Below are positions 1 to 61,766 of a DNA stretch of 61,766 bases, piece by piece. The translations under genes and the position numbers were made by a program. This stretch comes from a virus (lineage: Duplodnaviria; Caudoviricetes): positions 1 through 61,766 of the IMG/VR virus record IMGVR_UViG_3300029787_000034. The stretch is one strand, 5' to 3'. How positions within the stretch are numbered: position 1 is the stretch's first letter; the number at the start of each line of letters is the position of its first letter. The notes under the pieces were generated by a model. The model was not told the DNA's origin and made no database searches. It worked only from the letters and a program-made list of their open reading frames with translations.

Positions 1-1
1 G

Positions 2-601
2 AAAGCAGTCTTTGAGATCTTTCCAGACTTAAAATTTGAGAAGCAGCATACCAATTGGACTAATGACAAAGGTATTAATTTAACTGCAGACCTATACTCT
101 GGTCAGTATCTTATCAAGTCTAGACACGTAGACATTTGGAATGATAAATTAAACATCCACAACAATGTAATCTATCCTAAGACAGGACATAACCTTCCTT
201 GTTTTGGTATGGATCTTATGGGATTCTTTGAGAAGAAAGTTATAATAGTATTTGACTTCCAACATCCTGTAGAAAATTTCCTGTTTTCACATCCTGAGTT
301 ACCCAAAGCAGATGGTACATACAGGTTCTTCGAACCAGGTAATCACTTCTCCGAAAACATATACGTTAGATACTGTACTATGTCAGAGGTAAATGATCAT
401 CTACCGATGTTTATCAAATACCTTACCCTCTATAGAGATATGATAGAGGAAGCAAAACCTACTGGTGAAGATACAGATTTATATAAAGATTTTGATTCAT
501 ACATGATACGACTAGATCCTATATCTGGATACCTAGGTGGATCATTTGGTAAGGAAAGATCTGAAAAGTTAATCAAAGAATTCTTTTTTAGTTATGCATG
601 A
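2..601 (+). CDS. pebS: Phycoerythrobilin synthase (ferredoxin-dependent bilin reductase), 5'-truncated by window edge
   Basis: Frame is open from position 2. YPKTGHNLPCFGMDLM..KKVIIVFDFQHP, YRFFEPGNHFS and DFDSYMIRLDP match cyanophage PebS as I recall it. Confidence 0.92.
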   Translation, partial: KAVFEIFPDLKFEKQHTNWTNDKGINLTADLYSGQYLIKSRHVDIWNDKLNIHNNVIYPKTGHNLPCFGMDLMGFFEKKVIIVFDFQHPVENFLFSHPELPKADGTYRFFEPGNHFSENIYVRYCTMSEVNDHLPMFIKYLTLYRDMIEEAKPTGEDTDLYKDFDSYMIRLDPISGYLGGSFGKERSEKLIKEFFFSYA

Positions 602-1259
602 ACTTGTACAAGTCATACGTGATTCATGGGAGGGTCTAGACTTACAACCCTATGATACCCAGATGGATGAAATTAAAAAGGATGATCTGAGTATCAAGAA
701 TGAGATGTTTAAGTGTGATGGTCTACGTAGGGTACATCTAGAAACTGCAAAGGCAGGACCTCTAGAGATAGTTCACTCAGTATATTGGCCAGATCCACAC
801 TATAATATTCCGATCTTCGGGTGTGATATAGTCTCTGTGAACAATATAATTACTGCAGCAATAGTAGATGTGTCACCTATTAAGGGTGTAACAGCATTAA
901 ACAAAGACTTATCTAGGATATCTAACTCATATTCTTTTAAACAAAGGAGAGCAATACCTTCATGGGGTGACGATGTGTTCTCACCATTTGTTCAGTTTGT
1001 AAGACTGCAAGACGATTCGGAGAAAGAACAGTTCATTAGAATAGTCAAAGAATATCTAGAGGTATACTGTGCTCTAGTAAATAAGTCTCGTAAAGGAAGG
1101 AACTGGATAAAGACAATGATTAGATATAATGATCAGATATGGTACGCTAAATGTCAGAGAAAAAATAAGAAAACTATGCAGGTATTAACAAAATGGTTTG
1201 ACAAAGAGTGGGCAGAAGTGTATATTAATGATGTGCTGTTTGATATTCCTAAATATTAA
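594..1259 (+). CDS. pcyA: Phycocyanobilin:ferredoxin oxidoreductase
   Basis: RRVHLE..LEIVHSVYWPDPHYNIPIFGCDIV retains the PcyA His-Leu-Glu, His and Asp catalytic positions; also PSWGDDVFS and QRKNKKT. Confidence 0.88.
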   Translation: MHELVQVIRDSWEGLDLQPYDTQMDEIKKDDLSIKNEMFKCDGLRRVHLETAKAGPLEIVHSVYWPDPHYNIPIFGCDIVSVNNIITAAIVDVSPIKGVTALNKDLSRISNSYSFKQRRAIPSWGDDVFSPFVQFVRLQDDSEKEQFIRIVKEYLEVYCALVNKSRKGRNWIKTMIRYNDQIWYAKCQRKNKKTMQVLTKWFDKEWAEVYINDVLFDIPKY

Positions 1260-1260
1260 C

Positions 1261-1536
1261 ATGATTTTATTCTCATTCATCATATCATTATTTGCTAATC
1301 ATCTACCTGTGATGTACGTACAAGTACCACAGTGGGCAGATGATTGGGCAGTTTGTGCTGTAGACATACCTGATGCTAAGTGTCATTGGTATGTCATGTC
1401 ACCTGACAATACCTTCGGTGAAGGATTTGATTGGGAAGATGCACCATGGTTTGATGCAAGAGGACTCAATGATGTAGCACCTATGCAGAAAGAAACTGTA
1501 GTACAAAAATTACAACATCAGAATGACAAAAATTGA
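1261..1536 (+). CDS. Hypothetical cyanophage protein with hydrophobic N-terminus
   Basis: ATG just after the pcyA stop; signal-like N-terminus; Trp/Cys-rich body. Confidence 0.65.
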   Translation: MILFSFIISLFANHLPVMYVQVPQWADDWAVCAVDIPDAKCHWYVMSPDNTFGEGFDWEDAPWFDARGLNDVAPMQKETVVQKLQHQNDKN

Positions 1537-1747
1537 TTGGGATCACAACAATGGTATTGTTACCATGGTTCCTTTAACTAGAGAAGAATTAGAATGTGTA
1601 AGAGTATGTGTAGCAAATGCACCTATACCTTATGACATTAGTCAGAAGAAGATACCTGGTGATATATTGCAAAAAATAGGACGACCTGCTAAAGTAGAGC
1701 ATGTAGGAGAAATCCTAGTTGATTGTGATCTAACCAAGTATGAGTAG
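1523..1747 (+). CDS. Hypothetical protein
   Basis: ORF overlaps neighbours in a packed operon. Confidence 0.6.
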   Translation: MTKIDWDHNNGIVTMVPLTREELECVRVCVANAPIPYDISQKKIPGDILQKIGRPAKVEHVGEILVDCDLTKYE

Positions 1748-2213
1748 TATAGTTTTTAGAAAGCATCGTGTGTTTAAAGAAACAGATGATGTTACCTTCT
1801 ATGATATATCTGTAGAAGAATGTAATGCAACAGACCTTGTAGTACATAAAGGTGCTGCCACATCACCCCCAGATGATTTTGTGGGTGCTAAACAATTTTA
1901 TATACATCGATATCAAGATGATTACAACAGAGTCATTGATGGTGAGAGAACTTTTGAGATAGTAAACTCTAACTTTAAATGTCCCTATCATATAATACAT
2001 CTGAGAAGACAAAGTGGTGCGTTATATCTACCAAGAGGTACATACCACAGGTCTACATCAGGAGAGAATGGTTCTATTGTAATCAATCAGGCACATAGAT
2101 ACGAAGATTTTAATGCTGAGACGGAGTTCATTCCTATATCAGCAGCAGAAGATAAAGAATTATATGATATACTAAAGAATGAAAACCCTGTTATCCACAC
2201 TATAGGCGAATGA
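1740..2213 (+). CDS. Cupin-fold protein (cyanobacterial/cyanophage family often mislabelled hemagglutinin-neuraminidase)
   Basis: QFYIHRYQDD and LYLPRGTYHRS cupin-like His motifs. Confidence 0.6.
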   Translation: MSSIVFRKHRVFKETDDVTFYDISVEECNATDLVVHKGAATSPPDDFVGAKQFYIHRYQDDYNRVIDGERTFEIVNSNFKCPYHIIHLRRQSGALYLPRGTYHRSTSGENGSIVINQAHRYEDFNAETEFIPISAAEDKELYDILKNENPVIHTIGE

Positions 2214-2413
2214 CTGATCCAAGTTTGCTTCATGTAGCATGTATAGACTCACACAACACCAGTTATTTTTATAAGAGAGAAGATGGTACATACTATTGGT
2301 TACATGCTCGTAAGAATAAGGATGATGCAATAGTAGATGCAGATGAATTGCAATTAAATATGCTAGGTGACGTAGAATTAACTAACGATCAAATATTAGA
2401 AGCATGCAAGTAG
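2210..2413 (+). CDS. Hypothetical protein
   Basis: ATGA overlap with the upstream gene. Confidence 0.6.
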   Translation: MTDPSLLHVACIDSHNTSYFYKREDGTYYWLHARKNKDDAIVDADELQLNMLGDVELTNDQILEACK

Positions 2414-2532
2414 TCTGGGGAGTTAATATTATGGTTGGGATACTTCTCATAATAGTTACTTGGTATATCGTCTATATACTAAAGATGAGCTTTGCGGAGA
2501 TGAATGATGGGAGCGATGATTCCACCAAGTAG
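2404..2532 (+). CDS. Small single-TM protein (42 aa), not in ORF track
   Basis: MQVVWGVNIMVGILLIIVTWYIVYILKMSF...; fills the gap between two genes. Confidence 0.55.
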   Translation: MQVVWGVNIMVGILLIIVTWYIVYILKMSFAEMNDGSDDSTK

Positions 2533-2971
2533 GAAGTCCTGCTATAACTTTAGAGTAACGGAGATTAATCGTGTTGTTGACGGGGATACTATTGATGTCA
2601 CCATTGATTTGGGGTTTGATTTATACAAGAAAGAAAGAGTTAGAATTGCAGGAATTGATACGCCAGAGAAAAGAACAAGAGACTTGGAAGAGAAGGCATT
2701 GGGAATAGATGCAACTAACTGGATGAAAGCAACGTTGGAGGATACTTTGAGTGGAGAGCACGAACTTACTATCAGAACCGAACTTAAAGGTGGCATGGGT
2801 AAGTATGGTAGGCTTCTTGGTTGGTTATACATTGGCGATGATACTGTATCACTCAATGAACAGATGATTAAAGAAGGTTATGCGTGGGAGTATGACGGAG
2901 GTACAAAGAAAAAGAACTTCGAGGAACTACGTGAGATACGTAGGAGTCAAGGTACTCTACCAAATGGATAG
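2504..2971 (+). CDS. Staphylococcal-nuclease (thermonuclease)-like protein
   Basis: RVVDGDTIDV, RVRIAGIDTPE, GKYGRLLG and LNEQMIKEGYA SNase motifs. Confidence 0.85.
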   Translation: MMGAMIPPSRKSCYNFRVTEINRVVDGDTIDVTIDLGFDLYKKERVRIAGIDTPEKRTRDLEEKALGIDATNWMKATLEDTLSGEHELTIRTELKGGMGKYGRLLGWLYIGDDTVSLNEQMIKEGYAWEYDGGTKKKNFEELREIRRSQGTLPNG

Positions 2972-3125
2972 TACTAGGTGGTCTGCCCAAGTAAAATATG
3001 CGTCTAACCGACTGGTAAAGGTTGAGTTTCTCTGTGAATCTAACCTACGTCAGGATGCTGAACAGAAATGTAGAGCACTATTCGGCACCGATGACATCAG
3101 ACAATTAAAGAGGGAATGGTCTTAA
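2964..3125 (+). CDS. Hypothetical protein (53 aa)
   Basis: ATG at 2964 overlaps the nuclease end; stop abuts the g17 start. Confidence 0.55.
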   Translation: MDSTRWSAQVKYASNRLVKVEFLCESNLRQDAEQKCRALFGTDDIRQLKREWS

Positions 3126-4799
3126 ATGGCTAACGAAAATGTATATCTAGGTAACCCCAACCTTAAAAAGGCGAACGTTGCAACTAACTTTACACCCGAA
3201 CAGGTGCAAGAGTTTATTAAGTGCAGCCAAGATCCTGTACATTTTATTAGAACACACATTAGAATTGTGTCACTGGATAAAGGTTTGATACCTTTTGACC
3301 TGTATGATTTCCAAGAGGGCATGGTACAGAAGTTTCATGATGACAGATTTAACATAGCAAAGTTACCACGACAGTCTGGTAAATCTACAGTCGTTACATC
3401 ATACTTGCTATGGTATGTACTGTTTAATGATAATGTGAACGTAGCAATACTTGCTAACAAAGCAGCAACTGCTAGGGAGATGCTTGGAAGGTTACAACTT
3501 TCCTATGAAAACTTACCTAAGTGGATGCAACAAGGTATTGTGGGGTGGAACAAAGGAAGTTTGGAGTTGGAAAATGGATCTAAAATCCTTGCTGCAAGTA
3601 CTAGTGCAAGTGCTGTTAGGGGTATGTCGTTTAATGTTATATTTCTGGATGAATTCGCTTTCATTCCGAATCATATCGCTGATCAGTTCTTTAGTTCTGT
3701 ATATCCTACTATCTCATCTGGTAAATCTACCAAGGTTATCATCATTAGTACACCTCACGGGATGAACATGTTCTACAAACTCTGGCATGATGCCGAGAGA
3801 GGTAAGAACGAGTACACGACAACGGAGGTTCACTGGTCACAAGTACCAGGTAGAGATGCCGACTGGAAAGAACAAACGATAGCCAACACATCGGAAGAAC
3901 AATTCCGAGTTGAGTTTGAGTGTGAGTTCCTAGGATCTGTTGATACATTGATATCAGCATCTAAATTAAGGACTATGACCTATGAAGATCCTATTACAAG
4001 CAATAAAGGTTTAGATGTATACATCAAACCAGAGAAAGAACATCAATATACCATCACTGTAGACGTTGCTAGGGGTGTAACTAAGGATTATAGTGCCTTT
4101 TGCGTGATAGATACGACAACAATACCGTATCAACTAGTAGCCAAGTACCGAAACAACACAATAAAACCATTATTATTCCCAAATATCATACATGAAGTGG
4201 CATGTGCGTACAATCATGCGTATATTCTTGTAGAAATTAATGATATTGGTGCACAGATAGGAGATATTTTACAATTTGATCTAGAATATGACAATCTATT
4301 GATGTCTGCTATGCGTGGACGTGCAGGACAGGTCATCGGACAAGGATTTAGTGGTACAAAAGTACAACTAGGTGTTAAAATGTCCACTACAGTTAAGAAA
4401 ACTGGGTGTTCTAACCTAAAACAATTACTAGAGGACGACAAACTACTATTAAATGACTATCAAATTATCTCAGAACTCACAACCTTCATCCAAAAAGGAC
4501 AAGCATGGGAAGCCGAAGAGGGTTGTAATGATGATCTTGCTATGTGCTTGGTTATCTTTAGTTGGTTGGCAACTTCCGACTATTTTAAAGAACTTCACGA
4601 CAACGATGTAAGAGCAAGGATGTATAAAGAGCAAAGGGAAGGTATCGAACAGGATATGGCACCCTTTGGATTCGTTGATGATGGTCTAGGTGAAGAAACA
4701 TTCGTAGATAAAGAAGGAGATGTGTGGCAAACTAATAATAGACCTGATGTTATGGATGAGTATGGTAATAAATCCTATATGTGGGAGTATCTATCATGA
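3126..4799 (+). CDS. g17: Terminase large subunit gp17
   Basis: YLGNPNLK, Walker A PRQSGKST, Walker B IFLDEFAF, ISTPHG, nuclease-domain NDDLAM. Confidence 0.97.
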   Translation: MANENVYLGNPNLKKANVATNFTPEQVQEFIKCSQDPVHFIRTHIRIVSLDKGLIPFDLYDFQEGMVQKFHDDRFNIAKLPRQSGKSTVVTSYLLWYVLFNDNVNVAILANKAATAREMLGRLQLSYENLPKWMQQGIVGWNKGSLELENGSKILAASTSASAVRGMSFNVIFLDEFAFIPNHIADQFFSSVYPTISSGKSTKVIIISTPHGMNMFYKLWHDAERGKNEYTTTEVHWSQVPGRDADWKEQTIANTSEEQFRVEFECEFLGSVDTLISASKLRTMTYEDPITSNKGLDVYIKPEKEHQYTITVDVARGVTKDYSAFCVIDTTTIPYQLVAKYRNNTIKPLLFPNIIHEVACAYNHAYILVEINDIGAQIGDILQFDLEYDNLLMSAMRGRAGQVIGQGFSGTKVQLGVKMSTTVKKTGCSNLKQLLEDDKLLLNDYQIISELTTFIQKGQAWEAEEGCNDDLAMCLVIFSWLATSDYFKELHDNDVRARMYKEQREGIEQDMAPFGFVDDGLGEETFVDKEGDVWQTNNRPDVMDEYGNKSYMWEYLS

Positions 4800-5035
4800 A
4801 TGAAGCATACACAGAAGTTCAGAAACTAGTAGAGTTCGAACATCTGATGTTTAAAGAAAGAGTTTGTCGTGTATGTGGTAAAGAGAAGTCTTTATTGGAT
4901 GATTTCTACATGACACACAGAGATAGAGGTAGTAGTTTGACTGCCTTCTCATATGAATGTAAAGTATGTACAATAAAGAGAACAGCAAGGAGAGGAAAGG
5001 TAAAAGAAGAAGTAGATTTATATCCAGACTGGTAG
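4796..5035 (+). CDS. Small Zn-finger protein (CxxC...CxxC)
   Basis: CRVCGKEK...DFY...YECKVC resembles the zinc module of endonuclease VII/HNH-associated proteins. Confidence 0.6.
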   Translation: MNEAYTEVQKLVEFEHLMFKERVCRVCGKEKSLLDDFYMTHRDRGSSLTAFSYECKVCTIKRTARRGKVKEEVDLYPDW

Positions 5036-5072
5036 CTTCCCCAAAATTTCCCCGTGTAAAGTAACTATTTTC

Positions 5073-5078
5073 TAAATA
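5073..5078 (+). promoter_or_regulatory. T4-like late promoter (TAAATA) for g18
   Basis: CTAAATA about 45 nt upstream of the g18 ATG. The same hexamer precedes g20 (8576), 10230, g22 (11132), 13668, g3 (14805), 32700, 33722, 51660, 54202 and 55009. Confidence 0.75.
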
Positions 5079-5120
5079 TTAGTAGCATTCCAGTCACTGA
5101 CTAATAACGGAGTATAACAG

Positions 5121-7919
5121 ATGGCAAGCACACAAGCATCACCAGGTGTTGTCGTACTAGAAAGAGATCTGACCCATACCACCAACGCAACGGTTGATAA
5201 CGTTGCTGCGATATGTGGGGCATTTGAGAAAGGACCTGTAGAAGAAGTCCAAACTATTTCTAGCGAAAGAGAATTAATTGACACTTTTGGTAAACCGAAC
5301 GATTACAACTATGAGTATTGGTTCTCAGCAGCACAGTTTCTACTATATGGTGGATCTGTTAAGATTGTTAGATCAGATAACTCATCACTAAAGAACGCAA
5401 TCGATGCAACTACTATAATATCAACTTCTTTTAGTGCAACTGATACAACCCTTACAGTTATATCTGCAACAGGATTTGACATCAATGACTACATCAAGAT
5501 TGATGCTGAGATATTAAAAGTTACTGCAATATCAGGTAATGATGTTACCGTAACTCGTGGAGCATGGAGCACATCTGCTGTATCTCACGCTTCAGCATCA
5601 CAGATCACACTTATAGAACCAGCTGGAACTGCTTCTACTGTAAATGAAGGTGGTACTTACACTGATTCAGATACAACTCTTACAGTTACTTCTGCATCTA
5701 CATTGGGTGTACAGAATAACAGTTACATCTTAATCGATACTGAGATTTTACAGGTAACAAACATTTCTACTAATGATCTTACAGTTACACGTGGTGCTCT
5801 AGGTACAACTGCAGCAGCACACACTGACGGATCTGCGGTATCTTTACAGACAGTTACTACAAACAAGACCACAATAAACGAAGAAACTTCTTCAGGTGTT
5901 ACGCCACCTATCATTAAGAACATCCAGACTTACGAAAGTACTACGGAAGATGCTTCTAATGACTTTAAGTGGGCAGCAAGAACACCAGGTATCTACGGAA
6001 ACTCAGTAAGAGTTATCGCTACAGACGCTGGTCCTGACCAAGTTCTTTGGTTAACTGCTCCTTCATCAGGTAATGAGTGGAAGTTTACATCAGGAAAAGG
6101 TGTTAACGTAAGTGCTTCTAACGTAACATCTAAAGTTTATAGTTACTCTTTAATAGTTACATTCGAAGCAGGATCTAACTTAGTTGGATCATTCGAAGCA
6201 GATAACTTCTACACTGCTGTTGCAGGAAACGTAACAGGTAGAGTAGTTGCTTATGATGCATCCTCTAGAAGGATCGAACTATCAGTTGATGACACTGGTT
6301 CTGACTACCTAGAAGTTGGAGACACAGTTACTGAACTAGCAAACAGTGGTGGATCAGCAGGATCTGCAACTGGAGACAGTGCAGTCGTTTCTAAGATTCA
6401 GAGAAGACTAACAGTTGCAAACAACGAAGGATCAGAAAAGTTTGCTGCTAACATGGTGATTAAGGATTCTTCCACACTATCATCTGACATCAACGCAGGT
6501 GACAACGTAACTATCTCTGCTATAGAAGATGAGTACGATTCACGTTACTATGGTCCTAACCAGAAATGGTCAGCAATCGCACCTAGACCTGGTACTTCAC
6601 AGTACGCAGCAGATCGTGGTGGTTTCAGAGACCTAATGCACATCTTAGTTATTGATGGAGACGGTGGTATCACTGGTGTACCTGGATCTGTTCTAGAAAA
6701 ATTCCTAGACGTATCTAAAGCATCTGATGCTAAGTCACCTCAAGGACAGAACTTATACTACAAGGATGTAATCAAACTCAACTCCACATACACATGGTGG
6801 GGTTCACATGAAGCAATCTTGATCTTCGATGTTGACAGCAATGCAACAGGAGATATTGGTAGTTCATCAACAAACAGAAAGTTTGACCTATTAAAGAACA
6901 ACTCTGCAATCTTAAGTGCAGATGATCCAACAGGTGCTAACCCTTCTGCTATCCCTTTACTATACACTAAGAATTCTTCTACTGTTAAGTACAGTCTTCG
7001 TGGTGGAGTTGACGGATACACACTAGACAAAGATAAGTTATTTGATTCATATGACTTATTCTCTGATCAGGAAACAATCGAGATCGATTACGTTCTCATG
7101 GGTCCTGCGATGAGCAACCTTACAGACAGTACAGCAAAAGCACAAAAGATGCTTGACATCGCTGCAGTACGTAAGGATTGCATGGCATTCATATCACCTC
7201 CAAGAGATAGAGTGATAGGAGTACCAAGCACAAACACTATCGTGGATCGTGTTATTGAGTTCTTTGATTCATTATCTTCTACATCTTACGGTGTGTTCGA
7301 TAATAACTACAAGTACATATATGACAAGTACACTGATAAATATAGATACTTACCATGTAATGCTGACATTGCAGGACTAACATTAAGTACAGCACTTAAT
7401 CAAGAACCATGGTTCTCACCTGCAGGATTCTCTAGAGGACAATTACGTAACGCTATTAAACTAGCATACTCACCTCTAAAAGAACAGAGAGACAGATTAT
7501 ACTCTGCAAGAGTTAACCCAATCTGCTCCTTCCCAGGACAAGGCATCGTACTTTACGGTGACAAAACTGCTCAAGGCATTGCGAGTGCATTCGATAGAAT
7601 TAACGTTCGTCGTTTATTCCTTGTAATTGAGAGAGCAATCTCAGTTGCTGCTAAGTCACAACTCTTCGAAATGAATGATGAGTTCACCAGACAAGGATTT
7701 AAGAACATAGTTGTTCCTTATCTTAGAGGTGTTCAGGCAAGACGTGGTGTTGTAGACTTCTTGGTTGTGTGTGATGAGACAAACAACCCTGCAGATGCAG
7801 TTGACAGAGGAGAGTTCTTCGCTGAGATCTTCGTAAAACCTACAAGATCAATCAACTTCATTACACTACAATTCACAGCTACGAGGACAGGTGCTTCGTT
7901 CGCTGAAATCGTATCTTAA
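5121..7919 (+). CDS. g18: Tail sheath protein gp18, enlarged (932 aa) by inserted domains
   Basis: SPGVVVLERDLT N-terminus; PWFSPAG, SAFDRINVRRLF and KPTRSINFI C-terminus. Confidence 0.96.
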   Translation: MASTQASPGVVVLERDLTHTTNATVDNVAAICGAFEKGPVEEVQTISSERELIDTFGKPNDYNYEYWFSAAQFLLYGGSVKIVRSDNSSLKNAIDATTIISTSFSATDTTLTVISATGFDINDYIKIDAEILKVTAISGNDVTVTRGAWSTSAVSHASASQITLIEPAGTASTVNEGGTYTDSDTTLTVTSASTLGVQNNSYILIDTEILQVTNISTNDLTVTRGALGTTAAAHTDGSAVSLQTVTTNKTTINEETSSGVTPPIIKNIQTYESTTEDASNDFKWAARTPGIYGNSVRVIATDAGPDQVLWLTAPSSGNEWKFTSGKGVNVSASNVTSKVYSYSLIVTFEAGSNLVGSFEADNFYTAVAGNVTGRVVAYDASSRRIELSVDDTGSDYLEVGDTVTELANSGGSAGSATGDSAVVSKIQRRLTVANNEGSEKFAANMVIKDSSTLSSDINAGDNVTISAIEDEYDSRYYGPNQKWSAIAPRPGTSQYAADRGGFRDLMHILVIDGDGGITGVPGSVLEKFLDVSKASDAKSPQGQNLYYKDVIKLNSTYTWWGSHEAILIFDVDSNATGDIGSSSTNRKFDLLKNNSAILSADDPTGANPSAIPLLYTKNSSTVKYSLRGGVDGYTLDKDKLFDSYDLFSDQETIEIDYVLMGPAMSNLTDSTAKAQKMLDIAAVRKDCMAFISPPRDRVIGVPSTNTIVDRVIEFFDSLSSTSYGVFDNNYKYIYDKYTDKYRYLPCNADIAGLTLSTALNQEPWFSPAGFSRGQLRNAIKLAYSPLKEQRDRLYSARVNPICSFPGQGIVLYGDKTAQGIASAFDRINVRRLFLVIERAISVAAKSQLFEMNDEFTRQGFKNIVVPYLRGVQARRGVVDFLVVCDETNNPADAVDRGEFFAEIFVKPTRSINFITLQFTATRTGASFAEIVS

Positions 7920-7938
7920 TTCCCGTTAGGTAAAAACA

Positions 7939-8559
7939 ATGCCAGACCAACTTAAAAAAAGTATATTAGACTTTAGAACCCAGATCGGTGAGCTAGCACG
8001 CCCCAATCTGTTCCAAGTCCAACTATCATTTCCTACTATAGGAACTGATGGTTCACTTGCAGGTGGAAACACACAAGACGATGCTGATAAAGAACCGTCT
8101 TTCGTATCCACAGATGGTACACAACTAAGTACCTTTATGATCAAAGCAGCACAGTTACCTGCATCTACAATAGGTGTAGTCAACGTTCCTTTCAGAGGAA
8201 GACAGCTTAAGATTGCAGGAGACAGAACATTCGAACCATGGACTATCACAGTTCTAAACGACGAAGAGTTCAGACTCCGTAGACAGTTCGAAGCATGGGC
8301 AGCAGCAATCCAAGACTATAGACTTAACATCTCAGGTAGTACTAACATTGGTAGTTACCAGACAGATGCTAGAGTTCAGCAGTTTAACAGAAAGGGTGTT
8401 AAATCAAAAGAATACCATTTCGAATCAATCTGGCCATCAAACATTTCCGCAATCGATCTAGATTGGGAAAGTAATGATACTCCAGAAGAGTATACTGTAG
8501 AGTTCCAAGTACAATACTGGACACCAGTGAACATGAGCAACACTGCTAACACAGACTAG
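7939..8559 (+). CDS. g19: Tail tube protein gp19
   Basis: ARPNLFQV, PFRGRQLKIAGDRTFEPWTITVLND, EEYTVEFQVQYW. Confidence 0.95.
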   Translation: MPDQLKKSILDFRTQIGELARPNLFQVQLSFPTIGTDGSLAGGNTQDDADKEPSFVSTDGTQLSTFMIKAAQLPASTIGVVNVPFRGRQLKIAGDRTFEPWTITVLNDEEFRLRRQFEAWAAAIQDYRLNISGSTNIGSYQTDARVQQFNRKGVKSKEYHFESIWPSNISAIDLDWESNDTPEEYTVEFQVQYWTPVNMSNTANTD

Positions 8560-8612
8560 CATTGTTAAAACTTGATAAATATGTTATGATACAGTAAACA
8601 CGGGAATATTTG

Positions 8613-10232
8613 ATGTCTCAATTATTTGGTTATTCGTTAGATAGAAAGAAGGCTAAGGGTACGAAAAGTACCGAGCCTTCTTTTGTGCGTAAGGAATCAG
8701 AAGATGCTGCGAGTCCAATAGTTGCAGGTGGTTATTTTGGTCAGTATGTAGAGATGGGTGACGCTGCTAATAAAGCAAGCGAAGCTGATCTTATTGGTCG
8801 TTATAGAGAAATGTCTCTTCATCCAGAAGCAGACTCTGCAATCAACGACGTAGTAAACGAAGCAATAGCAGGAGATCTTAACGATCACCCTGTAGATATA
8901 GATCTACAAAACCTAAAAGTTTCTCAGAATCTAAGGAATGTTATACGACAGGAGTTCGAAAACGTTTTAGTTCTATTAGATTTTGATAGGAAAGCGTATG
9001 ATATATTCAGAAGATGGTACATAGATGGTAGATTATTCTATCATAAGATGATTAATGTAGATGATCCTGCACAAGGAATCACAGAATTAAGATACATTGA
9101 CCCTCGTAAAATTAAAAAAGTTATAGAGTTTGATAAACCTAAGGATAGACAAGCAGTCATAGATCCAGAAGTATCAACTTTAGTACCTAAGTCAATTGAG
9201 TATTACATCTACTCACCCAAAGGACTTAAGGGATATGAGAATAACGGAGTAAGAATTGCACCTGACGCAATCACATATGTTCACTCAGGACAAATGGATA
9301 TGCAGAGGAACTATGTTCTTTCTCATCTACATAAAGCAATCAAAGCACTTAATCAACTTAGAATGATTGAGGACAGTTTGGTTATATATAGATTGTCTCG
9401 TGCACCAGAAAGGAGAATATTCTACATCGATGTAGGTAATCTTCCTAAGCAAAAAGCAGAACAATACCTCCGTGAGGTTATGTCCCGCTATAGAAACAAG
9501 TTAGTATATAATGCTGACACTGGTGAGATAAGAGACGACAAGAAATTCATGTCTATGCTAGAAGACTTCTGGTTACCTAGACGTGAAGGTGGTAGAGGAA
9601 CTGAAATAACAACTCTACCTGGCGGACAGAATCTAGGTGAACTAGAGGACGTAAAGTATTTCCAAAAGAAATTATACCGTTCACTCAATGTACCTGAGTC
9701 CAGATTAGAATCTGAATCCTCATTTAACATTGGACGTAGTGCAGAGATAACAAGGGATGAAGTTAAGTTCCAGAAGTTTATTGTTAGACTGCGTAAGAAG
9801 TTTACTGATCTCTTTAACGATCTACTCAAGACACAGTTAATACTGAAGGGTGTTATAAGTATCGATGAGTGGGATGAGTTTAAAGAGCACATCCAATATA
9901 GTTTCATTGCTGACAACTATTTCTCTGAAATGAAAGAGAAGGAAGTAATGAATGAGAGGATGGGTCTCATGCAACAGATGGATCCTTTTGTCGGTAAGTA
10001 CTTCAGTTTAGAGTATATGCGTCGCTATATACTTAAGCAAACTGATGCTGAGTTCGGTGAAATAGACGAACAAATGGCGAATGAGATCAAGGCTGGACTA
10101 GTTGTACCTCCTGCGGAGCTTGCTCAGTTAGAGAAACAACAGATGGAAATGGCAGCGATGCCTCCCGAACCAGAACCAGTAGAAGAGGAGCCAACTATGG
10201 ATCCTAAGGATTATAAAAAGGGAGATATCTAA
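8613..10232 (+). CDS. g20: Portal vertex protein gp20
   Basis: RRWYIDGR, YRLSRAPERRIFYIDVGNLPK, EDFWLPRREGGRGTEITTLPGG. Confidence 0.98.
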   Translation: MSQLFGYSLDRKKAKGTKSTEPSFVRKESEDAASPIVAGGYFGQYVEMGDAANKASEADLIGRYREMSLHPEADSAINDVVNEAIAGDLNDHPVDIDLQNLKVSQNLRNVIRQEFENVLVLLDFDRKAYDIFRRWYIDGRLFYHKMINVDDPAQGITELRYIDPRKIKKVIEFDKPKDRQAVIDPEVSTLVPKSIEYYIYSPKGLKGYENNGVRIAPDAITYVHSGQMDMQRNYVLSHLHKAIKALNQLRMIEDSLVIYRLSRAPERRIFYIDVGNLPKQKAEQYLREVMSRYRNKLVYNADTGEIRDDKKFMSMLEDFWLPRREGGRGTEITTLPGGQNLGELEDVKYFQKKLYRSLNVPESRLESESSFNIGRSAEITRDEVKFQKFIVRLRKKFTDLFNDLLKTQLILKGVISIDEWDEFKEHIQYSFIADNYFSEMKEKEVMNERMGLMQQMDPFVGKYFSLEYMRRYILKQTDAEFGEIDEQMANEIKAGLVVPPAELAQLEKQQMEMAAMPPEPEPVEEEPTMDPKDYKKGDI

Positions 10233-10256
10233 ATAATAAGTATAGAGAACTAAATT

Positions 10257-10508
10257 ATGCCTTCACAACACTCACTTGATATTGTCAATTCCGTATTCGC
10301 AGGTCAGAAAGACCTGAGCGATTACGTTGATTCTCGCATGAAAGAACTTGCTGTAGACAGTATAGATGCACTGAAACAAGACGTTGGATCTAAAATGTTT
10401 ACACCACCTACTCCTGCTGAGACTGAAGTTGAGCCTGAAGATAGTGCGGAAACAACAACTGCTGAAACTGAGGTAACACCTGATGCTACTGATAACGGAA
10501 CAAATTGA
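10257..10508 (+). CDS. Small acidic prohead-core-associated protein (gp67/gp68 position)
   Basis: Lies between g20 and g21; late promoter at 10230; acidic C-terminus. Confidence 0.6.
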   Translation: MPSQHSLDIVNSVFAGQKDLSDYVDSRMKELAVDSIDALKQDVGSKMFTPPTPAETEVEPEDSAETTTAETEVTPDATDNGTN

Positions 10509-11127
10509 TGATACTAAGGTAATCACCGAGGGTAAAGGTTCTAAGAAAAGAACTTATATCGAAGGTGTATTCCTACAAGGTGCGATCAAAAATCGTAATG
10601 GACGTATGTATCCACTGGAAACTCTAGGTAGAGAAGTACAGAAGTACAACGAAAATTACATACAAAAAGGTCGTGCAATGGGTGAGTTAGGTCATCCAGA
10701 AGGTCCAACAATTAACTTGGACAGGGTATCACACCTTATCACATCCCTTAAAGAAAGTGGAAATAATTTCGTGGGTAAAGCACGGATTCTTGACACTCCT
10801 ATGGGTCGTGTTACGAGAGAACTACTTGATGAAGGCATCAAACTAGGAGTCTCATCACGTGGCCTAGGTTCTATCAAAGAACAAAACGGTTGTAAAGTTG
10901 TTTGTGATGACTTTATACTAGCAACTGCAGCAGATATCGTTGCAGATCCATCAGCACCTGATGCTTTCGTAAATGGAATCATGGAAGGGAAAGAATGGAT
11001 TTGGGGTGGTAGCGGTGTTTCTGAGCAAAGATTGGAGACAATCAAAGACAGAATTAACTCTGCATCACGTACTCAACTTGCTGAAAGGAACGTTTCCGCA
11101 TTTGATGCGTTCTTAAAAAGTCTATAA
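10483..11127 (+). CDS. g21: Prohead protease gp21
   Basis: NRNGRMYP, GELGHP, GVSSRGLGS, DIVADPSAPDAFV. Confidence 0.96.
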   Translation: MLLITEQIDDTKVITEGKGSKKRTYIEGVFLQGAIKNRNGRMYPLETLGREVQKYNENYIQKGRAMGELGHPEGPTINLDRVSHLITSLKESGNNFVGKARILDTPMGRVTRELLDEGIKLGVSSRGLGSIKEQNGCKVVCDDFILATAADIVADPSAPDAFVNGIMEGKEWIWGGSGVSEQRLETIKDRINSASRTQLAERNVSAFDAFLKSL

Positions 11128-11177
11128 TGTCTAAATAACTATAGCAATAACCTTATTTGTATATTCGAGGAGACAAC

Positions 11178-12215
11178 ATGTCTAAGGAAAAAGACAATCT
11201 TGATGAAAACGCAGTCACTAAGAATGCGAAACCTGGCGATGCAATGCCAAAATCTGAAACTGGAACTCCTGGTCAAGGTGTACAGGATTTAGGTGGACCT
11301 ACTCCATTTAATTCTAAACCAGACGACGAATCCAATAAGTACAAGACTGGTGGCGGACCAACAGCAACACCTCCACAAACAAAACCATCTGATGCATCAG
11401 CACAGAAGGCAGAGTTTAGCACTGCAGGTGATGTAAAGGCAGGTCACGAACCTGAAGGTGAAGTTATTGCCGAAGATGATACAACAGAAACAATCGAAAT
11501 CGATTTATCATCTGATGTTGCTGCTCTTACTGAAGGAGAAGATCTTTCTGAAGAGTTTAAGGAGAAAGCGAAAACAATTTTCGAAGCAGCAGTTATCTCC
11601 AAAATAAACGAAGAACTAGAACGTATGCATACTGATTATGCAAAAGTCCTAGACGAAGAAGTCGAGACTATTAAGACCGAGCTTGCAGAAAAGGTTGACG
11701 AGACTCTTAAGTACCACGTAGAGCAGTGGGTTAAGAATAACGAACTCGCAATCGAGCACGGAATTAAGACTGAGATGGCAGAATCTGTCATGTCTGGACT
11801 CAAACAGGTTTTTGTCGAGAATTTCATTGATCTTCCCGACGAAAAAGTTGACTTAGTTGACGAAATGACTAAGCAACTCGATACTATGGAAACTAAACTC
11901 AACGAACAAATCGAAGAGAATGTCGGACTATCTAACGAGGTCGGCAATTATATCAAGAATGGGATCGTGAACGAGCTAAGCGGAGGACTTTCCCTCGCAC
12001 AGAAGGAAAAGTTACAATCTCTTGCAGAAGCTGTTGAGTTCGAGAATGAAGATGCTTATCGTGAGAAAATAAACACTCTTAAAGAGTCTTATTTCTCTAC
12101 CAAACCTGCGGCTGCTGAGGAGAAATCCGATGAAGTCACAATTGAGGGAGATAATGGTGCTACTGGTGACGCAATGTCTCACTACGTAAATGCATTATCA
12201 CGTTGGGGCAACTAA
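11178..12215 (+). CDS. g22: Prohead core scaffold protein gp22
   Basis: LSEEFKEKAKTIFEAAV and LKESYF; SD GAGGAG; located between g21 and g23. Confidence 0.93.
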   Translation: MSKEKDNLDENAVTKNAKPGDAMPKSETGTPGQGVQDLGGPTPFNSKPDDESNKYKTGGGPTATPPQTKPSDASAQKAEFSTAGDVKAGHEPEGEVIAEDDTTETIEIDLSSDVAALTEGEDLSEEFKEKAKTIFEAAVISKINEELERMHTDYAKVLDEEVETIKTELAEKVDETLKYHVEQWVKNNELAIEHGIKTEMAESVMSGLKQVFVENFIDLPDEKVDLVDEMTKQLDTMETKLNEQIEENVGLSNEVGNYIKNGIVNELSGGLSLAQKEKLQSLAEAVEFENEDAYREKINTLKESYFSTKPAAAEEKSDEVTIEGDNGATGDAMSHYVNALSRWGN

Positions 12216-12258
12216 TACGTGAGAATTTGTAATCAATTAACTTTTTTTAAAACAAGCA

Positions 12259-13605
12259 ATGTTTAATTCAGAATCATTGCAGGAAAAGTGGAAACCCATT
12301 TTAGATCACTCTGAGATAGATGATATCAAAGACGGATATAGAAAGGCAGTTACCTCTGTCCTGTTAGAAAACCAAGAAAGATTTTTAAGGGAAGAAGCAG
12401 GTGTGCTTAATGAAGCATCACCAACAATGTCTGCAGGTACAGCAGGTTTCAGTGGTTCATCTACTGCAACTGGTCCTGTAGCAGGTTTTGACCCAGTTTT
12501 AATCTCATTAATCAGAAGATCAATGCCTAAGCTTATTGCTTATGACATTGCAGGTGTACAACCAATGACAGGTCCTACTGGACTTATCTTCGCAATGAGA
12601 TCACGTTACGGTACTAACCGTACAGCTGGAACTGAAGCGTTCTTTAACGAAGCAGATTCCGAGTTCTCAGCAGAGAACGCAGCTAGCGACCTAGGAAGAA
12701 CAGCACAGTCTGGATCTAACCCAGGACTTCTAAACGCATCTGGTACATACAATACATCAGACGGAATGCCTACAGCAGAAGCTGAAGCATTAGGTGATGC
12801 ATCTGGTAACCAGTTCGCTGAAATGAACTTCAGTATTGAGAAAGTTACTGTGACTGCTAAGTCCAGAGCACTCAAGGCTGAGTACAGTTTAGAACTAGCA
12901 CAAGACCTTAAGGCAGTTCACGGTTTAGACGCTGAGTCTGAACTAGCAAATATCCTCTCAACAGAAGTACTTGCTGAAATCAACCGTGAAGTTGTAAGAT
13001 CTGTATACAAAGTCGCAAGACCTGGTGCACAGAACAACACAGCAACTGCAGGTGTCTTTGACCTAGACGTTGACTCCAACGGTAGATGGTCAGTTGAGAA
13101 GTTTAAAGGTCTTCTATTCCAGATAGAAAGAGACATGAACGCTATCGGGCACGAGACAAGACGTGGAAAGGGCAACATCTTAATTTGCTCTGCTGACGTT
13201 GCATCTGCTCTATCAATGGCTGGTGTACTTGACTACACTCCTGCTCTAGCTGGTAACTCAAACTTACTTCCTGATGATAATAGCAGCACACTAGCTGGTA
13301 CATTAAACGGAAGAATCAAGGTATACGTTGATCCTTATTCAGCAAACGTAAGTGACAGACACTTCTACGTTGCAGGATACAAAGGTTCATCTGCATACGA
13401 CGCAGGACTGTTCTACTGTCCTTACGTTCCACTCCAAATGGTCAGAGCCGTTGGTCAGGATACATTCCAACCAAAAATTGGCTTTAAGACTCGTTACGGT
13501 ATGGTTGCTAACCCATTTGCGGAAGGCACTGACCAAGGCGGTGGAGATCTTGATCCTAACAAGAACAGATACTACAGAAGAGTTCTTGTTGACAACCTAA
13601 TGTAA
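12259..13605 (+). CDS. g23: Major capsid protein gp23
   Basis: GVQPMTGPTGLIFAMR, KSRALKAEYSLELAQDLKAVHGLDAE, FQPKIGFKTRYG. Confidence 0.98.
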   Translation: MFNSESLQEKWKPILDHSEIDDIKDGYRKAVTSVLLENQERFLREEAGVLNEASPTMSAGTAGFSGSSTATGPVAGFDPVLISLIRRSMPKLIAYDIAGVQPMTGPTGLIFAMRSRYGTNRTAGTEAFFNEADSEFSAENAASDLGRTAQSGSNPGLLNASGTYNTSDGMPTAEAEALGDASGNQFAEMNFSIEKVTVTAKSRALKAEYSLELAQDLKAVHGLDAESELANILSTEVLAEINREVVRSVYKVARPGAQNNTATAGVFDLDVDSNGRWSVEKFKGLLFQIERDMNAIGHETRRGKGNILICSADVASALSMAGVLDYTPALAGNSNLLPDDNSSTLAGTLNGRIKVYVDPYSANVSDRHFYVAGYKGSSAYDAGLFYCPYVPLQMVRAVGQDTFQPKIGFKTRYGMVANPFAEGTDQGGGDLDPNKNRYYRRVLVDNLM

Positions 13606-13629
13606 ATCGTTCATCACGATACACACACG

Positions 13630-13657
13630 AAGACCCCTTTACAGGGGTCTTTTTTTA
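13630..13657 (+). terminator. Rho-independent terminator after g23
   Basis: AAGACCCCT-TTAC-AGGGGTCTT followed by a T-tract. Confidence 0.9.
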
Positions 13658-13678
13658 TGCTATGCTCTAAATAAGATT

Positions 13679-14026
13679 ATGGACAGACACGATTTCCCTG
13701 TGATTGGTACGTTCTACACCAAGAAGGAAGTAGATGAACTAATTGCAAAAGCAGTAGAGAAAGCAGTTGCTGAAGCACGACTAATTGACGAAGAGTCAAT
13801 GCGTAAGCATAACAGAGACGCTACTGTCATCTCTATGATACTAGGATTTACTACACTCGCACTGTTTGTAGATGGATTGCTACGTATACTTGGTATTATA
13901 CCACCATTCATGCATATAGATGTAAATATAATTGATAAAGTTACAGAACAGGTCAAAGATGAAGTTCTTCCATATATAAAAGAAGGACTAACAAAAATTC
14001 CTAAGGTTGGGAGCAGATTGTATTGA
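13679..14026 (+). CDS. Hypothetical membrane protein
   Basis: TM segment VISMILGFTTLALFVDGLLRILGII; late promoter at 13668. Confidence 0.7.
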   Translation: MDRHDFPVIGTFYTKKEVDELIAKAVEKAVAEARLIDEESMRKHNRDATVISMILGFTTLALFVDGLLRILGIIPPFMHIDVNIIDKVTEQVKDEVLPYIKEGLTKIPKVGSRLY

Positions 14027-14331
14027 GTTATCTATTTGGTATTGCGTTTTTATTCCTACTGTATAACGCATTTAGGTTAATGTGGCAGGGATGGAAAGCA
14101 TTTGATCAGAGTTATGGTAAGGTTATGGAGACCTACAAACCTAAAAAGGTGCACCCTGAGATGACAGATGTACAGAATGGTGATGAGTTGATGGTAGCAA
14201 GTTTCTCACAGATCCCACCAGTAAAAGATCCATTACATGAATCCTTACAGTCACGTATAGAAGAACTGATCGAAGAAGAAGACGATGAGGATGATGATGA
14301 AGGAGACGGTGACATTATTGTAAGAGTATGA
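14023..14331 (+). CDS. Hypothetical membrane-anchored protein with acidic tail (DUF2973-like)
   Basis: N-terminal TM, HPEM..GDEL motif, EEEDDEDDDEGDGD tail. Confidence 0.6.
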   Translation: MSYLFGIAFLFLLYNAFRLMWQGWKAFDQSYGKVMETYKPKKVHPEMTDVQNGDELMVASFSQIPPVKDPLHESLQSRIEELIEEEDDEDDDEGDGDIIVRV

Positions 14332-14474
14332 ACAAGATATTAGAACCTATAGTTTTAGCAGGAGTAGTAATATTCTTAGGATTTGTGTTCCTCATTGAGG
14401 TGCTAGATCTGTTTTTGATTAGACCTATCTTTCAGTTGTTTACAAAGAAGAAGAGGAGGAGGAGAAGAAGATGA
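14328..14474 (+). CDS. Small TM peptide (48 aa) with KKKRRRRRR tail, not in ORF track
   Basis: ATGA overlaps at both ends; MNKILEPIVLAGVVIFLGFVFLIEVLDLFLIRPIFQLFTKKKRRRRRR. Confidence 0.65.
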   Translation: MNKILEPIVLAGVVIFLGFVFLIEVLDLFLIRPIFQLFTKKKRRRRRR

Positions 14475-14833
14475 TAGAATTCGAAAAACAATTTGGCAAA
14501 GGAACTGATCCTTGGTATGCTAAAGCAGAGAGATGGGCGAAAAAACAACGTTTTCCTATCTCTTTTTTGGTGCTAGGATTGATATCTGCACTCAAAGAAC
14601 GGTGGATAGAGACTAAAATCCACAATGAAATGAGAACTGTAGACGCTGATGTTCAGAAAATACATGAGATATGGGATAAAGAAGAGAAACCAACAACAAC
14701 TTTTGTCTCCAAACCCTCTGTAGTAAAGGGATTAGATGACATGGAACTCTTCTATGATGCATACAAGAGAGCAGCACAAGACCATGACGATGTGATGAAG
14801 GAACTAAATAGTACGGATGATACTGTAGAGTAA
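14471..14833 (+). CDS. Hypothetical protein
   Basis: Packed ORF with coupled overlaps. Confidence 0.65.
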   Translation: MIEFEKQFGKGTDPWYAKAERWAKKQRFPISFLVLGLISALKERWIETKIHNEMRTVDADVQKIHEIWDKEEKPTTTFVSKPSVVKGLDDMELFYDAYKRAAQDHDDVMKELNSTDDTVE

Positions 14834-15408
14834 TGGCAGACGTACAAACATGGCAGGGACAGATAGAGAATAGAAACTTCCTATCACCCATAGGATTTAA
14901 GTTTATCTTAGCGGATTTCCCTAAGGTGACTTACTTTTCGCAGACATGTAATATTCCTGGCATCACAGTTGGTGAGGTAAATCAACCCACTATCATGGGT
15001 AGACCTATACCATTCGACTCTCATGGTTTGACATACGAACCACTCAATATGAACTTCTTAATCGATGAGAATCTAGAAAATTATTTAATTATTCACAACT
15101 GGATGAGAGGTTTAAGTATTGGTGAGAAATTTGCAGAGAGAGAAAAACTAATAGAGGTATCAAATGAGAAGATTGGTATAGGAAATGATGGTAGTGTACG
15201 TTCAGATGGATCTCTAGCAGTACTGAACAGTAATTTTCAGACCAATTTCTTCGTAACTTTTAAAGATATGTACCCAGTGTCCTTGTCAGCACTAGAATTT
15301 AATGCTACAATAGATGGTAGTGAGTATGCTGTAGCACAAGCAAGTTTTAGATATGCGGTGTATGATATACAGGATACTTATGGAGTACGTAAGACACAAC
15401 TTAAATGA
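14833..15408 (+). CDS. g3: Tail completion / sheath stabiliser gp3
   Basis: NRNFLSPIGFKF, FLIDENLENY, YPVSLSALEF; synteny before uvsY. Confidence 0.88.
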   Translation: MADVQTWQGQIENRNFLSPIGFKFILADFPKVTYFSQTCNIPGITVGEVNQPTIMGRPIPFDSHGLTYEPLNMNFLIDENLENYLIIHNWMRGLSIGEKFAEREKLIEVSNEKIGIGNDGSVRSDGSLAVLNSNFQTNFFVTFKDMYPVSLSALEFNATIDGSEYAVAQASFRYAVYDIQDTYGVRKTQLK

Positions 15409-15827
15409 ATCTTGATGATATTCGCACATCATGGTTAGAAGACTGTAAAATTGACACAAATGACCTAGACACAGAGAACTTTAAGGTCACAGTTATCCAT
15501 GAAAAATATTTAAACATCTGGTCACAGTTCAGATTATTATTATCAGACGCTGAAGCTAAGAATAAAAGGATGTACAAGGAGAAGTTCGAGTACTATTCTG
15601 GTAAAGCACCTGCAAAGGTATACGCTGAGAGACCTTTTAACTATAAGGTACTTAAAGGTGACCTTAACACATACATCTGGGCAGATGATGAGTACATCAG
15701 AACCAAGCAGAAATGTGACTACCTCGAAACTTGTATAAATTATTTAGAGAACGTTCTTAGGCAGTGCTCTAATCGAGGATTCCAAATTAAAAACGTTATC
15801 GAGCTCCGAAAGTATGAAAACTATTGA
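15405..15827 (+). CDS. uvsY: Recombination mediator UvsY
   Basis: HEKYL, EYYSGKA, NRGFQIKN. Confidence 0.9.
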   Translation: MNLDDIRTSWLEDCKIDTNDLDTENFKVTVIHEKYLNIWSQFRLLLSDAEAKNKRMYKEKFEYYSGKAPAKVYAERPFNYKVLKGDLNTYIWADDEYIRTKQKCDYLETCINYLENVLRQCSNRGFQIKNVIELRKYENY

Positions 15828-17290
15828 TGACTGTCATAAAAAAGAAGAACGAGGTTTACCTTAAGGTAACTGCAGAACCGCATGTCCATAAGGAACTAAG
15901 TGAATACTTCCAGTTCGAAGTTCCTGGTGCTAAGTACATGCCACAGTACCAAAAATGGAAGTGGGATGGCAAGATCCGTTTATATTCACCTGCTACTGGT
16001 GAGATATATGCGGGTCTTTTTGATTATGTCACTGATTTTTTGGAGACAAGAGGGTACGAATTTGACATAGAGGAGAATGACAACTATGGACGACCAGATG
16101 AGACTGAACCTATCGTATCACCTGAGGCTATTGCGGGGTACGTTAGATCTCTCAACATTCCTTTTAAAGCAAGAGACTATCAACTACGAGCAATTTATCA
16201 GGCACTTAGACATAATCGCAAGTTACTACTCTCACCCACAGGATCGGGAAAATCCCTAATCATCTATGCAATAGTGCGTTGGCACCTAGATGGTTGGAAT
16301 AGAAACACACTAATCATTGTACCTACTGTCAGTTTGGTAGAACAAATGGCGAAAGACTTTAAGGATTATGGTTGGGGAGGTAAGCAAGTATATAAAATTA
16401 AGGCAGGAGTAGAAAAATATACAGATCATCCTATAGTAATCAGTACATGGCAGAGCATTTATAAGGAACCTCGAAAGTTTTTTAAGAGATTTGATGTCAT
16501 CATAGGTGATGAAGCACATTTATATAAGGCGAAAAGTCTGACAGGTATTCTCACTAAGTGTCATGATGCCAAGTACCGAGTCGGACTGACAGGTACCCTA
16601 GATGGTTTGGAGACTCATCAATTAGTGTTAGAAGGACTGTTTGGTAAGGTAGATCAGGTAACTAAGACTATAGATCTCATGAAAAAAGGACACTTAACAC
16701 CATTAAAGGTGTGTGTCCTACTGTTAAAACATGGGTATGTACCCTTTGATGACTATTTCCAAGAGATAGATTACTTGATTAGTCATCCTAAGAGAAATAA
16801 TTTGATATGTAATCTAGCGTGTGACCTCACAGGTAACACTTTGATCCTTTTTAACTACGTGGAGAAGCATGGGGATCCTTTATGGGAGCTCCTAAATAGT
16901 AAGGTAAGAGAGGGTCGCAAGATCTTTTTCATACACGGTGGTATTGATGCTGTAGCACGTGAAGAAGCACGTACTATATGTGAGACAGAAAAGGATGCAA
17001 TCATATTAGCATCTTATGGAACGTTCTCTACTGGTATCAATATAAGAAATTTGCATAATGTTATCTTTGCAAGTCCATCCAAGTCGAGGGTCAGAAATCT
17101 TCAGTCAATTGGTAGGGTCTTGAGAAAGGGAGACAACAAAGCACAGGCAGTATTATTTGATATTGCTGATAACTGCTCTAGAGGATCCCGACATAATTAT
17201 ACTCTTCGTCACCTCACTGAACGCATAAAAATATACGAAGAAGAAAGTTTTGATTATGAAATCAAGGAAGTCAAACTCAAGAATGATTAA
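15827..17290 (+). CDS. uvsW: SF2 helicase UvsW
   Basis: WDGKIRL, SPTGSGKS, DEAH, TGT, QSIGRVLR. Confidence 0.96.
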   Translation: MTVIKKKNEVYLKVTAEPHVHKELSEYFQFEVPGAKYMPQYQKWKWDGKIRLYSPATGEIYAGLFDYVTDFLETRGYEFDIEENDNYGRPDETEPIVSPEAIAGYVRSLNIPFKARDYQLRAIYQALRHNRKLLLSPTGSGKSLIIYAIVRWHLDGWNRNTLIIVPTVSLVEQMAKDFKDYGWGGKQVYKIKAGVEKYTDHPIVISTWQSIYKEPRKFFKRFDVIIGDEAHLYKAKSLTGILTKCHDAKYRVGLTGTLDGLETHQLVLEGLFGKVDQVTKTIDLMKKGHLTPLKVCVLLLKHGYVPFDDYFQEIDYLISHPKRNNLICNLACDLTGNTLILFNYVEKHGDPLWELLNSKVREGRKIFFIHGGIDAVAREEARTICETEKDAIILASYGTFSTGINIRNLHNVIFASPSKSRVRNLQSIGRVLRKGDNKAQAVLFDIADNCSRGSRHNYTLRHLTERIKIYEEESFDYEIKEVKLKND

Positions 17291-17747
17291 TTACATCCGA
17301 CACGACGAACAATTTTATGGCACTGTAAAACTAATTACAGGTGAGGAAATCCTTGGTGAAGTGTTATTGAGTATAGATCCAGAATCAAAAGAGGATCTAT
17401 TGTTCATACAACACCCTGCTAAGACTAAAGTTATAGAACTAGACCCCAACCGTAGTGAGGATGGGGAACAGAAAGTGGCGGTCGGATTTATCAAATGGAT
17501 GAACTTCAGTGAAGAGGAGTTCTATGTACTAGAAGAAAAATCTGTGATCAGCATCGCTCCAATGTCTAAGGATGCTATCAGGATGTATAAACGATGGGTA
17601 AAGAAAGAAATATTACATGAAGAAGAACCCGATAAAGGACAGATCCCTATGAATAGTAATATGGGTCTTATCGCAAAGGTGTCATCGGCACGAGAGATTC
17701 TAGAAAAGATCTGGAATAATAAGCCTGGTGACCCTTCCAACCCTTAA
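17283..17747 (+). CDS. Conserved hypothetical protein (Sm-like fold candidate)
   Basis: VKLITGEEILG; usual position between uvsW and g55. Confidence 0.65.
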   Translation: MINYIRHDEQFYGTVKLITGEEILGEVLLSIDPESKEDLLFIQHPAKTKVIELDPNRSEDGEQKVAVGFIKWMNFSEEEFYVLEEKSVISIAPMSKDAIRMYKRWVKKEILHEEEPDKGQIPMNSNMGLIAKVSSAREILEKIWNNKPGDPSNP

Positions 17748-17801
17748 CAGTGTTGAGTCTACCCAAAATCTAACTGGTTGTCAACCCCTCATGTATCAGA
17801 C

Positions 17802-17830
17802 GTGACATTTGGTTGCATTTATGCTATTAT
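17802..17830 (+). promoter_or_regulatory. Sigma70-like promoter for g55
   Basis: GTGACA-17 nt-TATTAT with an extended TG. Confidence 0.6.
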
Positions 17831-17852
17831 TATGGCAACAGCAATTACAAAC

Positions 17853-18344
17853 ATGGCTGGTACAATGGCAAGAAAGTCAACCAAGAAAAAAGAGCACTAT
17901 GTAGATAACAAGAAGTTTCTCGCAGAACTGGTTATCTATCGTAATCGAGTAGCGAGAGCGAAAGAGAAGGGCGAAGATAAACCAAGAGTTACAAATTACA
18001 TAGGTGAGTGTTTCCTCAAAATTGCAACACACTTATCATATAGACCTAACTTTATCAACTACATGTATAGAGAAGACATGATAGGTGATGGTATAGAAAA
18101 CTGTATACAATACATACACAACTTCGATCCAGACAAATCCTCAAATCCTTTTGCATATTTCACACAGATAGTTTACTATGCATACCTAAGACGTATAGCA
18201 AAAGAAAAAAGGCAGCAGTCTATTAGAGAAAAGATCTTAGAACGTAAAGGTTATGAGGAAGTCTTCCACTCTGATGGTACAGATGACCAAGCAAGTCTAG
18301 AAGCAATCAAAGCAAATGTGGAGACTAGACAGAGATATGGATAG
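17853..18344 (+). CDS. g55: Late-transcription sigma factor gp55 (start uncertain, 17832-17865)
   Basis: HYVDNKKFL, IATHLSYRPNFINY, NPFAYFTQI. Confidence 0.95.
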   Translation: MAGTMARKSTKKKEHYVDNKKFLAELVIYRNRVARAKEKGEDKPRVTNYIGECFLKIATHLSYRPNFINYMYREDMIGDGIENCIQYIHNFDPDKSSNPFAYFTQIVYYAYLRRIAKEKRQQSIREKILERKGYEEVFHSDGTDDQASLEAIKANVETRQRYG

Positions 18345-18492
18345 AAACTCTAAAAGAATAGAGGAACTAGTCAATGAACTCCACATCATGACTGGTGGTA
18401 ATGTAGAGAGATTGACAGTCTCCGATTCCTCTGGTAGAATGGCAAAGAAGATATCTATCGAGTATGACATCCAAGATCCTGTTAATAACTGA
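18337..18492 (+). CDS. Small hypothetical protein (51 aa), not in ORF track
   Basis: Fills the g55-g47 gap; MDRNSKRIEELVNELHIMTGG... Confidence 0.5.
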   Translation: MDRNSKRIEELVNELHIMTGGNVERLTVSDSSGRMAKKISIEYDIQDPVNN

Positions 18493-19498
18493 TCAACACT
18501 TCGGAGTAAGGAACGACAACCAATACTATATCGATAGATACAGAGAATTCTATAGTGAAACTGTCCTTCCTTACATCGATAAACATAAAATAGATACTAT
18601 CATATGTCTAGGTGATACATTTGATAGAAGAAAGTATGTAAATTTCCATTCTCTAGATGCAGCAAAGGAGATGTGGTTTACTCCTCTACAAGAGAGGAAC
18701 GTACATATGCATATGCTTATAGGTAATCATGATATTTACTATAAGAATACACTCAGAATTAATTCACCACAATTATTACTGCAAGACTATAATAATATAA
18801 CAATCTACGACTACGCACAGGATAAAAATATTGGTGGACTAGATTTTTTCATGTTACCATGGATATGTGATGAGAATAGGAAAGAAACTGCTGATGCTAT
18901 CAGGGCAAGTAAGTCATCTATATGTCTTGGACACCTAGAACTCAATGGATTCGAAGCAGTTCCTGGTCATACTATGGAGCATGGAGATAATCCAGAAGAT
19001 TATGATAAGTTTGACTTAGTATGTACTGGTCACTTCCATATGAGAAGTAGAAAAGGTAACATCCAATACCTCGGTAATCCGTACCAACTATATTGGAACG
19101 ATTACGGTCAGGAGAGAGGTTTCCATGTCATAAATACTAAGACGAAACGTTTAACTTTTGTTAAAAATCCAGTTAAGATGTTCCACAAGATCATCTATAA
19201 AGACTCTGAAACTTCTCCTATAGATTATAAGATGTTGAGAGGTAGTTACGTTAAACTTATTGTAGAAAAGAAAGAAGACCAAATACTATTCGACCAAATA
19301 CTTAAAAAAATAAATGATTCCAACGTTGCTGATCTAAAAATTATTGAGGATCAGTTCGTATACTTGGAGGACATAGATGAGTCTATAGAATCTGAAGACA
19401 CACTAACTATCTTACAGAAGTGTGTTGCTGAAGTTGATAATAAAGATGAAATATTTTCTATATTAAAGTCATTGTATGTGGAGGCACAGAGAATCTAA
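18464..19498 (+). CDS. g47: Recombination endonuclease subunit gp47 (Mre11/SbcD-like)
   Basis: TDQHFG, LGDTFDRR, GNHD and GHFH metallophosphoesterase motifs. Confidence 0.95.
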   Translation: MTSKILLITDQHFGVRNDNQYYIDRYREFYSETVLPYIDKHKIDTIICLGDTFDRRKYVNFHSLDAAKEMWFTPLQERNVHMHMLIGNHDIYYKNTLRINSPQLLLQDYNNITIYDYAQDKNIGGLDFFMLPWICDENRKETADAIRASKSSICLGHLELNGFEAVPGHTMEHGDNPEDYDKFDLVCTGHFHMRSRKGNIQYLGNPYQLYWNDYGQERGFHVINTKTKRLTFVKNPVKMFHKIIYKDSETSPIDYKMLRGSYVKLIVEKKEDQILFDQILKKINDSNVADLKIIEDQFVYLEDIDESIESEDTLTILQKCVAEVDNKDEIFSILKSLYVEAQRI

Positions 19499-19776
19499 TG
19501 TACGTACTAGTTGACAAAAGAAGCGGAGGGGTGTATGCTGTTAATGATGACACTATTAAAGAGAGGGTAGTGCAAATATTTGATGTCCATGATGATGCTG
19601 ATAGATACCATCAACATCTGATTGCAGATAATTACAGCAGAGAGTTGATGGTTAAGGAGATCCACGAAGAGGATGTCAAAAGAAACTGTGGACAATTTGG
19701 ATATCATTACACTATCATCCAACCAGATGACATCGTGTTTCCTCCTACAAAAGAAGTACTGAATGATCAAGTTTGA
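19498..19776 (+). CDS. Hypothetical protein (DUF3110-like)
   Basis: GGVYAV..VQIF..DDADRY..L; typical position between g47 and g46. Confidence 0.6.
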   Translation: MYVLVDKRSGGVYAVNDDTIKERVVQIFDVHDDADRYHQHLIADNYSRELMVKEIHEEDVKRNCGQFGYHYTIIQPDDIVFPPTKEVLNDQV

Positions 19777-21481
19777 GAAAATTCGTTGGAAGAACTTCCT
19801 GTCTACAGGACAACAGTTCACTGAAGTTCCTCTAAGCGAAACACCAAGCACCCTTATTATAGGATTAAACGGTGCAGGGAAGTCTACTATGTTAGATGCC
19901 CTGTGCTTTTCTTTGTTTAACAAACCTTTTAGGAAGATTAGTAGAAGTCAGTTGGTAAATAGTATCAACGAAAAGGAAACTCTAGTCGAAGTAGAGTTCC
20001 AAGTAGGAACTATTGACTACAAAGTTAGAAGAGGTATTAAACCAAATGTCTTTGAGATCTATAGAAATAATGTACTGGTGGATCAGGACGCTGCCCAGAA
20101 GGATACGCAGAAATTCTTGGAGCAGAGTGTTCTCAAACTCAACTACAAATCATTTACTCAAGTCGTCATCCTTGGTTCATCCACATTTGTCCCCTTCATG
20201 CAACTTGGAGCAAGTCACAGGAGAGAAGTTATTGAGGATATACTTGATATCCAAATCTTCTCGTACATGAATGGACTCCTTAAGGAGAGAATAAAGGATA
20301 TAAAAGAAGAGCAACGTCAGTGTGAGTATGAATTGGAACTGGCAATGCAGAAAGTTGCTATGCAAGAGAAGAACATAGAGAACCTAGAGAAGGTTGATCA
20401 AAGATCTATGGTGGCAGTGCAAGCAAAGTTTGATGAGAATGAAGATAGGGTCATGGAGATCAAGGAACTGATCAAAACTAAAGAGAAATCTATAGATACT
20501 ATCACTCCTAAACTATTAGAACTAGATAGAACCATTGATAAGCATGAACAGTACAAGACCATGCGTACTAAGATGAAGACTAGACAGGGTTCACACACTA
20601 GTACGATGGATTTCTTTAAGAAGAATAATGAATGTCCTACATGTACTCAAGCAATCTCTGATGAACTCAAGGTAGAGAAGATAACATTCTATGAGACTAA
20701 GATATCAGGTCTAAAGACTGCACATGCACAGATAACTGACAATATTAAGGTACTTGATCTAAAAGTTAATGATCTAAGAGAGAAAGCAAAGGCAGTTAAT
20801 GGTTTTAGATATGAAATACAGGCACTAACTAAGGAGGAGATGAAACTTCTCAAGGAAAATACTAAACTATTGTCCGAAGCAGGTAGTGGTAACACCAATT
20901 TGCAAGAAGAAAAGCAGTTCTTAATCAAATTTAATAAGAAATTAGAGAAGAAACAAGAGTTCTGTGCAGGTGTTAACACACAGTATGACAATCTAAAGGT
21001 AGTCTCTACTTTATTAAAGGATGATGGTATAAAGTCAAAGATTGTATCAAAATTCATACCTATTATCAATAATAAAATTAATAAATATCTGCAGAGTATG
21101 GACTTCTACGTCAATTTTACTCTGGATGAGAACTTTTGTGAAGAAATACTGTCTAGACACAGGGATTCCTTTACATATGCATCATTTTCAGAGGGCGAGA
21201 AGCAGAAGATAGACTTAGCACTCCTCTTTACATGGAGAGAGATCGCTAGAATGAAGAACAGTGTCAGCACTAACCTATTAATATTGGATGAAGTATTTGA
21301 TTCTTCTCTTGATCAGGGTAGTACTGATGAACTAATGAAAATATTGAGAGGGTTGGGTGATGATGTCAACCTATTTGTAATTTCACATAAAGGTGATATA
21401 CTATTAGATAAATTCGAGAGATTAATTACTTTCGACAAGCAGTCCGACTTCTCTACCATGCAGTTAAACGATAACACATGA
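19763..21481 (+). CDS. g46: Recombination ATPase gp46 (Rad50/SbcC-like)
   Basis: GLNGAGKST, CPTC zinc hook, FSEGEK signature, LILDEVFD. Confidence 0.96.
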   Translation: MIKFEKIRWKNFLSTGQQFTEVPLSETPSTLIIGLNGAGKSTMLDALCFSLFNKPFRKISRSQLVNSINEKETLVEVEFQVGTIDYKVRRGIKPNVFEIYRNNVLVDQDAAQKDTQKFLEQSVLKLNYKSFTQVVILGSSTFVPFMQLGASHRREVIEDILDIQIFSYMNGLLKERIKDIKEEQRQCEYELELAMQKVAMQEKNIENLEKVDQRSMVAVQAKFDENEDRVMEIKELIKTKEKSIDTITPKLLELDRTIDKHEQYKTMRTKMKTRQGSHTSTMDFFKKNNECPTCTQAISDELKVEKITFYETKISGLKTAHAQITDNIKVLDLKVNDLREKAKAVNGFRYEIQALTKEEMKLLKENTKLLSEAGSGNTNLQEEKQFLIKFNKKLEKKQEFCAGVNTQYDNLKVVSTLLKDDGIKSKIVSKFIPIINNKINKYLQSMDFYVNFTLDENFCEEILSRHRDSFTYASFSEGEKQKIDLALLFTWREIARMKNSVSTNLLILDEVFDSSLDQGSTDELMKILRGLGDDVNLFVISHKGDILLDKFERLITFDKQSDFSTMQLNDNT

Positions 21482-21639
21482 GCACTTATCACATCTACTA
21501 CGGAGATAAACCTATCTTCCGAGACCTAGCAGAGGATGACTTCCATTTCATATGGGAAAAACTAATGTGGGTCTATAATGACGAACTAACGTACGTTGAG
21601 TTAACAACTTACCCAGAACTACTAGAAGCATCATTCTAA
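21478..21639 (+). CDS. Small hypothetical protein (53 aa), not in ORF track
   Basis: ATGA/TAATG coupling on both sides. Confidence 0.55.
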   Translation: MSTYHIYYGDKPIFRDLAEDDFHFIWEKLMWVYNDELTYVELTTYPELLEASF

Positions 21640-21899
21640 TGTACAAACCTAACTGGCAACACAATTCTGGGAAGCCACCCAAGCGAAAATTAAAACCACA
21701 GGCACTGCGTCAAGCTAAAAAAAGACGCAACCAGTTGATAAAGTGTCTACTCAACCGTCCCAAGGGGCGGTTTCTCTGTCATAATAGGTATATACACGAG
21801 GAAAGCAATGCAAACAGAGATCAGAGGAACACTAGCAAAGCTACTAGCAGCAGAGAACTTACTAGTAGAGCACAAGAATGTGCCAACAGCGTCCTTTGA
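21639..21899 (+). CDS. Basic hypothetical protein; its 3' part overlaps a promoter element and the next gene
   Basis: NWQHNSGKPPKRKLKPQALRQAK; TAATG coupling. Confidence 0.5.
   Translation: MYKPNWQHNSGKPPKRKLKPQALRQAKKRRNQLIKCLLNRPKGRFLCHNRYIHEESNANRDQRNTSKATSSRELTSRAQECANSVL
21731..21785 (+). promoter_or_regulatory. Putative early-promoter element (CCAGTT-N4-AAGTGTCTACT, GC hairpin, CATAAT -10)
   Basis: Motif shared with 23955-24013. Confidence 0.55.
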
Positions 21900-23958
21900 T
21901 GTCGCTAACAGAGTATTGACCCTTCCTATCTGGGACGTAAGCAATGACGTATATAATATGCTCGTAGGTCACGAGGTAGGACATGCACTATACACACCTA
22001 ACGAAGACATCCCTGCAGGAATACCTCAGTCATTCGTAAACGTGACCGAAGATGCACGTATCGAGAAGTTAATCAAGCGTAAGTTTGCAGGTATTGTAAA
22101 AGACTTCCATAAAGGATACGAGCAACTAAATGACAGAGACTTTTTTGAGATCAATAACATAGAAATGGACGAGTTAAAACTCGTTGATAGAATCAATCTA
22201 CACTACAAGATCGGTTCATATCATATGATTCCATTTAGTGACGCTGAGATACCCCTCAGAGACGCTGTAGGCACCCTTGAGACATTCCAAGATGCCATTG
22301 ATGCTGCTAAGAGTATATTTGACTTTATGAAGGCAGAATATGAAGCAGAGCAAGAAGAAGATCTAGAGACAGAGATGGATGCATTCTCTATACCAATGGG
22401 TCAAGGTGGTGAAGGTGAAGGAGAGCAGAGAGAAGTACCTACAAAGCAAGAAGAACTCAGAGAAGAAGGTGATGATAATGATCTAGAGGATCTATCAGAA
22501 GGTAAGACTCCTACAGGTGAGTTTGGTGAAGGTGACGATGCAGAGGATGGTAATTCCAGACCTGACGTACCAATGCCAACTGAAGTAACAACTCAGAAAT
22601 CATTTGACCAGTCACTTACAGATACAACTAGTGCAGCAGATGATTACAGAGCACCAACATATGCAAATATGCCTAAGACTTTCATCGATAAGATTCTTGT
22701 TGATAACAAACTCATCTGGGACAGATGTGAAGAGTACTGGCAGCAACGTGCTAAGGATGGACAGATTGCAAACACAGAGAAAGTCTTTAATCAGTTCTGT
22801 AAGGACTCAGTAAAGGATGTTAACTACCTTGTTAAAGAATTCGAAATGAAGAAGGCAGCATCTTCATACTCTAGAGCAAAAGAATCTAAGACTGGTACAC
22901 TAGACACTACTAAACTACACCAGTACAAGTTCAGTGAGGACATCTTTAAGAAGATCACTATGATTCCTGACGGTAAGAACCATGGTCTTGTATTTTTACT
23001 AGACTGGTCTGGTTCTATGAGTAGAGAGATCTTTGATACTGTAAAGCAGTTAATCAATCTATGTCAGTTCTGTAGAAAAGTTTCTATACCTTTCGATGTA
23101 TACTCATTCGTAAACGGTGACCCATATGGTTCATCTAATGATGAGATCTATGCATCTAAGAGAGTTATGGAGCATAGAGAGAATGATATATTCATCGATG
23201 AGAACTTCAGACTTATGAATCTTCTTACTAGTGGTGGTAATATCAAAGATTTCCACAGACAATGCAGGAATCTCTGGTCAGTTGCACGTTACTTCGAATG
23301 TCACTACAACTACTGGGAAACAGCAGCACAAGAACCACTTCCTGTTCCTGCATTCCTAGGTCTAGGTGGTACTCCACTCAACGAAGGTCTAGTTGTAATG
23401 GCAGATTTCCTTCCAAGATGGAAGAGAGAGAACGGTACAGAGAAGACACACCTAGTTGTTCTTACTGATGGTGAAGCACAGTCAACTGGTGTATGTAAAG
23501 CACCAAGTGACTATGTTGATAGATGGTATTCATATCACTTAGGATACAATACAATCCTACGTGACAGACAGACTGGTAAAACATACTCAACTGCTAAGAA
23601 CAGTGGTTATGGCATCACTAGTGAACTCATCAGAGTAATTCGTGACAGATATGAGTGGTGTAACGTTCTTGGATTCCGTCTATGTCAGTCAAGAGAACTA
23701 GGTCACTTCCTATCACGTATGGATATCTGGGATACAGAACCATACAAGAAACAAATGAGACAAGAAAAGGTTGCAGTTGTTAAGACAAGTGCTTACAACG
23801 AACTATACGTTATCGCTCTCAACGTTGATGACGCTACAGAAATGCAAGTCTCTGCTGAACCATCTAAGAGAGAACTAAGGTCTGCATTTAAGAAATCACT
23901 TAAGGGTAAAGCAGCAAACAGAAGACTTCTATCCTCATTCGCAGGACAGATTGCGTGA
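21808..23958 (+). CDS. Metallopeptidase-like plus VWA-domain protein (CobT-like partner of the MoxR ATPase)
   Basis: HEVGH motif, EDARIE, acidic linker, DWSGSM MIDAS, GGTPL, LTDGE. Confidence 0.85.
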   Translation: MQTEIRGTLAKLLAAENLLVEHKNVPTASFDVANRVLTLPIWDVSNDVYNMLVGHEVGHALYTPNEDIPAGIPQSFVNVTEDARIEKLIKRKFAGIVKDFHKGYEQLNDRDFFEINNIEMDELKLVDRINLHYKIGSYHMIPFSDAEIPLRDAVGTLETFQDAIDAAKSIFDFMKAEYEAEQEEDLETEMDAFSIPMGQGGEGEGEQREVPTKQEELREEGDDNDLEDLSEGKTPTGEFGEGDDAEDGNSRPDVPMPTEVTTQKSFDQSLTDTTSAADDYRAPTYANMPKTFIDKILVDNKLIWDRCEEYWQQRAKDGQIANTEKVFNQFCKDSVKDVNYLVKEFEMKKAASSYSRAKESKTGTLDTTKLHQYKFSEDIFKKITMIPDGKNHGLVFLLDWSGSMSREIFDTVKQLINLCQFCRKVSIPFDVYSFVNGDPYGSSNDEIYASKRVMEHRENDIFIDENFRLMNLLTSGGNIKDFHRQCRNLWSVARYFECHYNYWETAAQEPLPVPAFLGLGGTPLNEGLVVMADFLPRWKRENGTEKTHLVVLTDGEAQSTGVCKAPSDYVDRWYSYHLGYNTILRDRQTGKTYSTAKNSGYGITSELIRVIRDRYEWCNVLGFRLCQSRELGHFLSRMDIWDTEPYKKQMRQEKVAVVKTSAYNELYVIALNVDDATEMQVSAEPSKRELRSAFKKSLKGKAANRRLLSSFAGQIA

Positions 23959-24013
23959 CACTCGACAAAGTGTCCACTAAACCCTGACAACATTAGCCTT
24001 TATGGCTTATTAT
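23955..24013 (+). promoter_or_regulatory. Putative early-promoter element (GACACT-N6-AGTGTC inverted repeat; CTGACA...TATTAT)
   Basis: AAAGTGTCCACT versus AAAGTGTCTACT at 21740. Confidence 0.55.
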
Positions 24014-24038
24014 ATTCATATAGACAACAAAACACGAC

Positions 24039-25148
24039 ATGACATTCGCTTCTAAATTCTCAAACGATGAACTCCTAAACTTCTTATCACCAAATAAGAA
24101 TGACTTTGGTACAGATAGAGTAAAGGAAGCATCAGCACACTTCGGAGTAAAGACTCCAAGCATCTACAGAAGACTAGAGAACAAATTCTTCCAAGATGCT
24201 ATCACTAAAACCAGTAAAGGTAACTGGACATTCACAGTACGTGAAGTACTAGAAAAGACTTACGATTCAGCACCTGCTGTACAAAGCAAGGTTGCACAGA
24301 AATTAGTTCCTGATAAGGATGGTAACTTTGTTCCCTTCGGTAACTTTAATGATGTCAAGAAGGTCATCAAGTCAAACATCTTCTACCCACTATTCATTAC
24401 AGGTCTATCTGGTAACGGTAAAACCTTAGGTATAGAGCAAGCATGTGCTCAACTCAACAGAGAACTCATCAGAGTCAACATCACAGTCGAGACTGACGAA
24501 GATGATTTGATCGGTGGATTCAGACTTGTCGATGGTAACACAGTATGGCATAATGGTCCTGTAATAGAAGCACTACAACGTGGTGCAGTTCTATTACTTG
24601 ATGAACTAGACCTAGCATCTAACAAGATTCTATGTTTACAGTCCATCTTAGAAGGTAAAGGTGTATTCCTTAAGAAGATAGGTCTCAAAGTAGAACCTGC
24701 TGCAGGATTCACCGTTGTTGCTACTGCTAACACAAAGGGTAAAGGTTCTGACGATGGTAGATTCGTAGGTACTAACGTACTTAATGAAGCATTCCTAGAA
24801 AGATTCCCACTCACATTCGAGCAAGAGTATCCTTCTCCTAACTATGAGAAGAAGATGCTTAACAACTACTGCTCAGAACTTAACTGCTGTGACGCAGAGT
24901 ACATAGACAACCTTACTATGTGGGCAGAGATCATTCGTAAGACATTCGCTGAAGGTGGTGTTGATGAAGTTATCTCTACACGTAGACTAGTGCACATTAT
25001 TCGTGCATTCTCAATCTTTGGCAACAGACTAAAGGCAATCCAAGTATGTCTCAATCGTTTCGATACTGAAACAAAAGAGTCCTTCCTTGAGTTGTATAGT
25101 AAAATTGATGCTAAAGTAGATTTATCAGAGGAGAATCCATTAACATGA
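24039..25148 (+). CDS. cobS: CobS-like MoxR-family AAA+ ATPase
   Basis: GLSGNGKT, ETDEDDLIGG, LLLDE, NEAFLERF, ISTRRL. Confidence 0.9.
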   Translation: MTFASKFSNDELLNFLSPNKNDFGTDRVKEASAHFGVKTPSIYRRLENKFFQDAITKTSKGNWTFTVREVLEKTYDSAPAVQSKVAQKLVPDKDGNFVPFGNFNDVKKVIKSNIFYPLFITGLSGNGKTLGIEQACAQLNRELIRVNITVETDEDDLIGGFRLVDGNTVWHNGPVIEALQRGAVLLLDELDLASNKILCLQSILEGKGVFLKKIGLKVEPAAGFTVVATANTKGKGSDDGRFVGTNVLNEAFLERFPLTFEQEYPSPNYEKKMLNNYCSELNCCDAEYIDNLTMWAEIIRKTFAEGGVDEVISTRRLVHIIRAFSIFGNRLKAIQVCLNRFDTETKESFLELYSKIDAKVDLSEENPLT

Positions 25149-25456
25149 GATCCAAGTACAGAGAGGACGAAACCATTAAGATAGTGCAGGACTACATTGC
25201 CCGAACCTATCAAGCACACTACTCCTCTCAGGAAAAGGGTATACAAACCCTTGATTTGCTAGAAGGAATTGACATAGCAGAACAATTCTGTCAGGCAAAC
25301 ATCATAAAGTATGCATCACGTTACGCTAAAAAAGGTCAGCATAAAAAAGACGTGCTAAAAATCATACATTATGCTATACTATTATATTACTTCTCAGGAA
25401 CTTCATTTCCTGATGATGAAGTAGAAAATTTACCCTCGCAGGAATTAAACTATTGA
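25145..25456 (+). CDS. Hypothetical protein (DUF3310-like)
   Basis: HY..GIQTLD..FCQANIIKYASRYAKK..DVLKIIHY. Confidence 0.65.
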   Translation: MRSKYREDETIKIVQDYIARTYQAHYSSQEKGIQTLDLLEGIDIAEQFCQANIIKYASRYAKKGQHKKDVLKIIHYAILLYYFSGTSFPDDEVENLPSQELNY

Positions 25457-25458
25457 TT

Positions 25459-26181
25459 ATGAAATTTACTGAGTACGAGATGGAAGTATTACAATCCTTT
25501 AGGGAGATTAACCCATCGATTGTATTCCATCCTGGCAACAAAATTGCCACTATATCTAACAACAAGAACATACTTGCTGTAGCAGACTTTCCTGCGTTTA
25601 GTTTCCCTAAGAAAGCACCTATCTATGACCTAGGTAACTTGATTAATAGTATTAAGACTCTAAGTTATCAGACTACTGCAGACGTAGAGTTCCAAGAACA
25701 GAAAGTAGACATCGTTAACAGTGGTAGTAGAATCAAATACTACTATGCTGAAGAGCGTATGGTTACTCAACCACCAAATGCTATCCAAGATCTAGGTGAA
25801 CCAGTTGTATCAACTAAACTTGATATCACACACCTAATACAGATACAAAAGATAGCATCTACCTATCAGTTACCAGATATATGTTTCACTGGTTTCGAAG
25901 GTAAGTTGACTGCAGTTGTAACTGACAAACGTAACAAGACATCTAACTCATTAGAGATTGGTCTTGGGTCAGTTGATAAAGATTTCTGTTTCTGTCTTAA
26001 GATAGAGAACTTATCTGTCATCAGACCTAGTAGTGCAACATACAACCCATGCACAGGTTACAAACTAGACATCTTTGGATGTAAGGTCGCTAAGTTTACT
26101 GGTTTGATTAGTAAGAATGCAGAGAATAGTGTTGGATCATTAGAATATCTCATCGCATTGGAACCTGACAGTGAGTATTGA
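25459..26181 (+). CDS. g45: Sliding clamp gp45
   Basis: LQSFREINPSI, IYDLGNL, YLIALEPDS; synteny. Confidence 0.88.
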   Translation: MKFTEYEMEVLQSFREINPSIVFHPGNKIATISNNKNILAVADFPAFSFPKKAPIYDLGNLINSIKTLSYQTTADVEFQEQKVDIVNSGSRIKYYYAEERMVTQPPNAIQDLGEPVVSTKLDITHLIQIQKIASTYQLPDICFTGFEGKLTAVVTDKRNKTSNSLEIGLGSVDKDFCFCLKIENLSVIRPSSATYNPCTGYKLDIFGCKVAKFTGLISKNAENSVGSLEYLIALEPDSEY

Positions 26182-27058
26182 TACAGTACTAATTGGTGAT
26201 TGTCGTGAGACTCTCAAAACCATAGATGAAAAGGTAAGGATGGTAGTTACATCTCCACCTTACTATGGGTTAAGAAACTATGGTGATGAAGATAATCAGA
26301 TAGGTCAAGAAGAATCACCCGAAGCATATATCAAACAGTTAGTCGAAGTCTTTGCTGCATGTCGTGATGTAATGCATGATGACGGTACACTGTGGGTTAA
26401 TATGGGTGATAGTTATTACAACTATAGACCAGGAAAGGGTCAAGCATTAGCAAAACAAACTCTTGCTACATCAGATCAAGATCATCCAACCAAGTGTCCA
26501 CGTAGAGGTAACAAATTAGATGGTCTCAAGGAGAAAGATCTGATAGGTATACCATGGATGTTAGCATTTGCACTACGTGCAGACGGATGGTATCTACGTC
26601 AAGATATTATCTGGCATAAACCTAATCCTATGCCTGAGTCAGTCAGAGATAGGTGTACTAAATCACATGAATACATCTTCTTATTAAGTAAGAACAAGAA
26701 GTATTTTTATGATAACGAAGCGATCAAAGAACCTGCGAAAGACTGGGGTACAAGAGACCGTAGTAAGGGTAAGTATCATAATCCTGGTTCTGGTCTTTCC
26801 CCTCACACTGGGTTAAACAAGAGTTATGCTAAAAAGAATAAGAGATCTGTTTGGTCTGTAACTAACAAACCAAGTAAGATGAAGAAACACTTTGCGGTAT
26901 ACCCACCTGACCTTATAGAACCATGTATCAAAGCAGGTAGTAAGGAAGGTGACATCATATTGGATCCATTCTTAGGATCTGGTACAACTGCAAGGGTTGC
27001 ACAATCACTCAATAGGCACTATATTGGGTGCGAATTACATAAGGAGTACGTACAATGA
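26171..27058 (+). CDS. DNA methyltransferase (N4-C/N6-A, beta class)
   Basis: TSPPY catalytic motif, IIWHKPN, HFAVYP, LDPFLGSGTT. Confidence 0.92.
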   Translation: MSIDTVLIGDCRETLKTIDEKVRMVVTSPPYYGLRNYGDEDNQIGQEESPEAYIKQLVEVFAACRDVMHDDGTLWVNMGDSYYNYRPGKGQALAKQTLATSDQDHPTKCPRRGNKLDGLKEKDLIGIPWMLAFALRADGWYLRQDIIWHKPNPMPESVRDRCTKSHEYIFLLSKNKKYFYDNEAIKEPAKDWGTRDRSKGKYHNPGSGLSPHTGLNKSYAKKNKRSVWSVTNKPSKMKKHFAVYPPDLIEPCIKAGSKEGDIILDPFLGSGTTARVAQSLNRHYIGCELHKEYVQ

Positions 27059-27210
27059 ACATTGTTGAGGCATGGAACAGTATATCATGGGAAGAATCAA
27101 TACCATTTTTGATCGTTCTCTTTGCTTTATATTGGAGCAAGAAGTGGATTGATCTTAAGTTTGCAAAGAAGCAATCCCAGATCGTATACAAAGTTAAGAT
27201 AGTAGAATGA
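27055..27210 (+). CDS. Small single-TM protein (51 aa), not in ORF track
   Basis: SD AAGGAG; ATGA overlaps; IPFLIVLFALYW TM segment. Confidence 0.6.
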   Translation: MNIVEAWNSISWEESIPFLIVLFALYWSKKWIDLKFAKKQSQIVYKVKIVE

Positions 27211-28148
27211 ATGAATTCTTATGGGTAGAGAAGTATCGTCCTAAATCTATTGATGAATGCATACTTCCAGATGAAACAAAGCAAATGTTTAGAGGATTCC
27301 TTGTGCAGGGTGAGATACCAAATCTCCTCCTCTCTGGGTCAGCAGGTGTTGGTAAAACAACTGTTGCTAAAGCATTGTGTAAACAGTTAGGAGCAGATTA
27401 CTATGTTATTAATGGGTCTGATGAGGGTAGATTCTTGGACACTGTACGCAATCAGGCAAAGACCTTTGCTTCTACTGTTTCTCTTGCATCTTCATCAGTT
27501 CATAAGGTTATCATTGTGGATGAAGCGGATAATACGACACCAGATGTACAGTTATTATTACGTGCATCGATCGAAGAATTCCAAAAGAACTGTAGGTTCA
27601 TCTTCACGTGTAATTATAAAAATAAAATCATAGAACCTCTACATTCTAGGTGTTCTGTAGTTGATTTTAACATCAAAGGTAAAGAGAAAGCACAGTTAGC
27701 AACAACTTTCCTTAAGAGAATCAATACTATACTTGAGACTGAAGGAGTTGAGTTCGAACTTAAGGTAGTGTCGGAAGTAATAACTAAACATTTTCCAGAC
27801 TTTAGACGCACTCTAAATGAATTGCAGAAGTATTCTTCTCGTGGTAAAATAGATGTAGGTATACTTGCACAAGTTGCTGATGTAAAGATCAATGATCTAA
27901 TCAGTTACCTTAAGACACGTGAGTTTACAAAGATGAAGAGGTGGGTCAAATCTAACATAGATAATGAACCACATGTGATCATGCGAAAGATCTATGATAA
28001 TCTCTATACCTATCTGACTCCTAAGAGTATACCCGAAGCGGTACTAGTGATAGGTGAGTATCAATACAAAGCATCATTCGTAATGGATCAAGAGATAAAC
28101 TTAGTAGCATTCCTTACTGAACTAATGATGAGGTGTGAGTTTAAATGA
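27207..28148 (+). CDS. g44: Clamp loader large subunit gp44
   Basis: LWVEKYRP, GSAGVGKTT, DEAD, PLHSRC, FPDFRR. Confidence 0.96.
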   Translation: MNEFLWVEKYRPKSIDECILPDETKQMFRGFLVQGEIPNLLLSGSAGVGKTTVAKALCKQLGADYYVINGSDEGRFLDTVRNQAKTFASTVSLASSSVHKVIIVDEADNTTPDVQLLLRASIEEFQKNCRFIFTCNYKNKIIEPLHSRCSVVDFNIKGKEKAQLATTFLKRINTILETEGVEFELKVVSEVITKHFPDFRRTLNELQKYSSRGKIDVGILAQVADVKINDLISYLKTREFTKMKRWVKSNIDNEPHVIMRKIYDNLYTYLTPKSIPEAVLVIGEYQYKASFVMDQEINLVAFLTELMMRCEFK

Positions 28149-28768
28149 AAACATTCCATGACATTTTTCCAACTAGAGTGTATGAATACCAGTTAGATGA
28201 TGATGACATGGGGATGGTAGATGAAGCTATGGAGTTTGTTAAAACTCTTAACTTCCAAATGTATAATTACCCTGCAGGTGTTAGAACTAGTAGAGGTGAC
28301 ATACACAAAGAAGAACAGATGTTACCCTTAATGGGATTTTTTGAGGATGTATTAGATGAAATTAGATGCGAACTTGCACTCCAGTGTCACGAACTTAAAA
28401 TTAGTCTCGCTTGGGCTAATTTTGCTCCTGCCAGATCGGGTGTTGGTCACCCTCTTCACCGTCACCCTTATTCTTATCTCTCTGGGGTCTTCTATTTCAC
28501 AGAAGGTTCGAACACAGTCTTCCAAGACCCAGTAGATATTCGTAATCTCGACACATTAGAGATTACAAGAGATTACTTTGATGGTCCTTTTGAGCATTTT
28601 GAGGCAAAACGTGGTAAACTATTAGTATTCCCAGGTTGGTTAAGACATTGGTCTGAACCACATGCCTCGGACTTTGACAGGTACACCATGTCCTTTAATG
28701 CATTACCTAACGGTCATGTAAATGCAGGTCCTCAAGGTGTACCTATGGCAAACATTACTGTCAACTAA
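28145..28768 (+). CDS. 2OG-Fe(II) oxygenase-like protein
   Basis: HPLHRHPYSYLSGVFY, LLVFPGWLRH, RYTMSFN. Confidence 0.8.
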   Translation: MKTFHDIFPTRVYEYQLDDDDMGMVDEAMEFVKTLNFQMYNYPAGVRTSRGDIHKEEQMLPLMGFFEDVLDEIRCELALQCHELKISLAWANFAPARSGVGHPLHRHPYSYLSGVFYFTEGSNTVFQDPVDIRNLDTLEITRDYFDGPFEHFEAKRGKLLVFPGWLRHWSEPHASDFDRYTMSFNALPNGHVNAGPQGVPMANITVN

Positions 28769-28771
28769 ATT

Positions 28772-29272
28772 ATGAACATTTTCGTGACTGATCCAGACCC
28801 TGTTGCATCTGCACAGGTTCTACCCGACAAACATGTTGTCAAAATGCCCCTAGAAACTTGTCAAATGCTATCTATTGTAGCATCAGAGAAGTGGGGGCAT
28901 GGTTTCGGTGTTCTACCTAAGGTAGATGGCGAACCATATAAAACAGAGAAGGGTGCGTTTCGCAATCATCCTTGTACTATCTGGGCACAGACTAACTTTC
29001 GTTGGTTGATTGACCATGGTCTAGCATTATGTGCAGAGTATACACACAGATACAACAAGGTACATAGTTGTCAATACACTATTGAGTGTGCTGATATTCT
29101 ATTTCCAGACTGCCCACCACCTACTAACTTCACAAGGGCAATGCCTGATGAGTATAAACATGACACAAGCATTGACACTTTTACTGCTTACAAAAATTAC
29201 ATTGGCAGCAAACCTTGGGTTGCATCTAATTATCTACGTGACCCATCCAGAAAACCAAATTGGATATCCTAA
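28772..29272 (+). CDS. Pyrimidine-dimer DNA glycosylase-like (endonuclease V-related) protein
   Basis: MNIF..DKHVVKMPLETCQMLS, NHPCTIW, EYTHRYNKVH, AMPDEYK. Confidence 0.65.
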   Translation: MNIFVTDPDPVASAQVLPDKHVVKMPLETCQMLSIVASEKWGHGFGVLPKVDGEPYKTEKGAFRNHPCTIWAQTNFRWLIDHGLALCAEYTHRYNKVHSCQYTIECADILFPDCPPPTNFTRAMPDEYKHDTSIDTFTAYKNYIGSKPWVASNYLRDPSRKPNWIS

Positions 29273-29275
29273 ATT

Positions 29276-29521
29276 ATGACTTCAGTTTTCGAACTACAAC
29301 TAGCAAAGAGTTTCCTATTCGGTTCATGTCCACCAGTATATACTTTACCTGGTACATGGACTAAGTGTAACGCACTAATACCTCATGCAAACTACAATCC
29401 AAACTTTACATTTGGAATTTCTATAGCAGTATTTGTTATACTATTAGCAGGGTTTGGAGTATACAAAGCATTCTTTAATAATGCAGACCTAGCAGATCCT
29501 TGGGATGATCATGACGACTAA
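29276..29521 (+). CDS. psbN: PsbN-like photosystem II assembly factor with N-terminal extension
   Basis: TM helix followed by GFGVYKAF...LADPWDDHDD, the picocyanobacterial PsbN C-terminus. Confidence 0.8.
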   Translation: MTSVFELQLAKSFLFGSCPPVYTLPGTWTKCNALIPHANYNPNFTFGISIAVFVILLAGFGVYKAFFNNADLADPWDDHDD

Positions 29522-29597
29522 TTACGGACTAGAAATTGTATTCTGGGTTGTGATAGTATTATTTCTTATGTACTCAGTAGAAGAAAGTAAGAAATGA
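29511..29597 (+). CDS. Tiny TM peptide (28 aa), not in ORF track
   Basis: MTTNYGLEIVFWVVIVLFLMYSVEESKK; ATGA overlap with dam. Confidence 0.45.
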   Translation: MTTNYGLEIVFWVVIVLFLMYSVEESKK

Positions 29598-30475
29598 AAC
29601 TACTTAAGACACCTCTACGCTATCCTGGTGGCAAATCTCGTGCTGCTGCAATGCTATACAAGTGGTTTCCTTCTGGGATCACAGAGTATCGTGAACCATT
29701 TTTAGGTGGTGCTTCTATGGCATTGTATTTCAGTCAGTTGCACCCTGATGTACCAATTTTTGTGAATGATTTGTATGATCATTTGTATAATTTCTGGTAT
29801 CATCTACAGCGTATGGGTGATGAGTTATCTGAAGAGTGTTATAAGGTTAAGTTTGACAATCCAGAACCTGCATCAGCAAAAGCATTGTTTAAGCAAGCGA
29901 AGGATGAGATAAAGAACGTATGTGGTCTGCGTCAGGCAACCTTATTCTGGGTACTGAACAAGTGTAGTTACTCTGGACTAACAGAGAACTCATCATTTTC
30001 TGAAGCAGCATCCATACAGAACTTTTCTCTACGTGGTGCAGAGAAACTTAAGAAATATCCACCCATTATTAAGAACTGGACTATAACAAACAACGACTAT
30101 GCTACAATGATGAGTGAAGCATGGACAGCAGGTAGTCACCCAGAACTTAGCATCAATAAAGGTAAGGCATTTGTGTTCTTAGACCCACCATACAAGATAA
30201 AATCATACTTATATGGTTCTAATGCAGAGTTGCATAAGGGATTTGATCACACTAGGTTCAGAGATGTATGTCAAGGTTGCACTCAACCATGGATGGTGAC
30301 ATATAATGTAGACAAAGGCATAGAAGAAGCGTTTGCTAACTACCGTCAAAGATATTTTGACATCACATATGGTATGCAGCATCGTGCTAACAACAAGAAG
30401 CAAGAGTTATTAATATCCAACTACGATGTAGCACCAGTAAACCCACTTGAGGCAGTTCTTTATGGCAGAGTATGA
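29594..30475 (+). CDS. dam: Dam-family (D12) DNA adenine methyltransferase
   Basis: LRYPGGKS, EPFLGG, FLDPPY. Confidence 0.9.
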   Translation: MKLLKTPLRYPGGKSRAAAMLYKWFPSGITEYREPFLGGASMALYFSQLHPDVPIFVNDLYDHLYNFWYHLQRMGDELSEECYKVKFDNPEPASAKALFKQAKDEIKNVCGLRQATLFWVLNKCSYSGLTENSSFSEAASIQNFSLRGAEKLKKYPPIIKNWTITNNDYATMMSEAWTAGSHPELSINKGKAFVFLDPPYKIKSYLYGSNAELHKGFDHTRFRDVCQGCTQPWMVTYNVDKGIEEAFANYRQRYFDITYGMQHRANNKKQELLISNYDVAPVNPLEAVLYGRV

Positions 30476-30854
30476 GTTTCCTTTAAAAGATTATCTAAAC
30501 GGTATCAACCTTAAGATGGGTCACCTTGAGGACAATGAACGTGCTATGAAAAAGTATCCAAAGTTCGTTGTAAATCAGTTATTAAGTGAGCATGTTGACT
30601 GTGTGTTACACGTCAATGAAATGAACAAATATTACAGTCTAGACAACGCATTACAATATCAATATTTTCTATATAGTATTAGGAAATCGAAGAGATTTTC
30701 TCCTTGGACTAAAAAATCGACTGATAGTGACATAGAAATCGTAAAGGAGTTTTATGGTTACAGTAACGAGAAGGCAAGAACTGCTCTAGCCATCTTAACT
30801 CCTGATCAACTAGCGGTCATCAAAGCGAAACTTGATACTGGAGGAACAAAATGA
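30462..30854 (+). CDS. g62: Clamp loader small subunit gp62
   Basis: RKSKRFSPW, FYGYSNEKA. Confidence 0.9.
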   Translation: MAEYEFPLKDYLNGINLKMGHLEDNERAMKKYPKFVVNQLLSEHVDCVLHVNEMNKYYSLDNALQYQYFLYSIRKSKRFSPWTKKSTDSDIEIVKEFYGYSNEKARTALAILTPDQLAVIKAKLDTGGTK

Positions 30855-31267
30855 GTGATGAGATCAGTTGGTCTCAAGATATGATGCTTGAGGTTTCATT
30901 AAAAGAACCAGACGACTTCTTAAAAATTAGGGAGACACTTACCAGAATAGGTGTAGCGTCTAGAAAGGAGAAAAAGTTATATCAATCTTGCCATATACTA
31001 CACAAGAAGGGCAAGTATTATATTGTTCACTTTAAAGAACTGTTTGCACTTGACGGTAAGCAAGCAAACATCACAAAGAATGATATAGAACGTAGGAATA
31101 GAATTACAAAACTACTATTTGATTGGGGGTTGATCAATCTCGGTGTGGAAATCACTGACATTGCACCTCTTAATCAGATAAAGGTGCTTAGTTACAAGGA
31201 TAAAGGTGACTGGACACTAGAATCGAAGTACAATATAGGGAAGAAGAAGGTCACTACTGAAGCATGA
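30851..31267 (+). CDS. regA: Translational repressor RegA
   Basis: FLKIRETLTRIG, LYQSCHILHK, YIVHFKELF. Confidence 0.96.
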   Translation: MSDEISWSQDMMLEVSLKEPDDFLKIRETLTRIGVASRKEKKLYQSCHILHKKGKYYIVHFKELFALDGKQANITKNDIERRNRITKLLFDWGLINLGVEITDIAPLNQIKVLSYKDKGDWTLESKYNIGKKKVTTEA

Positions 31268-32706
31268 AACTACTTGGATTGAGGATCGATGACCACGACT
31301 CCAATATCACTTATACTAATGGTACTAAGGTACGATATTTGGCAACCGAAAGGTTATTTGGTATTAAACATCATGGATATGATAATGTATGGCAATGGGA
31401 AGATGTCCTAGACAGATGGGATATCAAGGTAGAAGAACTAGATGCCATTTGTATTATTACAGACGATATTGAGTTCGATACTGGTGAATTGTATCGGGAA
31501 CTTGATATGGGATTCCCCTGTAGAACATTTGCTTTAGACCATCACTATGCACATCACCTTAGTCTCTGGCCACTAGGTGACATACCTGAGATAGGGTATG
31601 TTTATGATGGTTTTGGTAACAATGACAAGTCATATTCTAAATTTGTAAACAATAAACTAGTAGACTCTGGTGATGTTAATGACATCAGTTCTATTGGTGT
31701 AAAAATGGCAGAAGTAGGACGTGTTTTAGGTCTTTCTTCCGACCCACATGGACTAGATTTAGCAGGAAAAGTCATGGGTCTTGCTGCCTATGGTCTTATA
31801 GATAAAGAGTATTACAAAAACCTATCTAACTTCTCACTTAATGAGATGAGGGGTATATGGAACTACAAATCATGGCATAGGAAGTGGGATAATGATTTTG
31901 ATATTAATTGGTTGAGGACAGTACATGAATATACTGGAGACAAGCTTGCTGAACATGTTAGCAGTACCGATGTCATTGGTTTTAGTGGTGGTGTTGCACA
32001 GAATTGCTGTTTTAATGGTAAGATCAAACGAACAGGTACAAAGGTAGTCATACCACCCCATGCAAATGACTGTGGTTTATCACTAGGTGCTGTGGAATTC
32101 CTCAGACAGAGGTTCCATGAGGTACCATTTAGTAATGAAGGGTTCCCATTCTGGCAAGATGACGAAGCACCAGAACAAGAAGCAGATGAAAAGACTATAG
32201 AGAAAGGAGCTAAGTCATTACGTGATGGTAGAATACTAGCTTGGTATCAAGGACATGGTGAGATAGGACCAAGAGCACTAGGTAACAGATCTATACTCAT
32301 GCAACCACAGAATAGAAGAGCGAAGCAATATCTAAATGAAAAAGTAAAGCATAGAGAAGCATTCAGACCATTTGGTGCTGCTGTATTGAGAGAAGATGTA
32401 TCAAAATATTTTGATTGTGATTATGATGTACCTTATATGAATACGTCAGTGCAAGTTAAGGATACAAGACTCACATCTATCACACATATAGACAATACAT
32501 GTAGGATTCAGACGGTTGATGGTGATGGTCATTTTGCTAGACTCTTAAGAAGATATAAAGAGATGACAGGTGAGTCTGTTATACTAAATACGTCACTCAA
32601 TATCGGGGGATCGCCCATAGCGTCTAGGATCTGGGAGGCAAAGGAATTATTTTCCAAGAAGGGTATACAGGACATGGCGATCGGTAATAATTTTTATGAT
32701 AAATAG
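31264..32706 (+). CDS. Carbamoyltransferase (NodU/CmcH family)
   Basis: HHYAH, AGKVMGLAAYG, GGVAQN, GPRALGNRS, KHREAFRPF, LNTSLN. Confidence 0.92.
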   Translation: MKLLGLRIDDHDSNITYTNGTKVRYLATERLFGIKHHGYDNVWQWEDVLDRWDIKVEELDAICIITDDIEFDTGELYRELDMGFPCRTFALDHHYAHHLSLWPLGDIPEIGYVYDGFGNNDKSYSKFVNNKLVDSGDVNDISSIGVKMAEVGRVLGLSSDPHGLDLAGKVMGLAAYGLIDKEYYKNLSNFSLNEMRGIWNYKSWHRKWDNDFDINWLRTVHEYTGDKLAEHVSSTDVIGFSGGVAQNCCFNGKIKRTGTKVVIPPHANDCGLSLGAVEFLRQRFHEVPFSNEGFPFWQDDEAPEQEADEKTIEKGAKSLRDGRILAWYQGHGEIGPRALGNRSILMQPQNRRAKQYLNEKVKHREAFRPFGAAVLREDVSKYFDCDYDVPYMNTSVQVKDTRLTSITHIDNTCRIQTVDGDGHFARLLRRYKEMTGESVILNTSLNIGGSPIASRIWEAKELFSKKGIQDMAIGNNFYDK

Positions 32707-32729
32707 GCTTAGTGACCTAGTACATAACA

Positions 32730-33125
32730 ATGGCAGAAGTAAAAGAAAAACCTAAAGGTCCTCTTGGTAAACTTAAAGAAGCAGTTGATGATAAAGAGGA
32801 GCAACTAGCCTACCTAGCAACACTAATAAGAGTGGTAGTTCTTGTGTGGTCCGCAGGAATCTTGACGTTAAATTACGTTAAAATACCAGGTTATGAACAA
32901 GGAGATAAGATTGATCCAACTTTCATAGCTTCGGTCTTCACAGGAACTTTAGCTACCTTCGGGGTCGCTGCGGGTGGTAAGAAAAAGAGTGCTGCTGATG
33001 GTGGTAGTGCAAACATATCTAAAAAAGATATGGAGTTCTTGATTGCTAAAGCATCAGAGACTGCTCCTGCTCAGACCATAAGGATTGAGTCAGGTCCTGT
33101 GAAAATTGTTCCTGATACAAAGTAA
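32730..33125 (+). CDS. Hypothetical 2-TM membrane protein
   Basis: VVLVWSAGILTLNY and DPTFIASVFTGTLATFGV; late promoter at 32700. Confidence 0.75.
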   Translation: MAEVKEKPKGPLGKLKEAVDDKEEQLAYLATLIRVVVLVWSAGILTLNYVKIPGYEQGDKIDPTFIASVFTGTLATFGVAAGGKKKSAADGGSANISKKDMEFLIAKASETAPAQTIRIESGPVKIVPDTK

Positions 33126-33129
33126 GACA

Positions 33130-33714
33130 ATGAATAAATGGATCGGAATTAGTCTAGGAACTATCTTCGGTATATCACACATCGGAATGATAGGTTTACT
33201 AGCAACAAGAAAAGGATCAGAGATACCAGTAATGACTCCACCAGTGGGTGACTATACATCTTATGTTATCTCTGCAAATAAGGAAGGATATAAGATCAGT
33301 TACACTGCTAACGATCCTAAGACTGCATACATCACTAAGGACATCAAGAAGAAGGGTGGTTTCTTAGGACTTGCAAACAACACAACTAAGGTTGCTGAAG
33401 AATACTTCATGGATGGTAAGACCAATCAAGGCGGACCTGTATCCAACAAGAGATCATGGCAAGATCCATCTACAATAGTAAAAGGTGGTGGCGGTGAAGT
33501 ATCTGATAAGACTGTTGCCTGTATCGAAGCAGTTGGTGCTGCAAAAGGAACAGGTAGACTTGTAGGAACTAGTGTAGGTGCTGCTGCTGCACCTGCTGTG
33601 AGTAATATTCCATTCATAGGTTGGGTTGCTGCAGGTTGGGTAGCGATGTTTGGTGGCAATCAAGGTGCTGACATCGGTCAAAATATGGCAGAGGAACTTA
33701 ACGAGAACTGTTAA
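33130..33714 (+). CDS. Hypothetical membrane protein with glycine-zipper-like C-terminus
   Basis: N-terminal TM; GRLVGTSVGAAAA...IGWVAAGWVAMFGG. Confidence 0.72.
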   Translation: MNKWIGISLGTIFGISHIGMIGLLATRKGSEIPVMTPPVGDYTSYVISANKEGYKISYTANDPKTAYITKDIKKKGGFLGLANNTTKVAEEYFMDGKTNQGGPVSNKRSWQDPSTIVKGGGGEVSDKTVACIEAVGAAKGTGRLVGTSVGAAAAPAVSNIPFIGWVAAGWVAMFGGNQGADIGQNMAEELNENC

Positions 33715-33734
33715 CTTGCCATAAATAGTAGTTC

Positions 33735-33935
33735 ATGTTACTATTGTACATGGATTATGATTTTAAACCCTATCATCAACTCATAGAGGAAAACGAAAAA
33801 CTAGAAAGTATGATTCACATCTACGAAAAGGAAATCGATGACCAACAAGACGAGATTACTCGGTTAAAAAAGGAAGTAGACTTCCTTATACAACAACTAG
33901 AGTACAAAACACTGGGTAAACCAACCGAGGATTAA
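33735..33935 (+). CDS. Small coiled-coil protein
   Basis: Heptad pattern; late promoter at 33722. Confidence 0.6.
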   Translation: MLLLYMDYDFKPYHQLIEENEKLESMIHIYEKEIDDQQDEITRLKKEVDFLIQQLEYKTLGKPTED

Positions 33936-34229
33936 ATGCAGAGCATTATTATATACGTTGCAGCGTTCTGTAACTTCTGGTTCTACCCTCTACTCATAGC
34001 ACTGGTAATATCCATTGTTATAGAGCAGATATATAATAGGATAAGTAACCGTGAATGGGAAGAGGAGAGGAAACTTGGTAACAAGCAACTGTCCCAAGCA
34101 ACACGCATTCGTAAGTTCTTATGGAGACAAAACATAACACTAAATATGCTATGGTTTGTTTGTTATTTTATAGCAGGATTCGTTCTTAGGACACCTGCAA
34201 TGCCCGATATGGTTTGGAGTGGAACATGA
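33936..34229 (+). CDS. Hypothetical 2-TM protein
   Basis: Two hydrophobic segments; SD GAGGA. Confidence 0.65.
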   Translation: MQSIIIYVAAFCNFWFYPLLIALVISIVIEQIYNRISNREWEEERKLGNKQLSQATRIRKFLWRQNITLNMLWFVCYFIAGFVLRTPAMPDMVWSGT

Positions 34230-34450
34230 AAAAAGTATTAGAAATTATGACAATAGTATCCTTCGCAGTCAGCGTTGGTGTTGTTGGAACTGCAGGATAT
34301 GTAGTTATTAGAAAGGATGCCATCATAGATGACATCAAAGAGAAAGTAATGGGTAGTGTAACAGACTTACTACCTGGTGCTATTGGTGATCAAGTACCTT
34401 CTATACCAGAGGTACCATCAATGACAGGACCAGCACTCTTCGGTAAGTAA
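34226..34450 (+). CDS. Small membrane-anchored protein
   Basis: N-terminal TM, Pro-rich tail. Confidence 0.65.
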   Translation: MKKVLEIMTIVSFAVSVGVVGTAGYVVIRKDAIIDDIKEKVMGSVTDLLPGAIGDQVPSIPEVPSMTGPALFGK

Positions 34451-34452
34451 AT

Positions 34453-35232
34453 GTGGACAACATCCGTGATATTATAATTCATGGCAACGAGGTTCCCTCT
34501 GTACCACTTGTAAATGTCACGCTGCCTAAAATTAATACTGTCAGTGTGCAGTTGCAGGGAAATAACTTTAAGATATACGAGATTATACCACCAGTAACCA
34601 GAGACTATACTGTCCCTGTAGTACTACAGGTAGGTAAACCTATCATCGACATGCCTGGTTGTGTACAATCATATGGTGATGAGAGTAAATCAAAAACTAT
34701 TCTGGATGATGATCCTGATGGGGTAAAAGTCTATTGTGATGCAGACACACCATCGTTTTCACCCATGGATTTTGTTGCAGATGATCTTGAGATGGAGCAA
34801 GAGGAATATAAACCAGACTTTAAGATAGAACCACCACCTACACCTCAACCACCTACACCAGAAACAGAGACACCTTGTATACCACCTAAGGAAAGAGATC
34901 CATTTACACTACAGTGTATAGATCCAGTGGAACCTGTGGTGGGTGAAGTGGTAGTGGAAGAACCTCTTGTAATTGCTGAATATTTACCAGAGGTTACAGC
35001 AGTAACTACTACAGCAACTATAGCTGTGGTAGCCACAGCATCAGCGTTGCTTGCTAAACCACTAGCTGATATTCTACTAAGGTTATTAAAGCCTGCTATC
35101 AAGCAAGTAGTTAACAAGGCTAAAGGAATTGTTGGAAATGGGCAGGGTCAAATCTCTGTCAGAGAAAGGATGATAGCACAAAGAGATAGGAACAAAGCGA
35201 TCAAAGATATAAAGAAATACCTTAAGAAGTAG
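34453..35232 (+). CDS. Conserved cyanophage protein with Pro-rich linker and C-terminal TM
   Basis: GKPIIDMPGCV, TTTATIAVVATASALLAKPLAD. Confidence 0.75.
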   Translation: MDNIRDIIIHGNEVPSVPLVNVTLPKINTVSVQLQGNNFKIYEIIPPVTRDYTVPVVLQVGKPIIDMPGCVQSYGDESKSKTILDDDPDGVKVYCDADTPSFSPMDFVADDLEMEQEEYKPDFKIEPPPTPQPPTPETETPCIPPKERDPFTLQCIDPVEPVVGEVVVEEPLVIAEYLPEVTAVTTTATIAVVATASALLAKPLADILLRLLKPAIKQVVNKAKGIVGNGQGQISVRERMIAQRDRNKAIKDIKKYLKK

Positions 35233-35352
35233 GCATAAATTTTTATGACAAAATGAGGGTTTCCTGACTAAATAATGGTAGAATTATTCGAGGAGGCTAA
35301 GATGCATCCTAACCTACTATAGTATGGTATCAACTTAACGTGGAGGTAAAAA

Positions 35353-35517
35353 ATGCACAACAGAATATCACATAACGAATTAGCACAATGGAATCACAGA
35401 GAAAAATCCCCGAACAAAACGGACGACCTAATAGATGATTACTTCGACTGTCTAATAGAATGTGATGATTCACAAAACACATGTAGAAGAGTCTGTGGAG
35501 ACCTTCTTAGAGTTTAA
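35353..35517 (+). CDS. Small Cys-rich protein (54 aa, Cx3Cx6Cx3C), not in ORF track
   Basis: SD GGAGGT; MHNRISHNELAQW...DYFDCLIECDDSQNTCRRVC; followed by a terminator. Confidence 0.75.
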   Translation: MHNRISHNELAQWNHREKSPNKTDDLIDDYFDCLIECDDSQNTCRRVCGDLLRV

Positions 35518-35522
35518 AAAGA

Positions 35523-35545
35523 AAGACCCCTAAGGGTCTTTTTTA
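35523..35545 (+). terminator. Rho-independent terminator
   Basis: AAGACCC-CTAA-GGGTCTT followed by a T-tract. Confidence 0.85.
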
Positions 35546-35591
35546 TTTGTCAATGTTTCCTAACATAAATATGTTACAGGAGGCTAAGACA

Positions 35592-35768
35592 ATGATTAAG
35601 TTTACATGGGAACGACCAGAGGTTCCAGAATACGATCCAGACATACATTCACCAGAGAGGGTGTTCGCTTTCCTGTGTTACCGTGGTGTCCATTACGCTA
35701 AGTGGGTCTATCTAGAGGTCAACTTTAACGGTACAACTCTATGGCAGTTCGGTGATCCTAAGGATTAG
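35592..35768 (+). CDS. Small protein with YRGxxY (DUF4278-like) motif
   Basis: SD AGGAGG; late promoter at 35566; FLCYRGVHY. Confidence 0.6.
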   Translation: MIKFTWERPEVPEYDPDIHSPERVFAFLCYRGVHYAKWVYLEVNFNGTTLWQFGDPKD

Positions 35769-36640
35769 TGTTGCCAATAGATATAGGTTCGAAGATGAAA
35801 TTCTCATTCTCACCTGTAGTTTCACGTTTAATTAATTTACTATTACCATTTTCATCATACTCAAACGTTGATACTTCTCGTGCGTTTGTCTTGATGGAGA
35901 TGGTTTTTGATTTGACTGTCTTATTACCATTAGCATCTACCTCATAGGTAGTTGTCTCTTCTGGATCTAAGTTAATAAAACTATTGTTGTTGATACTATG
36001 TGTGTGTTGTGAGTTGGAAGTTACGTTAGCAACCTCTACATCAGCACATACAGATGCATATTGAGTACCTTCCTTAAATGATATCCCAGCTTTAAATAAT
36101 TCACCACAATTTTTGAGACGAGCGATCTCGAAGTCTAATCTTTTGTTAGCTAGTATCTGTTGTTGCAGTGCTATCTGTGTATTAAATGCATTCTTACATC
36201 CTTTCTGTAGTTGTCTGTCTAGTGGTACTGATATGGTTGCACTTAACCCAAGGGAAACGTTGGTGTTATTCTTCTGACCAGTACGAGTAGGGATGTAGTA
36301 TAGAACTTCACCTGGATTGTCAGGTATACCATCATCATTATTGTCAGCGTTGTTGTAGACAGGATCATTATACATCAACTCAAACGGGTGCTGCTCGCTG
36401 AGACTTCCTGTAAGGAACGGAGTGATATTGAGGGTAGGTCCTTGACATGATATACCACCACCATACTGGTTGTTTATATAAGGACCTTGTAAAACCTGTA
36501 TAGCTTGATTGGTCACTGAGCCAGAAGAATTGGCGATGGGATTAGCAGTCGCAGAGACACCACCTACGTCCGTAGCCATAGCTGGTGAACATGTTAATAT
36601 CGCTACTACTGGGAGAAGATACTTGTGGTATCTGTTACGC
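35758..36640 (-). CDS. Conserved secreted/virion-like protein (start unresolved; frame open to about 36900)
   Basis: Signal-like KYLLPVVAILTCSPAMA, then GGVSATANPIANSSGSVTNQAIQV and RLDFEIARLKNCGEL. Confidence 0.7.
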
Positions 36641-37055
36641 TTGTTATATTTGTTGTTCTCTGAATTATTGTTTGGTTGCTGATTCCAGGTCCTTGGTATG
36701 AGGAAGTCATTTGGAACGCTGCTCCTGGCGTGGTTAGAGTGTAGTTTCCTGTGTTGGAAAGGTCTAAACCACTTGTAACCTGACCTGTGGTTCCTGTCGA
36801 TCCCAGTAGGTCTATGTTTGTGTTGCTTGTCACTGCATCGGGTAGTATGCTTGATCCATCGTGCTGAATCCCTGTGCCCGTCACCGAAAATTGCCATCCT
36901 GTGTTATAATCAATCGAATTTATGGTCTCCGTCACCGTGGAAGTCGTTTCCGTGTGAGATGTCATCGAGCCCTGAGTAAAATTCGGGACCACGGGTACCG
37001 CCATTGCTGACGGGACACCACACATAGCTAAGAGTACGAGTAATTTTTTCATCAC
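36606..37055 (-). CDS. Conserved secreted Thr-rich protein
   Basis: Signal peptide, then VPVVPNFTQGSMTSHTET...DTTSIFSQ. Confidence 0.75.
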   Translation of the reverse strand: MMKKLLVLLAMCGVPSAMAVPVVPNFTQGSMTSHTETTSTVTETINSIDYNTGWQFSVTGTGIQHDGSSILPDAVTSNTNIDLLGSTGTTGQVTSGLDLSNTGNYTLTTPGAAFQMTSSYQGPGISNQTIIQRTTNITSVTDTTSIFSQ

Positions 37056-37074
37056 CTATAATTATATAGTAGGT

Positions 37075-37590
37075 TTAGTGAGCCACGACCTCAGACACAA
37101 ATTGTCCAGTCGCTGAAGTACCAGCTCCACCAGCTGTTATTGTGGAAACTCCTCCTGAGGTTATAGTTCCTGCAAGGGTTCCTGCGACTCCACCAGATTG
37201 GACAGTTGTTATTCCATAAGCGGGCATGTCAGCTACGACACCTGCTGTTACGTCAACACCAGTACCGATAGGATTTACTACGTCACCTTGAGTCCAAGTT
37301 TCACTAAAACTGAATGCTGAGCCTGCAGTATTAATATCATATGAACCAACGTCTAGTGTTGCTGCAGCAGTTGCTGTACCTGCAGTCAACGTACCTAAGT
37401 GTCCATCAGTAGCTAACTTGATGTTGCTACCAGACACACTATATGTTGATCCGATTCTTGTTCCTACAGTTGCTGCACCGTCCACACTAAGTTGTGTTGA
37501 TGTGGATAATCTATGGGTCAGATCTGCTTTTGCACTATTGGCTCCAGTTAATAGGAACCCCATGGCGATAAGGAAGAGATACCTTTTCAT
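37075..37590 (-). CDS. Conserved secreted Gly/Thr-rich protein
   Basis: Signal MKRYLFLIAMGFLLTGANSAKA; C-terminal TAGGAGTSATGQFVSE; minus-strand TAAATA at 37618-37623. Confidence 0.78.
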   Translation of the reverse strand: MKRYLFLIAMGFLLTGANSAKADLTHRLSTSTQLSVDGAATVGTRIGSTYSVSGSNIKLATDGHLGTLTAGTATAAATLDVGSYDINTAGSAFSFSETWTQGDVVNPIGTGVDVTAGVVADMPAYGITTVQSGGVAGTLAGTITSGGVSTITAGGAGTSATGQFVSEVVAH

Positions 37591-37700
37591 TGTTTCTACC
37601 AAAAGTTTTACTAGCTCTATTTAGTAATAATATTACTGTTCACCAGGTACATATACGGATAGCACTACCCATGGTGGTTGACACATGTGGTTAAATAGTA

Positions 37701-37749
37701 GTGTTGCCTTCGGGGACACCAAATTACACTCGCTTATTTAAGGAGAACT
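37701..37749 (+). promoter_or_regulatory. Structured 5'UTR of hsp20 (UUCG hairpin plus ROSE-like SD-sequestering hairpin)
   Basis: GTGTTGCC-TTCG-GGGACAC; CTC(G)CTT-ATTT-AAGGAG pairs with the SD with a bulged G. Confidence 0.6.
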
Positions 37750-38199
37750 ATGACTAACATACAGAGGTATCGTGCGTCTGACCTACCAGAACTGTTTGAG
37801 AAGATCAGTCAGAACGCAATAGGTATGGACAATTACTTTGATCGTTTCTTTGATCTTAGTGCAGGAAAACCAACCTACCCACCTTATAACCTAGTAAATG
37901 TTTCGAATCATGAATCAAGATTGGAAATTGCATTAGCAGGTTTTAAGAAAAATGAAATAAAAGTTTACACAGAGTACGGTAAACTATATGTAGAAGGTAA
38001 TGTTGTTAAGAATAATGACAAAACACCTGAAGAAAACTTCGAGTTCCTACACAGAGGTCTCGCTAAGAGAAGTTTTACAAGAACATGGAGTCTAGCAGAT
38101 GATGTAGAGATACAACATGTAGACTATGACAATGGTCTTTTGACAGTGTTACTAGGAAAAATTATTCCAGAACACCACGCTCGAAAGGATTATTTGTAA
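37750..38199 (+). CDS. hsp20: Small heat-shock protein
   Basis: YPPYNL, LEIALAGF, HRGLAKRSFTR, NGLLTV. Confidence 0.95.
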   Translation: MTNIQRYRASDLPELFEKISQNAIGMDNYFDRFFDLSAGKPTYPPYNLVNVSNHESRLEIALAGFKKNEIKVYTEYGKLYVEGNVVKNNDKTPEENFEFLHRGLAKRSFTRTWSLADDVEIQHVDYDNGLLTVLLGKIIPEHHARKDYL

Positions 38200-38205
38200 A
38201 TCAAC

Positions 38206-38230
38206 AAGACCCCCCATGGGGTCTTTTTTA
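38206..38230 (+). terminator. Rho-independent terminator after hsp20
   Basis: AAGACCCC-CCAT-GGGGTCTT followed by a T-tract. Confidence 0.85.
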
Positions 38231-38248
38231 TGCTAATATATAAGGTAT

Positions 38249-40957
38249 ATGACAGACTTTATTAGCAGACATATCGGTCCATCTGAGGATCAGCAGACTC
38301 AAATGTTAAATGACTTGGGTCTTTCTAGTCTTGATGAACTAGTACGAAAGGTTGTACCAGACTCTATACTCCTAAGGGGTAAGAGTAACCTACCAGAACC
38401 ATGCACTGAGCATGAAGCACTGGAAGAACTGAAACGAATAGCGAAATGTAATATCAATAGAAGAACACTTATAGGTCAAGGATACTATGGAACCATCTGT
38501 CCTCCAGTTATACAGAGAAATGTTCTTGAGAATCCAGCTTGGTACACATCTTATACTCCATATCAGGCAGAGATATCTCAAGGAAGACTAGAAGCATTAT
38601 TTAATTATCAGACTCTAATCACAGAGTTGACTGGATTACCTGTTGCTAATGCATCATTGTTAGATGAAGGAACTGCAGCAGCAGAAGCAATGATAATGGC
38701 ACATGGTACTGGTGAAAAGAAAGGATTTCTAGTAGATAGTAATATATTTCCACAGACATTAGAGGTACTAAAGACTAGAGCAACACCATTAGGTATCAAT
38801 ATAATCAAACTAGATTTAGAAGACACCATACCACTCTGTGACTTCGAAGATTCCTTTGGTGTACTGGTACAGATGCCTAACAATCTAGGTAACATCAGAC
38901 CTTGTAATGGTTTGTTGAGATGTGCTGAGGTTTACAAGTGTATGAAGATTGCTATTGTAGATCCTCTAGCACAGGTGTTGATGCAACCTGTAGGAGAGAT
39001 GGGATTTGATATTGCTGTAGGTAGTATGCAGAGGTTTGGTATACCTATGGGTTTTGGAGGACCTCATGCAGCATTCTTTGCAACCACTGAGAAATATAAA
39101 CGAAAGATTCCTGGCAGAATTGTAGGACAGTCTCTAGACTCCCAAGGTAATAAAGCACTACGACTAGCATTACAGACAAGGGAACAACACATAAGACGAG
39201 ACAAAGCAACGTCCAATATATGCACTGCTCAAGCACTCCTCGCAAATATGGCAGGTTTTTACGCTGCTTATCACGGTTCGGAAGGTCTGACAAAAATATC
39301 AAATAGAATATTGGGATATAGACAAACGTTAATACAAGCATTAAAGTGGTGTGGTTTCGAGGTTGATGATAGTGAGGGGTTTGATACGGTTAGGTGGAAG
39401 ACCTCACGTATAGTTGATGATATTAATATAAGGTATATTGATGGGTATGCATTAGTATCGTTAGATGAACTAACAACTTACGATGAACTCAATAAAATTA
39501 TTGCTTCGCAAACAGATTTCTCTGCAGATAAAAACACTATAGAGCATGTAGCGAAGGGAGTCAAGGACTACTTCTGGTTGGGTACACCTAGAAGAACTAA
39601 ACCATGGTTACAACAAGAAGTATTTAACAAGTATCATAGTGAAACTGATATGATGAGGTACATGTATGAGTTAGTCTCTAAAGATTTCTCATTAGTAAAT
39701 GGAATGATGCCACTTGGTAGTTGTACTATGAAACTAAACTCAGCATCAGAACTAATGCCATTGAGTTGGGACAAGATGAATATACATCCCTTCGTTCCTA
39801 CAGGACAGGTGTATGGTTACACTAAGATTATGAATGATCTAGAGAAATGGTTATGTGATATCACAGGATTTCATTCGGTAACGTTACAACCTAACGCAGG
39901 TTCACAGGGTGAGTATGCAGGACTCTTAGCGATCAGAGAGTATCACATGAGTAGAAATGAAAAACGTTATGTGGTTCTGGTACCAGAGAGTGCACATGGA
40001 ACTAACCCTGCTAGTGTCGTCATGGCAGGTATGAAAGTTGTAACTGTCAAGTGTGATGAGAATGGTAACATAGACATGGCAGACCTAGAGAAGAAAGCAA
40101 TCATGAATACCTTTGAGTTGGCAGCGATCATGATTACATACCCTTCCACTCATGGTGTATTTGAGTCAACCATACGTCAGATATGTAAGATAGTCCATGA
40201 CAATGGTGGTCAAGTATATCTTGATGGTGCGAATCTAAATGCACAAGTTTGTCTAGCAAAACCAGGTGAGTATGGTGCTGATGTAATGCATATGAATCTA
40301 CATAAAACTTTCTGCATCCCTCATGGTGGTGGAGGACCAGGTGTAGGACCTGTTGGTGTTGCAGAACACCTAGCACCATTTGTAGATCAAAGAGTATCAG
40401 CAGCAGAACAAGGTAGTGCATCTATACTTGTCATTAGTTGGATGTACATACGTATGATGGGTGAACAAGGATTACGTAAAGCATCTGAGGTTGCATTGCT
40501 CAATGCTAATTGGTTAGCGAAGAAGATAGAACCATTTTTTAACGTATTATATAAAGGAGAGAATGATCTAGTAGCACATGAATGTATCTTTGACTGTCGT
40601 GGGTTGCCAGTAACAGCAGAAGACATAGCGAAGAGACTGATGGACTATGGGTTCCATGCTCCCACACTATCATGGCCAGTGTTAGGAACTATGATGGTAG
40701 AACCTACAGAGTCAGAGTCACTAGATGAGTTGCAAAGATTTGTAGATGCTATGGAGAGTATCCGACATGAGATATTCACGAAGAAAGAACTGCTAAAGAA
40801 TGCTCCACACACTGCAGAGATGTTATGTGGTAAGTGGGACTATCCTTACAGTCGTGAGGCAGCATGCTACCCTGCAAAGGGTAGGAAGTTCTGGCCAGCA
40901 GTCAGTAGAATAGATAACGTAACTGGTGATCGTAACTTGATTTGTGCATGTAGTTGA
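38249..40957 (+). CDS. gcvP: Glycine dehydrogenase (glycine cleavage P protein)
   Basis: FISRHIGP, YTPYQAEISQGRLE, REQHIRRDKATSNICT, PLGSCTMK, PLP-binding lysine in NLHKTF, MVEPTESE. Confidence 0.97.
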   Translation: MTDFISRHIGPSEDQQTQMLNDLGLSSLDELVRKVVPDSILLRGKSNLPEPCTEHEALEELKRIAKCNINRRTLIGQGYYGTICPPVIQRNVLENPAWYTSYTPYQAEISQGRLEALFNYQTLITELTGLPVANASLLDEGTAAAEAMIMAHGTGEKKGFLVDSNIFPQTLEVLKTRATPLGINIIKLDLEDTIPLCDFEDSFGVLVQMPNNLGNIRPCNGLLRCAEVYKCMKIAIVDPLAQVLMQPVGEMGFDIAVGSMQRFGIPMGFGGPHAAFFATTEKYKRKIPGRIVGQSLDSQGNKALRLALQTREQHIRRDKATSNICTAQALLANMAGFYAAYHGSEGLTKISNRILGYRQTLIQALKWCGFEVDDSEGFDTVRWKTSRIVDDINIRYIDGYALVSLDELTTYDELNKIIASQTDFSADKNTIEHVAKGVKDYFWLGTPRRTKPWLQQEVFNKYHSETDMMRYMYELVSKDFSLVNGMMPLGSCTMKLNSASELMPLSWDKMNIHPFVPTGQVYGYTKIMNDLEKWLCDITGFHSVTLQPNAGSQGEYAGLLAIREYHMSRNEKRYVVLVPESAHGTNPASVVMAGMKVVTVKCDENGNIDMADLEKKAIMNTFELAAIMITYPSTHGVFESTIRQICKIVHDNGGQVYLDGANLNAQVCLAKPGEYGADVMHMNLHKTFCIPHGGGGPGVGPVGVAEHLAPFVDQRVSAAEQGSASILVISWMYIRMMGEQGLRKASEVALLNANWLAKKIEPFFNVLYKGENDLVAHECIFDCRGLPVTAEDIAKRLMDYGFHAPTLSWPVLGTMMVEPTESESLDELQRFVDAMESIRHEIFTKKELLKNAPHTAEMLCGKWDYPYSREAACYPAKGRKFWPAVSRIDNVTGDRNLICACS

Positions 40958-40981
40958 CAGGTCGGAAAACCATGCTATAAT
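40954..40981 (+). promoter_or_regulatory. Sigma70-like promoter
   Basis: TTGACA-16 nt-TATAAT with TGn extension. Confidence 0.7.
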
Positions 40982-41015
40982 AATGGAGTGAATCACCCTA
41001 TATAATGTAACAACC

Positions 41016-41042
41016 GAAGAGTCTCCATGGGGGACTCTTTTT
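41016..41042 (+). terminator. Terminator-like hairpin / possible attenuator
   Basis: AAGAGTCTCC-ATG-GGGGACTCTT followed by a T-tract, directly downstream of the promoter. Confidence 0.55.
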
Positions 41043-41055
41043 GTTTGGAGAACAA

Positions 41056-41298
41056 ATGAACATGTATGTAAACTTGTGTCCTGCCCACTCTAAGAAGGCA
41101 GAGTCACTAACAGTGGATATTCCATCTGATCAGATGGAAACTTTTATGCAGATGGTTCACATTCTTTCAGAAGAAAAGAACATATCTGCTCGGAGATCAT
41201 TTACTGATCTCGTCAAGTACACCTTTAATGAACTAATGGAGACGGACTATGAGCGAAAGGGTCGTAAGAATGCAAAACGGAGAGGACGTTATAGCTGA
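41056..41298 (+). CDS. Hypothetical protein
   Basis: SD GGAG upstream of the ATG. Confidence 0.65.
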   Translation: MNMYVNLCPAHSKKAESLTVDIPSDQMETFMQMVHILSEEKNISARRSFTDLVKYTFNELMETDYERKGRKNAKRRGRYS

Positions 41299-41587
41299 CG
41301 TTAAGGAGATGCGTAATCCTGAGGGACAACCAATAGCATATAAATTGGACTTTCCCTATGCGTTAACTATGAAACCTACCAAGGAGTTATTATTTGAGAA
41401 CACAGAACACATAGAAATGGATGAGATTGATATAGAATTTCAGACATATGTTCCTCTCTCAAAAAACTCATACATCTATCTACCGATACCATCAGTAGCA
41501 TTGATCTATGAACCACATGATAATCTCTTATCAAAATACAAAGAACTATTAGAAGACAATGCTAAAGATACTGATCCTCAAGACTGA
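41249..41587 (+). CDS. Conserved hypothetical protein (Sm-like candidate)
   Basis: VVRMQNGEDVIADV; typical position upstream of g43. Confidence 0.7.
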   Translation: MSERVVRMQNGEDVIADVKEMRNPEGQPIAYKLDFPYALTMKPTKELLFENTEHIEMDEIDIEFQTYVPLSKNSYIYLPIPSVALIYEPHDNLLSKYKELLEDNAKDTDPQD

Positions 41588-41798
41588 TCCCAACATCTAC
41601 CTGATGGGTACGATGACTGAATTGGATGAAGAACCAAGCATTCTAATAGAAGAGTGTGTCCAGATAGTAGATGGAGAACTAATAAAGTATCCTTTATACA
41701 CTGATCAACGTGATCTATTCATGAACTATGAAAATGTATTCACGATACTTGATCCATCTGCTGACATGAAAACCAAATACGCAGCGATCAACGCATAA
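41559..41798 (+). CDS. Conserved hypothetical protein
   Basis: TAATG coupling to g43. Confidence 0.65.
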   Translation: MLKILILKTDPNIYLMGTMTELDEEPSILIEECVQIVDGELIKYPLYTDQRDLFMNYENVFTILDPSADMKTKYAAINA

Positions 41799-44284
41799 TG
41801 AGTTTCTACACAGACGTTAGACTTCTCGGTGATGACATACTCTTCTGTGGGTATGAGCATGGAGAACGTGTAACATACAGGGAAAAGTGTAGACCGACTC
41901 TATACTTTGTGCCTTCGGATCAATCCAAAGTATCAAAGTTTAAAACTTTAGATGGTAGGTATGCACATCCTAAACAATTCGATGGTGCTAGATCAGCACG
42001 TTCTTTCATAGAAAAGTATGAGAACGTAGAAGGTCTAGAAGTCCATGGTTATGAGAGGTTTGTATATCAATTCATCTCCAATAGGTTCCCCGATGAAGTT
42101 GAGTTTGATATGGATCTCATGCAGATCTATACCATTGACATCGAGGTTGCATGTGACAACGGTTTCCCTTCCGTTGAGGAATCTCGTGAGGAGATTCTTT
42201 GTATTACTATGAAGAACCTTATCACTAAGAAGATAACCACATGGGGTACTCGTGAGTTTGATAATACACATGAGTATCGTCTGTTTGATTCAGAAGCATC
42301 GTTGTTAGAAGACTTCCACCACTGGTGGGTGACATCAACTCCCGATGTTATTACAGGATGGAACTGTAACCTATATGATATACCTTATATCTGTAGGAGA
42401 ATAGAGAGAGTGTTGGGTGAGAAGTGGAAGAGATCATTGTCACCTTGGAACCGAGTCATTGATAGAGAACTAGTTATCAAGGGTCGTAAACAACTTGCAT
42501 ATGATATTACAGGTGTCACTATTCTTGACTACCTTGATTTGTATCAGAAGTTTACCTATAGTGCTCAGTCATCTTATAGACTAGATCACATTGCTGACGT
42601 AGAACTTGGTCAAAAGAAATTAGATCACAGTGAGTTCGAGAACTTTAAAGCATTCTATACAGGAGACTGGCAGAAGTTTGTGGAGTACAACATCCATGAC
42701 GTTGAGTTGGTTGATCGTCTAGAAGATAAGATGAAGTTGATAGAGTTAGCATTGACTCTAAGTTATGACGCTAAGGTAAATCTAGGGGATGTGTTCTCGC
42801 AGGTTCGTATGTGGGATACCTTAATATACAATGACTTACAGGAGAGGAATGTTGTAGTTCCCCCTAAGGTTGGTACTAAAAAGAATGAACAGTATGCAGG
42901 TGCTTATGTTAAAGAACCTGTACCAGGAATGTATGATTGGGTTGTAAGTTTTGACCTCAACAGTCTATACCCACACCTTATAATGCAGTACAATATCTCC
43001 CCCGAAACTCTTGTTGAGAGGAGACACCCAACTGTATCTGTAGAAGGACTTCTTAATAGAGAAGTTAAGATTGATGGAGAGTATGCAGTATGTGCTAACG
43101 GTGCTCAGTATCGTAAGGATGTACATGGATTCCTACCTGAGATAATGCAAAGGATCTACGATGATCGTACGATCTATAAAAAGAAAATGTTAAAGGCAAA
43201 ACAAAAGTATGAAACTAATCCGACTCCAGACGTACAGAAAGAAATCTCTCGATACAACAACATTCAGATGGCTCGGAAGATTCAGCTTAATTCTGCTTAT
43301 GGTGCTATCGGGAATCAATACTTCCGTTATTATAACCTTGCTAACGCTGAAGCTATTACTTTATCTGGTCAAGTTTCTATCCGTTGGATAGAAAACAAGA
43401 TGAATTCCTATCTCAATAAACTATTAAAGACTGAAGATTATGATTACGTTATTGCTAGTGACACCGATAGCATTTACTTGCACCTTGCTCCTCTTGTGGA
43501 GAAGGTATTCTCGAACAGAGAGAAAAGCAGTGATAGCACACTTAGGTTCCTTGAGAAGGTGTGTGATGTGGAACTTGAGAAGTATATATCGAATTCTTAT
43601 CAGGAGTTGGCCACCTATGTAAGTGCCTATGATCAGAAGATGATCATGAAGCGAGAGAACATAGCGAACAAGGGTATCTGGACTGCCAAGAAAAGATATA
43701 TCCTCAATGTATGGAACAGTGAAGGTGTGCAGTATGCTGAACCTAAACTAAAGATGATGGGTATCGAAGCAGTCAAGTCTTCTACACCTATGCCATGCAG
43801 AACTGCTATTAAAGAAGCACTTGATCTCGTTATGAATAGTGATGAGGATGAGGTGCAGAAATATATCTCAGGATTTAGAAAGAAGTTTGAGCAGTTACCA
43901 CTAGAAGATATATCATTCCCTCGTAGTTGCAATAACATACAGAAGTTTACTTCCACTAAAGACATCTATGGTAAGGGATGTCCAATACACGTACGTGGTT
44001 CTTTACTATACAATCATTATATAAAGAAACATAAGATCGCTCACAAGTTTCCTCTCATACAGGAAGGTGAGAAGATCAAATATCTTTACCTAAGAAAACC
44101 TAATCGCATTGGAGAGAATGTCATTTCATTCTTCCAAACTCTTCCCACAGAATTCGAACTTGACGGATCAGTAGATTATGAGGTACAATTTGACAAGAGT
44201 TTCTTGTCTCCCATCAAGGGTATCCTTGATGCTATCGGGTGGACACCCGAAAAACAGATTACATTAGAGCATATTTTTGGATGA
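41798..44284 (+). CDS. g43: Family B DNA polymerase gp43
   Basis: DIEV exonuclease motif, [27 protein letters not shown]. Confidence 0.98.
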
Positions 44285-45300
44285 CTAATTCATTTTTTAC
44301 AGACATAGCAAAAGAGATCGGTAACGAGTACGCAGGTGTTGTGTCAGACGGTGTTGCAGCAGGTGACACTAGCGGTTTCATAGACACAGGATCATACCTT
44401 TTTAATGCTGTTGTGTCTGGTAGTATTTTTGGTGGAGTACCTAGTAATAAGATCACAGCATTAGCAGGTGAATCTAGTACAGGTAAAACATTTTTCTGTC
44501 TAGGTATTGTTCAGCACTTCCTAGAATCAAATCCTGATGCAGGTGTAATTTACTTTGAGTCTGAGTCTGCCATCTCTAAAGAGATGATAGAGAAACGTAA
44601 TATAGATTCTAATAGAATGTATCTTGTACCAGTTACTACAGTACAGGAGTTCAGACAACAAGCAATTAAGATTGTAGATAAGTATCTTGCACAGTCAGAA
44701 AAAGAACGCAAACCATTGATGTTTGTTCTTGATAGTCTTGGTATGTTATCCACCACTAAAGAGGTAGATGATACTGAGCAGGGTAAGGACACACGTGACA
44801 TGACTAGAGCACAAGTTGTTAAGTCTATCTTCAGAGTTCTAACACTGAAACTAGGTAAAGCAAATGTTCCTATGATAGTTACTAACCATACCTATGATGT
44901 TGTTGGTGCCTATGTACCTATGAAAGAAATGGGTGGTGGTTCTGGTCTTAAGTATGCTGCATCCTCTATCATATACTTGAGCAAATCTAAAGAGAAAGAT
45001 GGTAAGGATGTTGTAGGTAACCTAATCAAATGTGAGACTAAGAAGTCTAGGTTTACCAAAGAGAATAGTAGAATCGAAGCAAGACTATTCTATGATGAGA
45101 GAGGACTTGACAAGTACTATGGTCTCCTAGAGTTAGGAGAGAAACACGGAGTGTTTACAAGAATAGGAAACAGGTATAAGATGGGTGAGTCTAACTTGTA
45201 TCCTAAATCTATTCTTGCTGATCCAGAGAAGTATTTTACTCCCGAAATTATGCAAGCATTAGACGAGAGTGCACAGAAGGAGTTCTCTTATGGTTCTTAG
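44281..45300 (+). CDS. uvsX: RecA-like recombinase UvsX
   Basis: [27 protein letters not shown]. Confidence 0.96.
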
Positions 45301-45862
45301 AAACGTTACCGACTACATCAAGACATACGACAGATGTTTACCACAAAATGTCTGTCGTAATTTAGTTGCGTTAGCAAAGAAAACTAAGTTAGAAAGATGG
45401 GAACAGAAGGGTCGTCCTCAATGTGGTATGTTTAACATCACACATGTTGCAGAGACAGAACAAGATCCAGACTGGATGAAGATGCAGAACCTACTCATCC
45501 CTGCGATCAAATCAGCATCCGAACTCTACATGACACAGGTGGGATGTAAAGATCACTGGCCAGTAGAGAATGGATTTGAGCAAATCAAACTCAAGCATTA
45601 CAATCACGAATCTAATGATAGGTTTGATGAGCATGTTGATGTTGGTGACCACAGTAGTGCAAGAAGATTTCTTGCTCTGTTCTTTTATCTAAATGATGTT
45701 GCAGAAGGTGGAGAAACACACTTCCCTAATGTAAACATCAGTATCAAAGCGAGCGAAGGGAAGGTGTTAGTATTCCCTCCTACTTGGATGTTTGCACACT
45801 CAGGTAAAGCACCACTATCAAACGACAAGTATGTTGTCGGAACTTACCTACACTACATTTAA
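45290..45862 (+). CDS. 2OG-Fe(II) prolyl-hydroxylase-like oxygenase
   Basis: [25 protein letters not shown]. Confidence 0.85.
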
Positions 45863-47232
45863 TGCAAAAGATCGAAGAGATAGCACTTAGTAAACTCATC
45901 CTAGATGAGAACTATTGTAGACAGGTATTGCCCTTTGTTAAAGAGGAATATTTTGACACTATCAATCATAAGATATTGTTTGAGGTGGTTCATAAGTATG
46001 TGCAGGAGTTTGATGGTCTGCCAGAACCGATGGCACTTAAGATTGAGATAGAGAAGCGTAAAGATATAAGTGAAGAGATACTAAAAGAGATAGAAGGATT
46101 CATTGATACTGGTTTAGATAAAGATCAATACAATCACGACTGGTTGTTAAGTACTACAGAGAAATGGTGTAAGGAGAGAGCAATCTACCTTGCATTAATG
46201 GATAGTATTAAGATTGCTGACGGTCAAGATAAGACTCGTACTAAAGATGCTATACCACACATCATGTCTGAGGCATTGGGTACTGGTTTTGATGACACTG
46301 TTGGTCATGACTATCTAAATGATGCTGATGAGAGATATGATTTTTATCATAAGATAGAAGACAAGACACCATTTGATCTTGATTACTTTAATAAGATAAC
46401 CAAGGGTGGTTTACCAAACAAGACACTTAACATTGCACTAGCAGGTACAGGTGTTGGTAAGTCTTTATTCATGTGTCATATGGCAGCAGCAACATTACTA
46501 CAAAGTAAGAACGTTCTGTATATTACTCTTGAGATGGCAGAAGAAAAGATTGCAGAGAGAATTGATGCTAACCTTTTAGATGTACCTATCCAACAACTCA
46601 ACGACCCACTGTTTACAAAGCAACAGTTTCGTACTAAAATGGATAAGATAGATAAGAAGACTCAAGGTAGGTTGGTTATCAAAGAATACCCAACTGCGTC
46701 TGCACATGTAGGTCACTTTAAATCTCTTATCAATGAGTTAGCAATGAAGAAAGGGTTTAGTCCTGATATTATCTTCATTGACTATCTAAATATTTGTTCA
46801 TCATCACGTTACAAAAATTCCATTGTCAATTCTTACACGTTTGTTAAAGCGATTGCAGAAGAACTCCGTGGTCTTGCAGTTGAGGCTAATGTACCTATCG
46901 TCTCCGCTACTCAGACAACTCGTAGTGGCTATGGTAGTAGTGATGTTGATCTTACTGACACAAGTGAGTCGTTCGGTCTACCCGCCACTGCTGATCTTAT
47001 GTTTGCTCTTATTAGTACGGAGGATCTTGAGGGGATGAATCAGATAATGGTCAAGCAACTCAAGAATAGATACAATGATCCTACAGTACATAAACGATTT
47101 GTAATAGGTATTGACAGATCGAAGATGAGGCTCTATGATTGTGAACAGCAACAACTTACTGATTCTGGTACTGACGAAGAGATACTAGAAGTCGCTAAGA
47201 CTAAAACTAAATTTGATTCCTTTAAGATATGA
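45862..47232 (+). CDS. g41: Replicative helicase gp41
   Basis: AGTGVGKS, KEYPT, IDYLNIC, SESFGLPATAD, QLKNRY. Confidence 0.97.
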   Translation: MQKIEEIALSKLILDENYCRQVLPFVKEEYFDTINHKILFEVVHKYVQEFDGLPEPMALKIEIEKRKDISEEILKEIEGFIDTGLDKDQYNHDWLLSTTEKWCKERAIYLALMDSIKIADGQDKTRTKDAIPHIMSEALGTGFDDTVGHDYLNDADERYDFYHKIEDKTPFDLDYFNKITKGGLPNKTLNIALAGTGVGKSLFMCHMAAATLLQSKNVLYITLEMAEEKIAERIDANLLDVPIQQLNDPLFTKQQFRTKMDKIDKKTQGRLVIKEYPTASAHVGHFKSLINELAMKKGFSPDIIFIDYLNICSSSRYKNSIVNSYTFVKAIAEELRGLAVEANVPIVSATQTTRSGYGSSDVDLTDTSESFGLPATADLMFALISTEDLEGMNQIMVKQLKNRYNDPTVHKRFVIGIDRSKMRLYDCEQQQLTDSGTDEEILEVAKTKTKFDSFKI

Positions 47233-47870
47233 CAAAAGAAAACGTACCTTATGATCCTGCCTCGGCAGACAACGCTCAGAAAGTTGCAGAGAGTATGAAC
47301 AATTCTGCACAGGATGCTAAAGATGATATGGCAGATGGTGCTAAGAAGATTGCTGATGAAACTCCTAAGACACCAGAAGACTTTATTAAACAAAAAGGAT
47401 TCACTGCATGGCAAGCAGCAGAGAAGGTTAGAGCAAACGAAAAGAATAAAAAAGAAGAGACTAAGTTCCAGATTGATCTAGACAAGTACATGCATTTCCA
47501 AGACATGACTTGCTCTGCACCTAGTAAAGATAAGGTTCAGTACATAGATAGATTGAGACAACTCAGCGAACAAGGATGTGACATTGCTAGGTTGGACACA
47601 GCATCACAGGGTTTGACTGCAGAAGCAGGTGAGTTCTGTGAGATTGTTAAGAAACTGAAGTATCAAGGTAAACCATGGAATGATGCTAACAAAGAGCATC
47701 TAATTAAAGAACTCGGTGACGTTCTATGGTATGCAGCATGTGCAGCAAAAGCATTAGACATCAGACTTGATGAAGTATTCTATACCAACTCATTAAAACT
47801 AGCAGCAAGATATCCTGGTGGAGAGTTCTCCATTGAGGAGTCCGAAAACAGAAAACAAGGAGACATTTAA
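47229..47870 (+). CDS. mazG: MazG-like nucleotide pyrophosphohydrolase with about 75-aa N-terminal extension
   Basis: GLTAEAGEFCEIVKK, ELGDVLWY, KLAARYP. Confidence 0.9.
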   Translation: MTKENVPYDPASADNAQKVAESMNNSAQDAKDDMADGAKKIADETPKTPEDFIKQKGFTAWQAAEKVRANEKNKKEETKFQIDLDKYMHFQDMTCSAPSKDKVQYIDRLRQLSEQGCDIARLDTASQGLTAEAGEFCEIVKKLKYQGKPWNDANKEHLIKELGDVLWYAACAAKALDIRLDEVFYTNSLKLAARYPGGEFSIEESENRKQGDI

Positions 47871-47956
47871 TGCCTTTAATCTTGACACCAATCATATGTG
47901 CTGCTATACTAACAGCATACTCAACTTATATTCTTAGAAAGTACAACCCTCATTAA
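47870..47956 (+). CDS. Tiny TM peptide (28 aa), not in ORF track
   Basis: SD AAGGAG; TAATG coupling; MPLILTPIICAAILTAYSTYILRKYNPH. Confidence 0.55.
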   Translation: MPLILTPIICAAILTAYSTYILRKYNPH

Positions 47957-47959
47957 CGC

Positions 47960-48157
47960 ATGGCACTATCAGGACAAGTAGAAGAATCATTACGAGAAGC
48001 ACAGGAGTGTCTACGTAATGCTTTATCTTTCTCTGCTCGTACAGAGAAGACATATATCAGTAAACACATTGCAGATATATTACATCAGATTGATAACCTA
48101 TGTGACGTAAGTGAGATGTTGGAACACATGGAGAACCTTCGCAATGAAATTGACTAA
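47960..48157 (+). CDS. Hypothetical protein
   Basis: MALSGQVEESLREAQECLRNALSFSAR helical ORF. Confidence 0.65.
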   Translation: MALSGQVEESLREAQECLRNALSFSARTEKTYISKHIADILHQIDNLCDVSEMLEHMENLRNEID

Positions 48158-48404
48158 AATTATGGATCAAGGTCCTTATCGTTTTGTTCACACAGATAAG
48201 AGACTTGAGAACGGTAAACTAGATTACCGTATACAGAAGTACAACACATGGACGCAACGTTACAATGACATGTACTTACTAGACAGTTCACTACAGTTGG
48301 ACTGCTGTCTGGAGGACAAGGAATATACTAAGTGGTTAGACCCAGATCCTGAGGTCTCTGCATACAAAAAGAGAGGAGACGTTGTTAGGTCTCCCTATAA
48401 ATAA
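48144..48404 (+). CDS. Hypothetical protein
   Basis: NGKLDYRIQKY...YTKWLDPDP. Confidence 0.6.
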   Translation: MKLTKIMDQGPYRFVHTDKRLENGKLDYRIQKYNTWTQRYNDMYLLDSSLQLDCCLEDKEYTKWLDPDPEVSAYKKRGDVVRSPYK

Positions 48405-48426
48405 GAGGGTAACACCCTCTTTTTTC

Positions 48427-49260
48427 GTGGCAAATAAAGGATTGCAGTTTGAGTGGTCAGTATTACACCATGCACTATCACGTGTTGGTGATCCATCTGA
48501 ACTCTCATCGGAACAAAATGTAACTCGTCTTAAGGCAGCAGATGAAGTCAGTAAGATGGGGGAATCTTCTGCTGTGTCACAAGCAGGTCTGCAAGTCATT
48601 AATCAGATAAAACCTGGTGGGTTTGCTGCAGAACAATTATTCTATAAATCATTTATGAAGATGGGTGGTGGTGCTAATGAAGGGAAGACAGATATAATTT
48701 TCAGCAAAGGTGGTACGAAATATAAATGTAGTATGAAGTATGGTAATGATTATCAACTTACGTCAGCAGGTATAGATAAATCAATTAAGATTCTGACTGG
48801 TATATTAAAACTAGTAGCAAATAAGTATGGAACTAGAGACGATGCGATGTGTTTAGGATATCTTCAGTTAGTACTAGAAGAGATCTCTAATAAATTTGAG
48901 AACAACACAGGAACTATTACTGCTGCAGAGGCAGACAGACTTATGAGTAGCACAAGAGAGAACCTAGGACTAGAGTCTAGATTACAATCTATTCTAGGAA
49001 CTAGAAAGAACCCTACCACATCAGGAGTCTATTCTAAATTTAAGTATGAACTAACTAAAGAATGTTTAACTGGTGAGATGACATTTGGTGGTGGTGACAA
49101 AGTTGCTACTCATGTACTCACAGAGTCTGGTGTCAAACCTATAGATGGTAAATTAATTAATGAGGTTATGGCTAGAGCAGGTGTTCGTATCAGCAAAAAG
49201 GGACGCAAAGCTAAAGGTGGTGTTAAGATGAACGCCATTACCATTAGATATGAGGTATAA
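48427..49260 (+). CDS. Putative PD-(D/E)xK-like nuclease-fold protein
   Basis: KTDIIF...KYKCSMK motif; TATAAATA late promoter at 48396. Confidence 0.5.
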   Translation: MANKGLQFEWSVLHHALSRVGDPSELSSEQNVTRLKAADEVSKMGESSAVSQAGLQVINQIKPGGFAAEQLFYKSFMKMGGGANEGKTDIIFSKGGTKYKCSMKYGNDYQLTSAGIDKSIKILTGILKLVANKYGTRDDAMCLGYLQLVLEEISNKFENNTGTITAAEADRLMSSTRENLGLESRLQSILGTRKNPTTSGVYSKFKYELTKECLTGEMTFGGGDKVATHVLTESGVKPIDGKLINEVMARAGVRISKKGRKAKGGVKMNAITIRYEV

Positions 49261-49267
49261 TTAAGAC

Positions 49268-50452
49268 ATGGCAAAGAACACACACCTAGAACATTTAGAA
49301 GATGACCTGATCAACCAAGGGTATCAGGGTGGTTTAAATGCTATTAATTTTATTGAGTCTCTTTCTGATATGCTAGACAGTGGTGGAAAGGGTGCAAGGG
49401 TTACTGTCAAATGGGATGGTGCCCCTGCTATTGTATGTGGTAGGACTCCTCAAGGGCAGTTTTTTGTAGGAACTAAATCAGTATTTAATAAAGGACAACC
49501 AAAGATCGGATATGATCATGATCTTATAGACTACCATTACGAAGGTAGTGTTGTTGGGACTATCCTTCATGAAGTATATGATCAACTAAAGAAACTACCA
49601 TTTAAAGGTGTACTACAAGGTGATCTCTTATATACTAAGACACCTCCTATTACAAAGATGGGTGGCAATACAGTATATAAATTCAGACCAAACACTATCA
49701 CATATGCAGTTGATGCATACAGTGAACTGGGTCAGAAGATAGGTGCATCCAAGTTGGGTATAGTATTTCATACGAGTTACACAGGTGAAAGTGTAGAGAA
49801 TATGTCTGCAGCATTTGGTGTGGATGTATCGCATTTACAGGGAGTTAAGGATGTAGCAGTACTATCATCTAACTTTGAGAATGTAGGTGGAGTAGCAACA
49901 CTCAGTACCACTGAGAAAGTACAAGTAAAACAAAACATTCGTAATGCTAAGATTGGTATGACTAAGGGTAGATCTTTCCTCGATTTGCTAGGTGGCACAA
50001 GACCTTTCGAGTATACTGCACTGTTTAAAGTATACTTTAACCAAGTTATTAGAACAGGTAAGGTTCCAAAGACTGCTGCACTGTTACATAAAGGGTTCGA
50101 AGTCTTTGTATCACAGCGTTTTGACATGGAGATTGCTAAGAAAAAGACTGAAAAATCTAAGGAACAATGGAAGAAAAAGAAACAAGAGTCCCTCAAGTAT
50201 CTAAATAGTAACAAAACTGCCATACATAATGCTATGAGTGCCTTCCAGTCTCTAATAACTGCGAAGAAAATTATCATCCGACGCTTAGAGAAAGTGAAAG
50301 GTATTGGTACATTCATAGAAGACGAATCTGGTTACCGAGTTACAAGTCCTGAGGGATACGTAGCAATTAAAAATGGTACGGCTATCAAACTTGTTGATAG
50401 ATTAGAATTCTCTAAAGCAAACTTTACTGTGGCAAAGAACTGGTCAAAATGA
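49268..50452 (+). CDS. Conserved T4-like protein with covalent nucleotidyltransferase (ligase-like) motifs
   Basis: TVKWDG (motif I), LQGDLL (III), EGYV (IV), IKLV (V). Confidence 0.65.
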   Translation: MAKNTHLEHLEDDLINQGYQGGLNAINFIESLSDMLDSGGKGARVTVKWDGAPAIVCGRTPQGQFFVGTKSVFNKGQPKIGYDHDLIDYHYEGSVVGTILHEVYDQLKKLPFKGVLQGDLLYTKTPPITKMGGNTVYKFRPNTITYAVDAYSELGQKIGASKLGIVFHTSYTGESVENMSAAFGVDVSHLQGVKDVAVLSSNFENVGGVATLSTTEKVQVKQNIRNAKIGMTKGRSFLDLLGGTRPFEYTALFKVYFNQVIRTGKVPKTAALLHKGFEVFVSQRFDMEIAKKKTEKSKEQWKKKKQESLKYLNSNKTAIHNAMSAFQSLITAKKIIIRRLEKVKGIGTFIEDESGYRVTSPEGYVAIKNGTAIKLVDRLEFSKANFTVAKNWSK

Positions 50453-51666
50453 TTCACTTTAATCAATTCATAACTGAAACAACACCTGCACAGGGAACAG
50501 TATCACAACCTGCTAAGAAGAAACCTGTACCTAAGTCTCAGCAACCAGAGGACAAGCATGTTGCGATCACTTTTGGTAGGTTTAACCCACCTCATGCAGG
50601 TCATGGTAAACTTATGGATGCTGTTAAAGCACATGGTGGTGACTCAGGTAACTATAGAATCTATCCTAGTAGAACGCAAGATCATAAGAAGAATCCTTTG
50701 AGTGCTGATCAGAAGGTTGATCACATGCGTAAGATGTTTAAGAATCATAAGGATAAGATACAGAATTCAGAACAGCATAGAAATATATTTGACATACTAC
50801 GTGACCTCAATGATGAAGGACATGAACATGTAACAATGGTAGTCGGAGACGACAGAGTAAAAGAATTTCAGAAGTTAACGCAGAAATATAACGGTGTACA
50901 CTACGACTTTAAGTCTGTTAATATCAAGTCAGCAGGTGCTAGAGATCCAAATTCAGATGATCCAATAGAAAAACTATCAGCATCAGCACAGAGAAAGCAT
51001 GCACAGGGTGATGACCATGACTCCTATCATGCAGGAATGCCAAAAGGATTTAAGAAGTCAGACTCTATGAAGATGATGGCAGATGTAAAGACAGGTATGA
51101 CACCTCCTAAGAAACCATCACAGAAACTTAAGAAGAAAACTCCTGCTACTCCGAAGAGTGAAGCATGGGAATACTCACCTAAGTTACACATGTATGAGTT
51201 CAGAGAACACTACATGGAGCATGAAGTTTTTTCAGTTGGTACTCTAGTAGAGCATGATGACAGTGGTATACGTGGTGTTATAGTACACCGTGGTACTAAT
51301 CATGTTGTCTTTAAGGATGATGAAGGTGAAGAGTTTAAAGCATGGTTGCATCATGTAACTGAGGTTGTAGAGTTAGATGAGATAGCAATGGCAAGGAAAA
51401 AGGACAACCCATACTCTAAGCGTAAGATACTTAAGATGCTTATCAGGTCAGTTGCTGAGAAAGAAAGATCTAAAGCAGGTGTGACAAGAGAAGAGAAAGA
51501 AAAGGGAGATCAAAGTAACTATTCTGCTGATGATGGTAGTGGTAATACATGGAAGATCGGCACTGATGAGTACAGAAAAGCAGTGCAGGACATGACTCCA
51601 GGTCAGGGAACTACCAAGTTTGGGGTTAAGTTTAACGACTTTAGAAAGGCTGCACAGCCTAAATAA
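50449..51666 (+). CDS. Cytidylyltransferase-like (HxGH) nucleotidyltransferase
   Basis: ITFGRFNPPHAGH, KNPL, MVVGDDR, SAGARDP, LSASAQR. Confidence 0.85.
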   Translation: MIHFNQFITETTPAQGTVSQPAKKKPVPKSQQPEDKHVAITFGRFNPPHAGHGKLMDAVKAHGGDSGNYRIYPSRTQDHKKNPLSADQKVDHMRKMFKNHKDKIQNSEQHRNIFDILRDLNDEGHEHVTMVVGDDRVKEFQKLTQKYNGVHYDFKSVNIKSAGARDPNSDDPIEKLSASAQRKHAQGDDHDSYHAGMPKGFKKSDSMKMMADVKTGMTPPKKPSQKLKKKTPATPKSEAWEYSPKLHMYEFREHYMEHEVFSVGTLVEHDDSGIRGVIVHRGTNHVVFKDDEGEEFKAWLHHVTEVVELDEIAMARKKDNPYSKRKILKMLIRSVAEKERSKAGVTREEKEKGDQSNYSADDGSGNTWKIGTDEYRKAVQDMTPGQGTTKFGVKFNDFRKAAQPK

Positions 51667-51690
51667 TAATTACGGAATCAATTTTATCCG

Positions 51691-52374
51691 ATGATCACAA
51701 CAAATATTGCTGCTAAACTCATAGGTTATTCTATGGAAGAGCAGATTAAAATAACTAAATGTGTTGACCATAACACAGCTGCTCCTACAAAACGCATGCA
51801 GGAGACAGTTGATGCTATAATTAAGATCATCGATGAATCTCCAATACAACCCGCCTTTGAGGGATACGCAGGTTTCCCGATTGATAAGGAAGCAATTGAC
51901 AAGAACAAACGTAAGTCACCTGACGATCGTAATATTGGTAGAGTAGTATCACAAGGTGGTAACTCTATGGTTATTACAGGTCGTAAATCAGATGGACGTT
52001 ACGTAGTCGTTGGAAAGAAGGGTGAGAAAACTGCTAAACATCAAGAAGACATTGGTGTCCAAGGACCCAAAGAGTCTGTTGACTATAGTATAGATATAGA
52101 AGACTTACATAATCTTATGAAAGAAGCAATGACCGTCACTAATGCTGACAAGAAAGGTAACACACCCGCTTGGCAGAATTACAAGAAGGGTATGAAATCC
52201 AAGACATCTGGCAAACCTATGTACAAGGCTGCTGATCATGTCAAAGAGGAAGAGTTAAAAGAATACTCTGATACTGGTTGCTCAACACCAAGTAAGCCTA
52301 AGAAAAAGAAGAAGGCATACAAAGAAGAGAAATACGATTGGCGTGCAGCACTTGAGGAGGTCAGGAATGGCTAG
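51691..52374 (+). CDS. Hypothetical late protein (candidate internal head protein)
   Basis: Late promoter at 51660; basic; multiple xKE(E) sites. Confidence 0.65.
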   Translation: MITTNIAAKLIGYSMEEQIKITKCVDHNTAAPTKRMQETVDAIIKIIDESPIQPAFEGYAGFPIDKEAIDKNKRKSPDDRNIGRVVSQGGNSMVITGRKSDGRYVVVGKKGEKTAKHQEDIGVQGPKESVDYSIDIEDLHNLMKEAMTVTNADKKGNTPAWQNYKKGMKSKTSGKPMYKAADHVKEEELKEYSDTGCSTPSKPKKKKKAYKEEKYDWRAALEEVRNG

Positions 52375-52864
52375 TGCTACTAATACTAAAACCACACCAG
52401 TCAACAAGAATGACGAGGGTGATAAGAATACACAAAACCTAACCCAAGGTTCTACTAAAACTAAAAAGGGTATCACAATCAATCCTAAGAAGGAGGATCT
52501 CATGTCAGAATCAGAATTAAACGAAAAGAAAAAGTTAGATCCAGTCGGTAAAGAAGACTCAGATATCGATAACGATGGTGATGTCGATAAGAGTGACAAG
52601 TATCTAAACTTCAGACGTAAAGTACGTACCTCTATGATCAAGAGGAAGCAGAAGATGAAGGAAGAAATCGCTGCTGAACTAAGAAACAAACAGTTAGTAT
52701 CTGAAGAACCAATAGATGAGGTGGCTGTTACTGGTGCTGCTCTACCTGCATCTGTCGGATCAACATCTCACAGTAACACTAGCAAGTCTAAGTCTAACAT
52801 GAAGTCTAAGATGCTTGCTGCTACTGCAGAGTACGATAAGAAAAAGAAAGAAGCACGTGGCTAA
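52367..52864 (+). CDS. Hypothetical protein with DxDxDG motif
   Basis: LDPVGKEDSDIDNDGDVDKSDKYL; SD GAGGAGG. Confidence 0.7.
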   Translation: MASATNTKTTPVNKNDEGDKNTQNLTQGSTKTKKGITINPKKEDLMSESELNEKKKLDPVGKEDSDIDNDGDVDKSDKYLNFRRKVRTSMIKRKQKMKEEIAAELRNKQLVSEEPIDEVAVTGAALPASVGSTSHSNTSKSKSNMKSKMLAATAEYDKKKKEARG

Positions 52865-53102
52865 CCTATTAGAGTGGGACAACTCGGAGAAGGCAGCGAC
52901 CTTAAAGAGATACGCTCAGGAAAAGAAAGACAAGAAGGAGACTCTTTATAAGAGTAAGTACGGTAAGAAAAGGTACAAGGACTTCATGAAGAAAGATGCT
53001 GAAGGCAAAGCAAAGTCTGGTGTCAAGAATCCTAAAGGTGTAAGAGCATTACACAAGGGTAAGTGGGGTTACATGAAGAACCGCAAGTTCACTGCTGATT
53101 AG
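52857..53102 (+). CDS. Small basic hypothetical protein
   Basis: GTG start overlaps the previous gene; Lys-rich. Confidence 0.55.
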   Translation: MANLLEWDNSEKAATLKRYAQEKKDKKETLYKSKYGKKRYKDFMKKDAEGKAKSGVKNPKGVRALHKGKWGYMKNRKFTAD

Positions 53103-53139
53103 ACTGGCTATATAGTATATAATATATTGAGTTGAGACC

Positions 53140-53334
53140 ATGCTAGGATTTTTACTACCTTTCGCATCTAAGATTATTTCAGATGCTGTTGACAAGATTC
53201 CAGATGACGCAGAATTAGGAGAGAAACTAATCGATATCTGCCTTGTTATCATGACTAAAGCAGTCAAACTAACTAAGACTACTGCTGACGACAAGCTATT
53301 AGAAGCAGTCAAAACAGCAATAGAGACACGTTAG
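53140..53334 (+). CDS. Conserved small hypothetical protein
   Basis: LLPFASKII...AVKLTKTTADDKLLE. Confidence 0.7.
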   Translation: MLGFLLPFASKIISDAVDKIPDDAELGEKLIDICLVIMTKAVKLTKTTADDKLLEAVKTAIETR

Positions 53335-53379
53335 ATTATAAATAAATAATAGAAATACCAAACTTTTAGAGGATTTACA

Positions 53380-54204
53380 ATGTCTGTCGTAGGAAAGATT
53401 GACGCTGCAGCATTTAGTAATACTATTTCCGTCACTAATGGTGACGCAACTGTTACTAAGAACGCTGCTGATAGTGTCGTTGTAGGAGATGTCTTGAGCA
53501 TATCAAGTGTTAACTATATTGTTAAGCAAGTTACAAGTACCACTGCTATCGAATTGCATAAAGTATATGCAGGATCAACAGCAACTGTAGCTGCTGCATC
53601 TGTTATTAAGAGAACTCCTCCTAAGGCAGTTGCTGAGTTTGTCATCCTTGGTGGCGACTCTAACTCCTACGAACTAATATTTGTAGACACGACTGAAGAT
53701 GGTATTGCATCCAACAAGACTCGTGGTATTTCGGGTCCAGGTTGGTGGCAGTACAGAACATACCAGACACACAATGGAGACACCAGACATAAAGCTGAGT
53801 GCCTCGTTCCTCTAAAAGTTGCTGCAGGTACTTCTGGTGACGACGCTGACGATACAGTCGCAGCAGATGTATTAGAAACAATTACAGTGGGTACACAACC
53901 TGCTAACTCTACTTCATCTAGTGGTGCAGGAACATTCGTTGCAGCATTCACTGTTGATCAGTCAGGTACTAAGTCCTTTAAGTGGCAGAGACAGACAGCA
54001 AGTGCTACTACTCGTTGGGTAGATATCGCTGCTAACACAGATACTGGTATCACATATGCAGACTTCACTACAGCAACACTTGCTTACAGTGGACTTGCAG
54101 GTACAACACTTAACGGTTACAAGTATCGTTGCGTACTAAACACAAGCAAAGGTGCTGAACAGAAGTACACTAACGGTGCTGCTACACTTACATTCGGTAG
54201 CTAA
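53380..54204 (+). CDS. Putative virion decoration protein with C-terminal Ig-like domain
   Basis: Late promoter near 53337; GPGWW..RHKAECLV; TITVGTQP..FKWQR..YKYRCV Ig-like pattern. Confidence 0.65.
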   Translation: MSVVGKIDAAAFSNTISVTNGDATVTKNAADSVVVGDVLSISSVNYIVKQVTSTTAIELHKVYAGSTATVAAASVIKRTPPKAVAEFVILGGDSNSYELIFVDTTEDGIASNKTRGISGPGWWQYRTYQTHNGDTRHKAECLVPLKVAAGTSGDDADDTVAADVLETITVGTQPANSTSSSGAGTFVAAFTVDQSGTKSFKWQRQTASATTRWVDIAANTDTGITYADFTTATLAYSGLAGTTLNGYKYRCVLNTSKGAEQKYTNGAATLTFGS

Positions 54205-54229
54205 ATAAAACTGAACCATCATTATGTAA

Positions 54230-54601
54230 ATGAGATTTGATCATCTAGATGAGAAGAATCATTTGATGTTCGCAATCAAGTACTATGAGAATCCACAGTC
54301 GGTGACTGTGGATGACTTCATGGAAGACATGAAGAAGTTTAAGTATCTGAAGAGACTACTTAAACGTTACCTCAAGACAGGTGTATTGCGTACTAATTTA
54401 ATTCTAAATCATTTAATCGTACTATACAACGTCTTTGGCGAGGGTACACTCCCTTTATTAATGTACAAACTTGAGCCTGAGTACTATCCTGCAGTGAAAA
54501 CCTTCTTGATATATTTGAGTAGGTATCCAGAGAACAACGGTGGTGTTCTAGAGGAAGTGGATCTTGATGAAGAAATTTACACACAGTTAAGAAAGTTGTG
54601 A
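54230..54601 (+). CDS. Conserved T4-like hypothetical protein
   Basis: FAIKYYENP, KKFKYLKRLL, LILNHLIVLYNVFG. Confidence 0.75.
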   Translation: MRFDHLDEKNHLMFAIKYYENPQSVTVDDFMEDMKKFKYLKRLLKRYLKTGVLRTNLILNHLIVLYNVFGEGTLPLLMYKLEPEYYPAVKTFLIYLSRYPENNGGVLEEVDLDEEIYTQLRKL

Positions 54602-55005
54602 ACGAAGAAGGACCAACAATGAGTGCAGGTACAGGAGGTTTTAGCGGTAGTGCTAATGCTGCAGGTCCTGTTGCAGGGTTTGATTCTTTGTTAGGTTCTA
54701 ATAGTGAGAAGAAACCTCGTCTACGTAAGAGGAAATTTAAGAAGCAAGTGAAAGAGGCATTGGTGCTAGGTCACCTCAAGCCTGATGCAGAGAAAGCAGA
54801 TGGAAAATATCTCCCCTTTAAGATATGCTATGATTACGCACAAGAATATGTACTGTATGGTAAGTCAGAAGCCGATGTTAAAATACAGTTACGAAAGATT
54901 TACAGACCAGAGAACCACAAGAAGATACAAGTGAAACGTCTGTACCCAAATGAAGTGATCAAGTTTTACTATGATTTGAGAAGGAAGGCACTCCAAAATC
55001 AGTAA
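54598..55005 (+). CDS. Hypothetical protein beginning with a copy of the gp23 N-arm
   Basis: NEEGPTMSAGTGGFSGSANAAGPVAGFD versus gp23 NEASPTMSAGTAGFSGSSTATGPVAGFD. Confidence 0.7.
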   Translation: MNEEGPTMSAGTGGFSGSANAAGPVAGFDSLLGSNSEKKPRLRKRKFKKQVKEALVLGHLKPDAEKADGKYLPFKICYDYAQEYVLYGKSEADVKIQLRKIYRPENHKKIQVKRLYPNEVIKFYYDLRRKALQNQ

Positions 55006-55019
55006 GTATAAATACTAGC

Positions 55020-55400
55020 ATGTCGGACATTAATACTGCCATCATCGAGAGGCTCGAACGAGTCGTAGAATCCCTACAGGAAAATTCTGTAAAGATGGGA
55101 CAACTTCTTGCTGTTCATAATGAGAAGTTGGATAAGCAAGACAAGATAGACGAAGTATTATTTGAGAAAATAGATAGGCTATCAGCAGATGTCAATAGAG
55201 AAACAGATGCAATCAAGAAAGGTTGCGAGCGTGACATACGTAAGGTTGACGATCGACTACGTACCATGGAGAAAAAGATGTGGAGTATTTTTGGTGCTCT
55301 GTCTATTATCTCTTTCATCGTTAGTCCTATCGGTCAGAGGATCATCGCACCAGCCTTGACAGGTGCCACAACTCCTGCTAGTATATCCTCAGAGTTCTAA
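55020..55400 (+). CDS. Coiled-coil protein with C-terminal TM
   Basis: LLAVHNEKL; TM WSIFGALSIISFIV; TATAAATA at 55007. Confidence 0.7.
   Translation: MSDINTAIIERLERVVESLQENSVKMGQLLAVHNEKLDKQDKIDEVLFEKIDRLSADVNRETDAIKKGCERDIRKVDDRLRTMEKKMWSIFGALSIISFIVSPIGQRIIAPALTGATTPASISSEF
55356..55384 (+). promoter_or_regulatory. Sigma70-like promoter for primase
   Basis: TTGACA-17 nt-TAGTAT with TGn extension. Confidence 0.7.
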
Positions 55401-55407
55401 GATCTAA

Positions 55408-56394
55408 ATGAGTACAGTCGATGACCTCTACATAAGTAGGTTGTCTATTAGGTTAGATAAGTTTAAGAAAGTAAAAAATCAACTATACAACTTCCGTTGC
55501 CCCTTCTGTGGAGACTCCCAGAAGAATAAGAACAAGGCACGGGGGTATTTTTTTCATGTCAAAGGACGTATGGTATATAAATGCCATAACTGTGGTGTGG
55601 GGAAGACTACTGGTAACTTTCTGAAGGAGTTTGCACCTGATCTGTACAGTGAATATCATCTAGAAAAGTATCGTCAGAACTCTACTGGTAAGGGTACAAC
55701 TGTAGAAAATTTTACAGTTCCAGATTCCAAACCAGTCTTTAAAAACATCATCGATCTGGAAAGTATCGCTGATCTAAATAATTCACACCCTGCTAAAAAA
55801 TATCTGTTAGATAGACTCATTCCTGAGACACAACTGTCTCGAATCTTCTATGCTGATAAGTTTAAAACATGGGTTAACACCAAGAAGAAAACGTTTGACT
55901 CGCTACAAAATGATCAACCTAGAATTATTATCCCACTCACTCGCACAGATGGTAGTTGGTATGGCATTCAGGGTAGATCTATGGCAAAGTATACAACGTT
56001 ACGATACATCACAGTGCTCTTCGATGAGCATGAGAAAGTCTTTGGACTCGACAAAGTAAACACTGATGAGACAGTTTATGTTACCGAAGGACCCTTGGAC
56101 TCCCTCTTCTTGGATAATGCTATCGCTATGTGCGGTGCCGATGTTGACCTTAGTTCTTATGACTATGACCTTGTGTACGTCTATGACAACGAACCAAGAA
56201 ACAAACAGATCGTCGCAAGGATGGAGAACTCTATCCAACAGGGAAACAAGATGGTGATATGGCCATCAGTTGTCAAATGTAAAGACATTAATGACATGGT
56301 ATTGGCAGGACTTGACCCATCTGCTATAATATCTGAACATGTATATCATGGGTTGGAAGCAAAATTAAAATTAACTAATTGGAAAAAGGTATGA
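55408..56394 (+). CDS. g61: DNA primase gp61
   Basis: CPFCGDS...CHNC zinc finger, EGPLDS, YDNEPRN, KDINDM (TOPRIM). Confidence 0.96.
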   Translation: MSTVDDLYISRLSIRLDKFKKVKNQLYNFRCPFCGDSQKNKNKARGYFFHVKGRMVYKCHNCGVGKTTGNFLKEFAPDLYSEYHLEKYRQNSTGKGTTVENFTVPDSKPVFKNIIDLESIADLNNSHPAKKYLLDRLIPETQLSRIFYADKFKTWVNTKKKTFDSLQNDQPRIIIPLTRTDGSWYGIQGRSMAKYTTLRYITVLFDEHEKVFGLDKVNTDETVYVTEGPLDSLFLDNAIAMCGADVDLSSYDYDLVYVYDNEPRNKQIVARMENSIQQGNKMVIWPSVVKCKDINDMVLAGLDPSAIISEHVYHGLEAKLKLTNWKKV

Positions 56395-58700
56395 ACATCA
56401 GCGTAGTAAAGCGTAATGGGGTGGTCGAGCCTCTAAATCTCGACAAGATTCATACTATGGTTGAGTATGCCTGTAATGATCTCGCAGGAGTATCAGAGTC
56501 ACAGGTAGAAATGAACTCAAACATCCAGTTCTATGATCAGATAGAAACATCTGACATCCAAGAGATTCTTATCAAGTCTGCTAATGACTTGATCTCTTTA
56601 GACACCCCTAACTATCAATACGTTGCAGCAAGACTATTATTGTTTGGACTGCGTAAGCAAGTCTACAAGGGGCACCCAGACAATCCTCCAGTACTAAAAG
56701 ACCATGTTGAGAACTGTATTACTCAGGGTGTATACGACCCTAGTCTCCTTAAAGTATATTCTGAAAGCGAATGGCAAGAACTTAATGGATATATTGATTA
56801 TGATAGAGATTATATGTTTACATATGCAGGTCTTAGGCAGGTCGCAGATAAATATCTAGTACAAGATCGCAGTACATCACAGGTCTATGAGACCCCGCAG
56901 CAGATGTACATCATGATTGCTGCCACACTCTTCCAAAAATATCCTATAGAAACGAGATTAGATTATGTCAGACGCTACTACGAAGCAATCAGTAGACACA
57001 GAATCAACATCCCAACGCCAGTCATGGCAGGGGTCAGAACCCCTATTCGTCAATTTGCATCTTGTGTTCTGGTTGATATTGATGACACCCTCGATAGTAT
57101 CTTTAGCAGTGATATGGCTATTGGCAAATATGTCGCACAGAGGGCTGGTATCGGTATTAACGCAGGTAGAATCAGGGGCATCAACAGTAAAATCAGAGGT
57201 GGGGAAGTACAACACACAGGTGTTGTCCCCTTCCTTAAAAAGTTCGAGTCAACTGTTAGATGCTGTACTCAAAACGGTATCAGAGGTGGGTCGGCCACTG
57301 TCCACTTCCCTATTTGGCACCAAGAAATCGAAGACATCATCGTCCTCAAAAACAACAAAGGGACGGAAGACAACAGGGTAAGAAAGTTAGACTACAGTAT
57401 TCAGTTCAGCAAACTATTCTATGAAAGATTTATCCAAAATAAAGAAATCACGTTATTTTCCCCTCATGATGTTCCTGCTCTTTATGAGAGTTTTGGGACC
57501 GATAAGTTTGATAGTTTATACTGCCAGTATGAATTGGATGAATCCATCCCCTCCACAAGAGTCAGTGCAAAAGAATTAATCCTTGCCATCCTTAAGGAGA
57601 GATCAGAGACAGGTCGTTTATACATCATGAACATAGACCACTGCAATGAGCATTCATCCTTTAAAGATATGGTAAGGATGAGTAACCTATGTCAGGAGAT
57701 CACTCTACCTACAGATCCTATCAATCATATTGATGATGCAGGTGGGGAGATAGCATTGTGTATTCTATCTGCTATCAATGTAGGTAAGATCAATAACCCA
57801 TCACAGATGGAAGAACTATGTGACCTAGCAGTCAGAGGACTAGAAGAACTAATTGACTATCAGAACTATCCAGTTCTTGCTGCTGAACGTAGCACACTAG
57901 CACGTAGATCATTAGGTGTAGGGTACATAGGTCTAGCACATTACCTTGCTAAGAACAACGTTAAGTATGATGACCCTGCTGCATGGCAGTTAGTTCATGA
58001 CCTTACTGAGTCCTTCCAGTTCTATCTCTTACAGGCATCTAACCAGATAGCAATAGAGAAAGGTGCATGTGATGGGTTCTCTGGAACTAAATACTCAGAT
58101 GGAATACTACCTATAGATACCTACAAGAAAACAGTAGACACTATAGTTCAGAATAATCTGAAGCATGATTGGGAATCTCTTAGAACATCTATCATGGAGA
58201 ACGGTCTCCGACACAGTACACTGTCCGCACAAATGCCATCGGAGAGCAGTTCCATTGTGTCTAATGCAACCAACGGAATCGAACCCCCAAGGGATTATCT
58301 GTCCATTAAAAAGTCTAAGAAAGGTCCACTCAAACAGATAGTTCCGTCCTATGGAACACTTAGGAATAATTACACGCTATTGTGGGATATGCCTAGCAAT
58401 ACTGGTTATATTAATATTGTTGCTGTTATGCAGAAGTTCTTTGATCAAGCGATTTCTGGAAACTGGTCGTACAACCCAGAGAATTATGAAAATTCTGAGG
58501 TTCCTGTTTCGGTAATGGCAAATGATCTTTTAACTACATATAAGTACGGTTGGAAAACTTCTTACTATCAGAACACATATGATAGCAAGAAAGATGTTGA
58601 TGAACCTGTACATATACAGGATCAGTCCGTTAGATTAAACAACTTAGTAGAAGATATACTGAGTGGAAGTGAAGAAGAATGCGAGGCATGTAATGTTTAG
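56391..58700 (+). CDS. nrdA: Ribonucleotide reductase class I alpha subunit
   Basis: ATP cone VVKRNG, QFASCVL, SNLCQEI, C-terminal CEAC. Confidence 0.97.
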   Translation: MNISVVKRNGVVEPLNLDKIHTMVEYACNDLAGVSESQVEMNSNIQFYDQIETSDIQEILIKSANDLISLDTPNYQYVAARLLLFGLRKQVYKGHPDNPPVLKDHVENCITQGVYDPSLLKVYSESEWQELNGYIDYDRDYMFTYAGLRQVADKYLVQDRSTSQVYETPQQMYIMIAATLFQKYPIETRLDYVRRYYEAISRHRINIPTPVMAGVRTPIRQFASCVLVDIDDTLDSIFSSDMAIGKYVAQRAGIGINAGRIRGINSKIRGGEVQHTGVVPFLKKFESTVRCCTQNGIRGGSATVHFPIWHQEIEDIIVLKNNKGTEDNRVRKLDYSIQFSKLFYERFIQNKEITLFSPHDVPALYESFGTDKFDSLYCQYELDESIPSTRVSAKELILAILKERSETGRLYIMNIDHCNEHSSFKDMVRMSNLCQEITLPTDPINHIDDAGGEIALCILSAINVGKINNPSQMEELCDLAVRGLEELIDYQNYPVLAAERSTLARRSLGVGYIGLAHYLAKNNVKYDDPAAWQLVHDLTESFQFYLLQASNQIAIEKGACDGFSGTKYSDGILPIDTYKKTVDTIVQNNLKHDWESLRTSIMENGLRHSTLSAQMPSESSSIVSNATNGIEPPRDYLSIKKSKKGPLKQIVPSYGTLRNNYTLLWDMPSNTGYINIVAVMQKFFDQAISGNWSYNPENYENSEVPVSVMANDLLTTYKYGWKTSYYQNTYDSKKDVDEPVHIQDQSVRLNNLVEDILSGSEEECEACNV

Positions 58701-59367
58701 TAAAAAACTGAAGGAGGGGACATCCAAGTCCCATTCTGCAGCAGAGAATACCAAGTTTGTATCATCGTTTCTCCGAGGGGTCTTAGATCCTGAGGAGTAT
58801 CGTAAGTTATTAGCAAACTTCTATTTTGTCTATGACACTATGGAAAGAGAGGTCAAAAGTTCCAAGGATCCTATCGTTGGAGAACTAAAGCAATGGTCTA
58901 GAGAATTAAACCGTGTACCATTTCTAGAAAGAGATCTCTTATATTATTATGGTCCCAACTGGAAGGATGTGATAGAACCATCCTCTGCATGTGATACCTA
59001 CTGTTGGCGAATCAAACAAGTAGCACATGATGAACCCTATCTTTTAGTAGCACACCACTACACACGTTACATAGGTGACTTATCTGGTGGTCAGATACTA
59101 AGAAAGATAGCAGAGAAAGCATTAAAACCTCCTCTAGGTGAGGGGTTAATGTTCTACGAGTTCCCTTGTATTGATGATGCAAAGGAATGGAAGACAAATT
59201 ACAAATCTGTGTTAGACTCTATGGAGTTTAATACACAAGAAGAAAATGCTCTAATCACTGAAGCAAACTATGCGTTCAGACTTAACATGTATATGTTCGA
59301 TGAGGTACAGGGCAGTGCCACTAAATCATTATTAAAAGTATTATGGGGATTTTTAACAGGTAAGTAA
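58693..59367 (+). CDS. ho1: Heme oxygenase
   Basis: LKEGTSKSHSAAEN, AHHYTRYIGDLSGGQIL, EANYAFRLNM. Confidence 0.95.
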   Translation: MFSKKLKEGTSKSHSAAENTKFVSSFLRGVLDPEEYRKLLANFYFVYDTMEREVKSSKDPIVGELKQWSRELNRVPFLERDLLYYYGPNWKDVIEPSSACDTYCWRIKQVAHDEPYLLVAHHYTRYIGDLSGGQILRKIAEKALKPPLGEGLMFYEFPCIDDAKEWKTNYKSVLDSMEFNTQEENALITEANYAFRLNMYMFDEVQGSATKSLLKVLWGFLTGK

Positions 59368-60503
59368 TGGGGACAACAGTTTTTAACTCTACTAAAGTAG
59401 ACACCAAGAAGCAACCTATGTTCTTCGGGCAACCCTTAGGGATGCAACAGTATGTGGATTTTAAGTATCCAGATTTTGATAGACTAACTCAATCACAATT
59501 GGGATTCTTTTGGAGACCAGAGGAAGTATCCTTACAGAAGGATCGTTCTGACTACAAGACACTTAATGATCAGCAGAGACACATCTATACAAGTAATTTA
59601 AAATATCAGATCCTTCTTGACTCAGTGCAAGGTAGAGGACCAGGCATGGCATTTAAACCATACTGTAGTCTACCTGAGTTGGAAGGAGCAATGAGTGTAT
59701 GGGAATTCATGGAGGGTATTCACTCAAGATCCTACACTCACATCATCAAAAATGTTTATCCAGATCCAAGTGAAGTCCTAGACACTGTACTTGAGGACGA
59801 TAAAATTATCCAAAGAGCTCAATCAGTTACCAAAGCATACGATGACTTCATCGATTGTGCACAGGAATACGCAGTAGGTAACATGTGGAAACCTTCATGG
59901 AAGGATTCTCCCACATCAACTTGGACTCTTCGTGACATCAAAAGAAAACTTTACAAGGCAGTAGTTAATGTTAACATTCTTGAGGGCATCAGATTTTATG
60001 TCTCATTCGCTTGCTCATTTGCGTTTGGTGAACTCAAACTTATGGAAGGATCCGCTAAGATTATCGCTCTCATCGCACGAGACGAAAGTCAGCATCTTGC
60101 ACTTACTCAAAAGATAATTAAGAAGTGGCAGCAAGGTGATGATCCAGACATGATAGAGATTGCTAAGGAAGAGCAAGAGAATGTTAGAACTATGTTTAGA
60201 CAGACAGTTGCAGAAGAGAAGGACTGGGCTAAGTACCTGTTCGCTCAAGGCAGCATGATAGGTCTGAATGAAAGGCTACTGTGTCAATACGTTGAGTGGA
60301 TAGCTAACCGTAGAATGAAAGCGATTGGTTTAGACCCAGAGTATGAGATAGCAGCAAGAAACAACCCACTACCATGGACTAACCACTGGTTAAACAGTAA
60401 GGGTCAGCAGAATGCACCTCAGGAAACTGAGATTGAGTCCTACGTAGTTGGAGGAATCAAACAAGATGTCACCGAAGATACATTCACAGGATTCGAGCTC
60501 TAA
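59367..60503 (+). CDS. nrdB: Ribonucleotide reductase class I beta subunit
   Basis: FWRPEE, LDSVQGR, EGIHSRSY, EGIRFYVSF, RDESQH, PQETEIESY. Confidence 0.97.
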   Translation: MGTTVFNSTKVDTKKQPMFFGQPLGMQQYVDFKYPDFDRLTQSQLGFFWRPEEVSLQKDRSDYKTLNDQQRHIYTSNLKYQILLDSVQGRGPGMAFKPYCSLPELEGAMSVWEFMEGIHSRSYTHIIKNVYPDPSEVLDTVLEDDKIIQRAQSVTKAYDDFIDCAQEYAVGNMWKPSWKDSPTSTWTLRDIKRKLYKAVVNVNILEGIRFYVSFACSFAFGELKLMEGSAKIIALIARDESQHLALTQKIIKKWQQGDDPDMIEIAKEEQENVRTMFRQTVAEEKDWAKYLFAQGSMIGLNERLLCQYVEWIANRRMKAIGLDPEYEIAARNNPLPWTNHWLNSKGQQNAPQETEIESYVVGGIKQDVTEDTFTGFEL

Positions 60504-60519
60504 TTTTTTAGAGCATTTA

Positions 60520-60681
60520 ATGAAATGGCAAAAAGGAAGAGACCACAACGACAGAGTGATCCTCTCAATCAAAGACCAGAGAACTGGTATCAAGGACCAC
60601 TTGAGTTTTTTACGTTCCCTCAAGAGGGACTTACGGAAAACCAGACCTCTAAGACCTCGAAGAGGTAACAAATGTAACTAG
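60520..60681 (+). CDS. Small basic hypothetical protein (alternative open frame 60525-60668)
   Basis: Two overlapping + frames are open; I cannot tell which is real. Confidence 0.35.
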   Translation: MKWQKGRDHNDRVILSIKDQRTGIKDHLSFLRSLKRDLRKTRPLRPRRGNKCN

Positions 60682-60689
60682 TTTGTTGC

Positions 60690-60696
60690 ATAAATA
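60690..60696 (+). promoter_or_regulatory. Late promoter (ATAAATA) upstream of the tandem aptamers
   Basis: Lies about 25 nt upstream of aptamer 1. Confidence 0.65.
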
Positions 60697-60721
60697 GTAT
60701 TGATATGCTAACATATCCATA

Positions 60722-60952
60722 CGTTCATCCAATGCAAGGACTTTACTTACTAGCGATGCTCCTCTCTGATCATCACCCTTCCCACTGGGAAATGTCATGT
60801 GATGAGTGGAACCGAAACAGGATTGAGATACTCAGCGATGGGAATCTTAACTCTGACTCTCATGAGTATCTCATAGATTACTTTAAGAGCAAGGTTTCGG
60901 ATAGTGAATGTAAAGCTTGGTCTATTGGACGCAAGTAAGCCGACTCGGAACG
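60722..60952 (+). ncRNA. Glutamine-riboswitch-like aptamer 1 with an ORF in its P2 loop
   Basis: 5' CGTTCA-TCCAATG ... TATTGGA-CGCAAGTAAGCCGACTCG-GAACG 3'; P1 CGTTC/GAACG; P2 TCCAAT/ATTGGA. Confidence 0.75.
60732..60938 (+). CDS. Aptamer-embedded small protein 1 (68 aa; hydrophobic N-terminus, two Cys)
   Basis: MQGLYLLAMLL...MSCDEW...ECKAWSIGRK. Confidence 0.65.
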   Translation: MQGLYLLAMLLSDHHPSHWEMSCDEWNRNRIEILSDGNLNSDSHEYLIDYFKSKVSDSECKAWSIGRK

Positions 60953-60956
60953 GATT

Positions 60957-61153
60957 CGTTCATCCTATGTACAACATACTACTCAGTCTAATAGCAATAG
61001 GAGCACCACTTGATTGTGGTCATGCTGCTGAACTATTAGAAAGTGTCATCAACAACCCTAATAGATCTGAGAGATTAGAACTAACAAGAGTTATAGTTGC
61101 ACACACTGACCCCATATGTTTTCCATCGGACGCAAAAGACGACTGAAGGAACG
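60957..61153 (+). ncRNA. Glutamine-riboswitch-like aptamer 2 with an ORF in its P2 loop
   Basis: 5' CGTTCA-TCCTATG ... CATCGGA-CGCAAAAGACGACTGAAG-GAACG 3'. Confidence 0.78.
60967..61146 (+). CDS. Aptamer-embedded small protein 2 (59 aa; hydrophobic N-terminus, two Cys)
   Basis: MYNILLSLIAIGAPLDC...ICFPSDAKDD. Confidence 0.65.
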   Translation: MYNILLSLIAIGAPLDCGHAAELLESVINNPNRSERLELTRVIVAHTDPICFPSDAKDD

Positions 61154-61188
61154 GTCTAATCAACCTCATTCCAACAGGAGAAACCCAA

Positions 61189-61314
61189 ATGGCTAACGTC
61201 ACATACCGTGGAGTTCAGTACGATACAAAGAATCGTCCTAATCAGAACACACAACAGAAGAACGATACACCTCTAGTGTACCGTGGAATAAAAGTAGCAA
61301 AAGGAGACAAGTAA
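61189..61314 (+). CDS. DUF4278-like peptide (41 aa), not in ORF track
   Basis: SD AGGAG; MANVTYRGVQYDT...LVYRGIK contains two YRG motifs. Confidence 0.85.
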   Translation: MANVTYRGVQYDTKNRPNQNTQQKNDTPLVYRGIKVAKGDK

Positions 61315-61315
61315 C

Positions 61316-61402
61316 ATGCTAGTAACTACAGAGATCATGCTTGCCAGTGTGCTATTTCTGGCAGTCATCTACGCAGAAGTACGCTTTCTCTATTCCCACT
61401 AA
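61316..61402 (+). CDS. Tiny TM peptide (28 aa), not in ORF track
   Basis: SD AAGGAG; MLVTTEIMLASVLFLAVIYAEVRFLYSH. Confidence 0.6.
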   Translation: MLVTTEIMLASVLFLAVIYAEVRFLYSH

Positions 61403-61446
61403 ATAATGATGACATCTTTCGTGCGATGTCTTCATTCGGAACTTAC

Positions 61447-61473
61447 AGACCCCTACTAGTAGGGGTCTTTTTT
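61447..61473 (+). terminator. Rho-independent terminator
   Basis: AGACCCCT-ACTAGT-AGGGGTCT followed by a T-tract. Confidence 0.88.
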
Positions 61474-61564
61474 ATGTCAGGAAATGCAAATTAAAAGAAG
61501 TTTAATAATGTATTAAGGATCACATAACTTGTATAATATAGTGAGGTTTATTCTAGAAAAACTC

Positions 61565-61766
61565 ATGAAAGCATTAGCAGTTGGCCTGCTCGCTCTTGGT
61601 GTATCAGCACCAGTAGTCGCAGGACCTTACGTTTCCACCAAGGTAGCAGCCAAGGGTGAGAACTCAGACTTCGAGAAGACAGAAGTCGAAGCTCGTATCG
61701 GATACGAAACAAAAACAGGTAATTTAAAACCTTACATCGAAATCGGTCCTAACTGGGAGATGAAAG
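61565..61766 (+). CDS. Outer-membrane beta-barrel-like exported protein, 3'-truncated
   Basis: Signal MKALAVGLLALGVSAPVVA|GPYV; alternating strands EARIGYE and PYIEIGP. Confidence 0.7.
   Translation, partial: MKALAVGLLALGVSAPVVAGPYVSTKVAAKGENSDFEKTEVEARIGYETKTGNLKPYIEIGPNWEMK

Follow-up and report, generated by a model that had tools for sequence, protein, structure and literature searches.

Small protein genes apparently nested in the P2 loops of tandem glutamine-riboswitch-type aptamers in a marine cyanobacterial virus

The window analyzed in this work is a 61,766-base stretch of DNA from a marine cyanobacterial virus, and it carries two glutamine-riboswitch-type aptamers in tandem with a small protein gene inside each. 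The two units and the elements around them are listed below.

60665..60678, + strand: NtcA-box-like element, GTA-N8-AAC, one mismatch to GTA-N8-TAC, centered about 50 nt before aptamer 1
60686..60714, + strand: weak sigma-70-like promoter candidate, TTGCAT (60686-91), 17-nt spacer and TAACAT (60709-14), 8/12 matches
60722..60952, + strand: aptamer unit 1, 231 nt (P1 60722-26/60948-52; P2 60728-34/60923-29; core 60930-47)
60732..60938, + strand: ORF1, 68 aa, family 1A (phrog_6471, E 7.5e-28), start codon in P2
about 60760-60810 and about 60818-60855, + strand: two conserved hairpins within the coding sequence of ORF1 (RNAalifold, 40 family-1A units)
60953..60956, + strand: 4-nt linker between the units
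60957..61153, + strand: aptamer unit 2, 197 nt (P1 60957-61/61149-53; P2 60963-69/61124-30, one mismatch; core 61131-48)
60967..61146, + strand: ORF2, 59 aa (phrog_504, E 1.3e-5), start codon in P2
61177..61314, + strand: GGAG ribosome-binding site (61177-80) and DUF4278 (IF17-like) gene (61189-61314, 41 aa)
61316..61402, + strand: 28-aa hydrophobic ORF, beginning 2 nt past the DUF4278 stop
61447..61475, + strand: intrinsic-terminator-like hairpin and T run at the end of the unit, 9 pairs (5 G-C) and then TTTTTT

The coordinates that an earlier note had assigned to both units all match the sequence. As read from the sequence, P1 consists of CGTTC facing GAACG in either unit. The P2 strands of unit 1 (TCCAATG and TATTGGA) form six Watson-Crick pairs and one G-T pair, the ATG of ORF1 starts at 60732, and its TAA (60936-38) falls within the core, which encodes the end of the gene (codons GGA CGC AAG TAA). 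In unit 2, the P2 strands TCCTATG and CATCGGA contain one T/C mismatch and place the ATG, at 60967, opposite CAT, and the tail of ORF2 (D-A-K-D-D) and its TGA (61144-46) are encoded by the core. Each gene therefore has the same disposition, with the AUG lying on the 5′ side of P2, the 3′ side formed by the last few codons, and the core by the final codons and the stop. Longer versions of the two ORFs, in the same frames, begin at upstream alternative starts and span 60705..60938 (ORF1) and 60904..61146 (ORF2). Two copies of the 3′ core pattern are present in the window versus 0.00 expected from 100 shuffles, and CGTTCATCC occurs twice versus 0.18 expected; within the window, both are confined to the two unit sites.

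Searches with the Rfam glutamine families gave no match in the window at the gathering score or at E ≤ 1 and none over 60600-61450 at E ≤ 10, and in truncated mode 60918-60975 yielded only a 5′ fragment of Glutamine-II (8.1 bits, E 3.3). This silence is expected, since about 200 nt separate the two halves of each aptamer. In place of loop-deleted sequences, the comparison employed natural orthologues that have short loops between the same flanks: in related cyanomyoviruses, S-PM2 and P-SSM2 among those checked against Rfam, glutamine aptamers with an ordinary short hairpin occupy these two positions. Of 30 such units in 20 related loci, 22 match RF01739 at E ≤ 0.1 and 13 reach its gathering score (35 bits), and 2 more match RF01704 only, whereas none of the 10 gene-bearing units in those loci was detected by Rfam. 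The window flanks are identical to short-form flanks; the core of unit 1 is, letter for letter, the commonest short-hairpin core, that of unit 2 is one loop base off it, and short forms carrying these cores score up to 40.3 bits with RF01739. The phage core, in which the third hairpin is reduced, is intermediate between RF01739 and RF01704, and the latter model gives the short phage orthologues 23.9 to 29 bits, under its 33-bit cut-off. A scan of genome contigs with a degenerate 17-nt motif returned apparent chance matches in unrelated bacteria. The identification of the two units as glutamine-riboswitch-type aptamers, put forward in the earlier note, is thus borne out by the RF01739 matches of the orthologous short-hairpin aptamers at the same two positions, and the comparison supports the view that both units close P2 around a real protein-coding gene. 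Because gene-bearing units do not contain a contiguous aptamer of about 50 to 60 nt, covariance-model scans miss them, and counts of phage riboswitches would consequently be too low.

The P2 region falls into two size classes among 239 units, 11 to 43 nt in 125 and 137 to 225 nt in 114. When 116 related loci were sorted by the content of the two P2 regions (S, short hairpin; L, gene insert), 61 were SL, 26 SS, 19 LL and 10 LS, so that at least one nested gene is present in 90/116 sampled cyanomyovirus loci; the window locus has the two-gene (LL) form. P-HM1 and P-HM2, which infect Prochlorococcus MED4, likewise have a gene in both units, and S-PM2 has none. In both aptamers of the window, an inner gene of about 170 to 200 nt replaces the usual 11- to 43-nt P2 hairpin, and the layout is common to hundreds of related viruses.

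All 114 long units have an ATG 9 to 13 nt past the start of CGTTCA, placed within the 5′ strand of P2, and a frame that stays open from end to end of the insert; of the two remaining sense frames, one is open over 80% or more of the insert in just 2/114 units and the other in 1/114. The median dN/dS is 0.09 for family 1A, 0.14 for family 1B and 0.19 to 0.26 for the unit-2 ORFs, and gaps in the alignments of the inner ORFs are whole codons. These data indicated that the inner ORFs are under purifying selection and are real protein-coding genes. If the inserts were instead non-coding structured RNA domains with incidental open frames, one would readily understand why the interior of either unit is more stable than its shuffles (MFE, −65.3 versus −52.5 for unit 1 and −42.9 versus −34.5 for unit 2) and why it contains covarying hairpins: 94 to 96% of cells are paired in the two hairpins within ORF1 and several pairs covary (e.g., UA 21 / CG 15), as scored on the same alignment that yielded the structure. 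Such an origin of the frames is nevertheless very unlikely in view of the open frames, the dN/dS values and the whole-codon gaps, to which are added two invariant Cys residues in the inner proteins, a hydrophobic N-terminal leader in family 1B (signal-peptide-like by eye) and confident AF2 folds (ORF1, pLDDT of 85.8, three helices; ORF2, pLDDT of 75.9, same topology as ORF1).

The inner proteins gave no match in Pfam, only viral hypothetical proteins in the ESM Atlas, only uncharacterized cyanophage proteins in BFVD, and nothing at E ≤ 0.001 in a Foldseek search against the PDB. The best PDB match in the latter was a disulfide-stapled mini protein A domain (E 2.5), a resemblance only. Comparison of ORF-family profiles, in which A4 is the unit-2 ORF family, gave a probability of 46% and E 2e-4 for A2-A4, E 0.0095 for A3-A4, and E 0.12 for A2-A3; homology between the ORF families is suggestive but not firm.

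Genes of the first unit were found only together with aptamer halves. Homologues fetched by interior peptide motifs were flanked by both aptamer halves at 80/80 loci for family 1A and at 78/80 for family 1B, in which the remaining 2 run off the end of a contig; together, 158/158 complete loci of these families sit inside aptamer halves. For the unit-2 ORF family, a statement of "only inside aptamers" rests on biased retrieval; its ORF2 homologues make up 823 protein clusters, and DAK[AVEG]D is the C-terminal sequence of 119 among the best 120. The five terminal codons that overlap the aptamer core show zero synonymous change in 71 ORFs, and Asp in these codons is encoded by GAC 141 times and by GAT 0 times, as opposed to GAT 97 and GAC 26 for interior Asp codons. 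The bias indicated that an RNA-level constraint acts on the codons overlapping the core, and the locus offers a natural test case of dual coding and RNA constraint. One could imagine that a gene landed in each P2 loop and wrecked the aptamer, the halves being leftovers in decay, given that the terminal loop of P2 tolerates insertions and that presence or absence of the genes differs among phages. We regard this as highly improbable, since unit-2 ORFs have diverged down to 19 to 37% identity to the window ORF2 while the halves are invariant and P2 covaries, and since both halves are kept at all 158 complete loci.

Conservation of P2 across the gene was then evaluated with pairs counted from fixed anchors rather than alignment columns, because MAFFT, run on mixed short and long units, spread the 5′ P2 strand over different columns. 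Of the first 5 P2 pairs, 4.75 to 4.94 are standard in long units versus 4.77 to 4.96 in short ones. For 78 distinct unit-2 sequences, P2 pairs 3 to 5 are standard in 100%, 94% and 94%, with 4 pair types at each, and the mean paired fraction of 0.844 (versus 0.674 shuffled) was reached by 0/500 shuffles. For unit 1, an alignment of 40 family-1A units has 94.2% of cells paired versus 33 to 47% with the partner slid, a value reached by 0/500 shuffles; here P2 was supplied by hand for the pairing count, RNAalifold having dropped it on a misaligned 5′ strand. The base of P2 is 100% paired in this family, and a compensatory U-A to G-C change is found at the first P2 pair. By the anchor-based count, on the other hand, 211/500 shuffles reach the P2 pairing of the unit-1 long forms, which vary too little for covariation to rise above shuffles, and family 1B has an invariant 6-bp P2. 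Hence, P2 covariation among cyanophage homologues holds for unit 2 and is weaker for unit 1.

Folding predictions for the related units point in the same direction, while the fold of window unit 2 does not. The probability of P2 in whole-unit partition functions is 0.80 for unit 2 and 0.60 for unit 1, versus 0.20 and 0.27 with a shuffled interior, and the 3′ P2 zone pairs with two or more of the three AUG bases in 79% of unit-2 and 71% of unit-1 sequences, versus 32% and 21% in controls. When window unit 1 was folded alone, the aptamer fold was the MFE structure (probability of 0.87 for P1 and 0.82 for P2); window unit 2, in which P2 is weak (3+3 pairs flanking a mismatch), has its aptamer fold 1.9 kcal/mol above the MFE, with P1 at 0.12 and P2 at 0.05. 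Taken across relatives, these data indicated that selection maintains P2 on either side of the gene.

The pairing counts also bear on a circularly permuted arrangement, in which a single aptamer would form between the two genes from the 3′ half of unit 1 and the 5′ half of unit 2, with a P1 capped by the linker, an open P2, and the outermost halves as orphans. The middle 58 nt are the best-conserved stretch in BLAST (92 to 95% identity in distant phages), and cross pairing in the window gives 6/7 pairs, both of which would fit such an aptamer. Across loci, however, the 5′ strand of unit 2 and the 3′ strand of unit 1 average only 3.0 to 3.3 of 5 pairs, all 5 pairs are formed in 0/16 LL loci versus 13/16 and 15/16 for the nested helices, and the supposed orphan halves are equally conserved. 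The permuted arrangement is therefore scarcely credible.

A different question is whether the gene-bearing units still sense glutamine. They might have ceased to bind it, with the P1/P2 helix closing regardless of ligand to limit translation or stabilize the mRNA, and the halves kept for this long-range helix and for the neighboring unit. P2 alone would suffice to bury the AUG, and the Rfam score of gene-bearing units is nil, as such a function would allow. Yet the unpaired nucleotides of the core, needless for a plain helix, are as invariant in long as in short units, even at synonymous codon positions, and the 19/116 loci with genes in both aptamers would have lost all sensing while keeping every core base. 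We consider the loss of glutamine binding improbable.

Which P1 strands pair within the tandem is ambiguous in the folding models. P1 is invariant in 78 unit-2 and 40 unit-1 relatives, and covariation thus cannot choose between own-unit and swapped P1. Single units folded alone form their own P1 with a probability of 0.77 to 0.80, whereas in whole tandems an outer cross-unit helix (0.81 to 0.92) and an inner hairpin (0.46 to 0.70) are predicted and own P1 drops to 0.00 to 0.04. The preference for cross-unit P1 appears in all four architectures, short-short loci included; the window tandem gives 0.55 for the outer helix and 0.82 for the inner hairpin. The tandem may accordingly be domain swapped, with an outer helix that joins the 5′ P1 strand of unit 1 to its 3′ counterpart in unit 2, a small hairpin in which the two P1 strands next to the linker pair with each other, and both cores in one large junction, either as a resting state resolved by glutamine or as the working state, with the genes inside P2 either way. 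In keeping with this state, the linker measures 3 nt in 98 of the 116 loci and 4 nt in a further 14. The energy model, however, leaves out tertiary contacts and ligand, isolated units make their own P1, P2 pairing across units is unsupported (2.4 to 3.5 of 5 pairs), and a lone glnA aptamer suffices for glutamine binding. We thus view the swapped state as rather unlikely, though deserving more weight than a closure blind to ligand.

Upstream of the aptamers, a GTA-N8-TAC element is present within 110 nt in 90/112 related loci versus 4/77 control stretches, mostly centered at −50 to −55. A sigma-70 promoter scan of the plus strand upstream of the aptamers found nothing above threshold; the weak candidate in the window overlaps ATAAATA (60690-96), and P-HM1 has TTGCTA-N17-TAACAT at the equivalent place. 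The ATAAATA motif had earlier been taken as a late promoter preceding the units. It is indeed present in the window, but just 13 of the 116 related loci have it upstream, versus 64 with a sigma-70-like promoter, and the late-promoter assignment is therefore not secure; nor do the relatives, with their NtcA-type boxes and sigma-70-like promoters, sustain the proposed link to phage late expression. Downstream, the DUF4278-like gene named in the earlier note was recovered by Pfam as PF14105 at 61189-61311 (26.0 bits versus a cut-off of 25.3; E 1.2e-5) and also matches phrog_5049 (E 1.3e-13). In 91/94 loci a YRG-type ORF begins 31 to 41 nt past aptamer 2, with GGAG in 87/91. The presence of an NtcA-type box, of putative glutamine sensors and of an IF17-like protein suggests that these elements allow cyanophages to follow the nitrogen status of the host.

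The locus thus consists of tandem glnA-type aptamers before an IF17-like gene, with P2 filled by genes, and we reasoned that a given RNA molecule can either fold its aptamer or have the inner gene translated, but not both at once; we assign this reading as a whole a probability of roughly 70%. As gene and sensor share bases, sensing and translation must compete on one RNA. The inner gene would be translatable while the 3′ P2 strand is untranscribed or whenever the helix is open. Closure of P1 and P2, helped by glutamine, would bury the AUG and leave an intact sensor able to act on the DUF4278 gene, and ribosomes crossing the inner gene to its stop within the core would unfold the sensor. The likely net effect would be that output of the small inner proteins is opposite to that of the IF17-like protein, or shifted in time against it, depending on nitrogen status and translation load. 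Glutamine-specific hiding of the start codon and melting of the aptamer by ribosomes, both proposed in the earlier note, are reasonable inferences from the anatomy. In the solved glutamine riboswitch structure P2 forms with or without ligand, which makes ligand-specific control of the inner genes uncertain.

A more specific version, which we hold only tentatively and at less than even odds, is a ribosome-coupled riboswitch with two outputs, in which sensing occurs only without inner translation, closure buries the start codon, and the linked pair is cooperative. If so, the two-Cys inner proteins would be produced at low glutamine or soon after the RNA is made, high glutamine would yield the IF17-like protein, and sensors linked by 3 nt with exchangeable P1 strands would add cooperativity.

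To our knowledge, riboswitch aptamers have been described as compact non-coding domains, we know of no nested gene in RF01704 riboswitches, and the literature searched contained no description of a protein gene nested inside a riboswitch aptamer. The phage units would thus represent a new architecture, in which the sensor incorporates a translated gene that has bases in common with P2 and the core. Group I and II introns, which are self-splicing ribozymes, carry ORFs for mobility or maturase enzymes in peripheral loops and share with the phage units a gene within a loop of a folded RNA, such that translation and folding compete; the phage RNA is of a ligand-sensing type, and its ORFs encode proteins of 50 to 70 aa, with two Cys and AF2-predicted helices. 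Riboswitch leaders with upstream ORFs have the small ORF past the aptamer, within the expression platform, whereas here it lies inside the aptamer and shares nucleotides with P2 and the core. Coupling of small-ORF translation to leader RNA conformation would be common to the phage units, leader-peptide attenuators and riboswitch leaders such as the cobalamin leaders of M. tuberculosis.

Glutamine-II RNA (RF01704, Downstream-peptide), found before DUF4278/Yfr6-type genes in marine picocyanobacteria, shares with the phage units the 5′ CGUUCA, GGAACG and the downstream gene family, but its model scores the phage sequences as poorly as described above. With glnA RNA (RF01739), as represented by the Synechocystis gifB/IF17 leader (PMC6212724), the phage units have in common P1 (CGUUC/GAACG), a conserved core, a covarying variable P2, the tandem arrangement and the position before a DUF4278 gene. 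The difference lies in the terminal loop of P2, which in the phages is a presumably translated gene of 137 to 225 nt with its start codon in P2 and its stop in the core. Tandem arrangement of glnA aptamers is likewise noted in Weinberg 2010, and Klahn et al. 2018 (PMC6212724) describe an inhibitory duplex in the gifB leader that opens when glutamine binds, so that translation can proceed.

The 28-aa hydrophobic ORF that follows the DUF4278 gene has no Pfam or PHROG family match; a similar ORF start is found after the DUF4278 gene in P-HM1.

The earlier note had described two consecutive glutamine aptamers, each with a small gene inside its P2, followed by a DUF4278-like gene. Reading of positions 60400-61766 bore out the coordinates of P1, P2, starts and stops in both units, and the DUF4278-like gene was indeed found after them. 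The features of the region are as follows.

59367-60503: ribonucleotide reductase small chain (PF00268, 185.6 bits)
60665-60678: NtcA-box-like GTA-N8-AAC, one mismatch, about 50 nt before aptamer 1
60686-60714: weak TTGCAT-N17-TAACAT, homologous to the P-HM1 counterpart
60722-26 with 60948-52: unit 1 P1, CGTTC with GAACG
60728-34 opposite 60923-29: unit 1 P2, TCCAATG opposite TATTGGA, six Watson-Crick pairs plus one G-T
60732-60938: ORF1, 68 aa; ATG at 60732, TAA at 60936-38 within the conserved core
60957-61 with 61149-53: unit 2 P1, CGTTC with GAACG
60963-69 opposite 61124-30: unit 2 P2, TCCTATG opposite CATCGGA, a single T/C mismatch
60967-61146: ORF2, 59 aa; ATG at 60967, TGA at 61144-46
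61189-61314: DUF4278 gene (26.0 bits, cut-off 25.3)
61447-68: terminator-like hairpin
61565-61765: start of a cyanophage outer-membrane-protein-like beta barrel (PF24653, 68.2 bits), continuing past the window end

In the ORF listing of the window, the frames of ORF1 and ORF2 are also open from alternative upstream starts. Two copies of the 3′ core pattern are present (0.00 expected by chance), and likewise two of CGTTCATCC (0.18 expected); neither was found elsewhere in the window. Searched with Rfam, the window gave no glutamine-family match at the gathering score, none at E≤10 over 60600-61450, and none at E≤1 in the full record (identical with the window).

A BLAST search against phage records matched 40 records, each either a cyanophage or a single-cell-amplified marine virus genome. 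S-PM2 carries two ordinary short-hairpin aptamers at the orthologous position before the DUF4278 gene (RF01739, 33.3 and 24.4 bits). In P-SSM2, aptamer 1 is short (35.1 bits, which reaches the gathering score) and aptamer 2 is split by an ORF homologous to ORF2, and P-HM1 has ORFs inside both aptamers, as in the window. The nested ORF of P-SSM2 (740-889 of L003, the record NC_006883) is without annotation in this record; a P-SSM2 protein of 49 aa is present in BFVD. With 19 nt of unit 1 as the probe, IMG/VR yielded at least 119 loci. Among the loci listed, the length of the P2 region is bimodal, with 11-43 nt in 125 units and 137-225 nt in 114 (239 units at both positions), and the 116 listed loci with both units comprise 61 short-long, 26 short-short, 19 long-long and 10 long-short arrangements. 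Natural short-hairpin forms were used in place of loop-deleted sequences for the Rfam comparison. Of 30 short units from 20 of the listed loci, 22 matched RF01739 at E≤0.1 and 2 further units matched RF01704 only; the 35-bit RF01739 gathering score was reached by 13, the top score being 40.3 bits. In the same 20 loci, the Rfam search detected 0 of 10 gene-bearing units, which lack a contiguous aptamer recognised by the model. Window unit 1 has exactly the core most frequent among short forms, and window unit 2 has that core except for one loop base. The gene-bearing units descend from a glutamine riboswitch and probably work like members of that class. A related viral contig, L071, carries two additional short aptamers (positions 114-203, strand-oriented) some 470 nt before the usual pair, giving four units within about 800 nt.

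The inserts are protein-coding genes with a fixed placement. In all 114 long units of the listed loci, an ATG lies 9-13 nt past the first base of CGTTCA and an open frame reads the whole insert; of the remaining sense frames, one stays open across ≥80% of the insert in only 2/114 of these units and the other in only 1/114. Among 83 unit-2 ORFs in the listed loci, 76 end at the core TGA or TAA (tail D-A-K-A-D, for example); the stop codon lies in the 3′ P2 strand in 3, and the last 4 are read-through cases. Unit-1 ORFs of the listed loci include family 1A (10 ORFs), which stops at the core TAA with a G-R-K tail, and family 1B (21 ORFs), which stops within the 3′ P2 strand or shortly ahead of it. 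Within the ORF interiors, median dN/dS is 0.09 in 1159 family-1A pairs and 0.14 in 843 family-1B pairs, and medians for the unit-2 length classes are 0.19-0.26. ORF1 matches phrog_6471 (E 7.5e-28) and ORF2 phrog_504 (E 1.3e-5). In all three families the N-terminus is hydrophobic and two Cys residues, about 35-37 positions apart, are invariant; AF2 gave a three-helix topology common to ORF1 (pLDDT 85.8) and ORF2 (pLDDT 75.9). Profile comparison aligned Cys to Cys (probability 46% at E 2e-4; other comparisons at E 0.0095 and 0.12), and homology among the three families is not firm. No functional assignment for the nested proteins was obtained from Pfam, the ESM Atlas, Foldseek against PDB or BFVD. 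The family-1B protein, nested in unit 1 of loci such as L016 and L019, has a hydrophobic leader, MTKALLLLAWVPLLS, and a Cys at its C-terminal end; by eye the leader resembles a signal peptide, and this protein may be exported, unlike that of family 1A.

Nesting of these genes is obligate. Loci of families 1A and 1B were fetched by interior peptide motifs, a retrieval blind to the aptamer, and both aptamer halves were present in 80/80 family-1A loci (best 80 of 280 relatives) and in 78/80 family-1B loci (best 80 of 265), the other 2 being cut by contig ends. For the unit-2 family (823 clusters), the best 120 comprise 119 with a terminal DAK[AVEG]D and a single read-through, in a retrieval biased by the tail. 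Cellular genome collections yielded three convincing family-1A matches, on two Prochlorococcus single-cell/MAG contigs and one contig labelled Rhodospirillaceae, plus one hit to a Clostridia MAG that is weak and partial; one of the three contigs is 189 kb, equal in size to a viral contig in IMG/VR.

P2 and the core are under selection across the nested gene. Counted from fixed anchors over the first five positions of P2, standard pairs number 4.75-4.94 in long units versus 4.77-4.96 in short ones (listed loci). In 78 distinct long unit-2 sequences of the listed loci, pair 3 is TA in 36, CG in 24, TG in 17 and AT in 1; pair 4 is AT in 32, CG in 27, TA in 11, TG in 3 and non-standard in 5; and pair 5 is AT in 32, TA in 30, TG in 7, CG in 4 and non-standard in 5. 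Their mean paired fraction was 0.844 versus 0.674 in shuffles, a value reached by 0/500 shuffles, and sliding the partner strands gave 0.36-0.52. Cognate P2 strands form 6.24 contiguous pairs (duplex −7.9 kcal/mol) versus 3.21 (−3.9 kcal/mol) for non-cognate strands. For unit 1, 211/500 shuffles reached the anchor-based value because there is too little variation. Family 1A was analyzed in a 40-sequence alignment with a supplied structure of P1, P2 and two RNAalifold hairpins, partly derived from that same alignment; on this structure, 94.2% of cells are paired versus 33-47% when slid, and two-sided changes occur at 14 pairs, with 0/500 shuffles reaching the observed value. A U-A to G-C exchange is seen at the first P2 pair of family 1A; within the AUG, the U is paired in 36/39 sequences and the G in 34/39. 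In family 1B, P2 is an invariant 6 bp, indicative of conservation only. Two hairpins in the ORF1 coding region (60760-60855) are conserved and covarying in 40 family-1A units, and the coding RNA here seems to prolong P2 in structured form.

Whole-unit partition functions for the listed loci gave P2 probabilities of 0.80 in unit 2 (n=78) and 0.60 in unit 1 (n=28), falling to 0.20 and 0.27 after interior shuffling, and in 79% and 71% of units, respectively, two or all three bases of the AUG are paired with the 3′ P2 zone (controls, 32% and 21%). For window unit 1, the minimum free energy structure is the aptamer fold (P1 0.87, P2 0.82); for window unit 2, a competing local hairpin lies 1.9 kcal/mol below it (P1 0.12, P2 0.05).

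Bases shared between ORF and core follow the RNA rather than the protein. In 71 distinct unit-2 ORFs of the listed loci, the five terminal codons show no synonymous change in any: terminal Asp is GAC in 141 and GAT in 0 (interior, GAT 97 and GAC 26), the fourth-last Ala is GCA in 71/71 (interior, 92/202), and terminal Lys is AAA in 60/60 (interior, AAA 150 and AAG 92). Residue-changing variants are present there (Lys to Glu or Gln; Ala to Val or Asp), identical base variants were found in non-coding short aptamers, and one P2 change, C-G to T-A, converts a conserved Asp to Asn. A relic or neutral insertion was rejected, given ORFs that have diverged to 19-37% identity with window ORF2 around invariant halves.

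Two other pairings of the strands were weighed. A circularly permuted aptamer assembled from the two middle halves was rejected, since its cross pairing attains 3.0-3.3 of 5 pairs and all five cross pairs occur in 0/16 long-long loci, versus 13/16 and 15/16 for the nested arrangement. In an interlocked tandem, the outer P1 strands would pair together and the two middle strands form a hairpin. The energy model prefers this arrangement: whole-tandem folding gave 0.81-0.92 for the outer P1 helix, 0.46-0.70 for the middle hairpin and 0.00-0.04 for own-unit P1, the preference holds in short-short loci also, and the window tandem gave 0.55 (outer) and 0.82 (inner). Covariation cannot choose between own-unit and swapped P1 because P1 never varies; the placement of the gene inside P2 is unaffected by the interlocked reading. 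A 3-nt linker separates the units in 98 of the 116 listed loci and a 4-nt linker in 14; the window linker occupies 60953-60956, and the spacing is strict across related loci.

A late promoter had been proposed before the units. Upstream of the units in the 116 listed loci, ATAAATA was found in 13 and a sigma-70-like promoter in 64, and a GTA-N8-TAC box is present in 90/112, mostly 50-55 nt before the aptamer, versus 4/77 control stretches. The NtcA-type box suggests that the host nitrogen regulator controls the whole unit and, together with the sigma-70-like promoters, makes transcription by host polymerase under NtcA-type control more likely than a late promoter. Downstream, a YRG-type (DUF4278-like) ORF begins 31-41 nt past aptamer 2 in 91 of the 94 listed loci with enough sequence, preceded by GGAG in 87 of these 91.

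For this architecture, with P2 and core under selection, coding inserts and obligate nesting, a probable mechanism can be proposed. The inner gene would be translated before the 3′ P2 strand is transcribed, or while the helix is open; P2 closure would bury the AUG, and ribosomes terminating inside the core would unfold the sensor. No Shine-Dalgarno sequence is evident by eye before either inner ATG in the window, and AUG access should therefore matter; an effect of glutamine itself on this access is only a possibility. The closed, glutamine-bound tandem would switch on the DUF4278 gene, by analogy with the gifB leader, in which the glutamine-bound riboswitch is reported to turn the gene on (PMC6212724). 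Full-text literature searches returned no description of a gene inside an aptamer, nor does one appear in the consulted portions of Weinberg 2010, Klahn 2018 and the phage literature. The window displays the double form, with genes in both aptamers; ORFs nested in the first aptamer belong to two further families, 1A and 1B.

Minor ORFs flank the units. Between the reductase gene and the riboswitch lies a very basic 47-aa ORF (60525-60668, starting MAKRKRPQRQ), and a hydrophobic 28-aa ORF (61316-61402) starts 2 nt past the DUF4278 stop, with a similar start in P-HM1; neither matched a Pfam or PHROG family. In two related viral contigs, a manA RNA (RF01745) is separated from the glutamine unit by a few hundred bases (L006, 125-321, minus strand, 182.6 bits; L061, 1006-1278, plus strand, 167.8 bits), followed in L061 by a tRNA.
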